From Camelus ferus (taxonomy: Eukaryota), in the NCBI RefSeq assembly GCF_009834535.1, contig NC_045696.1:81470001-81534000 (forward strand): a DNA stretch of 64,000 nucleotides. The letters are read 5' to 3'. Positions within the stretch are counted from its first letter, which is position 1, and each line of letters starts with the position of its first letter. The position numbers were made by a program, and so were the translations under genes. The notes under the pieces are model-generated. The model worked only from the letters and a program-made list of their open reading frames with translations, had not been told where the DNA came from and searched no databases. This document shows positions 1-64,000 of the stretch, in pieces.

Positions 1-250
1 TTCTTCCTCTAGAAGGTTCAAATCAATGCAATGCGATGAAGCCAGTATTTGTTACCCACCTCTGTTCACTAGACCAGTTCTGACACCTTGGGAAAGAACC
101 ACTCCCCTCCTCAGCTCCACGTCTAGAAAATGGAATAACAGAACTGCCTCTTTCCAGCTATGTAAGTTAAAATGACCTCTTCGGCCAAAAAAAAAAAAAA
201 CAAAAAACAACTAGTGAAGTATAAAGCCAATATGTCTAAAACTTTCCTAG

Positions 251-391
<141 letters not shown>

Positions 392-574
392 TGATAGCAC
401 GTCTGTGCTCCAGGTTAAAGTGCTTTGTGTGTGAAAAACATTTGAGATTGACTTATGAAGTAAAGCCAGAGGAATAGCATATAAGGAGAAATGCAAAGAA
501 AAAGAGAATTCATTTTGGGGGTTTAAATACTGAACAGCAGCCAGTAAATTGTGCCTGTTAACGCAGAGAAGCAG

Positions 575-690
575 TGTAGTATAATGGTAGACCACAGGCT
601 CTGCGATCAGCTCCAACCAGGTTCTGACGCTGGCTCTGCCACTTGGCTCCCTGTGTGACCTTGGGCAAGTGCCTAGACCTTTCCAGTCCA
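575..690 (+). mobile_element. MIR SINE fragment
   Basis: MIR core-like text: ggctctgccact...ctgtgtgaccttgggcaagt. Confidence 0.65.
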
Positions 691-976
691 GCACTGGCAT
701 CTGCTGCTTTACAGGGGGTCATGCATCCTGTCTAGCAATCTTGGTATAAGTAGAAGCTAAGGTCACTGGATCCTTGCTTTGCCTCTTTCACAGGAAAAGA
801 GTGAATAAGAGTCATAGAAAATCCTAATCCAGAGGATTTCCTATAGCTCAAAAGATTTAAGGATGACTCAGGCTACAATAAATTTGTCTATGAGTAGAAT
901 AACTTGTACATAATTCAACATAAAGACATCAGGAAGAGAGCAATGTCACCTCTGAACTCCATGACAATCTACTTAG

Positions 977-1309
<333 letters not shown>

Positions 1310-1339
1310 TAATTGGACCTCTGTTTATTCTCTATGCAG

Positions 1340-1540
1340 GACTTCTGTGGACCTTATGTGTTTTTCCTCTTTGCTGGAGTGGTCCTGGCCTTTACTCTGT
1401 TCACATTTTTCAAAGTCCCAGAAACCAAAGGAAAGTCCTTTGAGGAGATTGCAGCAGAATTCCGAAAGAAGAGTGGTTCAACCCAAGCGCCAAAAGCTGC
1501 TGTAGAAATGGAATTCCTTGGAGCAACAGAGACTGTGTAA
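1340..1540 (+). CDS. SLC2A2: GLUT2 final coding exon (DFCGPYVF...[12 protein letters not shown]...FLGATETV*)
   Basis: Follows an 87-bp GT-AG intron (1253-1339). Contains the PETKG motif and the GLUT2-type C-terminus GATETV, ending in TAA. Confidence 0.97.
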
Positions 1541-3590
1541 AGATAACCCACTTTTTGGCATGAACAGAAACAGGAACGAAGCAGTGTTTTTTAAATGACA
1601 ATTTTTTGAGAATGTTTGAGAATTTTATATTACATCTTGAAGTACTCTTTTATTTTTTTAAAGAGATTTTATAAGCTCTGATCAGAAATGTCATCAAATA
1701 TTACAAACAAAATATTTTTTTTAACTTAGAGAATCTATTTTGGATGGTAAGATTCAGTAATTGCATAAACCCAGAAGTCTAGCTCATTTTGTTACACTAC
1801 ATGGCAAGTACAGTGTAAAGTTCTTAACCCTGTCCTTTATAACAAAGGTCTCCTGAAATTGAAGCAGTTTCATTGCATTATGTTATTGCTTCATTAAGCA
1901 CAAAACTAGAAACCTGAAGACACAACCAATATTTGCATATTTAAATATGAGTGAGTTGGAATTTTCTTATCCATTGACCTCATACTAAAGGAGATATGAC
2001 TAGTGGCAGTAAGGTCCATGTTAAAATTGGTAACTTTTTATTTCTCCCCCTCAGCATTTTTCTTGTGCATTAGAATTTGTATTATGCTTATAATTTTATT
2101 TTTTCATGGGGAATGGTTTATTAAGCATATTAAAATATGTTTATAAAGAAAACTTTTATTTTGGGTAAGCTTCCCAAAAATCTTTCAATACTTAGGGAAA
2201 AAAAAAATTTTTTTTTTTGTTATTTTGATGACCAAATTGTTTTTGTAGGATTAAGCACTAAAAGGTTTTACTTGGTCATTTAGCACTGGTTATCAGTTAA
2301 TATTAACATTGATTATAAACCCGTTACTCCTAGCTGGTTCAATCCTTTGAGCCAAATTTTGTTTTGCTTTTCAATTGAGCACAGCCTGGTGTTCTGAGTT
2401 GTGTTATAAAATACAATCAAACAGTGATAATTCTAGCATTTTGTATATCTCCTCAAGCCCCAAATAAGATAGAGCAGTCTAACTTAGAAAATTGGAAGTA
2501 AAAAATCACTGTTTGTTAAGAAAAAATATTTTCTAAATTATTATGTTTTAAAATAAGTTGGAAAGGTAGGGTTGGAGGATCCTGAGGGCGGGCTCCTGAA
2601 AATTCATGAATGTTCAGTTTCAGACTGGATCAAAATCCCTATTTAATTTTCCTGGAAAGACTGAGTTTCCCAGCACAAAACAGTCGTCCCCTTTGACGTT
2701 TCCTTTTTTGCCTTAGCAGTATATGGATGCTAAATTAGCTGCTCTATTGCGATTGCTAACATTTCTTGTATACTACCTGTGTGCCAGGCACTGGTATAAG
2801 TGCTTTTACCTATGTAGGCAAATTGAAATACACAGATGATTAAACAGACTTTCACTTAGTTAGTTTTGCAACTATGGACATACAGTTCTGATAGACACCA
2901 AAGACTTAACAGTGAGCTAAACTATCTCCATGCTGTTTTCCTCACAAAGTGGAGCACTGAATCAGTTCTTTTTATGTTTGCTTTAATGTGCATAAAAGAA
3001 AGGCACTTTAAAAAAACTACTTTTTAAGAGTGGAGGGAAAAACACTGAACACTGGAGGGGGGCCTTTTTCTTTTAGTCCTTTTTTTGGAGGTGCAAAATT
3101 ATTTACTTTTATGCAATTTGGCGTTCCACACAACATGAAATTATTGGGGGAAAACACTGAACATTGGGGGGGCCTTTTTCTTTTAGTACTTTTTTTGGGG
3201 GTGCAAAATTATTTGCCTTTATGCAATTTGGCGTCCCACACAACATGAAATTATTTCTTTTCACTTTGATTGATTTTTGTTTCCTCTGGGCCAATTTGAG
3301 ATAAACTATTTTCACTTAGGACTTCAGGACACAAATAAGCTAAATAGCTCAGTCGACCTTTTTGCTAAACTTTGAACTCTGAAAAAATGTAGGGACTCCG
3401 AATAGGGCAGGAGCAGGAAAAAAAATGGCTCATCTTGCGGCTCCTGTCTTCTTCAGGATGCTCATGGCCTTGGAGAAGCCCAAAGTTGCACTGATAAAGA
3501 AATGTAGCATTTTTACAGGCAATGAATGTGATTTATTCAAATCACTATTCCTGACCTCCTTTAGAATAAAGTAGTAAAGATTTAAATAAA
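1541..3590 (+). other. SLC2A2: SLC2A2 3' UTR (3' end uncertain)
   Basis: AU-rich sequence after the stop. The first canonical AATAAA hexamers I saw are at 3565-3570 and 3585-3590. An ATTAAA at 2129 is an alternative. Confidence 0.5.
3035..3255. repeat. Tandem duplication, 2 x 110 bp
   Basis: ggcctttttcttttagt occurs at 3061 and 3171, and cacacaacatgaaattatt occurs twice with the same 110-bp period. The copies differ by a few substitutions. Confidence 0.95.
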
Positions 3591-4334
3591 GAACCCAAAG
3601 ACTCCTTTTAAATTCTCATTAATCTGACACATCTGCTAATACCAGAAATTCAGACCCTGAAGTTTTCTGCCTCAGAGAAATGTAAGTTGCATACATTGTT
3701 TCCTTTCTATAGTTTTTTCCTTGCAGAGGTACAAGTGAGTTTAAAGAAACACTAAGATGAAATAAGAGTTCAATTTAAAAAAAAAGAAATTGGAAAGAAT
3801 ACTCTCAGCTAATACTGATAGAAAAAAAGATGAAATAAGAAGCTGTGAAAACTTTATACTAAGACAAAGGAACTAGCTCAACATGATAAAAACTCCTAGG
3901 TCTTCAACTATATACATCATAATACATAATAATAGCAGCACTAATTAGACTTAATCCCAGGGAAATTAGATGTGAGTTTGAACACTTGATTTTCATAGTA
4001 TGCTGTCATTTTTTGCAGCAGTATTTTCACACTCTAACATCCTTACAAATGTGAGTTTTCTCTTCACTTGCTTGAAGCATGATCACACTTCTTGGTCTGG
4101 CCACTCAACCGCCGCGTCTAGTGTTGCCCGCTGTCATGAAACTAGTGCAAGGATCTCACCTCACTGCCTCCTCCCGACTCTCCTCCACATGACCGGCACT
4201 GCGATGTGCGCTGAGACACAGTTAGAGAATGCCCCTCCTCAAAGAGCTCAGTCTATGGAGGATTCCAGGAAGACCAGGGAATAAATGTCCCCATCTCTGT
4301 CTTTTGCCTTCCATGAAACTCAATTTGGAGGCCT

Positions 4335-4445
4335 CTCTTGTAAAATAGGTTCAATAATATGTCTACCTCAAAGAGTTGTGAGGATGAAATGTAAAGTGTT
4401 AAGCAGAGTGCCTGATACAAAGAGGGTGCTCAGTAAATGTTACCT
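4335..4445 (+). mobile_element. MIR 3' fragment
   Basis: tgtaaaatagg...ctacctca...gttgtgaggatgaaat...gctcagtaaatgtta resembles the MIR tail. Confidence 0.6.
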
Positions 4446-6779
4446 AGAATAAGAATTCATGAAGCTACTGTAAGGATACAGGATTATCATATGTAAAATA
4501 GTTCCAAATTTTTGTTTTAAATTAAAAAAAAAGTTATATAAATTCAATACAATATTTTCTTCACTTCAAGCAACAATTTCACAATGACAAGGGAATGGTA
4601 AGAATTAGGGGAGATATTAGGCCATTTAATTCTTAAGCCCACACTTGATATTTCTAAGTAGGTTATAGGAGTTTTTATTATATTTTTTAAATTTGCTTTT
4701 GCCTAAGTTATTTTTTGAGGTCTATATGTAATATTGTTTCTTTGGATAATACCGAGTACAAAATAATATGCTATATATCATAGTTAAATGTAGCTTAACA
4801 GGATTATAGTCACAGGACAAGACCAAACCTTCTTGATAATCCTCAAAAATTGCACAAGTGTATACATCAGTGTACACGCATAAGCTACTTCTTCTTGCTA
4901 GCTTATTGTTGCATATGTAGCAAATAAAGCAACATTAGGCAATATTTTGTGCTTACCATGTTCTAAACAGAGGTGCTGAGTAAAGCGTAAAAAAAAATGC
5001 AATTTTTCATTACAATTCTATATTAGTGACCTGAGGAGAAGACGTTTATTGCCAACCACGCTGAACCATCTGCTGGTGTTTTTACTGCTTTCTAGTTTGA
5101 TGCATGTTAGAAAGAATCATCATGAAACTGATTTTAGTTAAGAGTATACATACACTATAGTTTTATGTTAATAAATATGTGTCCAAATGCTTAATGTTGT
5201 TTTATTTTGCAAAGAAAATAACCACATTTAAGAAGATTGGTATTGGTTTACTGTATGTACTTGTTTCCTTCTCACAGCATTTTTCCTATTCTCACTTTAA
5301 ATAAATTGCAACAGTCAAAATGTTTAGCATCTTTTTTTTTTCTGGGCTGAGTTAGCATTTATGATAATTAGTACACAATTGATGAAAAACATTTATATTA
5401 CAAATTTTGGTAAAATTATTCATTTTAAAGGTAGTTATTTTAGAAATTCATCTTAATGAGGAGTATGGGGGGTTTTCAAGTAATTTAAATATTAATGGAT
5501 AGTTATTTCTTATTGCTAATGTGAAACAGTGTTCAGCATAAACTATAAATATTTTTTGTTATTATAGATGTATTGAAGATCTCGTTTTCATAAACAAGGA
5601 GATAGAAATAGAAGGACTGATGTCATTCAATTCCATAACTATTTCTAAGTTATAGCCAAAAGCACATAAAAATTAATCTTCAAAGTAACTTTTAGCAAAC
5701 TACCAGCTAATAACTCAGTTGGGCCCCTTCATTTTGTTGAAATGAAAGAAGCTGTATTGTGAAGCTGTATCTGTTACCCAGTTGTTACAATTATTCTCTC
5801 CCTTAGTTTCTGGGCAGCATAACCAAAAAGGCTTTACCAAGACTTAATAAAAAGATCATTAATTATATTTTTGAATCTTTCACTTAGAGGCAATTTGCTT
5901 AACCTGATATACTCAGAAAGGGTTGGGAGAATTTAAATATTATTAATTTTATGCATTTTCACATGTATATAATAAAATTCTATTTTTATCACATGCTCTT
6001 TCTTTACAACAAACCTCTGATGAGAACTCAGATATAGCTTGTTAGCTTGTTGAACTCGTGGAAAATATCTGTCATAACCTAATGAGCAAATACAGTCCTC
6101 AATGTAAAATTTATTTCCTAAATCAGACCTACTTTCTATCTGACTTCATTTTTCACTTCCAGTGAGAACCTTACCACTTCCTGTGACAGCAACCTCACGT
6201 CTGAATTCCAGTGCTTCCACGGGCAAACGTGGATGACACACGGGGACTTGCCGTAAGTCTGTCTCCTGCATTTTTTACAGATGCTTTGTTTTCATGACTT
6301 TTACTGGCTTTTCCCTCAGGAGCAAATGCACTTTGAAAATAATTGGGTAAGGTCTGCTAAACTAAAGTGGTCATTATCCTGTGCCACAATGTCTGAATTC
6401 AAAATATCCTAACTTGGGCCAAAATACACTATTTCTTATGCCACCTTAATTGAAGTAAGCGTCACAGATAAAATTATTTGCAAATATCACAGATAAAATT
6501 GTTTGGGACCACTAAAGGTTTAATGCTCTGGGGCAATGCACTATGGCGAGAGCTGGGATCCAAGGAGGATTATACCAGTCTTGTAAAGTAGGAGAAGGAC
6601 CACCAGGAAAGAGGTGTTGGAAAAAGAACTGGCCTGATGCCCAGTCGCAGCCACATTACTGAACATGGCAGCATACATTTTTGTCCACGAATAAGAGGTA
6701 ACATGCCCAACTCTGAAAACTGTTATTATAAGTTATTCACAGACTAAATTTTGGTGGTAGGGAGGAGAGAGGAAGAAAT

Positions 6780-7300
6780 GAAAGTTAGAGGATCTACCCA
6801 GAAGATCCAGCATCCAAACAATGGGAGCCCAAAAGAGAAAAAAGAAAAAATCATAACAGAAGGAAGGAAATTACCAAAGACAAATCATACTGGAATTTTG
6901 CTAAGCTGAAGAACAAGACTTGAGATTGAAAGTCCATTGTGTGCCAAACACAAACAAACAAACAGAACCCAAAATTTCATCATGAAATTTCAGAACACCA
7001 GAAATTAAAAATACATATAAAATCATCTAGAAAGGAAAGACAGGGTACGTACAAAGAAACAGGATTCATATCAGCATGTATTATCCAAATGTAACTGTGG
7101 AAGCTAAAAGGCTGTGGAGCAATACCTACCAAGTTCTGAAGGAAAATGATTTTCGGCCTAGAATTTTGTCCCCTAGACATATCATCAATTGAGTGTAAAA
7201 GTAGAATTATTTCTATTTCCAGGCATGTAAGACTCAAAAATGTATCTTTGGCACCTTTTCTCATGAAACAAGTGGAATATGTAATCTGCCAAAAAAAAAA
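6780..7300 (+). mobile_element. Ancient L1 (L1M-type) ORF1-region fragment
   Basis: A-rich. Contains ttctgaaggaaaatgattttcggcctagaatttt, typical of the degenerate L1 ORF1 3' part. Confidence 0.55.
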
Positions 7301-7874
7301 AAAAAAAAAAAAAAGAGAGAGAGAGAACAGAGAGAGAGGACAATATGGGATTCAGCAAAAAGGGAGAATGAAAGGCAAGTCTCAGGGCAGGGGCATAGAT
7401 GATGGCGAGCACCAGGGCCTAGAAAGCAAACAATTCAGATTGAAACAAGGAACAGAGGGTTCCAGGGGAAAACAAAACTGAAAGATTCTCTGATGTGTTT
7501 GGCCATTTGAAAAAGAATTTGGAACACTTAGGAAGAAATAGTGACAAACACATAAAAAACTAAACAAATGCAAACAGGAGGTAATTGTGAATTCCCAGGG
7601 AGAGAGCGAGACAGGGAGTGGCACAGAAAGGAAAAGTCCCAGTACTCTACTTGGCTCGACGGCAAAGAGTATTTACATGATCATGTAAAACACAGGCTAT
7701 TGTTACAATTCATGTTTTCAAATAAAATTTATAATAGTACTACATTATGAGATATGTGGAGAGGAAAGGTGAGACAGTGTGAGAAAAAAGAGCTCAGTTA
7801 CTATTTATCATAATTAGCTGTCAACACATGACAACCCAAATCTATCAAGGAAAAAACATCCATATAAGCCTAGG

Positions 7875-8355
7875 TGCGGGTGATCTTCCCTGTGCTCCTG
7901 CAGATCAATTTTCACCCTTTCCACCCTGCTTTGTGGCTCAGAAGGCTGATCTCTTCTGACTGTATCTTCTGGGCTCCCAGTCTTTGGCTTTTAGTTGGGT
8001 TTGCTTAATGGGCTGCCCTGGTGGGAAATGCCAGAAAGAGAGCTATTGTCTCCTTCAGCTTCCACCCTTGGCTGGGCAGTGACCGCCTTCCTCCACCTAA
8101 GGCCACAGCTCCTGTACAGCTACAGTTCTCACTGGGAGCGGGGAACGGCTCCCCCAAATCTTGCCTCTTTTAATCCTAGAGTTGGGAATGGCATCTTAGT
8201 ACCGTTAGTCCCACTACCACCAGTCCCAGGTGTCTTACCATCCCTTGCTTTTTCCTTAACTTGGCCTGCCCTCTGTAGATCCTTTTTTCATTAAACTTTG
8301 TTAACCATCCCTTTTCAGTAGGCTGTCTGTTTCTGCTGGGACCCTGAACAATACA
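7875..8355 (+). mobile_element. Solo LTR, LTR33-like (ERVL)
   Basis: TG...CA ends, attaaa signal, and the terminus tttctgctgggaccctgaacaataca. Confidence 0.6.
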
Positions 8356-9490
8356 GCATACAAATCAGAACATGGAACTTAAAACTTTAAAAAATAGCTA
8401 AACATTTTTCAAGTGTTCACCTATAAGGAGACACATGGTTAAAGAGGAATGGGGCAGGAAACCATTGTGATGGGTTTTTTAAAAAAATATATTTAATATA
8501 AGCCTTGTACTATTATTTGACCTTTAAATTATAAACATGCATTATTGTCTAAAAATTTAAAAATAATTATCAAATAAAAAGAAATATTTAATTTAAAATA
8601 TTAAATCAACTGAAAAAATGCTATGTAGCACAAAAATGGATGAGATTATATGTACACAATATATTTCAGATCGATGACAGAGATTGAGAGAGTAAAGAGG
8701 GGTAGGAAGGGAGGGAGAAAGGGGAAGAGAGAAGAAGAAAGAGAGGAAAAGAGAAGAATGTACAGAAGGTAGTGGTTATTGGAAGGGGATAGGATTTCAG
8801 TTAGTGTGTGTTTGTGTTTGTGTGTGTGAGTGTGGTCCAGATTTTCTTCACTGTGCATGTTTATTATGTATATGCTAGGCCAAAAAATGTGGGAGAAATT
8901 AATCTTCTTTCAGAAATAGATAGTGAGAAAAAGAAGGAGAAATGGGTCTGCAGTTTAGAACAATTCAGGACTTACAAAGGGGGAATATGTGAATGTGTTT
9001 GTAGACTGAGGGAAAGGAGAAATAGAGAAGGAATTTTAAGATAAGTGAGAAGGATAAGTGAAGCATGGGGAAATCTGGTATAAAAATCACAGGTAGGCAT
9101 AAAGGTAGGAGAAAGGTGAAAAAAGATATGAAGACATTTTGAGGCAAAAAGTTAAAAAGTTGAGATTTCTTGTATCAGATCGACAGATCTTTTTCCGCAG
9201 AGAAAGTAGTAGGTGAGCTACTACGGAGCGGGAATGCTAGAGATCACTGATTCCTGAGCCAACTCCTATAAAGCAACTGCACCCTAATGTTGATTATCGA
9301 GTCCAGCTGAGTCATCTTGGGCTGATCACATAATCCTCTAAAGTTTCAATCATTCGCTTTTATGTAAAATGAAAATAAAGATAGCATGGATTCTGTTTAA
9401 ATTATAGGCTTTTTTACAAGATACAAATAATAACTGTTTAAAAAATTTACTGAAATATGCCATGAAACACACAAATAATTTAATGAAGTG

Positions 9491-9859
9491 TGTATTTGTC
9501 TGTTTAGACTGCCATAACAAAATACGACTGGGTGACTTAGATGACAGATTTTATTTCTCACAGTTCTAGAGGCTAAGAAGACAAAATTAAGGTGACAGCA
9601 GATTTGGTTCCTAGTGAGAGCTCTCTTCCAGGCATACAGATGCTTACCTTCTTGCTGTGTCATCACAAGGCAAGAGAGGGTCCTAGTATTTCTTCCTCTT
9701 TTTATAAGAACACCAGCTCTATCAAATTAGAGGCTTACCCTTATGACTTCATTTAACCTTTATCCTCTCCTCACAGGCCCTATCTCCACGTATAGCCACT
9801 TTGGGGGTTAGGGTTTCAACATATGAATTTGGAGGGACACAAACATTCAGTCCACAACA
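9491..9859 (-). mobile_element. MaLR solo LTR (MLT1-like)
   Basis: ctgccataacaaaatac...tttatttctcacagttctagaggct...acattcagtccacaaca, with TG...CA ends. Confidence 0.8.
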
Positions 9860-10170
9860 AATAGTGAAGAACTTTTTCCTCTAGCAGAGAAAAAGAGAAG
9901 ACATACTGAGGGAGGGGTGACGATGGAAAGAGGACCAAACTGCCTTGAAAGAATTAACATGTTTCAATATTATTCTATTATTGAAGAATGAAAACGTAGC
10001 CCATTTTTGTTTTCTTTTGCTGGTGTAGCCATTAATCACACTTAAAAACTTTCCCAAAGTACCTACTTGTTAATTTCTTAAAGGACTTTACTCTCTTGGG
10101 AAAGAAAAAAATAGGACATTTTGGAAAAGGAAAAAATTGGAGGCAATATGGATGGCCCAATATTGGAATT

Positions 10171-10332
10171 TAGGGTTGGCAGATAAAATACAGGATACTC
10201 AGTTAAATTTGAATTTTGGAATCTCATGCACTATTTGGAACATACATATCCTAAAAAATTATTCATTGCTTATTTGAAATTCAGATTTAACTAGGTAGCC
10301 TGTATTTTAATTTGCTAAATCTGGCAATACTA
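10171..10332. mobile_element. MER53-like palindromic hAT MITE
   Basis: tagggttggcagataaaatacagg...agttaaatttgaattt is paired with aaattcagatttaact...cctgtatttt...tctggcaatacta (long imperfect inverted repeats). Confidence 0.8.
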
Positions 10333-10891
10333 AAAATTTTATAATCATAAAATTGTGGCATGGTATAAATACATAGATTGGCAAAAACAGAATTAAAAAC
10401 TCAGAAACAGTCACAACTATATAAAAATAATAAATATTTGATAAAACAAGGATTTCAAACAAAGGGAAGGGGTGTGTGAGTGTGTGTGTGTGTATAAAAC
10501 GTAATAGATATTACTGAACATATGCTTGCCAGTTAGAAAAAATTAAGTTAGATGTACTTCACACTAACCAAAACAATTAGTTGCAAATAGAGAAAAGTGC
10601 TAAATTTAGGAAACAAGTAGAAGTGCCAAAAGAAAATGTTAATGAATATTTACCTAACCTAGGATGTAAAAGATCTTCCTAAATAAAAGCCAAAAAAAAA
10701 AATAGTAAAGAAAAAGAAGCAATAACTTTTCCTACCTAGGAATTAAACACTTGCGTATGCTTTTAAAAATAAATAAGGAGGCCGGCGGGGAGGCGCCTAT
10801 GCGCAGTAACGGCAGCGCGGTGAGTGGGACCGAGCTGACGGCTGCCGCCGCCCACCCTCCCCGCCGGCTCGGTCCTGCGCGCCTGCGGGTC

Positions 10892-10940
10892 GCCCCCGCC
10901 CCGGCCCCGGCCCCGGCCCCGGCCCGGCCCCGGCCCCGCC
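10892..10940. repeat. Imperfect (GGCCCC)n / (GGGGCC)n hexamer run in the retrocopy 5' UTR
   Basis: gcccccgccccggccccggccccggccccggcccggccccggccccgcc read directly. Confidence 0.9.
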
Positions 10941-10963
10941 TCCGCAGCAGATTTCAACACTAA

Positions 10964-12897
<1,934 letters not shown>

Positions 12898-13195
12898 TGA
12901 CGCCCGCGCCGCAGGCGCCGTGTGCGGTTGTCGCCTCACCTTCCGGGCGTCCCCGGGGGATGAGAGCAGACCTGTGCCTCCGTAATTTGGTCATTTGGCA
13001 GCCCCTGTTTTTCTGCTGTTTACAACATCACCAGTGCCACGTCCCTAGCGTTAGAGAAAATGCCTAAAGATATTTCAAGCTCATGTCATTATGACATTTC
13101 TTAAAACTTTATTAAAAAAGAACGAGTGAAGTATTGCTGAAATGTGGAAATTTGGTTGGGTACCATGCTTTTTCTCGCCTTCACGTTTGCAGTTG

Positions 13196-13196
<1 letters not shown>

Positions 13197-13228
<32 letters not shown>
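13197..13228. repeat. (TG)16 microsatellite in the retrocopy 3' UTR
   Basis: Read directly. Confidence 0.95.
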
Positions 13229-13231
<3 letters not shown>

Positions 13232-13357
13232 AATGTATCTTAAAGGACATACGATAAAAACTTAAATATTGTAATATGACAGATAATCTAATAATTGTAT
13301 CTACATTAAAATGACAAACATGATATTGCTGCTTGTCAAATAAAGAAATAGAACGCC

Positions 13358-13359
13358 AA

Positions 13360-13418
<59 letters not shown>
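13358..13418. repeat. (AAAT)n microsatellite occupying the retrocopy poly(A) tail position
   Basis: About 15 AAAT units between the poly(A) signal and the 3' TSD. Confidence 0.95.
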
Positions 13419-13535
13419 GAAAGTGAGGGGAAATTGGCAACATATACAACAAAGGCCAAATATTCTTAATGCCAAAAAATGAGATGCCATTTTTTCCTGT
13501 CTATTTGGCTAAGCTATTAAAAATGGTACTACTGA

Positions 13536-13747
13536 CAGTACTGACAGAGACAAGTTATCATATTTAAAGTAGATAATGAGGACCTATTGTGCAGCACGGG
13601 GAACTATATTCAATTTCTTGTAACAACATATAATGTAAAAGCATCTGAAAAGAAAAAAAATATATATATGTACAACTGAATTACTTGGCTGTACACCTGA
13701 AACTAACTCACATTGTAAATCAACACTTTAATAAAAGAATTTTTTTT
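13536..13747 (+). mobile_element. 5'-truncated L1 3' end with TSD
   Basis: gcacggggaactatattcaa...gctgtacacctgaaactaac...ttgtaaatcaac, flanked by aaatggta(c/t)tactga at 13521 and 13748. Confidence 0.85.
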
Positions 13748-16700
13748 AAATGGTATTACTGAGGCTGGCAAAATTCCTAAGAAAACAGGGCCCTGATACC
13801 CTGCTTGTGGAAACATAAATTGGTTTATCTAGGGAAAATATCCTTTAGAGATGAAGGGGAAGAAATAACATTTTCAGATGAAGAAAAACCAAGAGATTTT
13901 TTTGCCAGTAGACCCATTCTAAAAGAAATTCTAAAGACATTTTCTTAGCATTTCTTCAGGCTGAAAGGAATAATACAAACGTTTATGATTGTACTGGTGG
14001 TTTGCAGGACTATATATTTGTCTTATAGAACGGTATGCCAAAAAGGGTGAATTTTACTGTACATAAAATTCATAAAAAGTATTTTAATGTTTTAAATGTT
14101 TTTTAAAATTTCGATAAAATGAATGGTAATGGAGTTCTTCTCAGGTCACTTGAGGAGTGATTTTTTTTTCCCCCGTTTTTTTTCTACTGAGGGTCAGTCA
14201 TCAAAACACGAATCAAAATCAAATCAGTTAAGCCTTGTTTATTCTGTTGAGTCTGGGTGATTTGCAGCAGAAGAGGACTATGCCGATCATCAAAATCCAG
14301 AGAGAATCCTAACAAACAGTTTGCGCTTCTCTTCACAGTCTCCAAGCTAACACTCAAAACCCTTTTCCAGAACTGCCAAGGAGGCTTGGCTGGGTTTCAG
14401 CGTCATTTCCAGACCTGCTCAGGTGGAGTCATTAACAATCAGTGAAATGGCCCAAAAAGAGAGCACTGAAAGGAACATGCTTCAAAAATCTGCTAACTGC
14501 ATCATCAATTTCTGAATGATTAAGAACTGAATATAGAGGCCAGGATACCACTTTCCCTGTCTTAAAACCTACCACACTCTGAACCAGAAATCAACCCCAC
14601 AACGATCTCATATCATGTAACCCTGAGGAGGCAGGGATGAGGCTGTCTCGGTCCAGAGTTGCACTGATTGTCACCCATCAATCTGCACAGTCAGGAATAT
14701 CTGTACCCAGAGACTCTGGCAACCAGTTCCAGTTCAGACTTGTTCCCAAGTGATACTGGTGATTATATTTATCTCCTAACGTTACAGTTTAACTGATTCA
14801 CTAATGATTAAGACAATTCTAAAGACTGAGCAAGCCCCACTAACTAAATGGCTGTTGCACTTTAGTTAACATGCAAAGGGTGTCCACAGCCTGCAGTTAG
14901 CTAATAATGCATTATAATTAATAGTACTTGGGGAAAGTGTCCTGTCAGCGGGAGCCCTGAGGTCGTTTTCCTAATGCACCAAGATGATCTCCATCGGGGC
15001 TTTTCTGTTTCATTGGATAAGTGACTGATGCTGTCCCTACTCTGATTATTTTAATTCTAAAAGTAATTTGGTTTCTGATTCCACAAACCCACAGAATTTT
15101 CTTCACTAGTATTTCCTTGAATTGACATGTGGGGTGCTGTGATGATAAAAGTGAATAAGCACCTTCTTATTTACTCATCTGCGATTTTGCCTTGCAAAAA
15201 AGCACATCTATCTCAGCAGGAGGGCATGGGCAAGCAAAACCCAGGGGAAGTCACGACAGTGATTCAACGACCCCGGTAAAGATTTCTCTATTATATGCTT
15301 GCTCCATCTCATGCTCTTCTCACTAAATGCTTTTCTTTTCAATTTTTATTTCCCTGTGTATAGGATCCACTGTGTTACATTATCCTTAACTGGTGCTAAA
15401 AAGTATATTTTATATGTAAGAAAAACAATCTTGGATTACAGGTGATGATGATTTCTGAGGCCAGAGCTGTTCAGTAAAAGCTAAGCAAAATAACAGCAAA
15501 TAATGGCGTGACAACATGGCCAAAGACCCATCCTCATGTCCCACATCATTGTTACTGTCAAATAAGAATACACATAGAAATATTTTTGGTAATTCAGTGC
15601 CCATCTCCAGATTCCCTTTCCCATCTCTGTCATCCTCCACTGCCCACTAACATTCCAGGGGCAGCAGCAGAAGAGGGATGAACGGCAAATGTGACCCTCA
15701 CACCACACTTTCCAAAAGCAAAAAGTGCCTAATCATGCAAACGTGATAGAACTATCAGAAGAGAAAAAATGTGAGATGAGTTATGCATACTGTGAAGAAT
15801 CATTGTTCTCTTGGCTCTGCAATTATATAAAATTTCATTATCAAGTTAGAAATTAAATACAAAGGAAACCTTTAATAACTTTGGCATTAGATCACCTGGA
15901 GGAGAGTCTAGTTGTGTGGTCTGTGTTGTGGGGTAGGGTGTTCTATGAATGTCGGTCAGGTCAAGCTGGTTGATAGTGTTGTTCAGGTCACCTGTTTCCT
16001 TACTGATGATTTCTTCCTTTGCTTGTTCTCTGATTACTGAGAGAGAAGTATTGAAGTCTCTAGCTATAACTGGATTTGTCTAGGCATATAACCCGTACCA
16101 CTGTCATACACTTTCCTCCCCAAGAGTTTTACCATTCTAAACTCTACTGTCATGAGGAAATCGAGGCAGGGGGAGGTTAAGTAAATTGTACAATGTCACT
16201 TAACTAGTAAACTGTAGAGCAGGTTTCAAGCTGAGGCAGTTGGACTCAGAGTCCCTGCCCTTCAACGCCATGATATGCTGTATCTTATCCCATCTGTGAA
16301 TTTGAAGAGCAGGTCAGTTGAGGCCATGACTGTATTTATCCTTTATAAGGCATTTGCAACACAAGTCAACTTCTAGGGAAGCTCAAGTGCCACCCCACCT
16401 CCAGCTTCTTCCACCTCCACCCGCACTCAACACAATCTCATCTTCCCTCAAGGAGCACTGGAGGGGATGCTCTGAAGGTGGGTTGTTAGGAGTTGCAGCT
16501 TCCAGTGGGTCAGAAGAAGGTAAAAGCCCTTGCTTTGGCATGAAGGGCTATTTGAGGTTATCTCTTTCTTTCCAGCTTCTCTTGGTTCTTAGCTTCCTCA
16601 ACTTGTTGTCTTCAGGATGCTGGTGTGGACAGGTTTGAGCCTTGTCTCGAGAGGGGCTCTGCCCTGAAGAAGCCTAAGGTGGGGAGACAGAGCCCAGTAC

Positions 16701-17489
16701 TGCTCTGGGGGGTAGCAATTCACCTGTCCTTGCTTCTTTTTGTCATCAGTGTGGTTAAGACCCCAAAGGTCAAGTACGGAGTGTCGGCTCTGAGGAAAGA
16801 CCTGTTTTCAGATTCAGCTCTAGGCCAGAAATGCAAAAGGGAGTCCTTCTGGTTCATTCACAGTTCACCGAGTTTAGCGAAGCCAGGATGTCTCAAAGGA
16901 GTGGGGTCAAAGTTACACAGGAATAAGCAGCGTGTGTCCTCCTGGAGTATGGCTCCTGTGTAGAGCTCTCCTAGGGACACTGGAATGGTGGGCCACTGGC
17001 CACCTCTGTTTTCATCAAAGAAAAACTCACATCATAAAATTATCCATGGGAATGGAATAACCACTTCTAAACCTAAGGAATGTAAATTTCCACTCAAAAT
17101 ATGGCTAAAGATCTGTTCTGCTATAGGCCTCAGAGATTTTTTTCAGACCTGAGGTCCCTTCCTATTTATATTAGGACAAACTTTAGATCCAATGCAAGGT
17201 AAAATGAAATCTTGGTGCAGGCCAGTACATTTGATATCTTGAAAACAAGAGATGACCAGCCACTCTCTCTAGTCAGCTAAGGAAGGACTGTGAGGTCTAA
17301 ACTCCAAAACCAAGGCTGATATCCAGGTGCTTCAGAAGACCAGCTTCCAAAGGCACCCAGACAAACCCAGCAAAGTGGTGTTTATCTTGCTGCATTTACC
17401 ATAGTCATGGTCTGACCTCAGCCTTGTAGGCTCAGAAAATCAGTCCCATAGGGCCCTAGAGCTGCCTGGCTTCAGGGATGCAATGCATG

Positions 17490-17720
17490 TAGAGGTAAAG
17501 AACTGGGACTCTGAAGCTAAACCATCTCAGTTTGAATTTGGGCTTTACCCTTTACTAGCTGCAAGTTACTTAACCTCCCTGTGCCTCAGTTTCCACATTT
17601 AAAAAATTACAATAATAATAGGAGCTACCTTCTAGGGTTGTTATGAGAATTAAATGAGTTAATATTTGAATACTGTGAAGACCAGTGTGTGGCACATAGT
17701 CAGTGCTTTGTGAGTGTTAT
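17490..17720 (+). mobile_element. MIR SINE
   Basis: gcaagttacttaacctccctgtgcctcagtttcc...gggttgttatgagaattaaatgag...tggcacatagt. Confidence 0.8.
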
Positions 17721-20139
17721 TACCAAACTAGTAAGAGACTAATCATAATACCAAAGTGGCAAATTATTTTACAATGAGGAAACAGAGTTGTTGAGCAATC
17801 TGGAGACTCATGTTGACCTGACCTGGCCCCAAGGGAAGCAACATGGTTCCTAATGAACATGGAAAGTTAGCAAGCAAGGGAATTGTTATGGCTTAAGTAT
17901 CTAGTAGCACTAGGCTCTGAGATTGTTTCAGATTAAACATTCCCACGATAGATATGTTAGCGTATTTATCAGGCAAGAATTATGGACCTGCAGCCGGTGG
18001 GAAGAGGTGTCATCTAGTTGCTATACTGTTATCTTGCAAATCTCTGCACCTATATCTTGTAGTGGTTGTAATAATAATGATGATGTTATAATAATTAGAA
18101 TTTGGTGAGTACTTACTCTGTCCATTATAAAGATAAACGTTTCCTCACTTATTCTTCATAACACTTCTATAAACACTTACAGATGAGGAAACCAAGATTT
18201 AGAAAGATACACATGGTCTCTCTGTGCTTTTGCCCATGCAGTTTCCTTGCCTAGAACACACATTTGCCACCTGGATCACACCTATTCATCCTTCAAGACT
18301 CAGTTCTAGTGTTCCCTATTCTAGAAAGCAGGCCTACCTTGCCTTCCTGGAGCCTCCTCTGAGCTAGGAATCCTTCCTCTCTTCCTCCCAGTCCTCTGCA
18401 TGACCTCTGCAAAGTACTCACTGCATCGTATTAAAGTGTTCTTAGCTGTCTTCCATTAGGGCTGTCTGCGCCTTGTTTTGACTCTACCTTCTTTCTTTCC
18501 AGAGGTGCTTAGTATCTGGCAGAAATGATTATTCAGTAGAATGAGTACGGTGCCTGGTACTGAGTAGGTACTCAAATACTTGGGGAATCACAAATTAGGT
18601 AGTGGTAAAGGCTTTTAGCACCAAATGGTGATTGGATTAAGGACCTTTTAAGGTCCAATTGTGAGACTCTACAGGCTTGAGGTTCAGATTTGAGCCTGGC
18701 TGGCTTGAATGGATGATGCCAAAATTCACTGAGAAAAGAAGTGGTTTCAAGAGGAAGATAAGGAAGTTAGTTCTGAGTTCGAATGAGCAAAAGAAATTGC
18801 CCCTTCTAAGTTGGTAAACTTATCTAAAAGTGGAGGACCCACATTTTTTAAAGAAAAAAAAAACCCAACAATGTATTATAATGTTATCCTATACTACACC
18901 ACTTCCAATTTTCAGATGTAAATCTCTACATAGTTTCCAGGAATTATAGTAGTTTGACCCTAAAAATAATCCAACTTGAGTCATGTCCTCAGTGAAGAAG
19001 CTGCTCAGTTATGTAACTCAGATTATATATGAAGGGTATGAAAATGCCATACAGGAAGGGCTGGTCAGCCCTTCCTCGTTACCAACAGCCCCTGCAGCAG
19101 TAGCAGTCGGCTCCTGCCAAGTCACCATTCACAGCCTTGATCTACTATTTACTAGGCCTCTGCTGACTATCCCTGTGATCTTCACCAAGGTGCCTCATGC
19201 AGTAGTCATTCTTTCCTGCCAACTAAGGGCTTCATGAATTGTAAATCAATTCAAAACTGATAAACACACATCAGCTCCCACTTACACTCTGTTCCAAAGC
19301 ATCGTTGTTTCCATTAGTCCAAAATCCGCCATAAAACTTTCACGCTAGGAAACTCATGATGAGAATCTCTCTCAGTAGTAAGCATATTTATTTCACATAA
19401 GCCTCGGAAACTAGCTCAGCAAAATGTAGCATGGTTCCTTTTGCCTTGTTTCTAATGTCTCTTCATTGCAGGAAAAATACTTTGAGAGGTCTCTGGTAAA
19501 AGGCTGGTTTTGATGGCCAATGTCATAATCTAAATTTCATCACAAGTATTGATTGATTCAAAAGTAACAAAGAAAAATGATCTGCAATTCTCTGTTGCAG
19601 AGCCAAGTTTAATCTGAGCGTTGTGGGAATATTAACTTCTTGGCGGAACTCAATGCACGATAACATGCTCATGTTCTTACGCAAATCTGTCATTTCAAAT
19701 TGGGGTTGCCAAGAACAGTGTCACTATATTGCAAAATCAAAGTTTAATGTATCTATGTTCACGTGCTTTCCGAATGTATTTCATAGTCCACTTGCAGTAC
19801 AGATAAGCTCTGAAATCTGCTACTTTGAATTTTATTCAGAGAACTCTCTGCAACCACGAGGCTGTGTGGTTATTTTAACTTGTGAAAATCACCCCTTCTT
19901 GTCCACTTCTGTTAGACAGCTTTAAATGTTAGAAACTACTTCACTAAATTGAACCAAAAATTGCCTCCATGAAATTTCTTTCATTTTTCAGGTGGGAATG
20001 TCTTCTAGATAAAAGCAACGGGGGCCCAATTTCAACCTATCACGAAAAATAACTTTCTAGCAATCAAATGCTTTGGTGGACAGTGAGTTCCCTATTAACA
20101 TGACCGTTGTGTGAATTGAGTATACACAAATTACATGTA

Positions 20140-20500
20140 CAGATGCTCCTCAGCTTATGATGGGGTTATCTCCCAATAAACCCACTGTAAGCTAAAAATA
20201 TCATAAGTTGAAAATGCATTTTATACACCTAACCTACCAAACATTATAGCTTAGCCTAGCCTAACTTAACCATGCTCAGACACAGGACACTGTACAGTAC
20301 GAGTTGTTTACCCTCGTAATCACGTTGACTGGGAGCTCAGACTCACTGCCACTGCCCAGCATCATGAAAGAATATCATACTGCATATTGCTAGCCTGGGA
20401 AAAATTCAAAATTCAAAGTCCAGTTTCCACTGAATGAGTATCACTTTCGTACCAGTGTAAAGTCAAAAAATCGTAAGCCAAACTATCCTAAGTTCGGGGT
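20140..20500. mobile_element. MER47A-like Tigger DNA transposon remnant
   Basis: TA|cagatgctcctcagcttatgatggggtta...acacctaacctaccaaacattatagcttagcctagcc. Confidence 0.75.
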
Positions 20501-22810
20501 GGTATTTTATGTGCCAGACGTTCTTTTAAATGCCTTACCTATATTAAATCTTCTTTAAGTGGATACTATTATTATTTCATTTTAGGGATAAAACAGGCAC
20601 AGAGGTTTTAAGCAACTTGCCTGAAATCACACTTGCAGATAGTAAATAAGTAGAGCCAGGACTCAAACCCAGGTAGTCTAAACCCTTTGATTATACTGCA
20701 AAGCCCTGTGTACTGCATCACCACTTGACACAGAAAATTCCAGCAGCAAAAGAGGTTTGAACTAAATGACATCTGAAGTCTTTTCCCACCATGAGAATAT
20801 ATGGCACAGGGAATTCTCATGCAAATGAACATTTCCCATTAACCACCCTTCTCTAGACTCTGGAAGAGTTGCCTCTCTTACGTCCCCCCTTGGATGTGTG
20901 TACTTCTTCTATAATGGCACCTATCCAATGACTTTTTAATTATTTATTGTGTTTCTCCCACATAAAACTATACTTCCTCAAAATGAGGACCACTTCTATC
21001 TTCTTCATCATTATATCCTAAGTACCTAGCACAGATCCTGGTACAAAGTAGGCAGTATTTGTTAGATAAATGAATGAAAGATATAATAAACCAATGGTAA
21101 CATCTTATTGCCTACAATTTCAATTGCTATCTTACTGCAAAACTAGATGCTGGAATAAACCCTAAAAAAAAAACAAAACAGATACACACACTAGAAGTTA
21201 AGGGTCTTTAAAAAGCATATCCTTTTGTTTATTGTATATTGCTTACTAAGAGAAGAATATAAATAATTACAATAGGAGATTAGTTAAATAAATTATGACC
21301 TGTTCAGCCAGCGGAATATTGGACTTCTATTAAAAATGATGCTGACAAATAATAGTTAGTAACATGGAAATACATTCTCAATACATTAAATTTTTAAAAA
21401 CTTAAACCCATTTTTTTGTGCATGTGAGAAAGAAAAAGAGAAGCAAATAAAATGGTATGTACACATAAGCCTTACTTAAAGGATATGTTATAGCCCTACA
21501 TAGCAATAATGTTTTTCTCTACTGTAGAATCAGAAATGGATTTTTATTTTTTACAGGTGAAGGTTTTTCCTATGTCATTTATCTCTATTTTTTAAATTTC
21601 TACAATAAACACATACTACATTAGGAAAGAGAAAAATTAAGGGTTTTGGGGTTTTTTTCTGATAAATACAAATAAATTACTTATATAAAATAATTAGAAT
21701 AAGTAGGATAGGTACAAATTCTCCCCATGTTCTCAGTTACCCCTTTTCCTCAATACTTTAGTTGAAACATGTATATAGATAGGCATGAGTAAAGGGAAGG
21801 TGTAACTCTTGGGAAGTATCTTTTCAAAGTGGAAGCAAAAGCACTAGCGACCACCCTCACCCACACTTGATTAAAGTGTTCAGAGGCTACTGTGCTAGCT
21901 TGAATCTCCTCATGGTTTTACCTTTCTCCACTCATTGTAGCAAATACACTAACTCTATGAAGTGATTAAAATCAACCAACCAAATGAGCCAGCAATAACA
22001 AATTCTTCATAATGACATGTGCCACCGGAAAGAAAAACAAGTGCTGGTTGTTGAAATGAAAAAAAGCAAACAGGGGCAAGACAGTGATAGTTCTTGGCCT
22101 AGACCTATCTAATTTATGGGGAAAATTACATACAAAAATTCCAGGCAAAAACAGTTTTTCTAAGTGTTTTCTGTAGGTTTTCCTATTTTTTCCCCCTCTA
22201 ATAACACAAGACCAGGCAATTTCTGAAAAATGTTATGCCAAGATTCCAACTTCTTAATTTTTCCCCCTGCCATAACAACAGAAAAGAAAGGGTGGAGAGA
22301 GTGGGAGGAAGGGGGTAAGAGAGCAGTGCCAATGCTGGCTCTTGTAAAGAATTCAATTGTCAGTGATACAGGTGATAGTCAGGAAATATTTCTTTTTAAA
22401 GAGGAGGGGAAGATGGGCAGAGGAGGGTGTGCCTGTGAGTCACTGAACACTGGCCCTCCTTCCATCTATTTGTAAGAAAGGTTAGACATTGATGCCCAAG
22501 ATTGGGAGAAGGAACAGAGAGTGGGAGTGATGGTCCAGATGTGGGCATGGAGTAATTAGGAAGGTAAACAGCTCCATCTCTCTACACCTTGGAGTCATAT
22601 ACACAATAACCTGGGAACCATCTATCATCATTACAAGACCTCCCTACAAGCCACAGAAATTCTTTGCATTAGGAAGACACAATATTTAGTAAAACCTCCT
22701 TCTCAAAAGACATTGTTTATATTGTGAGATGGCAATGCATTTATAAAATCCCCAAAACTCAAAGCATTTTTTTTAAAAAGAGAGACCTATGGTAGGTAAA
22801 AGACAGTAAC

Positions 22811-23138
22811 TTTTTTTTAATTGAAGTATAGTCAGTTTACAATATCATGTCAATTTCTAGTGTAAAGCATAATGTTTCGGTCATCCATATACATACATGT
22901 AATCATTTTCATAATCTTTTTCACTATAGGTTACTACAGGATATTGAATATAGTTCCCTGTGCTATACAGTATAAACTTGTTTATCTATTTTATATATAG
23001 TAGTTACATCTGCAAATCTCGAACTCCTATTTTATCCCTTCCCCTACCCTTCCCCCACTGGTAACCTTAAGTTTGTTTTCTATGTCTGTGAGTCTGTTTC
23101 TGTTTTGTAAATAAGTTCATTTGTGTCTTTTTTTTTTT
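22811..23138 (-). mobile_element. Lineage-specific L1 3' end
   Basis: T-tract followed by aattgaagtatagtcagtttacaat...atattgaatatagttccctgtgctatacag. Confidence 0.85.
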
Positions 23139-23178
23139 AAGCTAGAGACAATAGCACTACTACATCACTCATTTAAGA

Positions 23179-23370
23179 CGGTGGTTCTCAACCCGGTCCA
23201 CACATTAGAATTGCCTGTGAAGCTTAAAAATAATTACCTATGCCTGGATTCCCACCTATTTCCCACATCCCTGGGATTCTGGCTTAATTTTCTGGGATGA
23301 GACTGATGACAGCTACATTTTAAAAGTTCCTTCAGTGAATCCAATCTGTAAGCTGGGTTCAGAACTACTG
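23179..23370. mobile_element. MER5A-like hAT-Charlie element
   Basis: Termini cggtggttctcaac ... gttcagaactactg form inverted repeats. Confidence 0.7.
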
Positions 23371-26300
23371 ATTTAAGAAGTCTAAAGGCTATAAACCAAA
23401 ATATGAATAATGGGTCTATCTGGGTGGTGAAATTACAAATTCTATTCTCTTTTCAGTTGTTTTTCTTTATGGTTTTCCAATCTTTAAAATATGAAAATGT
23501 TTAGATTGTGTATTTAAATTTATGTTCAAAAATGAAATCTACAAGTTAAACATGAAGTTAAATTTTAATTCCTATTTTTATTCAAGTCATATTCCTACTT
23601 TGGAATAAATTTAAGGAGAATTGTGGAAATAATCATGACAGTTATCATTAAAAAATAAAATAAATGGGACTAATGTAAACAAAACATACTCCAAATTTGG
23701 GGGGATTTAACATAGTACAACGATTTGAAGAGCTATAGTCCTCCATAGCCACAAATAGCTCCACAGAGTAAAACCCGCTTCCCTTACCGTTTTCACTCCT
23801 TCTCCAAGTCGGGGAGAGTAACTCGCCCTCTTACACATGTCTGGACCCCCTCAGGCTCACCTATCCTAAGGCCCCATCTCTGCACAGACAGGAAGGATAT
23901 AAGAGATCCCTTTCTGACAAAGATTGAGCTTAAAATCACTTACACAAGATACTGTTTACTGGTGGCTTGACTTGACTTGGATAGGTTTGTTGCATATGCC
24001 TGCCAGCTGCAGATTCTGAAGTTTTCCTGAGTCCCTAACCAGAGGAAAGCACTGTTTGGTGAGATATATACTGAGAATTTAGGGAGATTTTATGTTAAAA
24101 GGTGTACCAATCTTAGTTTCATTATGAACCACAAAATGCCTCCCATTTGCTATCCTCTCACTGGGCAACTCTCCTTTTTTTATTATTATTAAATTGACAT
24201 CATCACTTATTTTCCCATACTAGTGCACCTGTTCATGTGAGACAGCTCTCCACATCAAAGAAGTATTGATCCAAAATGCCCGTAGTGCTAATATTGAGAA
24301 ACCCAAGCTTACATATATGATTTCACTTATATTTTCTGAATGCTACTCTACTCACTTAAATGGGAGTAAGAATAAGTTCAAAGCATTTTCCAACCCTCAA
24401 AAATATAAATGATTTACTCAAGACCACCTATTCAGTAAACCACCTACTAAGCACTGTTCCTAGATCTCTAAGTGTCGTTATCTTCCCACTACATTACAAT
24501 CTTGGTCTCTTCCTGATTTCTCTGGTTCTCCTACTTGTACTCCTGTCTCCCTCTGTTCTTAGCATGCTAACTGAGCTTCTTAATGCTCTTTTTTTTCTGC
24601 CTGGGTTCCTTAGCTTTTCTGGCCTCTAATACTGTTTCCCCTTGTGACATCGTTTGGCCCTTCCTGTCCCTTGGTTCTGTGTGAGGCCCAAGAACAAGTG
24701 TTAGTGACCAAAATTCCTTCCTGCATTATTGAATTTTGTGTCTATGATAAAATAACATTTGAGATATAATTGTTTCCTAAAAATAACTTTTGTTATTGTT
24801 TTCTTAGTATAGCTAAGAAAACATCATTAAAACTTGGGGGGAAAAAAAAAGATAGCAACAGAGAAAACTGAAAATAATCTCCAAACCTGGAAACATCTCT
24901 GCCATCATGTTCAGTCTCCTTTCTATGGGATATTTTTTTCCCTCCGTTAAACGGTATTACGATGTCAACACTATTCTGCAATTTTTTTCCACGTAATACA
25001 TTGGAACCTCTATGTCACTATTATTCTCTAAACATTTAGAGAATTCTCAATTCACTAAATATTACTAATGTAATTCATTACATAGTAATTCATTGTATGG
25101 ATATATTAGAATTTGTTTAACTACCCTGTATTGTTGGGTAGTTATGCAACTTCTAATTTTTATCTTTTATAAACATGTCCTTCCAAATATTCTTCAAACA
25201 AATCTTTGAGCATTTTTACCATGTTCTTACCTAGAAGTAGAATACAGGGATCAAATTACATGCAAAAGTTTAAGTGTTTTGACATATAGGGTCAAACTGA
25301 ATGGAAATTTTATTTCAAATTGATTGATTTTTAGGTTAGTGAGGATTGATAAACCATGCACATCCTTAATCCAGGTTGGTTTCTCACTCTAGTGGCTCCT
25401 CGTTGCGTGTTGGTGAAATGTAAAGCCAGAGTGAGGCTGGCAACCAGGTGGTGACTGGTCAGCACTTTCACCACTGCTGCAGACTAGCTTTGAATCATCC
25501 TGAAATTCAATTCCACTGACCTTAGTGAGTGCCACATAGTACTAAACACAATGAGGAGACTAAAAAGACAAACTACCTACCTTCAAAGTGTTTATAATTT
25601 AGTGTTCACACATAATTATGACATAATACAAAAATGTGATAATAAGAAAATTACAAAGAGCTGTGAGAGGAAGATTTCTGAATGCGGTGTTTGGGAAGAT
25701 AACAAAGAAAATGACATGTAACCTGAGTTTTGATGAGAGTAAGGTCAGACTTTGTCTAGTTGGGCAGAAGGGCGTCATAGATATGGGGATATATGAAGTG
25801 AAACACTCTCGGGAAACAAAGTGTGTAAAATTAATTTTTAAAAAAAGGACAGCAATGAAGGAGTCTCATGAATAAAGTCAATGCAAGGCAATAATGGGAG
25901 ATACACTGAGGAAGCAGACGGGTATCAATTTCAACACTTAGCTGAGGAGAGGAAATTATTTGGAAGGAAGTGGGGAGATGATGAAGGGGACAGAAATGCT
26001 GCAGGAAGGTTACTGTGTCAGCAGGTGGATCAGAGTGGCCTCTGGTGTAGGGAACCACTGAGGCAGCCCTTCGGAGAAGTAAATAAGGGCCTGGAAAAGG
26101 AAAGGGACAGGACAGAGGCAGACTGTAAGACAAAGAAAATTTATAGCTGAGACTTTTCAGTTTATGTAGAATATAATAATGCAAACAAAAGTGAAAACTG
26201 GCAAAATTTAAAAGCTAGATTTATAGTCCATGACCCCTCCCACCCAAATTTTTCCTAAATAAATATCCAATTTATTGGCAACAATTTTGCCTGTTTATTT

Positions 26301-26384
26301 AGCTTTATTCAAAAAGCACCAGCACCACCTGGTGACAACAACTCAGATTACCCTCTCAACCATCCTGAATTCCACCTTATTTTC

Positions 26385-28080
26385 TTCTAATTTTTCTTAT
26401 GAAAAAATTTCACACATACATAGATGTTGAAAGAATACTAAAATAAACACTCCTATCCCATAATCTACATTTGCTAGTTATTAATGTTTTGCCAAATTGG
26501 CTTTAGCTCTTTCTATATGTGTATATATGCTAAGCCATTTGAAAATAAACTATAGACACTGAAACACTTCAAAATTTTCTGCATAAACTTACTAAGAAAA
26601 GAATATCCTCTACATAAACACAATACCATTACCTTACCTGAAAAAAATTAACAATAATTTGCATCAAAATATAATATGCTATTCAAATTTTCCCAATTGT
26701 CACAAAAGATGTTTTGAAGTTTGTATTTTTTAATCTAAGACCTAGTCAAGATTTATGCTTTGCACTTGGTTATGTTTCTGAGTAATCTTTTAATCTAGAA
26801 CAATTTTCACTACTTTTTTTTAACTTCCTATGACATTGCCATTGTTTAAGCCTCCAGGCCAGTTATCTTGTAGAATGTCCTACATTCTGAATTTGTCTGA
26901 TTATCACCCTCATGATAACATTCACATTAAATGTTTTGGCAAGAATACTTCATAGCTAACTTGTGTATTTTTTTACTGCATCACTTCAGGAAATATAATG
27001 TCATGTTGTCCTACTGTTGTTGTTGCTAAGTTTGATCACTTGGTTAAGTGGTGACTGCAAAATATACCCTATATAATTAATCCCACGAGTAGGGTGTTAT
27101 CTTGAGGCCATGTGAATATCTCATCCTTAACAAATTTTTAGCCAAAGGTTTTAAAATACATTGACAACCTTGAATCACTTTATTACATGGGGAATTGCCA
27201 AATAATGATTTTCTATTTTTATCATTCTTTTGACATATTAAACAAATCAACCTAACTATAAATCAAACTGATAAAATAATAAAAGAGAAAATAATTGAGA
27301 TGGAAGAAGATTTTGACCAAGTACTCTATACATCCTTAGTGAAATATATCCCAAAGACAAAAGGAACTGAAAAAGAAAACTTAAACTTTACTAAATATAT
27401 TATTGGTAATCATACAGGTATTATAATTCTGAAGTTTTGTAATGTAATTGTAGAATAAAGTAAATAAGCAAGTGTATTCATGAAATTAGGAACCAAGATT
27501 TCACTGTAAGATAGAAGAGATACACATATAAAATAAAATCAAGTATGGAAAATGCTATAGTGTTTCATTTGAATTAGAAATATCAACATTAACTCATGAT
27601 TTAAGAAAAAATGTACTTCTTAGTTCTGTCCACTAATCATTTAAACAATGGTATTCTAGTAGCAACAACATACTTAGCACCTAGATCTTGAGTTTTCATA
27701 TGTTTACCAGCCATTTGCATATTTTCCTTTGTGAAGTGTCTGCTCAAATATTCTGTTTTTTATTGGATTGTGTTTCTTATGATGGAGTTAAAGGACTTCT
27801 TTCTGTATTCTGAATATGAGTTCATTTTCAGATATATGTTTTGTGACTATTTTCTCCATCTGATGGCTCTATTATTTATTTTCTTGATGAGCAGTTTTTA
27901 ATTATGATGAAGTCCAATTTATCCATTTTTTCTTGCATAGTTATTGCTTTTCTGTGTTCTGCCCAAAAAAATCTTTGCCTACCAATAAGTCACAGATATT
28001 CTTCTTATGTTTTCTTCTAAAATATTTATAGTTTTGCTTTTTATGTGTAAGAATATGCTCTATCTAAAATAAATTTTTGA
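26385..28080. mobile_element. Old L1 (L1MC/L1M-type) fragments, mostly antisense
   Basis: ggccagttatcttgtagaatgtcc..., tttgatcacttggttaag, and gatgaagtccaatttatcc are L1M 3'/ORF2 motifs. Confidence 0.6.
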
Positions 28081-28529
28081 ATGGGCAGACAACCTGAATA
28101 GATCTCTCTCCAAAGAAGACATACAGATGGCCAATAGGCTCATGAAAGATGCTCAGTACTGCTAATTATTAGAGAAATACAAGTCAAACTTACAATGCGG
28201 TATCACCTCACACAGGTCAGAATGGCCATCATTAAAAAGTTTACAAATTATAAATGCTGGAGAGGGTGTGAAGAAAAGGGAACCCTCCTACATTGTTGGT
28301 AGGAATTTAAATTGGTGCAGCCACTATGGAAAACAGTATGGAGTTTCCTTTAAAAACTGAAGATACAGTTGCCATACAATCCTACAATCCCATTGCTGAG
28401 TATATACCGAGAGAAAACTCTAATTTGAAAAGATACATGCACCCCAATGTTCATAGCAGAGCTATTTATAATAGTCAAGACATGGAAGTAATCTAAATGT
28501 TCATCAACAGATGAATGGATGAAGAAGAT

Positions 28530-28580
<51 letters not shown>

Positions 28581-29062
28581 TAGAGATACAGATACGCAGT
28601 GGAATACTCCTCAACCATAAAGAAGAATGAAATAATGCCATTTGAAGCAACATTGACAGACCTTGAGATTATCATATTAAATGAAGTTAGTCAGACAGAA
28701 ACAGACAAATATCATATGATAGCCCTTAAATGTGGAATCTAAAATATGATACAAATAAACTTACTTACAAAACAGAAATGGACTCAGAGACATCGAAAAC
28801 AAATATGGTTACCAAAGGAGAAAGGGGGTGGAGAAGGAATAAATTAGGAGTTTAGAATTAGCAGATACAAACTACTATATATAAAATATATGAACAAGGT
28901 CCTACTGTATAGCATAGGGAACTATATTTGATATCTTGTAATAAACCATAATGAGAAATAATAGGAAAAAGAATATATACATGTATAACTAAATCACTTT
29001 GCTGTACATCAGAAACTAACACATTATAAATCAACTATACTTCAATTAAAAAAATAAAATAA
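28081..29062 (+). mobile_element. L1 3' ~1 kb (end of ORF2 plus 3' UTR) containing a (TAGA)n tract at about 28530-28580
   Basis: tccaaagaagacatacagatggcc...ccactatggaaaacagtatgg...aaatcaactatacttcaattaaaa. Confidence 0.9.
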
Positions 29063-29199
29063 AATTTTGTATGTATTTATTAAATACCATAAAGTGTTTA
29101 AACATCTCCAACTTTGTCTATGTTTTATATGTTTCACACTTTTGATTAGCATAAAACAAACATTAAATGTGAAAATAAATTTTTAGGAATACGGATTTT

Positions 29200-30000
29200 T
29201 TCCTTTTTATTTTTTAATTGAAGTAAAGTTGACATACAATATTATATCCATTTCAGGTGTACAATATAGTAATTGGACCTTTATATACATTACAAACTGA
29301 TCATCACAATAAATCTAATAACCATCTATCACCATACAAAGTTATTACAGTATTATTGACTATATTCTCTATGCTGTACATTGTATCTCTGAGACTTACT
29401 TATTTTATAACTGGAATTTTGTACCTTTGAATCTCCTTCACCTATTTCCCTCATTCACTGACCCCTATCCTCTCTGGCGACCATCAGTTTGTTCTCTACA
29501 GATCTGTTTCTGTTTTGTTCTGTTTGTTTTGTTTTTTAGATTCTACATATAAGTGAAACAATACAGTATTTGTATTTCTCTGTATGACTTATGTCATTTA
29601 GAATAGTGTCCTGAAGTTCCATCCATGTTGTTATAAATGGTAAGATTTCATTCCTTTTTATGGCTGAATAGTGTTTCATTGTAAATATATACCACATCTT
29701 TTTTTTTTTAATCTAAAATGAGTCTTTTTTCAGTTTATACATGGGTCTTGTTTTTTATCCATTCAGCCATCCTATGTGTTTTGATTGAAGCATTTATTCC
29801 ACTTATATTTAAAGTAATTATTGATAGGTATTATTATTGCTATTTTGTTGTTTTCTGGCTGTTTTGTAGTTTTTCTCTGTTTGGTTTCTTAAAAATATTT
29901 TCTAACTCTGTTGAAATTCTTACTAAGTTCATCCATCCTTCTCCCATGTTACTGAGTAATTTTATGACTATGACTTTGAACTCTTTATCTGGTAAATTGC
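29200..30000 (-). mobile_element. L1 fragments (3' end and ORF2)
   Basis: aattgaagtaaagttgacatacaat...ttccatccatgttg...ttttatggctgaatag. Confidence 0.75.
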
Positions 30001-30814
30001 TTGTCTTTATTTCATTTTGTTTTTTCTGAGGTTTTGTCTTTTACTTGGGCTTTTTTAAAACTAATGTATGTTTATGTCCCAGAATCCTATCCAGGATATT
30101 ATATTACATTATACTGCATGTCATGTTTCCTTGGGTTCCTCTTGGCTATGACAGTTTCTCAGACTTTATTTTGATGATCTCTACATTTTTGAGGAGTACT
30201 AGTCAAATATTTTATAAAATGTCCCTCTACTGGAATATGTCTCCTGTTTTTCTCATGATTAGACTGGGGATATAGGTTTAGGGATGAAGACTACAGAGGT
30301 GAATTGATGTTTTCTTCATATTAAAGGTACATATTATCAATATTTCTTTATTACTGCTGATTTTGACCTTGATCACCTGGCTGAAGTAGTGTTGATAGGT
30401 TTCTCCACTGTAAAGTCACTGTTTTTCCCTCTTCCTGTATTGTACTCTTTGGAAGATAATCACTATGCACAGTGAGGATTTATCCCTGTATTTAATTTTG
30501 ATGCTATTATAAATGGTTCCTTTAAAAAATATGTTTAATTTCTAATTGTCACTAACATAGAAATATAATTGATTTTCCTATTGGCCTTTATCCTCACTTA
30601 CTAATTCTAGTAGTCTCACTTGTTAATTCTAGTTCCCCTTTTATAGATTCTATGGAATTTTCAACTAGATGATAATTACATCGTGAATAAAGTAACTTCT
30701 GATCTGTATACTTTTTCTTTTTCTTATCTCATTGCAATGGGTAGGATCTCCAATACGATGTTGAATAGAAGTGATTACAGTGGGTATCCTGGTCTTGTTC
30801 CTGTTCTTAGAAGA

Positions 30815-31973
30815 TACGATAGGCAGAATTCTAAAAATGTCCTCTCAAATTCCCATCCTCTCATTATTCAATCAAATACAAGTATACCTTGTTTTATTGT
30901 GCTTCACTTTGTCACGCTTTGTAGATATTGCACTTTTACACATTGAAGGTTTGTGGCAACATTGAGTCAAGCAAGTCTATTGGTGCCATTTTTCCAACAG
31001 CGTTTGCTCACTTTGTATCTCTGTGTCATATTTTGGCAATTCTTGCAATATTTCAAATCTTTTCATAATTATTAAGTTTGTTGAGGTGATGTGTGATCAG
31101 TGATCTTTGATGTTAATACTATGACTTGCGGAAGGTTCAGATTATTGTTGGACTTTTTAGCAATAAAGTATTTTTAAATTAACGTACATACACTTTTAAA
31201 GACATGATGCTGTTGCACACTTATTAGACTACAGTATAGTGTAAACATAACTTTTACATGCACTGGGAAACAACAACAACTAATTGTGTGACTCAGTTAA
31301 TTGTGATATTCACTTAGTTGCAGTGGTCTGGGACCAAACCCAAAATATCTCTAAGGTATGCCTGCACTAATCTAGGTACTGCTGTGTAGAGACTCTGAAG
31401 ATGGAATTAAGGTTACTAATCAGCTTTACCTTAAATTAGGAAGATTACCCTGTGGGGCCCAGTATAATTACTTAAGCCCTTAAAAGTAGAAGAAGAAAGC
31501 AGAAAAGTCAGTTGGAGAGATGGTAAAAGGAGAAGGAGGAGAGGAAAGATGACGAAGAATGGGTGATCAGAGAGATTCAAAGCATAAGAAGTACTTGACC
31601 TGCCATTGTGCTGGTTTTGAAGGAGGAAAGGGTCCATGAGCCAAGAAACACAAGTGACTTATATAAGCTAAGAACAATCTCCATCTAACAGCCATCAAGG
31701 AAATAGGGACTCTAACAATAAAACTGCCTGGAGCTGAATTGTGCCAATAATCTGAATGAACTTGAAAGTAGATTCATCCTTAGAATCTCCAGAAAAAAAA
31801 CACAGCCCTGCTAAAACCTTGAGTTTGGCCTGCTAAAATCCAGAGCAGAGAACAGACTGAGCCACACTGTGCATGGACTTCTGATGTACAGAACGGTGTG
31901 ATTTTAAAATGGGCATTATTTTAGGACACTAAATTTGTGGCAATTTGTTATGGCACAATAGAAAAGAAATACA
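30815..31973 (+). mobile_element. MLT1 (MLT1E-like) LTR inserted in an old L1 and itself interrupted by Tigger1
   Basis: gataggcagaattctaaaa...aatttgtggcaatttgttatggcacaatagaaaagaaataca. The host L1 text resumes across the insertion. Confidence 0.75.
30879..31364. mobile_element. Internally deleted Tigger1
   Basis: TIRs caagtatacct / aggtatgcctg after TA. Internal ttgaaggtttgtggcaac...caagcaagtctattggtgccatttttccaacagc. Confidence 0.8.
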
Positions 31974-33920
31974 GAGAGAATACAATCAGTCTTTCACTGT
32001 TGAGTATGATGTTAGTTGTTTTTTGTTCCCCCACAGGTGTCCTTTATTGGGTTGAAGAAGTTCCTTTGTATTCTTAGTTTGCTGAATGTTTTTCTTAGGA
32101 ATGGGTATTGAATTTTGTCAAATGCTTTTTCCTGTATCTATTGAGATGATCATATGTTTTTCAATATTTTTCTGTTAATATAGTGAAATATATTGATTTT
32201 TTCTATTTTTTATTAATATTCAGGAAACTCATGACAACAAATGGAGGTTTTCATGTAAAACACATAAAAGGAATAGGCTGGCAAAAGGACTCACTATGGT
32301 ATGGCAAAATTATTTATGCTGAGTGGATGAGTATTGATCCTTATTTTTTATCTTTTCTTAAGTAACAACTTTATTGAGTTGTAATTCATGTACCATATAT
32401 TTCCCCCTTTAAAATGTACAATTCATTGATTTTTAATATATTCAGAGTTGTGCAACCATCACATTATCTATTTTCAGTACATTTTCATCACCCTAAATGA
32501 AGCCCTGTACCAATTAGCAGTCATTTCTTATTCTGCCCAACACCTATGCCCTGTCAACCACGAATCTACTGTCTGTTTCTATGGATTTGCCTATTCTAGA
32601 CACTTCACATAAATGGAATCAGTCAACATGCAGCCATTTGCGACTGGCTTTTTTTCATGTAGCATAATTTCAAGGTCTGTCCATATTGTACTATTTATAA
32701 GTACTTTAATCCTTTTTATTCCTGAATATTCCATTATATGGAATAGCACATTTCATTTATCTGTTCATCAGTTAGATGATGAACGGATAAATTAAACAGT
32801 TTTTTTTCTATAATGAATAATGCTGTTATGAACATTGGTGTACAAGTTGTTTTTGGGGGGATGTATGTTTTCAATTCTCTTGGGTATATAACTAAGTGTA
32901 GAATTGCTGGATGTTGAATTTTGTCAAATGCTTTTTCTGCATTTATTGAGATAATCATATAATTTGTATCCTTCATTTTGTTAATGTGGTGTATCACATA
33001 GATTGATTTACATATGTTGAACCATCCTTGCATCCATGGAATAGATCCTTTTAATGTACTGATTTAAGTTTGCTAATATTTTTGTGGAGGATTTTTGCAC
33101 TACGTTTCCTAGGGTTATTAACCTGTTATTTTCTTTTCTTATAGAGTCCTAGTCTGGTCTTGTTATCAGAGTAATGCTGACCTCATAAAATTAGTCTAGA
33201 AGTGATCCCTCCTCTTCAACTTGTTGGGAAAGTTTATAAAGGATTAGTGTTAATTATTCTTTAAATGTTGGTATAATTCACTAGTGGAGCCATCTGGTCC
33301 TGGACTTTTCTTTGTTAGGAGGTTTTGATTATTTGTTTAATCTCCTTATTTAATTGATCTCTTCAGATTTTCTATTTTTCATGATTCAGTCTTGGTAGGT
33401 TGTATGAATCCAATAATTTATCCATTTCTTCTAGGTTGCCCAATTTGTTAGCATTTAATTATTCATGTGTGCTTGATAAGAATGTGTTTTCTGCTACTAT
33501 CAGGTGGAATGTTTTGTAAATATTGTCCATCTAGTCAAACAGGTAGTTTTAATCCAATGTTTCCTTAATTATTTTCTGTCTGGATGATCTATCCATTGTG
33601 AAAGTGGGATATCGAAGTCCCCTACTATTAATGTATTGTTATCTAGTTCTCCCTTTTGGTCTGTTAATATTTGCTTTAAAAATTTAGGTGCTCCTATGTT
33701 GGGTGCATAAATATTTATAAATTTTAATCATCTTTCTGGATTGACCCCTATATCATTATATGACCTTCTTTGTCTCTTATTACAGTCTTTGTCTTAAAGT
33801 CTATTTTGTCTGATATAAGTATAGCTACCCCAGATTTCTTTTGGTTTCTATTTGCATGGAATATCTTTTCCACTCCTTCACTTTCAGTCTGTGTGTGTCC
33901 CTAAAACTGAAGTAAGTCTC
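31974..33920 (-). mobile_element. Composite L1 fragments (ORF2 remnants)
   Basis: Minus-strand ORF 32734-33033 reads [10 protein letters not shown]...IHHINK...[14 protein letters not shown], from the L1 reverse transcriptase region. Confidence 0.85.
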
Positions 33921-34634
33921 TTGCTTTAGCTTTAATCAACATCTATATACTGATGATTCATAAATGTTTATCTCTAAAATATAACTCTCTCCCACGGGAA
34001 ACTTAAACTTGATCTACCCAAAAATGAACTCAACTTTCCCTGGAAATTTATTTTTTCTCTTATATTTTCTATCACAACAAATGGTGCCAACAAATCTTCA
34101 CAGTTTTTAACTTGACTCTTTCCTCTTTACTTCCTGTGTCTCCCTTCACATTTTGACCCTCAACATTCAATTAATTATGACATTCTTTGCATTATCCCTT
34201 ATAATTTTCCTGAATCTGTCTTCTCTGTATTCTCATAGTCACCACCTTTGTTCACCAACATAAATATTCCTTACTATTGGTTTTGTTTTTCCAACATTTT
34301 ATCACCCTAAAAAAATTAATTCTTATCACAACCAGAAAGGACTTTCTAATTAAAAAATACTGTCTTGTCATTTTTTATGTGTACTGTTTCGATGTTTCTC
34401 TATTGCCCTTGGGAGAAAATCCATATTCACCCATCTCTTTTTAGAATACACACCACTGACACTAAACCATATGCAGTCCAGGATGATGCCACAATTCTGT
34501 GAGCTATAGGCCCTTGTACTCCTAATCCCTTTGCTTAAAATGCCTTTTCCAAATACCTCATCATTGCTAACTTTTACTCATTTTTCAGATCTCAAATTAA
34601 GATATCGTCCCCAGATAAGTAGTGTTAAAATCTC

Positions 34635-34930
34635 CTAGACCTGTGATGTCCAATATGATAGCCACCAGTCATACATAGCTACTGAACACTTGAATGTGGC
34701 TAGTCTGGACTGAGATGTATGCTACACCAGATTCTGAAGGCTTAGTATAAAAAATGAAAAATTATCTTATTAATAATTTTATATTGGTTACAAGTGAAAT
34801 AACATATTGGATGTATTGGGTTAAATAAAATATATAATTGAAATTAATTTCATCCTTACTTTTTTATGTGGATACAATAAAACTCAAAATTACATGTGAC
34901 TTGCATTATATTTCAACTGGACAATACCTA
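34635..34930. mobile_element. MER33/MER3-like hAT-Charlie element
   Basis: tgtccaatatgatagccaccag...gaacacttgaatgtggctagt...ttatatttcaactggaca. Confidence 0.7.
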
Positions 34931-35110
34931 GACTAGATGAGGAGGACCAAGCCCCTTTTTCCAGCACCCCGTAGTAAATTCTTTAGCAGCATTTATTGTA
35001 CCTGTTAAAATTGCTTCATTATATCTTGCACTGGACTGCAAGCACCTAAAGAACAAGGGGCTATATTGGTCAACATGGTAATCTCACTGCTGAGGGCACT
35101 AAAATAAAAA

Positions 35111-35725
35111 CAGTCAGTCCTCATTATTCATGGATGCCATATTTGTGAATATGCCTAGTCACTAAAATTTACTTGTAACCCCAAAATCAATACTTGCTGT
35201 GCTTTCACGGTCATTTGTGGACATTAACGGAACAGCAGATTTGAGTCATCCGATACATATTTTCCTAGCAGAGGTCAAACAAAGCAATGCTCTACCTTCT
35301 TGTTTCAACTATCAAACTGTAAACAAGTGTTCTTTTCACAGTCTATTTGTGCCACTTTTTCACATTTTTGTGACTTTTGTCATTTTTGTGTCAGTGATTT
35401 TGCTGTTTAAAATGGTCGCCAAGCACAGTACTAAAGTGCCATCTAGTATTTCTAAGTTCAGGAAGGCTGTGATGTGCCTTATAGGGAACATATATGTTTT
35501 ACAAAAGCATCCTTTGAGCATAAATTATGCTGCTGTTGGCTGTGAGTTAAATGCTAATTAATCAATATATATTAAATAAGATGTCTTCAAACAGAAATAC
35601 ACATAAAGCAATATGTTGGTTAGCTGATTAAAATGTTGTGACCAGAGGCTCACAGGAACATAACTCTCTATTTCCCCTAGGAGCAATGGTTCAGTATTTG
35701 CTAATTCAGTGTTCCAGCAACTTTA
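35111..35725. mobile_element. MER82-like Tigger element
   Basis: cagtcagtcctcattattcatggat...ctaaaatttacttgtaaccccaaaatcaatact...tatttcccctaggagcaatggttcagtatttgctaattcagtgtt. Confidence 0.7.
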
Positions 35726-36889
35726 CGAGATTTGTTGAATGAATGAGCTAGATCATTTGATTCCAGTCCAAATCTTGTGAGAATGCAGTATATGGTGGTA
35801 TACAGGTAACATATAGTAGTATATGGTGATAATGACTGTGGAGCCAAACTGTCTTAGAGTTCAGTCCTGGCTCTCTGACTTGCTAGCTATGTAATTTGGG
35901 GCAAATTGCTTAACATTTCTCTGCCTTTTTCCACAACTAAAAATGTGAACAGATAGTTTCTAAAGGTTGCCAAGGGCTGGGTGTAGGGGAGAGAAGTGAC
36001 CAGAAAGAGGCACAAACTTTTGAAATAAGGGAAATATCCTATACCTTGATTATAGGATCATAGTGGTAGTTATATAACGTCCTATGTTTTTCAAAACTCA
36101 TATAATTAAAAAGGGCAAATTTCAGTTTGCATAAATCATAACAAATTTGAGGTTAAAGAAGAAGTAACAGTCAAGATTAAAGGAATAATGCACATAAAAC
36201 ATTTAATGTACTAACTGCTTACATACTTTTTAAATATTGGTGCTTATTCTAACAATAAACGACAGGTAAAGGTTAGGTGGCATAAGGAAAATGCAGAGTG
36301 GATTCATGAACCAGAGCTCTGATCTGGCTCTTTCACATATTAGCAGCTGAGCTCAGGTTATGGGAGTTCGCTTGCTTATTGTAAAGGTTAGACTGGACAA
36401 CATGTGTGAAATGTCTGTGTAAAAAAATAAACCATAGTGCCACATAGGAATGTGAGAAATGGGATTTTTCATGAAATAGTGATACAAAATCTCAGGGCCA
36501 CATAAACTGGGGTGTAAAGGTCACCCCTCTAAGTAGGAGAATGTGGTGGGCTGTGAAGCCAGTGAGAAAAGGGGAAAGCAACTCTTTTTAAGAACCTTGG
36601 TCCTAATCCTATTCAAGGCGCTATTGGCTCGAGGTTGATTCCAAGACAACCCAACTGCTCATTTAATGAGGTACGGACATACCTCAAACTGGAAGGAATG
36701 CCAAAGCCAGAAGGAAGGAAGAGCTGAGTTTGGCAGAACATCTTTTTGCTGGACGATGCAGTAGGAGTTAGGCACCACTCGCCTCCACCATGCCATAACA
36801 GCTTCTGGTGTGAGGAGTGAATTAGGTAATTTCACAGTTGCTTTTTAGTTCGTGGATGTCTCCGGAGTTCCCACCCCAAAGTGCTCTGC

Positions 36890-38110
36890 TGATCCGGCCG
36901 GGCCACCAGTGGCAGTCGCTGCCAGAATCTTATGAGTACCTAGGGTCCCCTGCGGAGCCAGCAGCGGGAGCCGGGTAATAAAATACTTCACTCAGGCTTT
37001 TCCTCGAGGAACAAGCGTGGTGTTGAACGCCAAGTAGGGCTGCATGTTGGGACAGAAGTTGGAACCCAAAGTTCCCTCCACAGCCACGAGGGACATCCGT
37101 TGAATTCGAGCGCCTCGCGAGTTCTGACAGCTGTCACGTGACAACCACCACGCACCTGAGGGCAAGGGCCAACCAGTGAGCGGCTTGCTTCCCGTTACCT
37201 TCGACTGGGACCCAAACGCAAGGAACGAACCTGAAAGTTTGAGGAAGCAAGTTTCCTCGCCAGTGAGTTTGCCCTCAGCAACCGGACTCCAGAAAGTGCT
37301 CTTCATGCCGGAAGTGCACTAATCCGCAGCACGTGGGGTTGCCAGGGCACTCTTCACGTGACTGGGCGGGGCCTCGAGAACCTTATAGCCAATGGTAGCG
37401 CGGGAGGGCGGTTCCTATGACGCGCCGGGACCTATCCCGGAAGTGGGACTGGGGTGGGGGTGGGAAAGGGCGGGGAGGCCGGGGTGTGGAAAGTGTGGCG
37501 GCCCCGCCCCGTCTCTCGGAACTGCCGCGGCCGCCACCGCTGCCGCCGCCGCAGCTGTAGGGGACCGGCGCGGGTGCGCAAGCGAAAGGCACTCTTTCCC
37601 TGCTGAAAGGTGAAGGCATAGAGAAAAGCTGGTGGGGTTGGGACCGGAGCAAGGCAGGGCCGGGGAAGGCAGCCGGAGCCGAGCTCTGACCGAGAATGGA
37701 AGGAAGGATGGATGAGGGACCGAGGCGAGCGCTGGACCCGCCAGGGCTCAGGCCCGTGCGGCGCCGGGCCGGGCATGCGGGCAGGACAGGGGGCGTCTGA
37801 GAGGTCGGGGTGACGGCGCGGCCGGCTGGGGGAAGGAGTGCGCGCCGGCTGCCAAAGGGCCGGGTGCTGCTAGCCAGGTCCTGTTATTCTCATCCTTCGC
37901 GGGGACGTGCGGCCTGGGCTGGGCTGGGCCCCCCGCCGTGGGGATCCGGGCGGCGCGGAGGGCGGGCGGCGCGGTGCGGAAAGGTCTTTGGCTTCTCCTG
38001 CGATGGGACGGTGGGGGCCGGGATTTCCAGCCCTCAGCGCAGGTGAACGCCTTGGGCGGGTATCCCCCACCCCCAGCGAGCTCTTCTGCGACTTCCCTCC
38101 CACCTCCCGA
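36890..38110 (+). promoter_or_regulatory. EIF5A2: EIF5A2 CpG-island promoter: E-boxes (37135, 37330, 37355), ETS CCGGAAGT (37308), GC boxes, CCAAT (37389)
   Basis: High GC and CpG density upstream of the first coding exon. Motifs read directly. Confidence 0.85.
37515..37609 (+). other. EIF5A2: EIF5A2 non-coding exon 1 (start approximate)
   Basis: GCC-rich leader after GC boxes, ending at the donor GAAAG|gtgaag. Confidence 0.65.
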
Positions 38111-38322
38111 CTAGTGGATGGAAAAGTTTGTAGAGGCCAGAGTTAGAAAGTCCCCATTATTATAGGTGGGTGTTCTATAAATGCAAAAATAATAGATCCA
38201 TGATGCTTGGCTCGTAACCTATCCGAAATGAGGCGTTTGCCTGCCTGCATGCCAGTTGTTAAAAAGCAAGCAAACTTTTTGCATAGTTCCTTCAGAAAAG
38301 CAACCATCTCCCCCAGCCTACC

Positions 38323-38487
38323 ATGGCGGATGAAATTGATTTTACTACTGGAGATGCTGGGGCTTCCAGCACTTACCCTATGCAGTGTTCGGCCCTGCGC
38401 AAAAACGGCTTCGTGGTGCTCAAAGGACGACCATGCAAAATAGTGGATATGTCAACTTCGAAAACTGGAAAGCACGGTCATGCCAAG
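38323..38487 (+). CDS. EIF5A2: eIF5A-2 first coding exon ([27 protein letters not shown]...[12 protein letters not shown]), containing hypusine Lys50
   Basis: Kozak accATGg, hypusination motif [12 protein letters not shown], donor AAG|gtaaat. The exon probably begins at 38287 (catag|). Confidence 0.98.
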
Positions 38488-39034
38488 GTAAATGCCCTTC
38501 CAGGACTGTCTTGGCATTGGGATTTTGATCCTTTGCATTCCGTTACAGAACATGAGGTTTCTGTACTTACAACTGTATATAATAACACAATTTTTTCATC
38601 CCATAATTACTGGGTGATCAGCTGTTTGAATACTGAAAGGTAGCATTTCCCTCCTGGGCCCTTATGTTTCATTTACTAGGAACTGAAACTTTCCTGAATC
38701 CTAGTGATTTAGGCAATCTATTCATTTTACAAATGAGAAAACTTGTTCTAACATCATTCTAAGAAACCTAATTTCATTTTTCTTAAGCACTTTACGATTG
38801 AATTGAACTGTATATTGCTATTGGGTCTTGCTTGATATGTCACGATACTGTTTAGTTGTTCACTGCTTCTCAATTGTATGACCAGTACATTTTTTTTTTA
38901 AGAAAGTAAAATTAGATGACCTTGGAAGCAGAAAGAATCTGCCATAATCAGCGTTGGTATTGTGCTCTTGTGTATGTAATGAGTGATACCTTGGCAAAGA
39001 TTAAACAGGTTTCCTGTTCTCTCCTCTCTGTTAG

Positions 39035-39139
39035 GTTCACCTTGTTGGCATTGATATTTTCACGGGCAAAAAGTATGAAGATATTTGCCCTTCTACTCAC
39101 AACATGGATGTTCCAAATATTAAGAGAAATGATTATCAA
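39035..39139 (+). CDS. EIF5A2: eIF5A-2 coding exon 2 ([35 protein letters not shown])
   Basis: gttag|GTT ... CAA|gtaagt. 105 bp. Confidence 0.98.
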
Positions 39140-40229
39140 GTAAGTACTAATTTCTCCTTGTTTCTTAAAGGTGCAAATACCCTCTGCTCTCTATTGTAAT
39201 TTAATAACACCCACAAGTAGTTTTCTAGGTTTTTCTAACTATTAGCTACCACTTAGCTTAGAAATTGGAGAAATAGTGATATTGATATTTAACACTTGTG
39301 CCTTATCTAGGATGATTGCTAGTTTGCCACTTTTAACATTCTTGCATTTATAAAAATTTGAACACTTATTATTTCTCAGAACAAGTGACTCCATATTGTG
39401 AGTTTAATGTTTAGTTAAATTATTATTCCCTTTGTTGTAGATTATTTCAAGTTTAGATAACTCCTTCCCAGGTATTTCTTTTCCCTTACCAGACTTAAGA
39501 CTTTTAAGAACTTATTGGACTTCATGTTCCACCAGCAAGTTTTTGTATATTAATGTGTGTCAGAATTTGGTATTCTTAAATAGAATAAGTTGAAAGCCAT
39601 AAATACAAAGGATAAAGTATATGGTCACTGAGTATGGTAAAGAAAATAAAAAAACTTTGTAATTGTTTTATTTATATTCAGTGACCATGCTGTGACCTTT
39701 TGTTAAATTATAGGTATAAACTGCAAGTTTTAGTTCCAGTTACACAGTTGGATAAGTCATGTTTAATGATAGCATTTTGTTGTTTGGAGTGCTGATGGCA
39801 ACCAAACCATTGACCTCATAGGATGTGGGAGCTCAGATTAATCCTAACTAAAGTCTTCTTGAAAGTCTTCAATTTCTTTATCAAGCATACTGTCTATAGA
39901 ACTCTTTTCTATTCATTTTGCATAGTGAAAAATGCAAATGTGATTCCTGGATTTGTTTTACCCAATTTAAATTGATTACTTTCTATACTTTATATTGTGT
40001 TGTATAATTCTTTAAAAATGTTACCATTAACTGCAATTATCCAATGATTTCCTTTTACTTTTTGTCCACATGTAAACATATTTTACACAGTTTTAATCTA
40101 GTAAGCAGTTTTATATTTTCATTTTCCTACTTATCATAAACATTTTTAGGTTGCTTTGGAGTCTTTGTAGAAATGTGAATTGTCTTAGTATAATAATAGC
40201 AAGGTTTTGGAGGTGGGTTGTTTGCTTTT

Positions 40230-40365
40230 TTTTTAAGTAAGGCAGATCTGGGTTTGGATCTAGTTCTGCCACTTTCTAGCTGGGTGACCTTGGGCAAATT
40301 ATTCAACCTCTCTGAGCCTCAGTCTTCTCATCTACAAAGCAGGGATAATATGAGGATTAAGTGAA
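40230..40365 (+). mobile_element. MIR SINE
   Basis: ctgggtgaccttgggcaaattattcaacctctctgagcctcagtcttctcatct. Confidence 0.8.
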
Positions 40366-40822
40366 AAAATCTACCCTATAATTACCTCATAAGCAGATAT
40401 GTACCACAAAGTAGTTCTTTCCTGCTTCCCCTTTTCCAGTATGAAAATTCCACTTAATCATTCCATTATTCTTAGAGCACCCAATTTAGACATGGCATAC
40501 AGTGGGTGCTCAATAAACATTTGTTAAAGGCATACATGATTATTCGATGAGATAAAGATAGTGCAGCCAACTAAGGCTAAGTATAGAATTTCTCCTTGCC
40601 AAAAGTGGATTTCTGTTTTCATACTAACATGTGAATGCTTTGAATATTCACTGTTCATTAATATTCATTCAATATACAATGCTTTTGCCTTTGACTATTT
40701 CAGAAAGATGGTATCAGTAGTTCAGATAACTACTATGATCAAATTAGCCTATCATTGATTGGAGCTCAAGATTTAACATAAAAAATAAATTTGGTTTTGG
40801 TTTTGTTTTGGGATATAGCAGA

Positions 40823-41122
40823 GCCTAGGCTAGGGTGAGGGGGATGACATGAGTGAAGCCCTTGCCTCAAGCACAAAATTTTAAATAAAGACAGGACCAG
40901 TAACAATGGCAAGCCACACGGAGGCCTAAGTCAAAAGGAAAAATCAGTAATTCTGATCCTGTCTTTATTTAAAATGTTGATACTTTGTTCACCATAGAAT
41001 TTTTGCATTAATTCTAATTTTAAAACTTGATCACTTTGGGGGGGGGGGTGCGCACGTGCACGTGCCATCTTAAGTTTTGCACCCAAAATGAGTCCTCACT
41101 TGCCTCACCCTAGTCCCAGCCT
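40823..41122. mobile_element. MER96B-like hAT element
   Basis: Inverted termini ggctagggtgagg / cctcaccctagtcc. Confidence 0.65.
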
Positions 41123-42209
41123 TGGTGTGTAGTCTGTGTTGCAGAGTGGATAAGACAGTGACTCAAGCAGGACAGCCTGGGCCCACATCCTTGCTTTGGC
41201 ACTTACTAATTGCGTGACTTCTGCTGGCAAGTCAGTTAACCTCTCACCTGCCTTTATTTATAAAATAGGGATAAGAATGATAAACTTATCATGGAATCAT
41301 TGTGAGGTTTAATTAGTCAATTCTTAGAACAGGATTTGCATAGTAGGTACTCAGTGATCACATCCCTTTATTATCAAGTCACCATAGAATACTTATTTCT
41401 GTTCATTTAAAAAATTAGTTCTATGAACCTTTCTGGTTATATTTATTGTGCTATGGTGGTCTTCACTCACCTATCCAAGTGGCTTGATTAAATTCCTACT
41501 TATTATTTGGCTACATGTAGTCCTTTGTATTTGTACACACATATATATATGTTCATTATAATAATTAAAAAGTAAGTCTTTGTTTAGGGGAAGAAACATA
41601 TTAATATTTACAGTTTTAACTTTATGTGTTTTAAAATGAGTTCAGAATGAAAGAAAATTGTCTCCTGAATTCCACCCCAAGATATTGGATTAGAATTGCT
41701 CATTTCCATCATTTCTCCCAAAAGTAGTGATTGTTGTCTGAGGCTCAGTGATCATGTAAAATACAAATGCACCCAAACACCTTTGGGAATCCCCAGACTC
41801 TTAAATATAGACATGCTTGTTCAAACTCTGGTACTCACTTGAATCATATTTCCTTAGAAAGTTCTGTGTTCATGTGCACCACAACCCAAGTTAAATGCCT
41901 TTTCTGTATTTACAAAGTTCTATCTGTCATTTAAAGACCATTTTTTCAGAAGGAAATCCTACCAGTACAAGACATGTTTAAGTATATATCGTGGATCTTT
42001 GGTGAATTGCCAGAACTATGAGTATTAAATCCTAGTATATTCTTCAAATAAGTGATATGCCTTTCAGATATGGAGTTGAATTTTGTTGTTGCAACTTAAA
42101 ATAGAACAACAAAGAAATTAATGATGCTCTGAATTATTTGTGCCTAAAGTCTTTTTATAATTTTTACCTGTTCTGTGGAATCTTTGTGTTCCCTGATAGA
42201 AGCAGTCTT

Positions 42210-43600
42210 TCTTTAGGAATAGAAAACCTCTAAATCAGCAGATCCCAGCATAGCAGGGACAAGAAACAAATACTTGCTACAGTATCATTAAGAGTAATAG
42301 GGAGAAAAGCCTCCTACCTTTGGTTCCTAGACCCGTGTATTCTACCTATGGGAGAAATAGTACCATTTTTGGAATGTATTGTAACCTGTGAAACAGCACC
42401 CAGGTCCATATAATATCATCCAGCAGGTGGCAAAGATGAGTCTTCTTTAGGCCAGTCCACACAGGCAAGCTGTTTTAGAATGATGGAGTACAATAGACCA
42501 GTGAATTCTCTGAGTGTTGTCCTGTTATCTTTTTATTTTGCCTGTCAAATGAATTTTTTAGCCAGAGATGATACTATGTGAGGTACTGACGGGAATGCGA
42601 CATTCTATAAATCTGCAGATGAGATTTTAGCAGAAGCACTGCAGGCATCGAAGGCAAATTTACATGCAGAGTAAAGATCTATTGCAGTGAGCACAAACTG
42701 CCACCTCTTCCGTCATGGAAGGAGTACAGTATTACCAGGCAGCTGGCTGTTCCCTCTGGGGAATGGTGCCATATCAAGGACTCTGTACTGTGAGGTACTC
42801 AGTAATGGCTGTAGTCAGATCAGCCTTGGTGAGAAAAAACCTGTGTCATTGAGCCCTGCCACCATGGCCAGGAGTTCCATGAGCCAGTTGAGCAAGGACT
42901 GGGATGACTACAAAAAGAAGTTAAATGACATTCACAGACAGAATCATCTTGTCCACCTAATTGTCCACCTCCTCTGTAGTGCGTCCCTTTGGTAAGCATT
43001 CATATGAACACATTCTCTAACTTTCTGGAGAGATCCCTCCACATACCACTTCCCCAGACCTTACTGTCAGCAATTTTCCTATCTTGTTCTTTCAGTGTTG
43101 TTGACCTTCCATCCAGACTCATAGCCATTGCCCACAATCAGTGTAAATCCAAACCTCTGGTTCTCTCTTCTTTCAAATCCAGTATATGAAGTTCTTCTCA
43201 CCCCCACTATCTTTCAGGGTCACCTCTGAATAGTTTCATCAGACCATTCATAACCACCTAGAGACCAATCCTAGTTTTTTTCTTTTTCAGTCATCTGGTC
43301 ATAGGCAACTCCCCAGAAAGCCACTGGTATGAGCTGAGGGAGAAGCTGTTAATACTGCAGAAGAAGGTCCTTTATGAGTCTGAGCTACTTCTCATACAAC
43401 TTGTTTATGCCTTTCGGATCTGCTTAGGTTGACCTCCTGTATGCTATTCCAGCTTGATGATGGAGTGCTGCCGTGCATACTCACCTTCATGGCTTGGTGG
43501 GTCAGATAACACTCCAGCTGATGATAGTGTTATTTGCTTGAGTTGTATGGTAACAATGATCAAGCATTCAGTCTCTCCCAGGGACCAGCAGCTCTAAGGA
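42210..43600 (-). mobile_element. Degenerate ERVL/MaLR internal sequence
   Basis: Style and motifs (catcttgtccacct, ccccactatctttcagggtcacc) resemble antisense ERVL pol remnants. No intact ORF. Confidence 0.5.
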
Positions 43601-43984
43601 AGTAGCTTGAGAGTGCTAGGGGGAGAGGAAACAGAGAAGGAGAAGGGAGGAGGTCTTACCTAAAAGTCTATCTGTTTTGGAATAGATTGAGAAATAAAAT
43701 AAAATTAAATTCAGAAATTAGGGCTAAGAAGGCACCTGCAGTGATGCTATGCCATCTCCAGCCTCCTGCTGTTGTATATCAATAATACAAATACAGGCAA
43801 AAATGTTCTCCATAATTCTCCTTTTTTCAGTGTTCGTGCTTATTCTGACCACATCATGGACAGAATCTGCAGTTACTAGCTCTTCTCCATCTTTCCTTTC
43901 AGTTCATGCTTTTCTTCCTCAGTTCCCTGTGTCTCCAGCAATTTAGTGGCTACACTGCTCTTTCTAGAATTCTGATATACATTT

Positions 43985-46410
43985 TTTTTTTTTACTTTTT
44001 ATTGTGGACATTTTCAAAATATGATGAACTTCATGTACCCATCAGCCAGCTTCAACAATTATCATTACATAGTCAATCTTGTTTCATCTGTATCCCACCA
44101 CCTGCTTTATTTCCTGTACACTCTACCTGATTATTTTGAAGCTAATCCCACATATTATATCATTTATCATTTCATCTGTAAATATTCTATTATGCATTTT
44201 TTAAAGATAAGGACTGTAAAAAACAAAATCAAAGCACACTGTGGCACCCTTACAATTAATAATTCCTTAATATTGTCAAATATCCAGTCAATATCTGCAT
44301 TTTCCTAATTGTCTTTGTTTTTTTACTTTTTTGGATGTGATAGTTACTTTTTTGTCTTATAGTATGTCTAAATCAGGTCCTAAATAAGGTCCACATGTTG
44401 AAATTGGTTGAGGTATCTCTTAAATCTGTTTTATAGGTTCTCCTCTCTCCTACATGCCCTGAGGTCCCTCTCTTCTCTCTTTCCTTCCTCCCTTCTCTCT
44501 CTCTCTCATTTTTTGATGAAGAAACTAGATCATTTGATCTGTAGACTTCCCCACAGTCTGTATTCTGCTAATTGCATTTCCTTGTTTAACATGTTCCTTT
44601 GTCCCATATATTTCCTGGATAATTGAAAATTAGATGTAGAGTCTTGATCAGATCCATTTTAGATTTCTATTTTCTTCCTCCTTTTTCTTCAAAGAACAAT
44701 TCCATAGGTGATGTTCTGTGCAACCATCAAGGTAGTTAAGTCTGATTTTTTGTGTGTGATGTTATTACATAGGTAATCATTGCCTCAATCCATGAATTTA
44801 TTAGGAGAGACAAAATAATAATTTTATTCTTTAAAAAAAAAAAGCCAGAACACTTCTATAAACTTTAGTTCATCAATTTTTTTGTTTACTTTGTGGTCCA
44901 GTATATAATAGGAAAGCCAATATAAATGCATGAGTTCCCCCTTTAATTAGTATTCAGAATTAGTTGTTTCTCTTGCATCTACTGAAGATGACCAATGAAA
45001 TTTTTTTTTCCACTTTGAATAGAAGCATTTAAACACATTTGTGTTTCAATCCATTGTAGTTATTATCCTTATCAATTCCCAAATTGTTCCATCTTTGGCA
45101 AGAGGGACCTTTTTCTGGTTAGCTCTTTGAGTTCCTTTGATACAGACCTAGTGGTCTTTGATAGCACCATGCATTCTCATCTTGTATACTTATCCTGGAC
45201 CTGGAAGTATGTGTTTTTCCAAGGAGCCCTATGGAGAGAAATAGCACCGTACACTGGATTCTTTTAGTAGGATATAATAGATACCACATTCTGATACTGG
45301 TATTTGGGGGTATGGTATAACTTCATATGTCATTCAGCAGGTTGGTACACCACTGCTTGCCAGACTCCTATATTACAAGTTTTCTGACCCTGCCCTCTCC
45401 TGTTTCCTTGCTTGCTATTAACAAAATGATTGTTCTCACTACCAAAAAAAAAAAAAGTCATAAACACCTCAAAGTTATCAATTGAGTAGATTTGTTTAAA
45501 GGTGAAGGATCAGAAGGAATATTTAGAATTGACATATAATTGTCTTCTTACCATCCTCTCCTTCTAACTCTATAGAATCAGAGAGGGCTTTGAGGGGAAA
45601 TAGAAAAAGTTGCCCAGAAATATGCTTGGAACTCAGCAACCATTAGCTTTTTTTTTTTTTTCAAGATTGAAAATTATAAAAGGGAAAATGGTACCATGAG
45701 AGTAGAAAAAGCTGGCAGATAACTATCTTAGCCAAGTGAGCACAGCTAATATCACCAGTAATGGGACAAACTGACATCATTTGGCCTCCTGGTGTGATAC
45801 TCTGAGGACACATCATTTATGTAGTAATCCTTCCAAAAATGCATTACCTGAATCATTAAGAAACAGATAAACTCAAACTGAGGAACTTTCTATAATACAG
45901 TGAGCCTGTGCTCGTCAAAAAATGTCAATGTCATGAAAGACAAAGGATCAGGAACTGTTTCAAATTAAAAGAGACTAAACTGACATGACAGCCAAATAAA
46001 TACAAGTCATGATCCTGGAGTTGAGAGGGAAAAGTTGCTATTAAATACAATATTGGGACAATTGGCAAATTTGAATACGGACTATATGTTGAATAATATG
46101 CTCACAATATTGAATTTCCTGATTTTGAAAAATAAACCGTGGTTATATAAGAGTCTGTCCTTGTTCTTGGAAAAACACACTGAGGTATTATTGCTAAAGA
46201 GTCATAATGGTTGAAACTTACTCTCAAATGATTCAGTAAAAATAAGAAAAGAATAAGAATATGTACGGTATACAATTTATATATTCCATATATACAGAGA
46301 GAGAAAAAGTGCACATGTGGTTAAATGTTAACGAAGTGTAAATCTAGGTAAAAGATAAGGGATTTCATTGCATTATTTGTGCAACTTTTCTCTATATCTG
46401 AACTTTTTTT
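43985..46410. mobile_element. L1MC-type 3' fragments in both orientations
   Basis: cccatcagccagcttcaacaattatca; aatatcaccagtaatgggacaaactgacatcat; attgggacaattggcaaatttgaat. Confidence 0.6.
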
Positions 46411-47103
46411 AATAATTTAGGTAAGATGAAATACTTCATTTTTATTATTTAATTTTATTTTTCTATAGCTTAGTTTTATTTCTGAAATTTTAAATTTTAT
46501 CTTATTGCAATTTATTTTCATAAGATGTATAATGTTTATACATTTTTTACTAGATGTTTGGTATTCTGGGTGATTGCTTTTTATAAAACCCATTAGAATT
46601 CTAGGCACACTGGTGGCATACATGCTTTTAGAATAAATGGATTTGGCCTGCCTATTTGCTTATACCTGTAATGAAAAAAATTTAATGATATCAAAACTAT
46701 GTGATGACTTTGTTTCATTAATGACATCAATAAGCTAGTGTTTGTCTTTTAAAAAAAATCTAATGTTGTTAGCAGTGAGCTGGAGACCTAAAATTTTCCA
46801 CTTCAGCTTGTTTCATAATCAAATTATAAAACACAGGTTTTTGTAATTGTGAAAAACTGAAAATAACTTTTATGCCCATTAGTGCGAAAATGGTTAACTC
46901 AGTTGCAGTATATCTATGCAGTTGTGAAGAGATTAAAGAGACTAAGGTTGGGCCACATTTTCCAATATGGAAAGATTTCTAAAACACACTAAGTGAAAAC
47001 AACTTGCTGAAAAATACAATATCTCATTTTTTTAAGCAACTGTATTTATATTGTGTCCATAAATATAAATGCTTCAGGATACACAATAAAAAAGCCTAAA
47101 CTA

Positions 47104-47283
47104 GGGGGGAGGGTACAGCTCAGTGGTAGAGTGTGTGCTTAGCATGCACGAGGTCCTGGGTTCAATCCCCAGTATCTCCATTAAAAATAAATAAATTAAA
47201 TAAAAACCTAGTTACCTCCCCCCAACAACAACAACAACAAAAAAGACTGATTCAAAAAATTTTAATAAATAAATTACTTTTTT
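47104..47283 (+). mobile_element. tRNA-derived SINE (camelid-type) with TSD
   Basis: A box cagctcagtgg, B box ggttcaatccc, A-rich tail. TSD aaagcctaaac at 47091-47101 and 47284-47294. Confidence 0.9.
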
Positions 47284-47529
47284 AAAGCCTAAACAGTTTA
47301 ATAATGCAGAGATTTGGGGGAAGGGAGAGTACAGGGAGGAATGAACTTACACTTTTTGTCTGTACCTATTTCATGCTTTTGTATGTTTACCATTCTCAAG
47401 CACCAAAAATTTCTTAATGTATTACTATGTTCTTGTACAAATTAATGTGGATTGCCACATAACTATGTAAATATTACAAAGGAGTAGATATAACCTAATT
47501 GATTCAAATGCTATAATTTCTTTCAATAG

Positions 47530-47661
47530 CTGATATGCATTCAGGATGGTTACCTTTCCCTGCTGACAGAAACTGGTGAAGTTCGTGAGGATCTTAAGCT
47601 GCCAGAAGGTGAACTAGGCAAAGAAATAGAAGGAAAATATAATGCAGGTGAAGATGTACAG
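47530..47661 (+). CDS. EIF5A2: eIF5A-2 coding exon 3 (LICIQDGYLSLLTETGEVREDLKLPEGELGKEIEGKYNAGEDVQ)
   Basis: aatag|CTG ... CAG|gtaaag. 132 bp. Confidence 0.98.
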
Positions 47662-48200
47662 GTAAAGACCTATGGGAATATTGCTTTTTTAAACCATTCT
47701 ATAAAAACTTTAAAAGCTATGTGAAATATAGCTTTTAAATACTGCTGAAATGTTGAAAATGATCTCTGGAAGGCAGTCTTCCCAGTATCCCCTTAGAGAC
47801 CCATTACCAAAGAGTCAAAGTTCATTTTTTGCTACATAGACAGTGTCAGCCCCAAACTTGTTTTGAAGGTCAGCGTGAACTGTTCTTAAGGGTAAGAAAG
47901 GATGCTATGAGAATACTAAAGAGTGAAGGTGATTACTCTAGTATTAAAACATTTATAGCTCTTATGTTCCCTGTTCCCTGGAAGTCTTAAAAACCACAAT
48001 TTGAGAAATTCTGCTTTAGAAAACTATAAAGAAAGTAAGTTATTTGGTCTTAGAACACCTCTTTCCAAAGTCAATATGTATAAAGTATCTACAAATATAT
48101 CCAGTGTACAATGAATTAAATATATCTTAGGTATATTTATGTATATTCTTATGTATGTAATGCCTTCTGAATAACTTTTGCCTGCATTTTCCCCTTCTAG

Positions 48201-48260
48201 GTATCTGTCATGTGTGCAATGAGTGAAGAATATGCTGTAGCCATAAAGCCCTGCAAATAA
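48201..48260 (+). CDS. EIF5A2: eIF5A-2 final coding exon (VSVMCAMSEEYAVAIKPCK*)
   Basis: ttctag|GTA. The exons sum to 462 nt (153 aa plus stop). The C-terminal IKPCK distinguishes eIF5A2 from eIF5A1. Confidence 0.98.
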   Translation, partial: VSVMCAMSEEYAVAIKPCK

Positions 48261-51200
48261 ATGGGAACATCAGGCATCAGCAAACTGTTTAGGTCTGGAT
48301 CAACTGCAGATCTAAAGTTTGGTTCTAAGTTGTCACCAAAGCTATGGCCTTCATAAGCAACCTCATTTCTTTTTTAATTGTTTTGAAATTGTGCTGAGTT
48401 AGTTTTGCAGGCAACTAGTAATTTCAAAAAATAATCAAGGTGTATAATTCTTTTGTTTTTTAATTTTGTAGGTGTCTTTCCTATAACATTCCTGCGGTTT
48501 CAGTATGTAAGCCCAAGAAACAGACAAGATAGTTTTGGCAGATGTGATTTGTCTGAGCAGATCATTCCTGAATTTTAGTTAAATGATAAGTAAACCAGGG
48601 TTTTAGATTAAACAATGTAGCATCTAGTGGTATTGACGTACCACATTTAAGTTGAATTGCTCTGCAGTAATTTCAAACTTAGTATCATAGAATATCATGG
48701 ATTGGAATTGTCACAGCTTCAGCCTGAGTGTGGCAAGTATAGATCCTTAAACCAAAATCATATTATCAAAAAGTGTCAAATCTTAGTAGCCATGTGCAGC
48801 CACCTGTATTACCTTGGTCTTTCTTTGCCAAATTGCTGGCAGACTTAACCTGTATTATGGTGATTTCAGTTCTTGCTTGTGCTTGACAGAGGCATTAAAC
48901 TGCTACATGACTGTTAGCAAGTCTTATTGTAAAGAAGACACAGGACAGTGGCAAAGGGAGTTGCTTAATCTATAGGGTTTTATTTGAGGATTTTGTAATC
49001 AGCATAAAAATAGAAAGTTTCTTTCTATTTGTGTTTCTGCTTTTAACTTGTGTTCTCTCTCTCTGTATGTAAAGGAGTGACCTGGTTTACAGGATACAAT
49101 GCAGTGCTTTTTACCAATTATGTTGAATAAATGTTAGTGTTTGCAGGAGTCACTCCTTTCCAACCATTTTTAAGTAGGCTTCCTTAACATCAAAATATTT
49201 ATTTATCAGACAAAAACTGGAAATTCTTACTTGAAATTGATTTGGATCATTTGTTCAATTTATTTTTTTCCAAAGTGAAAGTGAATCATGGAAGAAAAGT
49301 TACTTTATGTGATAATTATTATTTAACTTAAGAAGTATATGTATTTTATCTGGTTATCATGTGACTTATTTCAGTTCCATATGTGAAATATAACTAGAGA
49401 AAAATTCTATAAACTGAATTATTCAAGAAAGAATTTTAGGTGATTCTGCTACATTTCTGTTTAGTCTTTTGGATCATATATCTCTTATTTCCAGAATTCT
49501 AGACATTGTCACAGGGTTTGTGAGGACCTTTGACTCAATAACAATCATAATATTGCAGTGAAACTTAGAACAAAATCACATTTCAGTAATACCTTCATTC
49601 TCTAAGACTGGTTGTAAGACTTCTTCCATCATGCTCTGACCTCTAAAGGGCCTTTGTACCTAGTGTCTAGAGGAAAATATGTGTCATGCTGTAACTGGTC
49701 TCATCAGTGACTCGAAATAGCATTAAGAACAGAAGATCCCAAAGTTTTAGTTACTTAATTTTCACATACTTTTAAATCTTGTATTGGCCTCAGCAAACCC
49801 ATTTGGAGAAGAAGCGGTACTTTAAGGAAATGCAAGAGGAATTCTAAAGCACAAAAAATATTGAGGTTGTAGCCAGTCATTTTTAGTATAACATTTTAGC
49901 TTTTGCCCATCTGAAGCACAATTAGTAATTAGGCTAAATTCTTTCCAGTATTCCATTTCAGTATCTGCTACATACTGCTTTAGGTTTTAGCACTCTGTGA
50001 TGTGTACCTTACGTGCGACTGATTGGCACTGTTACCCACAAGAACTCTAGAAAGTTATCAGTCTGTGCTGCTTGCTGGTCACTCAGATGACCCCAGTTAA
50101 CCATACTAGTGTTCTGGTTTAGTATTAATTCTAGATTAGCATGCCCTTGTTCTTAACTTGTCAAACTTCACATAAATATATTTTCAGTTGTGAGATAAGC
50201 CTATATTAAATTGTAACAATGCATCTCTGTCATCATACCTTGAATGGCAAAAGCTATTTATGCATAAATATTTCATTTTAAGTACTATAATGAAGTATAA
50301 ATACTCCTCTGACATATAATTATAAGAATAGATTTTAAAGACATGGGACTGTTTATTTTCACATAAGTCAATACATATTTCTCTCGAAAAATATTTCATT
50401 TAGTAAAGCTTTATAAACTGTATTAAAAGGAAGCAGGGAAACATATATTTTTTAACAGAATAGAAGTGACTTCATTCTTTTTTGACATCAGAAATGTTAA
50501 AAGTTGATTCCTAGTATTTGTTGTACCCTTTTGTAGCAAATGTTAAATATCAAAGTTACCATGTATAGAAGGTAGACTGTCACATTGATAGATTATACAG
50601 TGAAAACACCTGTCTGCAGGCATTTCACAAATTTATATACAATATTATGGTAATAAGTGGAATATTTGTTTCTTTCTAGAACAACATATTTTATCTCTAC
50701 TGTGGAGACGTTGTCATACCTTACTTGCTAAGAAGTTGTATACCCTCTGAAATAGATCAAATTATTGCTACTTTGACTTAGCATTTGCATCATAAACATA
50801 ATTATGATATTTCTTTCATGCTCCCTTCCAAGGGCTGTCAGTCACTTAAAATTACTGCTAACCAAGCTCTTGAATCCATTTCCATTTATGGTACAAAATT
50901 CAGTACCAATGCTTTATAACAATTACCAAAAGTCTCCTGCAGCCAGAGCATGATATCTTTAATAGGAGATGCTGCAAAAAAATGTTCAGACTATAAAGTT
51001 TGGGGATACAGTTTTTCATTATAGCACAATGTGAGTGTGTGCACGTGCACACATAGCTTTGTATGTTTGTTCTTTTTACAAAGTCCTTCCAACTCTTAAA
51101 AGTACTGTAGTCTGGTAGTGCCTCAAATGTTGGTAATTTTTTTTTATTTTACAACTTTTCCAGAATTTGTTTTTGTACTTTAAAGTTTCTCAATTAGATT

Positions 51201-52870
51201 ATTTCTAGTTGAGCTGTAATTTGAATGCATTGTTCTCAGGGCTGTTTGTGCTAAGAGCTGAAGTTTCATTATTTTAAAGCTAACTGCCTAAAAGTATGTT
51301 GCAAAATTTTCCCAAGTTGTAATACAGTGATACATACAAATAAAAAATCCTTAATATCAACACATATAAACTATATGCTAAATATTCAAGAAAAAATGGG
51401 AACATTGGTAACAATCTATACTCTTACCGTATTTTTTTCATTTTATAATAGAATTTGGTAGTCTTATCTTAGAACCTTATCCTTAATGATATATCTGAAA
51501 GCATTCTTTGGCATGGACCCCAAAGATAGCTTTAGAGCCAGACAATGATATGGTGATTCTCAAACATATTTAGGGACAACAGAACAAAAGTTCATAGTGC
51601 TTTTCTTTGGTACATTAAAATGTTTACATATTGAGTTCTGTAATATGAACTAGGAACAAATTTACTTTGAGAAAATATGGCTCTTAAGGAGTATATGTAC
51701 AAACTGTAAGCATATTTCCATAAACAGTATATTATATTGAACTGATCAATAGTTCAAAATCTTCTGGTATCATTTAGGCATAATATTTCATAGTTTTTAA
51801 GCCTTTTTTTCTCCTAACATTCAGACAGGTAACAGCCAACAAAGGCTTAAAAAATTTTATTGTGCAAAATCTTAAAATTGAGAAAATTCAATCTGTTAAC
51901 TTTAATCCCTTAAATTTTTTCCCTCTGAATTGGATATATGGCATTATTTGATTTTAGTAGGGAACATTGGATTTAGCTTACGGAACACAGATGTTCTGTA
52001 GCTTGAAGTCCTATATAATTCAATGTTTTTCCATTAAATAGATATCTAAACACCAACTTAACTACCAAGTGAGGTCAAGTGCCTGAAAAGTGCTGTATCC
52101 ATCTAATTAGCACGTTTTCCTCACATGAAAGATGCATCTTACAGCAACGCATATGCGGCTTTCACCTGCTAAAAACATACTTGTTGCCAAACTTTACTGT
52201 CCACCACTATTCCTCTCTCCTTAGGACAGGCTGAAAGCAATTTTACAATTGAAAGAGAGGTTCCTTTACTTATATAAAGTCCCTAAAACTATGTCTTGGT
52301 ATTGATAGACTTAAGCTTATCTTACAAACTCTGAACATAAATTATAGTCATTGATGACTGTACAGCTTATCATAAATCATAGTTGTGATCTTTCTTGAGA
52401 GGAATTCTTTATTGTGGTTAATACCTACTATAAATAAGCACTCTTGTGCTTGTTACAAAATATAATACAAATTACTAGTTCTCTATTATTTTTATCCTCC
52501 TCTCCAAAAAGGAAATAGTTGAAATGGCATTGTTTAGTCCAGTGGCATTTTATTAGTAATACATTTTATTTGTCTTAGGTATAAGAGAACTCATGCTTTT
52601 ACCTGCAGAGACTCATACATTTTAGCTAAAACTTTAAAATTATAAGATATGTAGAATGGGTATTATTATAATTGTGCATTTTACATTTCAAAAATGGGTA
52701 AAATTGAAATATTAAGTCTTTGACTATATTAAAGTAATTGTGAAATATTTTAAAATGTAGATGGTAAATTTATCAATTATAACTTTTTGTTATATTAAAA
52801 TATATTTATCTGTTGACTTCATCAGTTATATTGAATAAAAATAAAGTTGATTTAACAGGATACACTATTC
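48261..52870 (+). other. EIF5A2: EIF5A2 long 3' UTR with candidate poly(A) signals at 48256, 49126, 51339 and 52834/52840
   Basis: About 4.6 kb of AU-rich sequence with no recognisable transposon, ending in adjacent tandem AATAAA signals. Confidence 0.7.
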
Positions 52871-54199
52871 TTGTATATATTCATTCCCAGAAACATTTTC
52901 ATGCTAGAATAGTCAATGAATTAATGAGTATGTCACTGTTAAAAGAAAATCTAACTTTTGTTCTTACTGTTTTTTATATTTTAGGTCTTACTATGTAGCA
53001 CCCTTGCTTTACAGCCTGGGAAGGTTAATTTCTAAATTTTAGTTCCAGATTTAGGTACAATTTTTTATCTTTAAAGTTTTAATAGTTTTTAGAATATGTA
53101 AAATACGTGGTTCAAAATTCCACAGGTATAAGAGTAAATCCATCTTACCACCTGCATCCTCTTCCTGTGCATTCTTCCAGAGACATTTAATGCAGGAGAG
53201 TTTAGTGGTGCCTCCCCAACCGCTGACCTCCCAGGGTCTGAGATGTTCTTTCTCTACCAGAGTTGCTGTTCTCTTTCCACAGCAATGTGAATGGCGTAAT
53301 GAGTCCCTAAAGCAAACCCTTCACCCTTTTCCAGTCCTCACCATGTCTAATCAACACCATCTGGACAGATCCATCCCTAGATGGCTCAGCAGTTTCTTTC
53401 ATTTATACACTGCACCATTCTAGAACATCTCTCTCACTCCCTGGCATGTGGACCATACCAAGACTACCCGTGTAGCTGTCACCTCATATCCATGCTCAGT
53501 ATTACTGATATCTGTAACCTTCTAGATCCAGCAAGCGTAATTGGGCAGTAAGAGAAACAACAGATTAAAGTCTCCCACCCCTCAGTCCCACTCTTTTTGC
53601 TACTTGCAAATACCAGTAGCTAGTTTCCAAGAGGCAGGCATGAAAGAAAAAAAAGAAGAGTGAAAAGGGACTAATCGTGTTATGTTTCAGCCTTTCTGAT
53701 TTTCTTCCTCCCCTGACTCCAACCTCATACTTAAACATTCTATCCAAATAAGAGGTGCCCTATGGAATTGCCACTTTCAAAACCCATACTGCCTCTCTAA
53801 AGTGTGTGTTCCACTGGGAACTTAAAATATCTATTCCCACAAATACATTCAGCAGGATCAGTTACAACCACTGGCTGTGTATTGGCTCAAAATGACCCAC
53901 CTACAAGATTTTATCAACCCATTGTCCAATTGAGAGTTATTTCTGAATCCAGTCAAAATAATACTTTGACCCCACCCATAGGTACTACCCAGCATCACAA
54001 TGACTTGTGTCCCAGTATTTAGGAGGGCCAAAAAGGCTTGGCAACCACAGTTGCCATCAGATCCCCAACAAAGATTCTAACTGGGAGAATGGAGGTTTAT
54101 CTACCTAACACTGATAGTGCATCTGCCTTTTTTTGTTCACAATTATGTGAGTTTCAACTAAATTATTGTCACTCTAGTTTATTATAATTGCTGTACAAT

Positions 54200-54960
54200 C
54201 AATGAGGTAAATCTTTTGGAGAAAAAAATATAAAACACTCCTAAAAGACACAAAGTTGACTTAAACAAATGGAAAGAACATACCTCATTCTTGGCTGATA
54301 ACTCAACATTGAGATGCTAGTTCTACCTAATTTGATTTATAAATTTAATGCAGCCCCAATAATACAGTACAAGTTTTTTTATGGAGCTAAGCAAGTTGCT
54401 AAAAAGTTCATATGGAAATATAAACATGCAAGAAATAGCTAGGAAAATACTGCACAGAAAGCTATGAGTTGGGGATAGAACCACCAGAAATGAAAACTTA
54501 CTACAGAGCCTCTATAATCAAAAGAGAGGTACTGGCAAATGAACAGACAGACCAATGGAATGGAATATAAAATCTAGCAATAGACCCAAATACATACAGA
54601 ATTTAATATCCAGTAAAGGTGGTGTTGCAAACCACTGGGCAGATAATAATTTAGCTAAATTCTGCTGTGACAGTTTGAAAAAATAAATTTGGAAAAAATA
54701 AAATGAATTCCATATAACATACACAAGAACAAACTCCAAATGAAGCAGTGGTCTATATGGAAACACAAACTGTACAAGTCCTTAGAAGAAAACATGAGTG
54801 AATTTCTCTGTAACTTGGCTTCTTTTCAACTATGACTGCAAATCCAGATATAATAAAAAGATTTATAGATATACAGATATAATGTAAAGAAAGAACAAAT
54901 GATAAATAAGTGGAGCAAAATGTTAACAGGTAAAATCTGGATAAAGGATATATATATACA
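54200..54960 (+). mobile_element. Old L1 ORF2 fragment
   Basis: aaacaaatggaaag...aaatttaatgcagccccaat...agacagaccaatggaa...atagacccaaatacata. Confidence 0.7.
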
Positions 54961-55321
54961 TTTACATATTCTTTATTCAGACTTTTAGATATTTATATTT
55001 ATATGTATATGTGTGCGTTTTGAACTATTTTTACAATTTTTGGTAGGTTTGAAATAATTTCTAAGTAAAAAGTTTTTTAAAATTCAAAAAAGTATGTATA
55101 GAGCCATCCATTTTTTATAAATGTATGTAATGACTTGTGTAATCTAAATGATATAGATAACATGTACACACTGATAAACATGAATGCCTCAAAGCATTAA
55201 ATAGCTATTTTTAAGCAAGTGGATTTTGGGTATTTTTATACATTTTTCTTCTCTATATTTCCTTTCATGAGCATTTCTTTTGGCATAAGAGGATAATAAT
55301 TTTATTATTTAAAAAATTCCT

Positions 55322-56060
55322 TCCTCCTACACTGTTGGTAAGAATGCAAATTGGTGCAGCCACTATGGAGAACGGTATGGAGTTTCCTTAAAAAACTAAA
55401 AATAAAGTTACAGCAATCCCACTCCTAGGCATATAGTCGGAGAAACTCTAATTCAAAAAGATACATGCACCCCAGTATTCATAGCAGCGCTTTTTACAAT
55501 AGTAAAACACATGGAAGCAACCTAAATGTCCATTGACAGATGAATGGATAATGAAAATGTGGTGTGTGTATACACACACACACACACACAAACACATACA
55601 CATAGAATACTACTCGGCCATAAAAAGGAATGAAATAATGTCACTGGCAGCAACATGGATGGACCTAGAGATTATCATACTAAGTGAAGGAAGTCACTCA
55701 GAGAAAGACAAATAACATATGATATCACTTACATGTAGAATCTAAAAAACTGTCACAAATGAACTTATTTACAAAATAGGAAGAGATACAGACATAAAAA
55801 AATGAACTTATGGTTACTAGAGGTTGTGGGGGGAGGAAGAAGGGAGGGATAAATTGGGAGTTTGGGATTGACATATACAAACTACTATGTACAGAATAAA
55901 CAACAAGGTACTACTGTATAGCACAGGGAACTATATTCAGTGGCTTGTAGTGACCTGTAGTGAAAAAGAATATGTATATATACATGTATAACTGAATCAC
56001 TATACTGTACACCAGAAATTAATACAACATTGTAAATCAACTACAGTTAAAAAAAAAAGC
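55322..56060 (+). mobile_element. L1 3' end
   Basis: ORF 55533 reads DEWIMKMW...EYYSAIKRNEIMSLAATWMDLEIIILSE, followed by the 3' UTR and an A tail. Confidence 0.9.
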
Positions 56061-58867
56061 TTTAAAAATAAAAAAAGTTTCTTCTACATTAAAAAAGTTC
56101 CTCAAAGCATTGTTTATAATAGTGAAAAAATGGAAATACTCTAAACAGCCACCAATAGGTGAATGACAAAGCTAAAAATGACAAGTAATAAAATTAAGCA
56201 ATGAAAAAAGATATTTGCTCTCATTTTATAGGTTGACCAATTGTTCCGAATTCCTGTGGCACTGTATAACAAGAAAATCTTGCTTCTGATACTGCAATTG
56301 TTAAAAGTAGTTTTAAAAATAACAAGTTTTTCTAAATACACACAGAGAACAGATGAATGGAAGCAAGAATATATATATATTTATTTGTTTGTTGTTTTGT
56401 TTTAATCATAGGTTTTAATGCTTTCCAATCAAATTAGTAAAGAAAAGGGCAAGCAGCAGTGACTTCAGTTCTTACTTCCCCGCCTGGTGCCGTTAGCTTT
56501 CATTTATAAGAATCTAACAAAGAACATTTCTAAGTTGGCAGAGTTAAAAACAATATTCTTCAGTAGTAATAAGTTGCTCCTCAGGGCCTCATTGCTGCTT
56601 GCACGGAAGGGCGGTAGCACATCTTTTGTCAAAGCTGTGCAGTTTGCTTCCATAGGACTGTTTGTCTGCAGTGTCATTTGAGTATATTTTTTTGGAGATG
56701 GGTAGTGCAATGCCTCGTGATGCTCAACGTATTACACTTCACAGCATGTGGCATAGAAAGAAAAAATTCCATAGAAAACAATGGTATTTTTAGTACATAT
56801 ACAGTTGGGTTTTTTTTACCATGCTTGAATGCTGATAACATTGATGATTGGAAAGTTTGGGTAAAGGGAAATGTACAGATTCCTGTTACATAAATTAGCT
56901 TCAGGCAAGTAAGATGAGTTTTAATAATTAATAAGTAAATTTCAGAGATGCAGACACTGTCTACTTTCTGTTACAGTGTGATCCTTTGTGATGTTAATAG
57001 AGCTGAAGTCTCGCAAAAGGAAGGATGCACACAATCTGATCCTGTAAGAAACCTTGTGAGATGCACAGACGCAGGACAGATATAGAGCTGCAGGAAGAGC
57101 AGACGTTTGAAATACAAATGCAACATGACAGAGAACAGAAACAAGGAACCGGGAAATGTGAAACTGGGAAGGAATAAAAGCAAAAAGAAACGTGCTGGGG
57201 ACGAATGAGGGTTAATCCTGATGGGATCTTCCATGCAGTGCTATAGAATGTCCTTCTGTCCATTCAAGAGAAAGAAGGGAGCAGCAACCAGTCTGGGGCA
57301 GGGAAAGCTTGGCAGCGTCTCCCTGCATATTTTTCACCTTTTACTTTTATGGTTTCTCTGACTCGAGGCATGGGACACTGGTGGGAACCTTCCTACTAAC
57401 ATTCCCTTACACACATACAACCTGGGAGCACAAAGGAGTTAACACTCCAAGGACAACCACTGACCAAGGCAGGACAGGAAACCGTGGATAAGTGTTCCCC
57501 TCTTCTGGATTAAAAGGGAAGTTGACAGGATGTGATTTGGGGCATAAAAGGTATCTGTCACAGTTGGCATTATTTTTCCCTCAGGTGTGTGGCAGTAGTG
57601 ACTGGTGAAGCTACCTGGGTGTTTTTCCTATAGGAAGTTTTAATTACAAATTCAATGTATTTAAAAGATATAAGACTATTCAGATTTTCTGTTTCTTGTG
57701 TATTTCTAAATTGTGTTTCTAAGTTGTATTTTTCTAGTAATTCATTTCATACAATTTGGAGTATTTTGGCATACAGTAATTTAAACTATCCTCATTTTTA
57801 ATTAAAGCGTAACGTATATGTATATAGAAAAGTACACAGATTATAAATTTGCAGCTTGATGAATTTTCACAAACAACACACAGTCATATATCCATCACCA
57901 TGATCAAGAAACAGAACATTACTAACACCCTAAGCCTACAAAATAAACGTTATTTTTTATAGTGTTAGTGTTGTTTAGATTTGTCCACAATTTAACCATT
58001 TTCTTTGCTCACTATTTCTTTCTAGGGTTATTTTCCTTTATCCTGAAGTATAGTTTAGAGAGTTCCTTTATGGGAGGGTCTGTTGATAGCAAATTTTCAG
58101 TTTCATTATCTAAAATGTCTTAAATGCATCTTTACTCTTGAAAGCTAGTTTCACACTTTACAGTTCTAGGTAGACAGTTCTTTTCTCTCAGCCCTTCAAA
58201 GATAATAACCCTCTGCTCTGGCTTCCATTGTTGCTGATGTGAAGTCAGCTGTTAATATAACTCCTGTTAGCAAATAGTTTGGCTTTTCTTTCTGGATGCT
58301 TTTAAAATAATTTTGCGTTTGTGTTTCCAAGTTTCACTATAATGTGTTTAAGTGTGCATTTATTTTCCGTTATCCTGTCTGAGGTTTATTGGGCTTCCTG
58401 AATCTAAGTATTCAGCCATTATTTCTCTCAGTTTTGCCTTTCCCTCATTTTCCCTGTTATATCCTTCTAGGTCTTCCATTTGACATAACTGGAACATTCT
58501 TAACTCTGACATTCTTGTCTCTTAACCTACCTTTTAATATTTTCTATCTCTTTGCTTTTCTTTGTTGCATTCTGAGTAATTTCCCATTCACCAGTTTTCT
58601 CTGCAGCTTTTGTCTACTCCCCTGTTTAACTCACCAACTCTTTCTAACTAAAGATTTTCTATTTTTAATTTCTAGAAGTTATATTTTCTTCCTTTTAAAA
58701 AAAATTCCTGGCCAATTTTGCTTGTCCCTGTTTCCCTTATAGGATTTTAAATCATTTTAGCTTTTAAGTACATTACAGATACTTATTTTATATTCTGTTT
58801 CTTATAATTCCAATATATACAGTCTCTTGTTTGGGTCTGACTTTATAGGCTTTTTAAACGTTAAACA

Positions 58868-59832
58868 TTTTTTTTTATTGAGTTACAGTCATTTTACAAT
58901 GTTGTGTCAAATTCCAGTGTAGAGCACAATTTTTCAGTTATATATGAACATACATACATTCATTGTCACATTCTCTTTCACTGTGAGCCACCACAAGATC
59001 CTGTATATATTTTCCCTCTGCTACACAGTACAATCTTGTTTATCTGTTCTACATTTTGAAATCCCAATCTGTCCCTTCCTACCCTCTGTCCCCCTGGCAA
59101 CCACAAGTTTGTATTCTATGTCTATGTTTTGTATTTATGTTTTGCTTTTTTTTTTTTTTAGATTCTGCATATGAGTGATCTCATATGGTACTTTTCTTTT
59201 TCTTTCTGGCTTACTTCACTTAGAATGACATTCTCCAGGAGCATCCATGTTGCTGCAAATGGCGTTATGTTGTCGGGTTTTATGGCTGAATAGTATTCCA
59301 TTTTATAAATATACCACTTCTTCTTTATCCAGTCATCTGTTGATGGACATTTAGGCTGTTTCCATGTCTTGGCTATTGTAAATAATGCTGCTATGAACAT
59401 TGGGATGCAGGTGTCATTTTGAAGTAGGGTTCCTTCTGGATATATGCCCAGGAGCGGTATTCCTGGGTCATATGGTAAGTCTATTCCTAGTCTTTTGAGG
59501 AATCTCCATACTGTTTTCCACAGTGGCTGCACCAAACTGCATTCTCACCAGCAGCGTAGGAAGGTTCCCTTTTCTCCACAGCCTCTCCAGCATTTGTCAT
59601 TTGTGGACTTTTGAATGATGGCCATTCTGACTGGTGTGAGGTGATACCTCATCGTAGTTTTGATTTGCATTTCTCTGATAATTAGTGATATTGAGCATTT
59701 TTTCATGTGCCTATCGATCATTTGTATTTCTTCTTTGGAGAATGGCTTGTTTAGGTCTTCTGCCCATTTTTGCAAATGAAACTGACAAAGGCTTGATCTC
59801 CAGAATATATAAGCAGCTCATACGACTTAATA
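58868..59832 (-). mobile_element. Young L1 3' end with an inverted 5' segment
   Basis: Minus-strand ORFs 59545-59775 and 59158-59535 encode the L1 ORF2 C-terminus. 59771-59832 is L1 in the opposite orientation. Direct repeat ggcttttta at 58848 and 59834. Confidence 0.9.
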
Positions 59833-60291
59833 TGGCTTTTTAGATTGATTTTCATTCATCGTGGCTTGTTTTCCTGTGTATTTATTGAGTTTTTTTTTTT
59901 TTTTAATTGTCAGCTCATATTTCAGAAAGCTTATCTCAGGGAATCCTTTGTGCTTGGATATACCGTGCATTCCTCCAGAAAAAATGTGCATTTGCTTCTG
60001 CCTGGTACCATGAAGTCAAGCACACTTTTAAACTACGTTTTTAGGTTGGAGCTTTTTCATGCTATTTGAGCAGAGCTAATTCTAGCCATAAACTGGTATG
60101 AGCATGGGGACAGGTCATTTCCATCCCCCTCCAAAAATTATTTTACTTTTTCACCAACTTAACCATACATTAGAAATTATTGATAAAACTATATTTTAGC
60201 CAGTTTTTTGGCTACATATGGAAGGTTTCTCTGTTAACCTAATCTGCCATATTGTGTCCTTCTATACCTTATTTCACTACTCTATTCAGAC

Positions 60292-60485
60292 CTGGTGTAC
60301 AGCACAATTTTTCAGCCATACATGAATACACATATATTCACTTTCATATTCTTTTTCACCATGAGCTACTACAAGATCTTGAATATATTCCCCTGTGCCA
60401 TACAGTGTAAACTTGTTTATCTATTCTATATATACCTGTCAGTATCTACAAATTTCGAACTTCCAGTCCGTCCCTTCCCACCCTA
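60292..60485 (-). mobile_element. L1 3' UTR fragment
   Basis: Similar to 58915-59090: gcacaattttt...acaagatcttgaatatattccctgtgc. Confidence 0.75.
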
Positions 60486-61759
60486 TATAATATATACATA
60501 CTTATATACTGTTTGTGTTTGTGAAATTTGGAAGAATTTGGTTATTTACAATATTTAATCTCACTATCTGCACATTTCTGGGTACTATTTTTCTTTTTTT
60601 AAAGTGTTTTCTAATTAAAAGAAAAAAATTCTGTTATTAGAAAATTTTCTGTTAATAGAAACTGTTTTCTAACTAGTTATTTTGGGATTACTAGTTATTC
60701 AGAAACACGTGTTGTTTTCGCAAATATTAAGCCTTTGTAAAAATGGTTTAATAGTTCTTTAGGGTTTTTTTTGTTTTGTTTTGTTTTGTTTTTGTCATGA
60801 CATGGGGGACTGCCAAAACAAGAAAAATAATAAATGACTCAATTAATGGCTTATTTTCAAAATATCCACCAGTACAAGGATCATTTCTGCCCTACAGCCC
60901 AGGCCATCCTTGAGGAGAAAATGCCAATTGCTCTTCTTTTCCTTCAATTTTTGGAAAATAAATGAAATTCTAGTGGTTCTTGAGGCAAACAACCAAAAAA
61001 ATCTTGAAATGTATTTCTTCCAGGAACTCAACACCTCTAGTTAGACCATATACATTGCATGCTTCGTTAAAGCATAGTTGTTATTACTACTAATCACTAT
61101 CATAAGGGACATACACAATTGTCACTTTCTAGTGTCAACCTCCAAATTAACAACAAAAGCCCACCCCATCCTCTACCCCTGGCTCCCAGTGCAATAGTTT
61201 CTCCTCCACAAAAAAAAAAAAAAAAAAAATTGCAAAACGCTGAGAGACGTGCCACTTTTCTGAAATGACGTTAACTTGTAATCCTTCTAACTCCGAACAC
61301 TTTTTTCTTTTGCCACTGTCACCACCACATATTCATCCTTTGTACATTTTAGTAATTAGGTCTCAGCAAATGTTCGTTGAATGTTAACTGGGAGGCATTT
61401 TGAATGGAACTCAGGAGTCCTGGATTAATTCTAAGGTTCATAAAATAGAATATATTACACACAACGTGTGAACAAATGAGCACTATGTATTTTTCACTTA
61501 AAGGTCGTTTGCTTGTTTGTGGGTTTGGTTTTTATTATCCTCAAGAACCTAGTTTATTTTGGCTCCCGGAAAAACTAATTTCCGTCAACAGTCATTTAGA
61601 AAACAAGACTCATGGTCAAAACACAGAGAAATAACTTTTTAGCTGGAGGATTATAATTGCAGTATAAAACAAGAATCCCCAAAGCAACATGAAACATTGC
61701 CTTGCCTTGATTGGAAAGAAGATCCAGGTGATTAGCGAAAAAATGTTTCCAACATCCCT

Positions 61760-62520
61760 GGGGCGTGTACTTCTAGAGCGGCCTCCCAAGCAATCAGTCC
61801 TAGGGACCACTGTGGTCAACCGGCGCTTGTAGTCACCAGCGTGAAACTGAGTCATTTCAGCTCGCGCCGCAAGTGGGCGCTGCCAGGAAGCCTGACGGCC
61901 TGTTGATTGTATTCTCCGCGGGCCACGCCCCCGGTTTCCTGGGTTACCGACCTCGGCGCTCCTCCCAAGTTCTCTTCCGGGAGGCGGTGATCTTACGTTC
62001 CCGGCGCGTGACGCACCACGCTTTGGTATAAATACGAGCGGCGCGGACGCTGCGTTCTCTCATCGCGCGGCCGGCTTTCCAAGATGGCGCCGGTGAGTGT
62101 GCGTGCTCTCCGCTGGACTATTTTACTCCGATATAGATGATTTTTGCAGCTCGCGAGTTGGGGGCGTCTCATTCAGATAAAGGGAGGGTGGGAATGGAGA
62201 CTCAGGTCAGGAATACAACCAAAATGTTAACGTTGTAGGCATTTTTGTGGCCCCTGGCAGCTGCCATGCGGTCTGGTGGAGTTCGACCTGGGCCCGGAGT
62301 TGGCTTAGGATGGGCGGCCGTGGGAGCGTGGGGAAGAAGGCACGACGGCGAACGGGGCTAGGGGACAGCATTTGGGCCGTTTCTTTTCTCTCGCGCGCGG
62401 ATGCTACCCTATTTGCAGCAGAAAGCCAAATGTGTCTAATCGGGCTAGTCTAATGGCCTTGCCAGGGCGGAGGCAGAGCCGAGGCTCTCGGCTCCCGCGA
62501 TAGCAGCGGTTACAGAAGTT
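61760..62520 (+). promoter_or_regulatory. RPL22L1: RPL22L1 CpG-island promoter: TATAAATA at 62027-62034, pyrimidine (TCT/TOP-like) start at about 62056, YY1 motif AAGATGGCG over the ATG
   Basis: Motifs read directly. The TATA-to-start spacing is about 30 bp. Confidence 0.85.
62084..62092 (+). CDS. RPL22L1: RPL22L1 exon 1 coding part (MAP)
   Basis: aagATGGCGCCG|gtgagt, in frame with the next exon. Confidence 0.92.
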
Positions 62521-63753
62521 TCAGAGAACTTTAAAACTGTGTTGGGGAAGAAGTTTCTTCATTACCTCGTGAAAGATAAAAGTGACGATTCTTAGGCAAA
62601 TTGTAAAAGAGTGTTTCAAAGGTTTTTATTAATAAGGGAACCAGTGAGATGTAAAAGCCGGCCCAGAAAACATTTGAAATGTTAGGGTAAAATTGCTGGG
62701 ATATATACAGAACTAATGTTCAATGGGACCATAAACACTCTGGGCTTATCTGTTCCACCAGACAAATTATTTGCGTTTCTTATGTTAACTAATGCCCCAA
62801 CAGAACTATAAATTGACCACTAAGGCCCAACTCCTAGTAACTAGTTAACCTAGTTTCCAGTCCCAGGTTTTGGATAAATTTTGGGGGCACAAGTTATTCC
62901 ACTGCCTAAGAAAGCCTCGGTAGCTGTTTGGGTGGATTTTACTTAAGTATTCTTATTCTATGGTATTGGTCTAAAAGGTTTGGGATTAGAAAACTTTAAG
63001 TTACACATATTTTTCAAATTAAAATTACTGTCAGACCTCTCCTGCCTTTCCCTCACCCATAGCAGCATAAGAAGTGAATTCTGTAGACATAAGTGGGTGA
63101 AATATCCTGTTCTGGCGTGTGATTGAGCTTGGACTAAGTGGTGCACTACCTGTTTCCCGTCTGCAGTGGGGATGGCAGTAGTGAAGCAGTTAAACAGTAC
63201 CTGGTAATTTAAAATTGAATATTCGTGGTATGGAAAATAATAAAAGCCCACAAAACTTTTCTTGATAACTCAAACACAGTGGGCCTGGTTAGAGGTTCAC
63301 ACCATCCCTGGTGGGTATTTTTTAGGTTTAACTTGTAGTAGAAAGTAGGCTGATCCTTTTAATCTTTTCCAGTTGCAAAAATAGGGTTTGGAGAATCTTC
63401 TGATGAAGGAAACTAAGTAGCTCACTATATACGTCGAACTTAATCTTGAGTTTTGTGCTTGTGAGACACTTGTATGACGAACAGGGAAAATTTCCATAGG
63501 AGTTCACGAAACTTGGTTTTTAACCAAGTTGATGAGAGTACTCCCCTTCAGACAGCCTGGTTGAAAAAAAGGGTATATCCAGTAGATACTAAAGCACTTT
63601 TTTTTTTTTAGAACCTTACACTACTTTATATATACAAACACACACACATCGCCTCACAACATGTTGTACATTATTGCACTGATACAGATTTTTTATTTTG
63701 TATGTAAAGTGAATAAATTATTGTAGAGAGTCATAATTATTAACTTTCTGTAG

Positions 63754-63846
63754 AAGAAAGACAAGAAGCCTAAGAAGTCAACCTGGAAGTTTAATTTGGA
63801 CCTTACTCATCCAGTAGAAGATGGAATTTTTGATTCTGGAAATTTT
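63754..63846 (+). CDS. RPL22L1: RPL22L1 exon 2 (KKDKKPKKSTWKFNLDLTHPVEDGIFDSGNF); the gene continues beyond the window
   Basis: ctgtag|AAG ... TTT|gtaagt. 93 bp. Contains the eL22 motif THPVEDGI with the paralog-type FDSGNF. Confidence 0.96.
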
Positions 63847-64000
63847 GTAAGTATCACTTCAGTCAGTTTGTTTTTATCATTATAGTAAAGTTCTTAATGA
63901 TGAATTAAGTATGTAATATTTGATTTTAACCTAAGCTCTATTCCTAGGGTACCTTCCCTAGTGAATATCTAGGGTTTTCTTCCCTAGTGTGGCACTTTTT

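What the first reader, a model, noticed from the sequence alone, without database searches (positions are those of the whole stretch)
63944..63989. Twin RPL22-consensus-like hairpins in RPL22L1 intron 2
Two adjacent stem-loops are seen directly: CTAGGG-tacctt-CCCTAG (63944-63961) and CTAGGG-ttttctt-CCCTAG (63969-63987). Each has a G-C closing pair and a 6-7 nt loop ending in U, which fits the described RPL22 (eL22) RNA-binding hairpin as in EBER1 and SELEX ligands. RPL22 is known to repress RPL22L1 post-transcriptionally, including through splicing. The stems sequester four CTAG potential 3' splice sites. They are therefore candidate cis-elements for the paralog cross-regulation switch (inference). 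A similar element may already be described in human.
Basis: partly seen in the sequence, partly recalled or inferred. Interest (0 to 1): 0.7.

Follow-up and report, generated by a model that had tools for sequence, protein, structure and literature searches.

The report
Known RPL22 splicing switch in RPL22L1
Two small hairpin-forming repeats in a mammal's ribosomal-protein gene RPL22L1 match a control element already described in humans, through which surplus RPL22 protein likely diverts its sister gene's message to a dead-end splice form, so the element is known and only the likely detail that one hairpin covers the normal branch point is added here.

Summary
The twin hairpins are real and at the stated coordinates. 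They lie in intron 2 of a non-human mammalian RPL22L1 gene. They correspond to the two RPL22-consensus stem-loops already reported in human RPL22L1 intron 2, where RPL22 promotes a frameshifting upstream acceptor (exon 3A) and, in one of two CLIP studies, binds at that site. The four CTAGs are not four hidden acceptors. The first (63946-47, 5' arm of hairpin 1) is the likely poison acceptor. The A of the fourth (63986, 3' arm of hairpin 2) and A63994 match two lariat-mapped human branch points that likely serve the normal acceptor. Most likely, RPL22 clamps hairpin 2, blocks the normal branch point, and splicing defaults to the poison acceptor and decay. The same arms can also fold into a rival long hairpin with a third consensus loop. 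Binding, isoform use and exon 3 in this species are untested; exon 3 lies beyond the window. The scan noted the same element earlier in three other genomes and in an overlapping window. Already known; interest 0.25.

The parts
62084..62092 (+). RPL22L1 coding exon 1 (three codons, M-A-P), followed by a GT donor
63754..63846 (+). RPL22L1 exon 2, 93 nt, ends in phase 0; GT donor of intron 2 at 63847
   Evidence: Pfam Ribosomal_L22e PF01776, E 0.0027, 18.4 bits, below the 23.6 cut-off on this 31-aa fragment; exon end matches a human RPL22L1 exon 2-3 junction primer by eye
63924..63934 (+). Candidate branch point(s) of the upstream poison acceptor (A63929 or A63934), predicted mostly or partly unpaired
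   Evidence: consensus match only; unpaired probability 0.91 and 0.49; no human lariat row found here in the two tables searched; inferred
63936..63947 (+). Pyrimidine tract and AG (63946-47) of the likely poison acceptor (start of exon 3A / RPL22L1b / variant 3)
   Evidence: gives a 101-nt intron (human 96) and an open frame; the only candidate AG that puts both human branch points on A; inferred by mapping
63939..63967 (+). Hairpin 1 with 5-bp basal extension: core stem 63944-61, G-C closure, 6-nt loop ending in U; its 5' side holds the poison pyrimidine tract and AG
   Evidence: -13.8 kcal/mol with extension, -9.3 without
63956..63974 (+). Rival middle hairpin from the inner arms: G-C closure, 7-nt loop ending in U; excludes hairpins 1 and 2
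   Evidence: predicted only: 0.001 of the free ensemble, 0.45 if 63939-43 is held single-stranded
63969..63987 (+). Hairpin 2: 6-bp stem, G-C closure, 7-nt loop ending in U; lies inside the poison exon extension
   Evidence: -8.4 kcal/mol; human isoform-specific primers cover its equivalent
63986..63986 (+). A in the 3' arm of hairpin 2, equivalent of human branch point chr3:170585952 (hg19), 29 nt before normal exon 3
   Evidence: PMC5959240 File S2 row, 4 lariats; mapping
63994..63994 (+). A 7 nt past the base of hairpin 2, equivalent of human branch point chr3:170585944 (hg19), 21 nt before normal exon 3
   Evidence: PMC4315302 Supplemental Data 2 row; mapping
63948..64000 (+). First 53 nt of the predicted 67-nt poison extension of exon 3, open for 17 codons to the window edge; normal exon 3 predicted to start at about 64015, outside the window
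   Evidence: inferred

Best explanation
The two hairpin-forming repeats lie in intron 2 of RPL22L1 and match the human RPL22-responsive stem-loops; free RPL22 likely binds hairpin 2, which would hold the normal branch point shut, so that splicing would shift to the upstream poison acceptor in hairpin 1 and the message would be degraded. Steps: (1) shown here: anatomy and consensus fit. (2) From papers, human: RPL22 is necessary and sufficient to raise the 67-nt-extended exon 3A form; one CLIP study puts RPL22 on this site; a translation inhibitor that blocks decay stabilises the form. (3) Inferred by mapping: the poison AG is in the 5' arm of hairpin 1; the two mapped branch points are in the 3' arm of hairpin 2 and 7 nt beyond it. 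(4) Inferred, untested: without RPL22, the stronger hairpin 1 hides the strong poison acceptor while U2 snRNP melts the weaker hairpin 2 and uses the weak normal acceptor; with RPL22 on hairpin 2, U2 instead takes the open upstream branch point. The result is negative feedback that keeps RPL22L1 low while RPL22 is in surplus.
For: Human element described: two stem-loops overlapping the variant-3 splice site with an RPL22 GoldCLIP peak; 'juxtaposed L22-binding consensus sites'; RPL22 gain raises and loss lowers exon 3A. Human intron 163 vs 96 nt, coordinates 170585990 / 170585923. Upstream site stronger than average, normal site weak. Two human isoform-specific primers together cover the equivalent of 63962-63994 with 30 of 33 bases identical and no gap (by eye); the differences are 1 in the loop of hairpin 2 and 2 past it, none in a stem. 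Branch-point rows both fall on A under 6 of 94 offsets tried, and only one of the 6 (63947) also ends in AG. Opening cost: upstream branch site 0.5-1.0 kcal/mol; normal branch sites 4.1 and 4.6; 10.1 for the 22 nt up to A63994. Mutating the same motif type in MDM4 intron 6 removes RPL22 control. Decay: anisomycin stabilises variant 3; an rpl22l1 decay-type transcript is one of the two most abundant in upf1-mutant zebrafish (which splice event was not seen).
Against: A second CLIP-seq study found no RPL22 peak in RPL22L1; the authors blame low mRNA. In the GoldCLIP study the RPL22 site on 28S rRNA lacks the small stem-loop, no binding was seen at SELEX-derived 28S sites, and the authors saw no such stem-loops under the MDM4 peaks, so the consensus is not the whole code. 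The poison AG is itself predicted to be paired (unpaired 0.001; 11.8-13.3 kcal/mol to open), and a binding bonus on hairpin 1 raises that to 16.2, the wrong direction, so hairpin 1 must be unwound or not bound. The rise in cost at hairpin 2 with a binding bonus (8.3 to 14.3) follows by construction. No hairpin mutagenesis of RPL22L1 was seen in the passages read. In yeast, Rpl22's inhibitory intron fold did not block branch-point recognition. One branch-point row rests on 4 lariats, does not name its base, and comes from a table cut when stored. No read-level or binding evidence for this species; the human sequence of hairpin 1's arms was not seen.
Confidence: 0.6

Rival explanations
1. Bistable four-arm switch: RPL22, or a factor binding the poison pyrimidine tract, flips the twin hairpins into one long hairpin whose central 7-nt loop is the true RPL22 site; this frees the poison pyrimidine tract while the outer stem still hides branch point A63986.
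For: Long form -18.6 vs twin form without extension -17.7 kcal/mol. With 63939-43 held single-stranded the split is 0.45: 0.55. The central loop meets the consensus and its 7 nt are identical in the human primer (by eye). Yeast RPL22 introns act as a two-state switch.
Against: Free ensemble gives the long form 0.001, and hairpin 1 forms first in every prefix from 63961 on. The poison AG stays paired in the long form (10.3 kcal/mol to open). A middle hairpin is an automatic by-product of duplicating a hairpin, and the linker's conservation is also explained by the 5-bp extension.
Confidence: 0.15
2. RPL22 bound to the loops acts as an enhancer at the start of exon 3A, recruiting SRSF4 or other splicing factors to the poison acceptor instead of blocking the normal one.
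For: Both loops lie within the first 40 nt of exon 3A by mapping; SRSF4 knockdown lowers variant 3; RPL22 peaks are enriched at splice junctions.
Against: Does not explain why a mapped branch point sits inside a stem; the poison site is already the stronger one; no RPL22-SRSF4 contact was seen in the passages read.
Confidence: 0.15
3. The hairpins only set the default by hiding AGs; RPL22 acts elsewhere, for example on an exon 2 hairpin that destabilises the mRNA, or indirectly through splicing factors.
For: All four AGs are predicted paired (unpaired 0.000-0.028); a zebrafish exon 2 hairpin binds Rpl22 and suffices for repression; one CLIP study saw no peak here.
Against: GoldCLIP peak on this site; an intronless RPL22L1 cDNA escapes repression by Pol I inhibition; no 6-bp consensus hairpin in this window's exon 2; loop-terminal U and G-C closure kept in hairpin 2 between human and this species.
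Confidence: 0.1

Closest known systems
Human RPL22L1 intron 2 stem-loops at the exon 3A / RPL22L1b / variant 3 acceptor (bioRxiv 10.1101/2023.12.29.573614 Fig 4E-F; bioRxiv 10.1101/2024.08.15.608201 Fig S6A, 7E; PMC12035866 Fig S6)
   Same: Same gene, intron, number of hairpins, consensus and position over the alternative acceptor; 30 of 33 bases identical where human primers allow comparison.
   Different: Another mammal; intron 5 nt longer before the poison acceptor (101 vs 96); 1 loop change in hairpin 2. The passages read do not place branch points in hairpin 2 or mention the rival middle hairpin; the figures themselves were not seen.
RPL22 consensus stem-loops in MDM4 intron 6 (bioRxiv 10.1101/2023.12.29.573614) and in EBER1 / SELEX ligands
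   Same: G-C closing pair, loop ending in U, clustered copies; RPL22 pushes splicing to an unproductive form.
   Different: In MDM4 three motifs follow a 5' splice site and cause exon skipping and were tested by mutation; here two overlap 3' splice signals and cause acceptor choice, untested by mutation in what was read.
Yeast RPL22A/B intron switch (PMC4838235 listing; PMC13630204 passages)
   Same: Rpl22 binds intronic structure to repress paralog expression through splicing.
   Different: Large alternative folds; splicing stalls after branch-point recognition; different intron architecture.
Zebrafish rpl22l1 exon 2 hairpin (PMC3750023)
   Same: Rpl22 binds a consensus hairpin in rpl22l1 RNA and represses it.
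   Different: Exonic, acts on mRNA abundance; not this element.

Membership tests
RPL22L1 gene (not RPL22) | eL22-family protein with RPL22L1 exon sequence | tested here: met
   PF01776 hit below cut-off on a 31-aa exon; exon 1-2 and exon 2 end match human RPL22L1 primers by eye; eIF5A-family gene upstream on the same strand, as for human EIF5A2-RPL22L1 (gene order recalled)
RPL22 consensus hairpin (EBER1/SELEX type) | Stem closed by G (5') - C (3') | tested here: met
   both hairpins; definition
RPL22 consensus hairpin (EBER1/SELEX type) | [quoted passage not shown] | tested here: met
   both hairpins
RPL22 consensus hairpin (EBER1/SELEX type) | Folds as predicted and binds RPL22 | not testable with these tools
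   predicted pair probability 0.99; human CLIP positive in one study, negative in another
RPL22L1 exon 3A poison switch | Alternative AG 67 nt before the normal exon 3 acceptor, overlapping the hairpins | tested here: inconclusive
   AG at 63946-47 fits by intron length, frame, primers and branch-point register; the normal acceptor (about 64014) is outside the window
RPL22L1 exon 3A poison switch | Sequence orthology to the human hairpins | tested here: met
   30 of 33 over 63962-63994 from primers (by eye); hairpin 1 arms not covered
RPL22L1 exon 3A poison switch | Frameshift with early stop in exon 3 and decay | tested here: inconclusive
   frame open for 17 codons to the window edge; the stop would lie beyond the window; human 63/64 aa
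RPL22L1 exon 3A poison switch | Isoform is made and responds to RPL22 in this species | not tested
   RNA runs holding the locus exist (6 of 24 rows) but no junction evidence was obtained
Rfam RNA family | Match at gathering score | tested here: not met
   1 hit in the window, a tRNA-like stretch at 47109-47180; none here

The most novel reading that the evidence does not exclude
The four arms form a two-state riboswitch-like device: RPL22 and the factors that read the poison pyrimidine tract toggle it between twin hairpins and one long hairpin with a third RPL22 loop, gating the normal branch point directly. If earlier scan notes on invertebrate RPL22 hold, it is an ancient self-limiting switch that RPL22L1 kept and RPL22 now uses to silence its paralog.
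Probability: 0.15. Interest if true: 0.55.

Novelty: already known. Interest (0 to 1): 0.25.

Why it matters
RPL22 loss is common in microsatellite-unstable cancers and makes cells depend on RPL22L1, so the element that couples the two is of medical interest. The element itself is in print. This report adds its conservation in another mammal and a base-level, testable layout: poison AG in hairpin 1, normal branch points in and beside hairpin 2. That would explain how a protein that binds hairpins can promote an acceptor lying inside one, and it predicts that an antisense oligonucleotide on hairpin 2 would mimic RPL22 and lower RPL22L1.

Tried and rejected
No genome is held for this window, so sequence past 64000 was not read. 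No read-level evidence on isoform use or variants was obtained, and no alignment of other mammals was made, so covariation is untested. Rfam: no family here. Other AGs as the poison acceptor (11 AGs listed): 63961 gives an immediate stop (34 aa, against 63/64 aa reported) and a 115-nt intron; 63972 closes after 4 codons; 63972 and 63987 lie under human isoform-specific primers, so they are exonic; 63935 stops after 3 codons and maps the branch points to G and C. 'Hiding AGs' as RPL22's action was rejected because the direction is wrong. Binding-bonus folding uses arbitrary energies and is only illustrative. The glioblastoma isoform paper (PMC10026424) is not held and is known only through citing papers. 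The BAG6 preprint has nothing on the intron. Literature searches for RPL22L1 with 'branch point' (2 papers), 'branchpoint' (3 papers), minigene/hairpin terms and stem-loop/reporter terms listed no paper that appears to place the branch point in the hairpin or to mutate the RPL22L1 hairpins; most were judged from listings only, the library lacks most subscription journals, and the journal versions of the two preprints were not read. Chance or strand-neutral palindromy alone was considered (both strands fold equally) and rejected because of the human match and functional data.

Full report
Observation. The two hairpins are present exactly as stated: arms 63944-49/63956-61 with a 6-nt loop and 63969-74/63982-87 with a 7-nt loop. 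Both close with G-C and both loops end in U. The arm pattern occurs 2 times in the window against 0.05 expected, 0 of 100 shuffles reaching 2 (pattern chosen after the fact). The last 101 nt fold at z -3.19 on the + strand and -3.35 on the - strand. A pattern-neutral scan for consensus hairpins with stems of 6 bp or more found 10 on + and 3 on -, with 3 of the 10 in this cluster. The two hairpins are a direct repeat (18 identities, 2 mismatches, 1 gap). Hairpin 1 extends by 5 bp (63939-43 with 63963-67), from -9.3 to -13.8 kcal/mol; hairpin 2 is -8.4.

Gene. A three-codon exon at 62084-92 and a 93-nt exon at 63754-63846 give 34 residues of an eL22-family protein (PF01776 at E 0.0027, below cut-off on this short piece). 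They match human RPL22L1 primers by eye, with differences, so this is a non-human mammal. An eIF5A-family gene lies upstream on the same strand; that EIF5A2 neighbours human RPL22L1 is recalled. Intron 2 starts at 63847 and runs off the window; no genome is held.

What is in print. bioRxiv 10.1101/2023.12.29.573614 (passages and section 8 read; figures not seen) marks L22-binding stem-loops in human L22L1 intron 2, calls them juxtaposed, and shows that L22 depletion lowers the alternative-acceptor form. bioRxiv 10.1101/2024.08.15.608201 (passages) reports two stem-loops overlapping the variant-3 splice site, an RPL22 but not RPL22L1 GoldCLIP peak there, complete dependence on RPL22, stabilisation by anisomycin, lower variant 3 on SRSF4 knockdown, and escape of an intronless cDNA from repression. 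PMC12035866 (passages; table headers) and its preprint (passages) show RPL22 gain and loss moving exon 3A and mention predicted hairpins, but their CLIP-seq found no peak in RPL22L1. PMC3750023 (passages) describes a different, exonic hairpin in zebrafish. PMC7354994 (passages) finds an rpl22l1 decay-type transcript strongly raised in upf1-mutant fish. The review PMC12110047 (passages) summarises these. Supplements of the bioRxiv preprints could not be seen, and they hold the hairpin drawings, so details claimed here as added may already be drawn there.

Which AG is used. In human the intron is 163 nt or 96 nt (PMC8395096 passage); the sites are 67 nt apart, the upstream one stronger than average and the normal one weak (PMC10325915 passage); the long exon starts at chr3:170585990 and the short at 170585923, hg19 minus strand (PMC11057873 supplement row). 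The product is 63 or 64 aa. Of the 11 AGs in the visible intron, 63946-47 gives a 101-nt intron and a frame open to the window edge; 63961 gives an immediate stop; 63972 stops after 4 codons; 63987 is open but gives 141 nt. Two published primers specific for the long form lie over the equivalent of 63962-63994, so 63972 and 63987 are inside the extension. Compared by eye, those primers match the window at 30 of 33 bases without gaps: one change in the loop of hairpin 2, two beyond it, none in a stem. The poison acceptor is therefore most likely the AG in the 5' arm of hairpin 1, and normal exon 3 should begin near 64015.

Branch points. Two human branch-point tables each hold one row in this intron: chr3:170585952 (PMC5959240 File S2, 4 lariats, base not named, file cut when stored) and chr3:170585944, an A (PMC4315302 Supplemental Data 2, 59,359 rows, complete). 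With the acceptor at 63947 and no indel they map to 63986 and 63994, both A. Of 94 offsets tried, 6 put both on A and only 63947 also ends in AG. A63986 is in the 3' arm of hairpin 2; A63994 is 7 nt past its base. They are 29 and 21 nt before normal exon 3 and lie downstream of the poison acceptor, so they can serve only the normal one. Neither table shows a row upstream of the poison acceptor; consensus-like As at 63929 and 63934 are the candidates and are cheap to open (0.5-1.0 kcal/mol).

Mechanism. The layout gives a simpler reading (inferred). Hairpin 1, the stronger, hides the strong poison acceptor by default. Hairpin 2, the weaker, covers the normal branch region, which U2 snRNP must open (4.1-4.6 kcal/mol for the pairing windows, 10.1 for the 22 nt up to A63994; that U2 proteins contact about 25 nt upstream of the branch A is established knowledge, recalled). 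Free RPL22 on hairpin 2 would block that step, and U2 would take the open upstream branch point, leading to the poison AG. In human the stop would then end 26 nt into the 122-nt normal exon 3, 96 nt before the next junction (arithmetic), which satisfies the usual 50-55 nt decay rule (recalled). The weak point is that the poison AG must be freed from hairpin 1 (11.8-13.3 kcal/mol), and RPL22 on hairpin 1 would make that harder (16.2 with an arbitrary 6 kcal/mol bonus). Confidence that this is the ortholog of the RPL22-responsive element is about 0.9; that branch-point blocking is the main action, about 0.6.

Rival fold. The inner arms can pair to give a middle hairpin that also meets the consensus, with the outer arms closing a long hairpin: -18.6 kcal/mol against -17.7 for the bare twin form and -22.2 with the extension. 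It holds 0.001 of the free ensemble, but 0.45 when the poison pyrimidine tract (63939-43) is held single-stranded. Such a fold is an automatic result of duplicating a hairpin, so it is a hypothesis, not a finding. Yeast RPL22 introns behave as a two-state switch, though there the inhibitory fold does not block branch-point recognition (PMC13630204 passages).

Earlier scan notes. Three follow-up reports describe a matching element in RPL22 of an octopus, an arthropod-like animal and an annelid, and an overlapping window flagged this same stretch. These are unchecked notes and were not tested here.

Verdict. Observation confirmed; interpretation partly supported; element already known from human. 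Interest 0.25. Nothing here shows binding or isoform use in this species.

Noticed in passing
window 10964-12900 (+): Intronless cullin-like copy broken by several frameshifts (Pfam Cullin E 4e-79, Cullin_Nedd8 E 4e-24), with a GC-rich 5' stretch; looks like a processed pseudogene, CUL2-like by recall.
   Followed up: partly
window 38326-48260 (+): Exons of an eIF5A-family gene (Pfam IF5A-like_N E 9e-26; further exon pieces near 39050 and 48225), likely EIF5A2, downstream of a GC-rich island at 36-38 kb.
   Followed up: partly
window 63751-63756 (+): Tandem acceptor (two AGs 3 nt apart) at the start of exon 2. The human table lists a 90-nt exon 2 against 93 nt here, which may explain why the poison product is given as 63 aa in one paper and 64 aa in another (inference).
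   Followed up: no
window 63902-63926 (+): An AU-rich 11-bp hairpin predicted just before the candidate upstream branch point; weak, significance untested.
   Followed up: no
window 47109-47180 (+): tRNA-like match (Rfam RF00005, 48.5 bits) inside the eIF5A-family gene; may be a tRNA-derived repeat.
   Followed up: no
window 58870-59780 and 60290-60490 (+): Two similar repeat-like stretches that look like LINE-1 3' ends (by eye, recalled; not tested).
   Followed up: no
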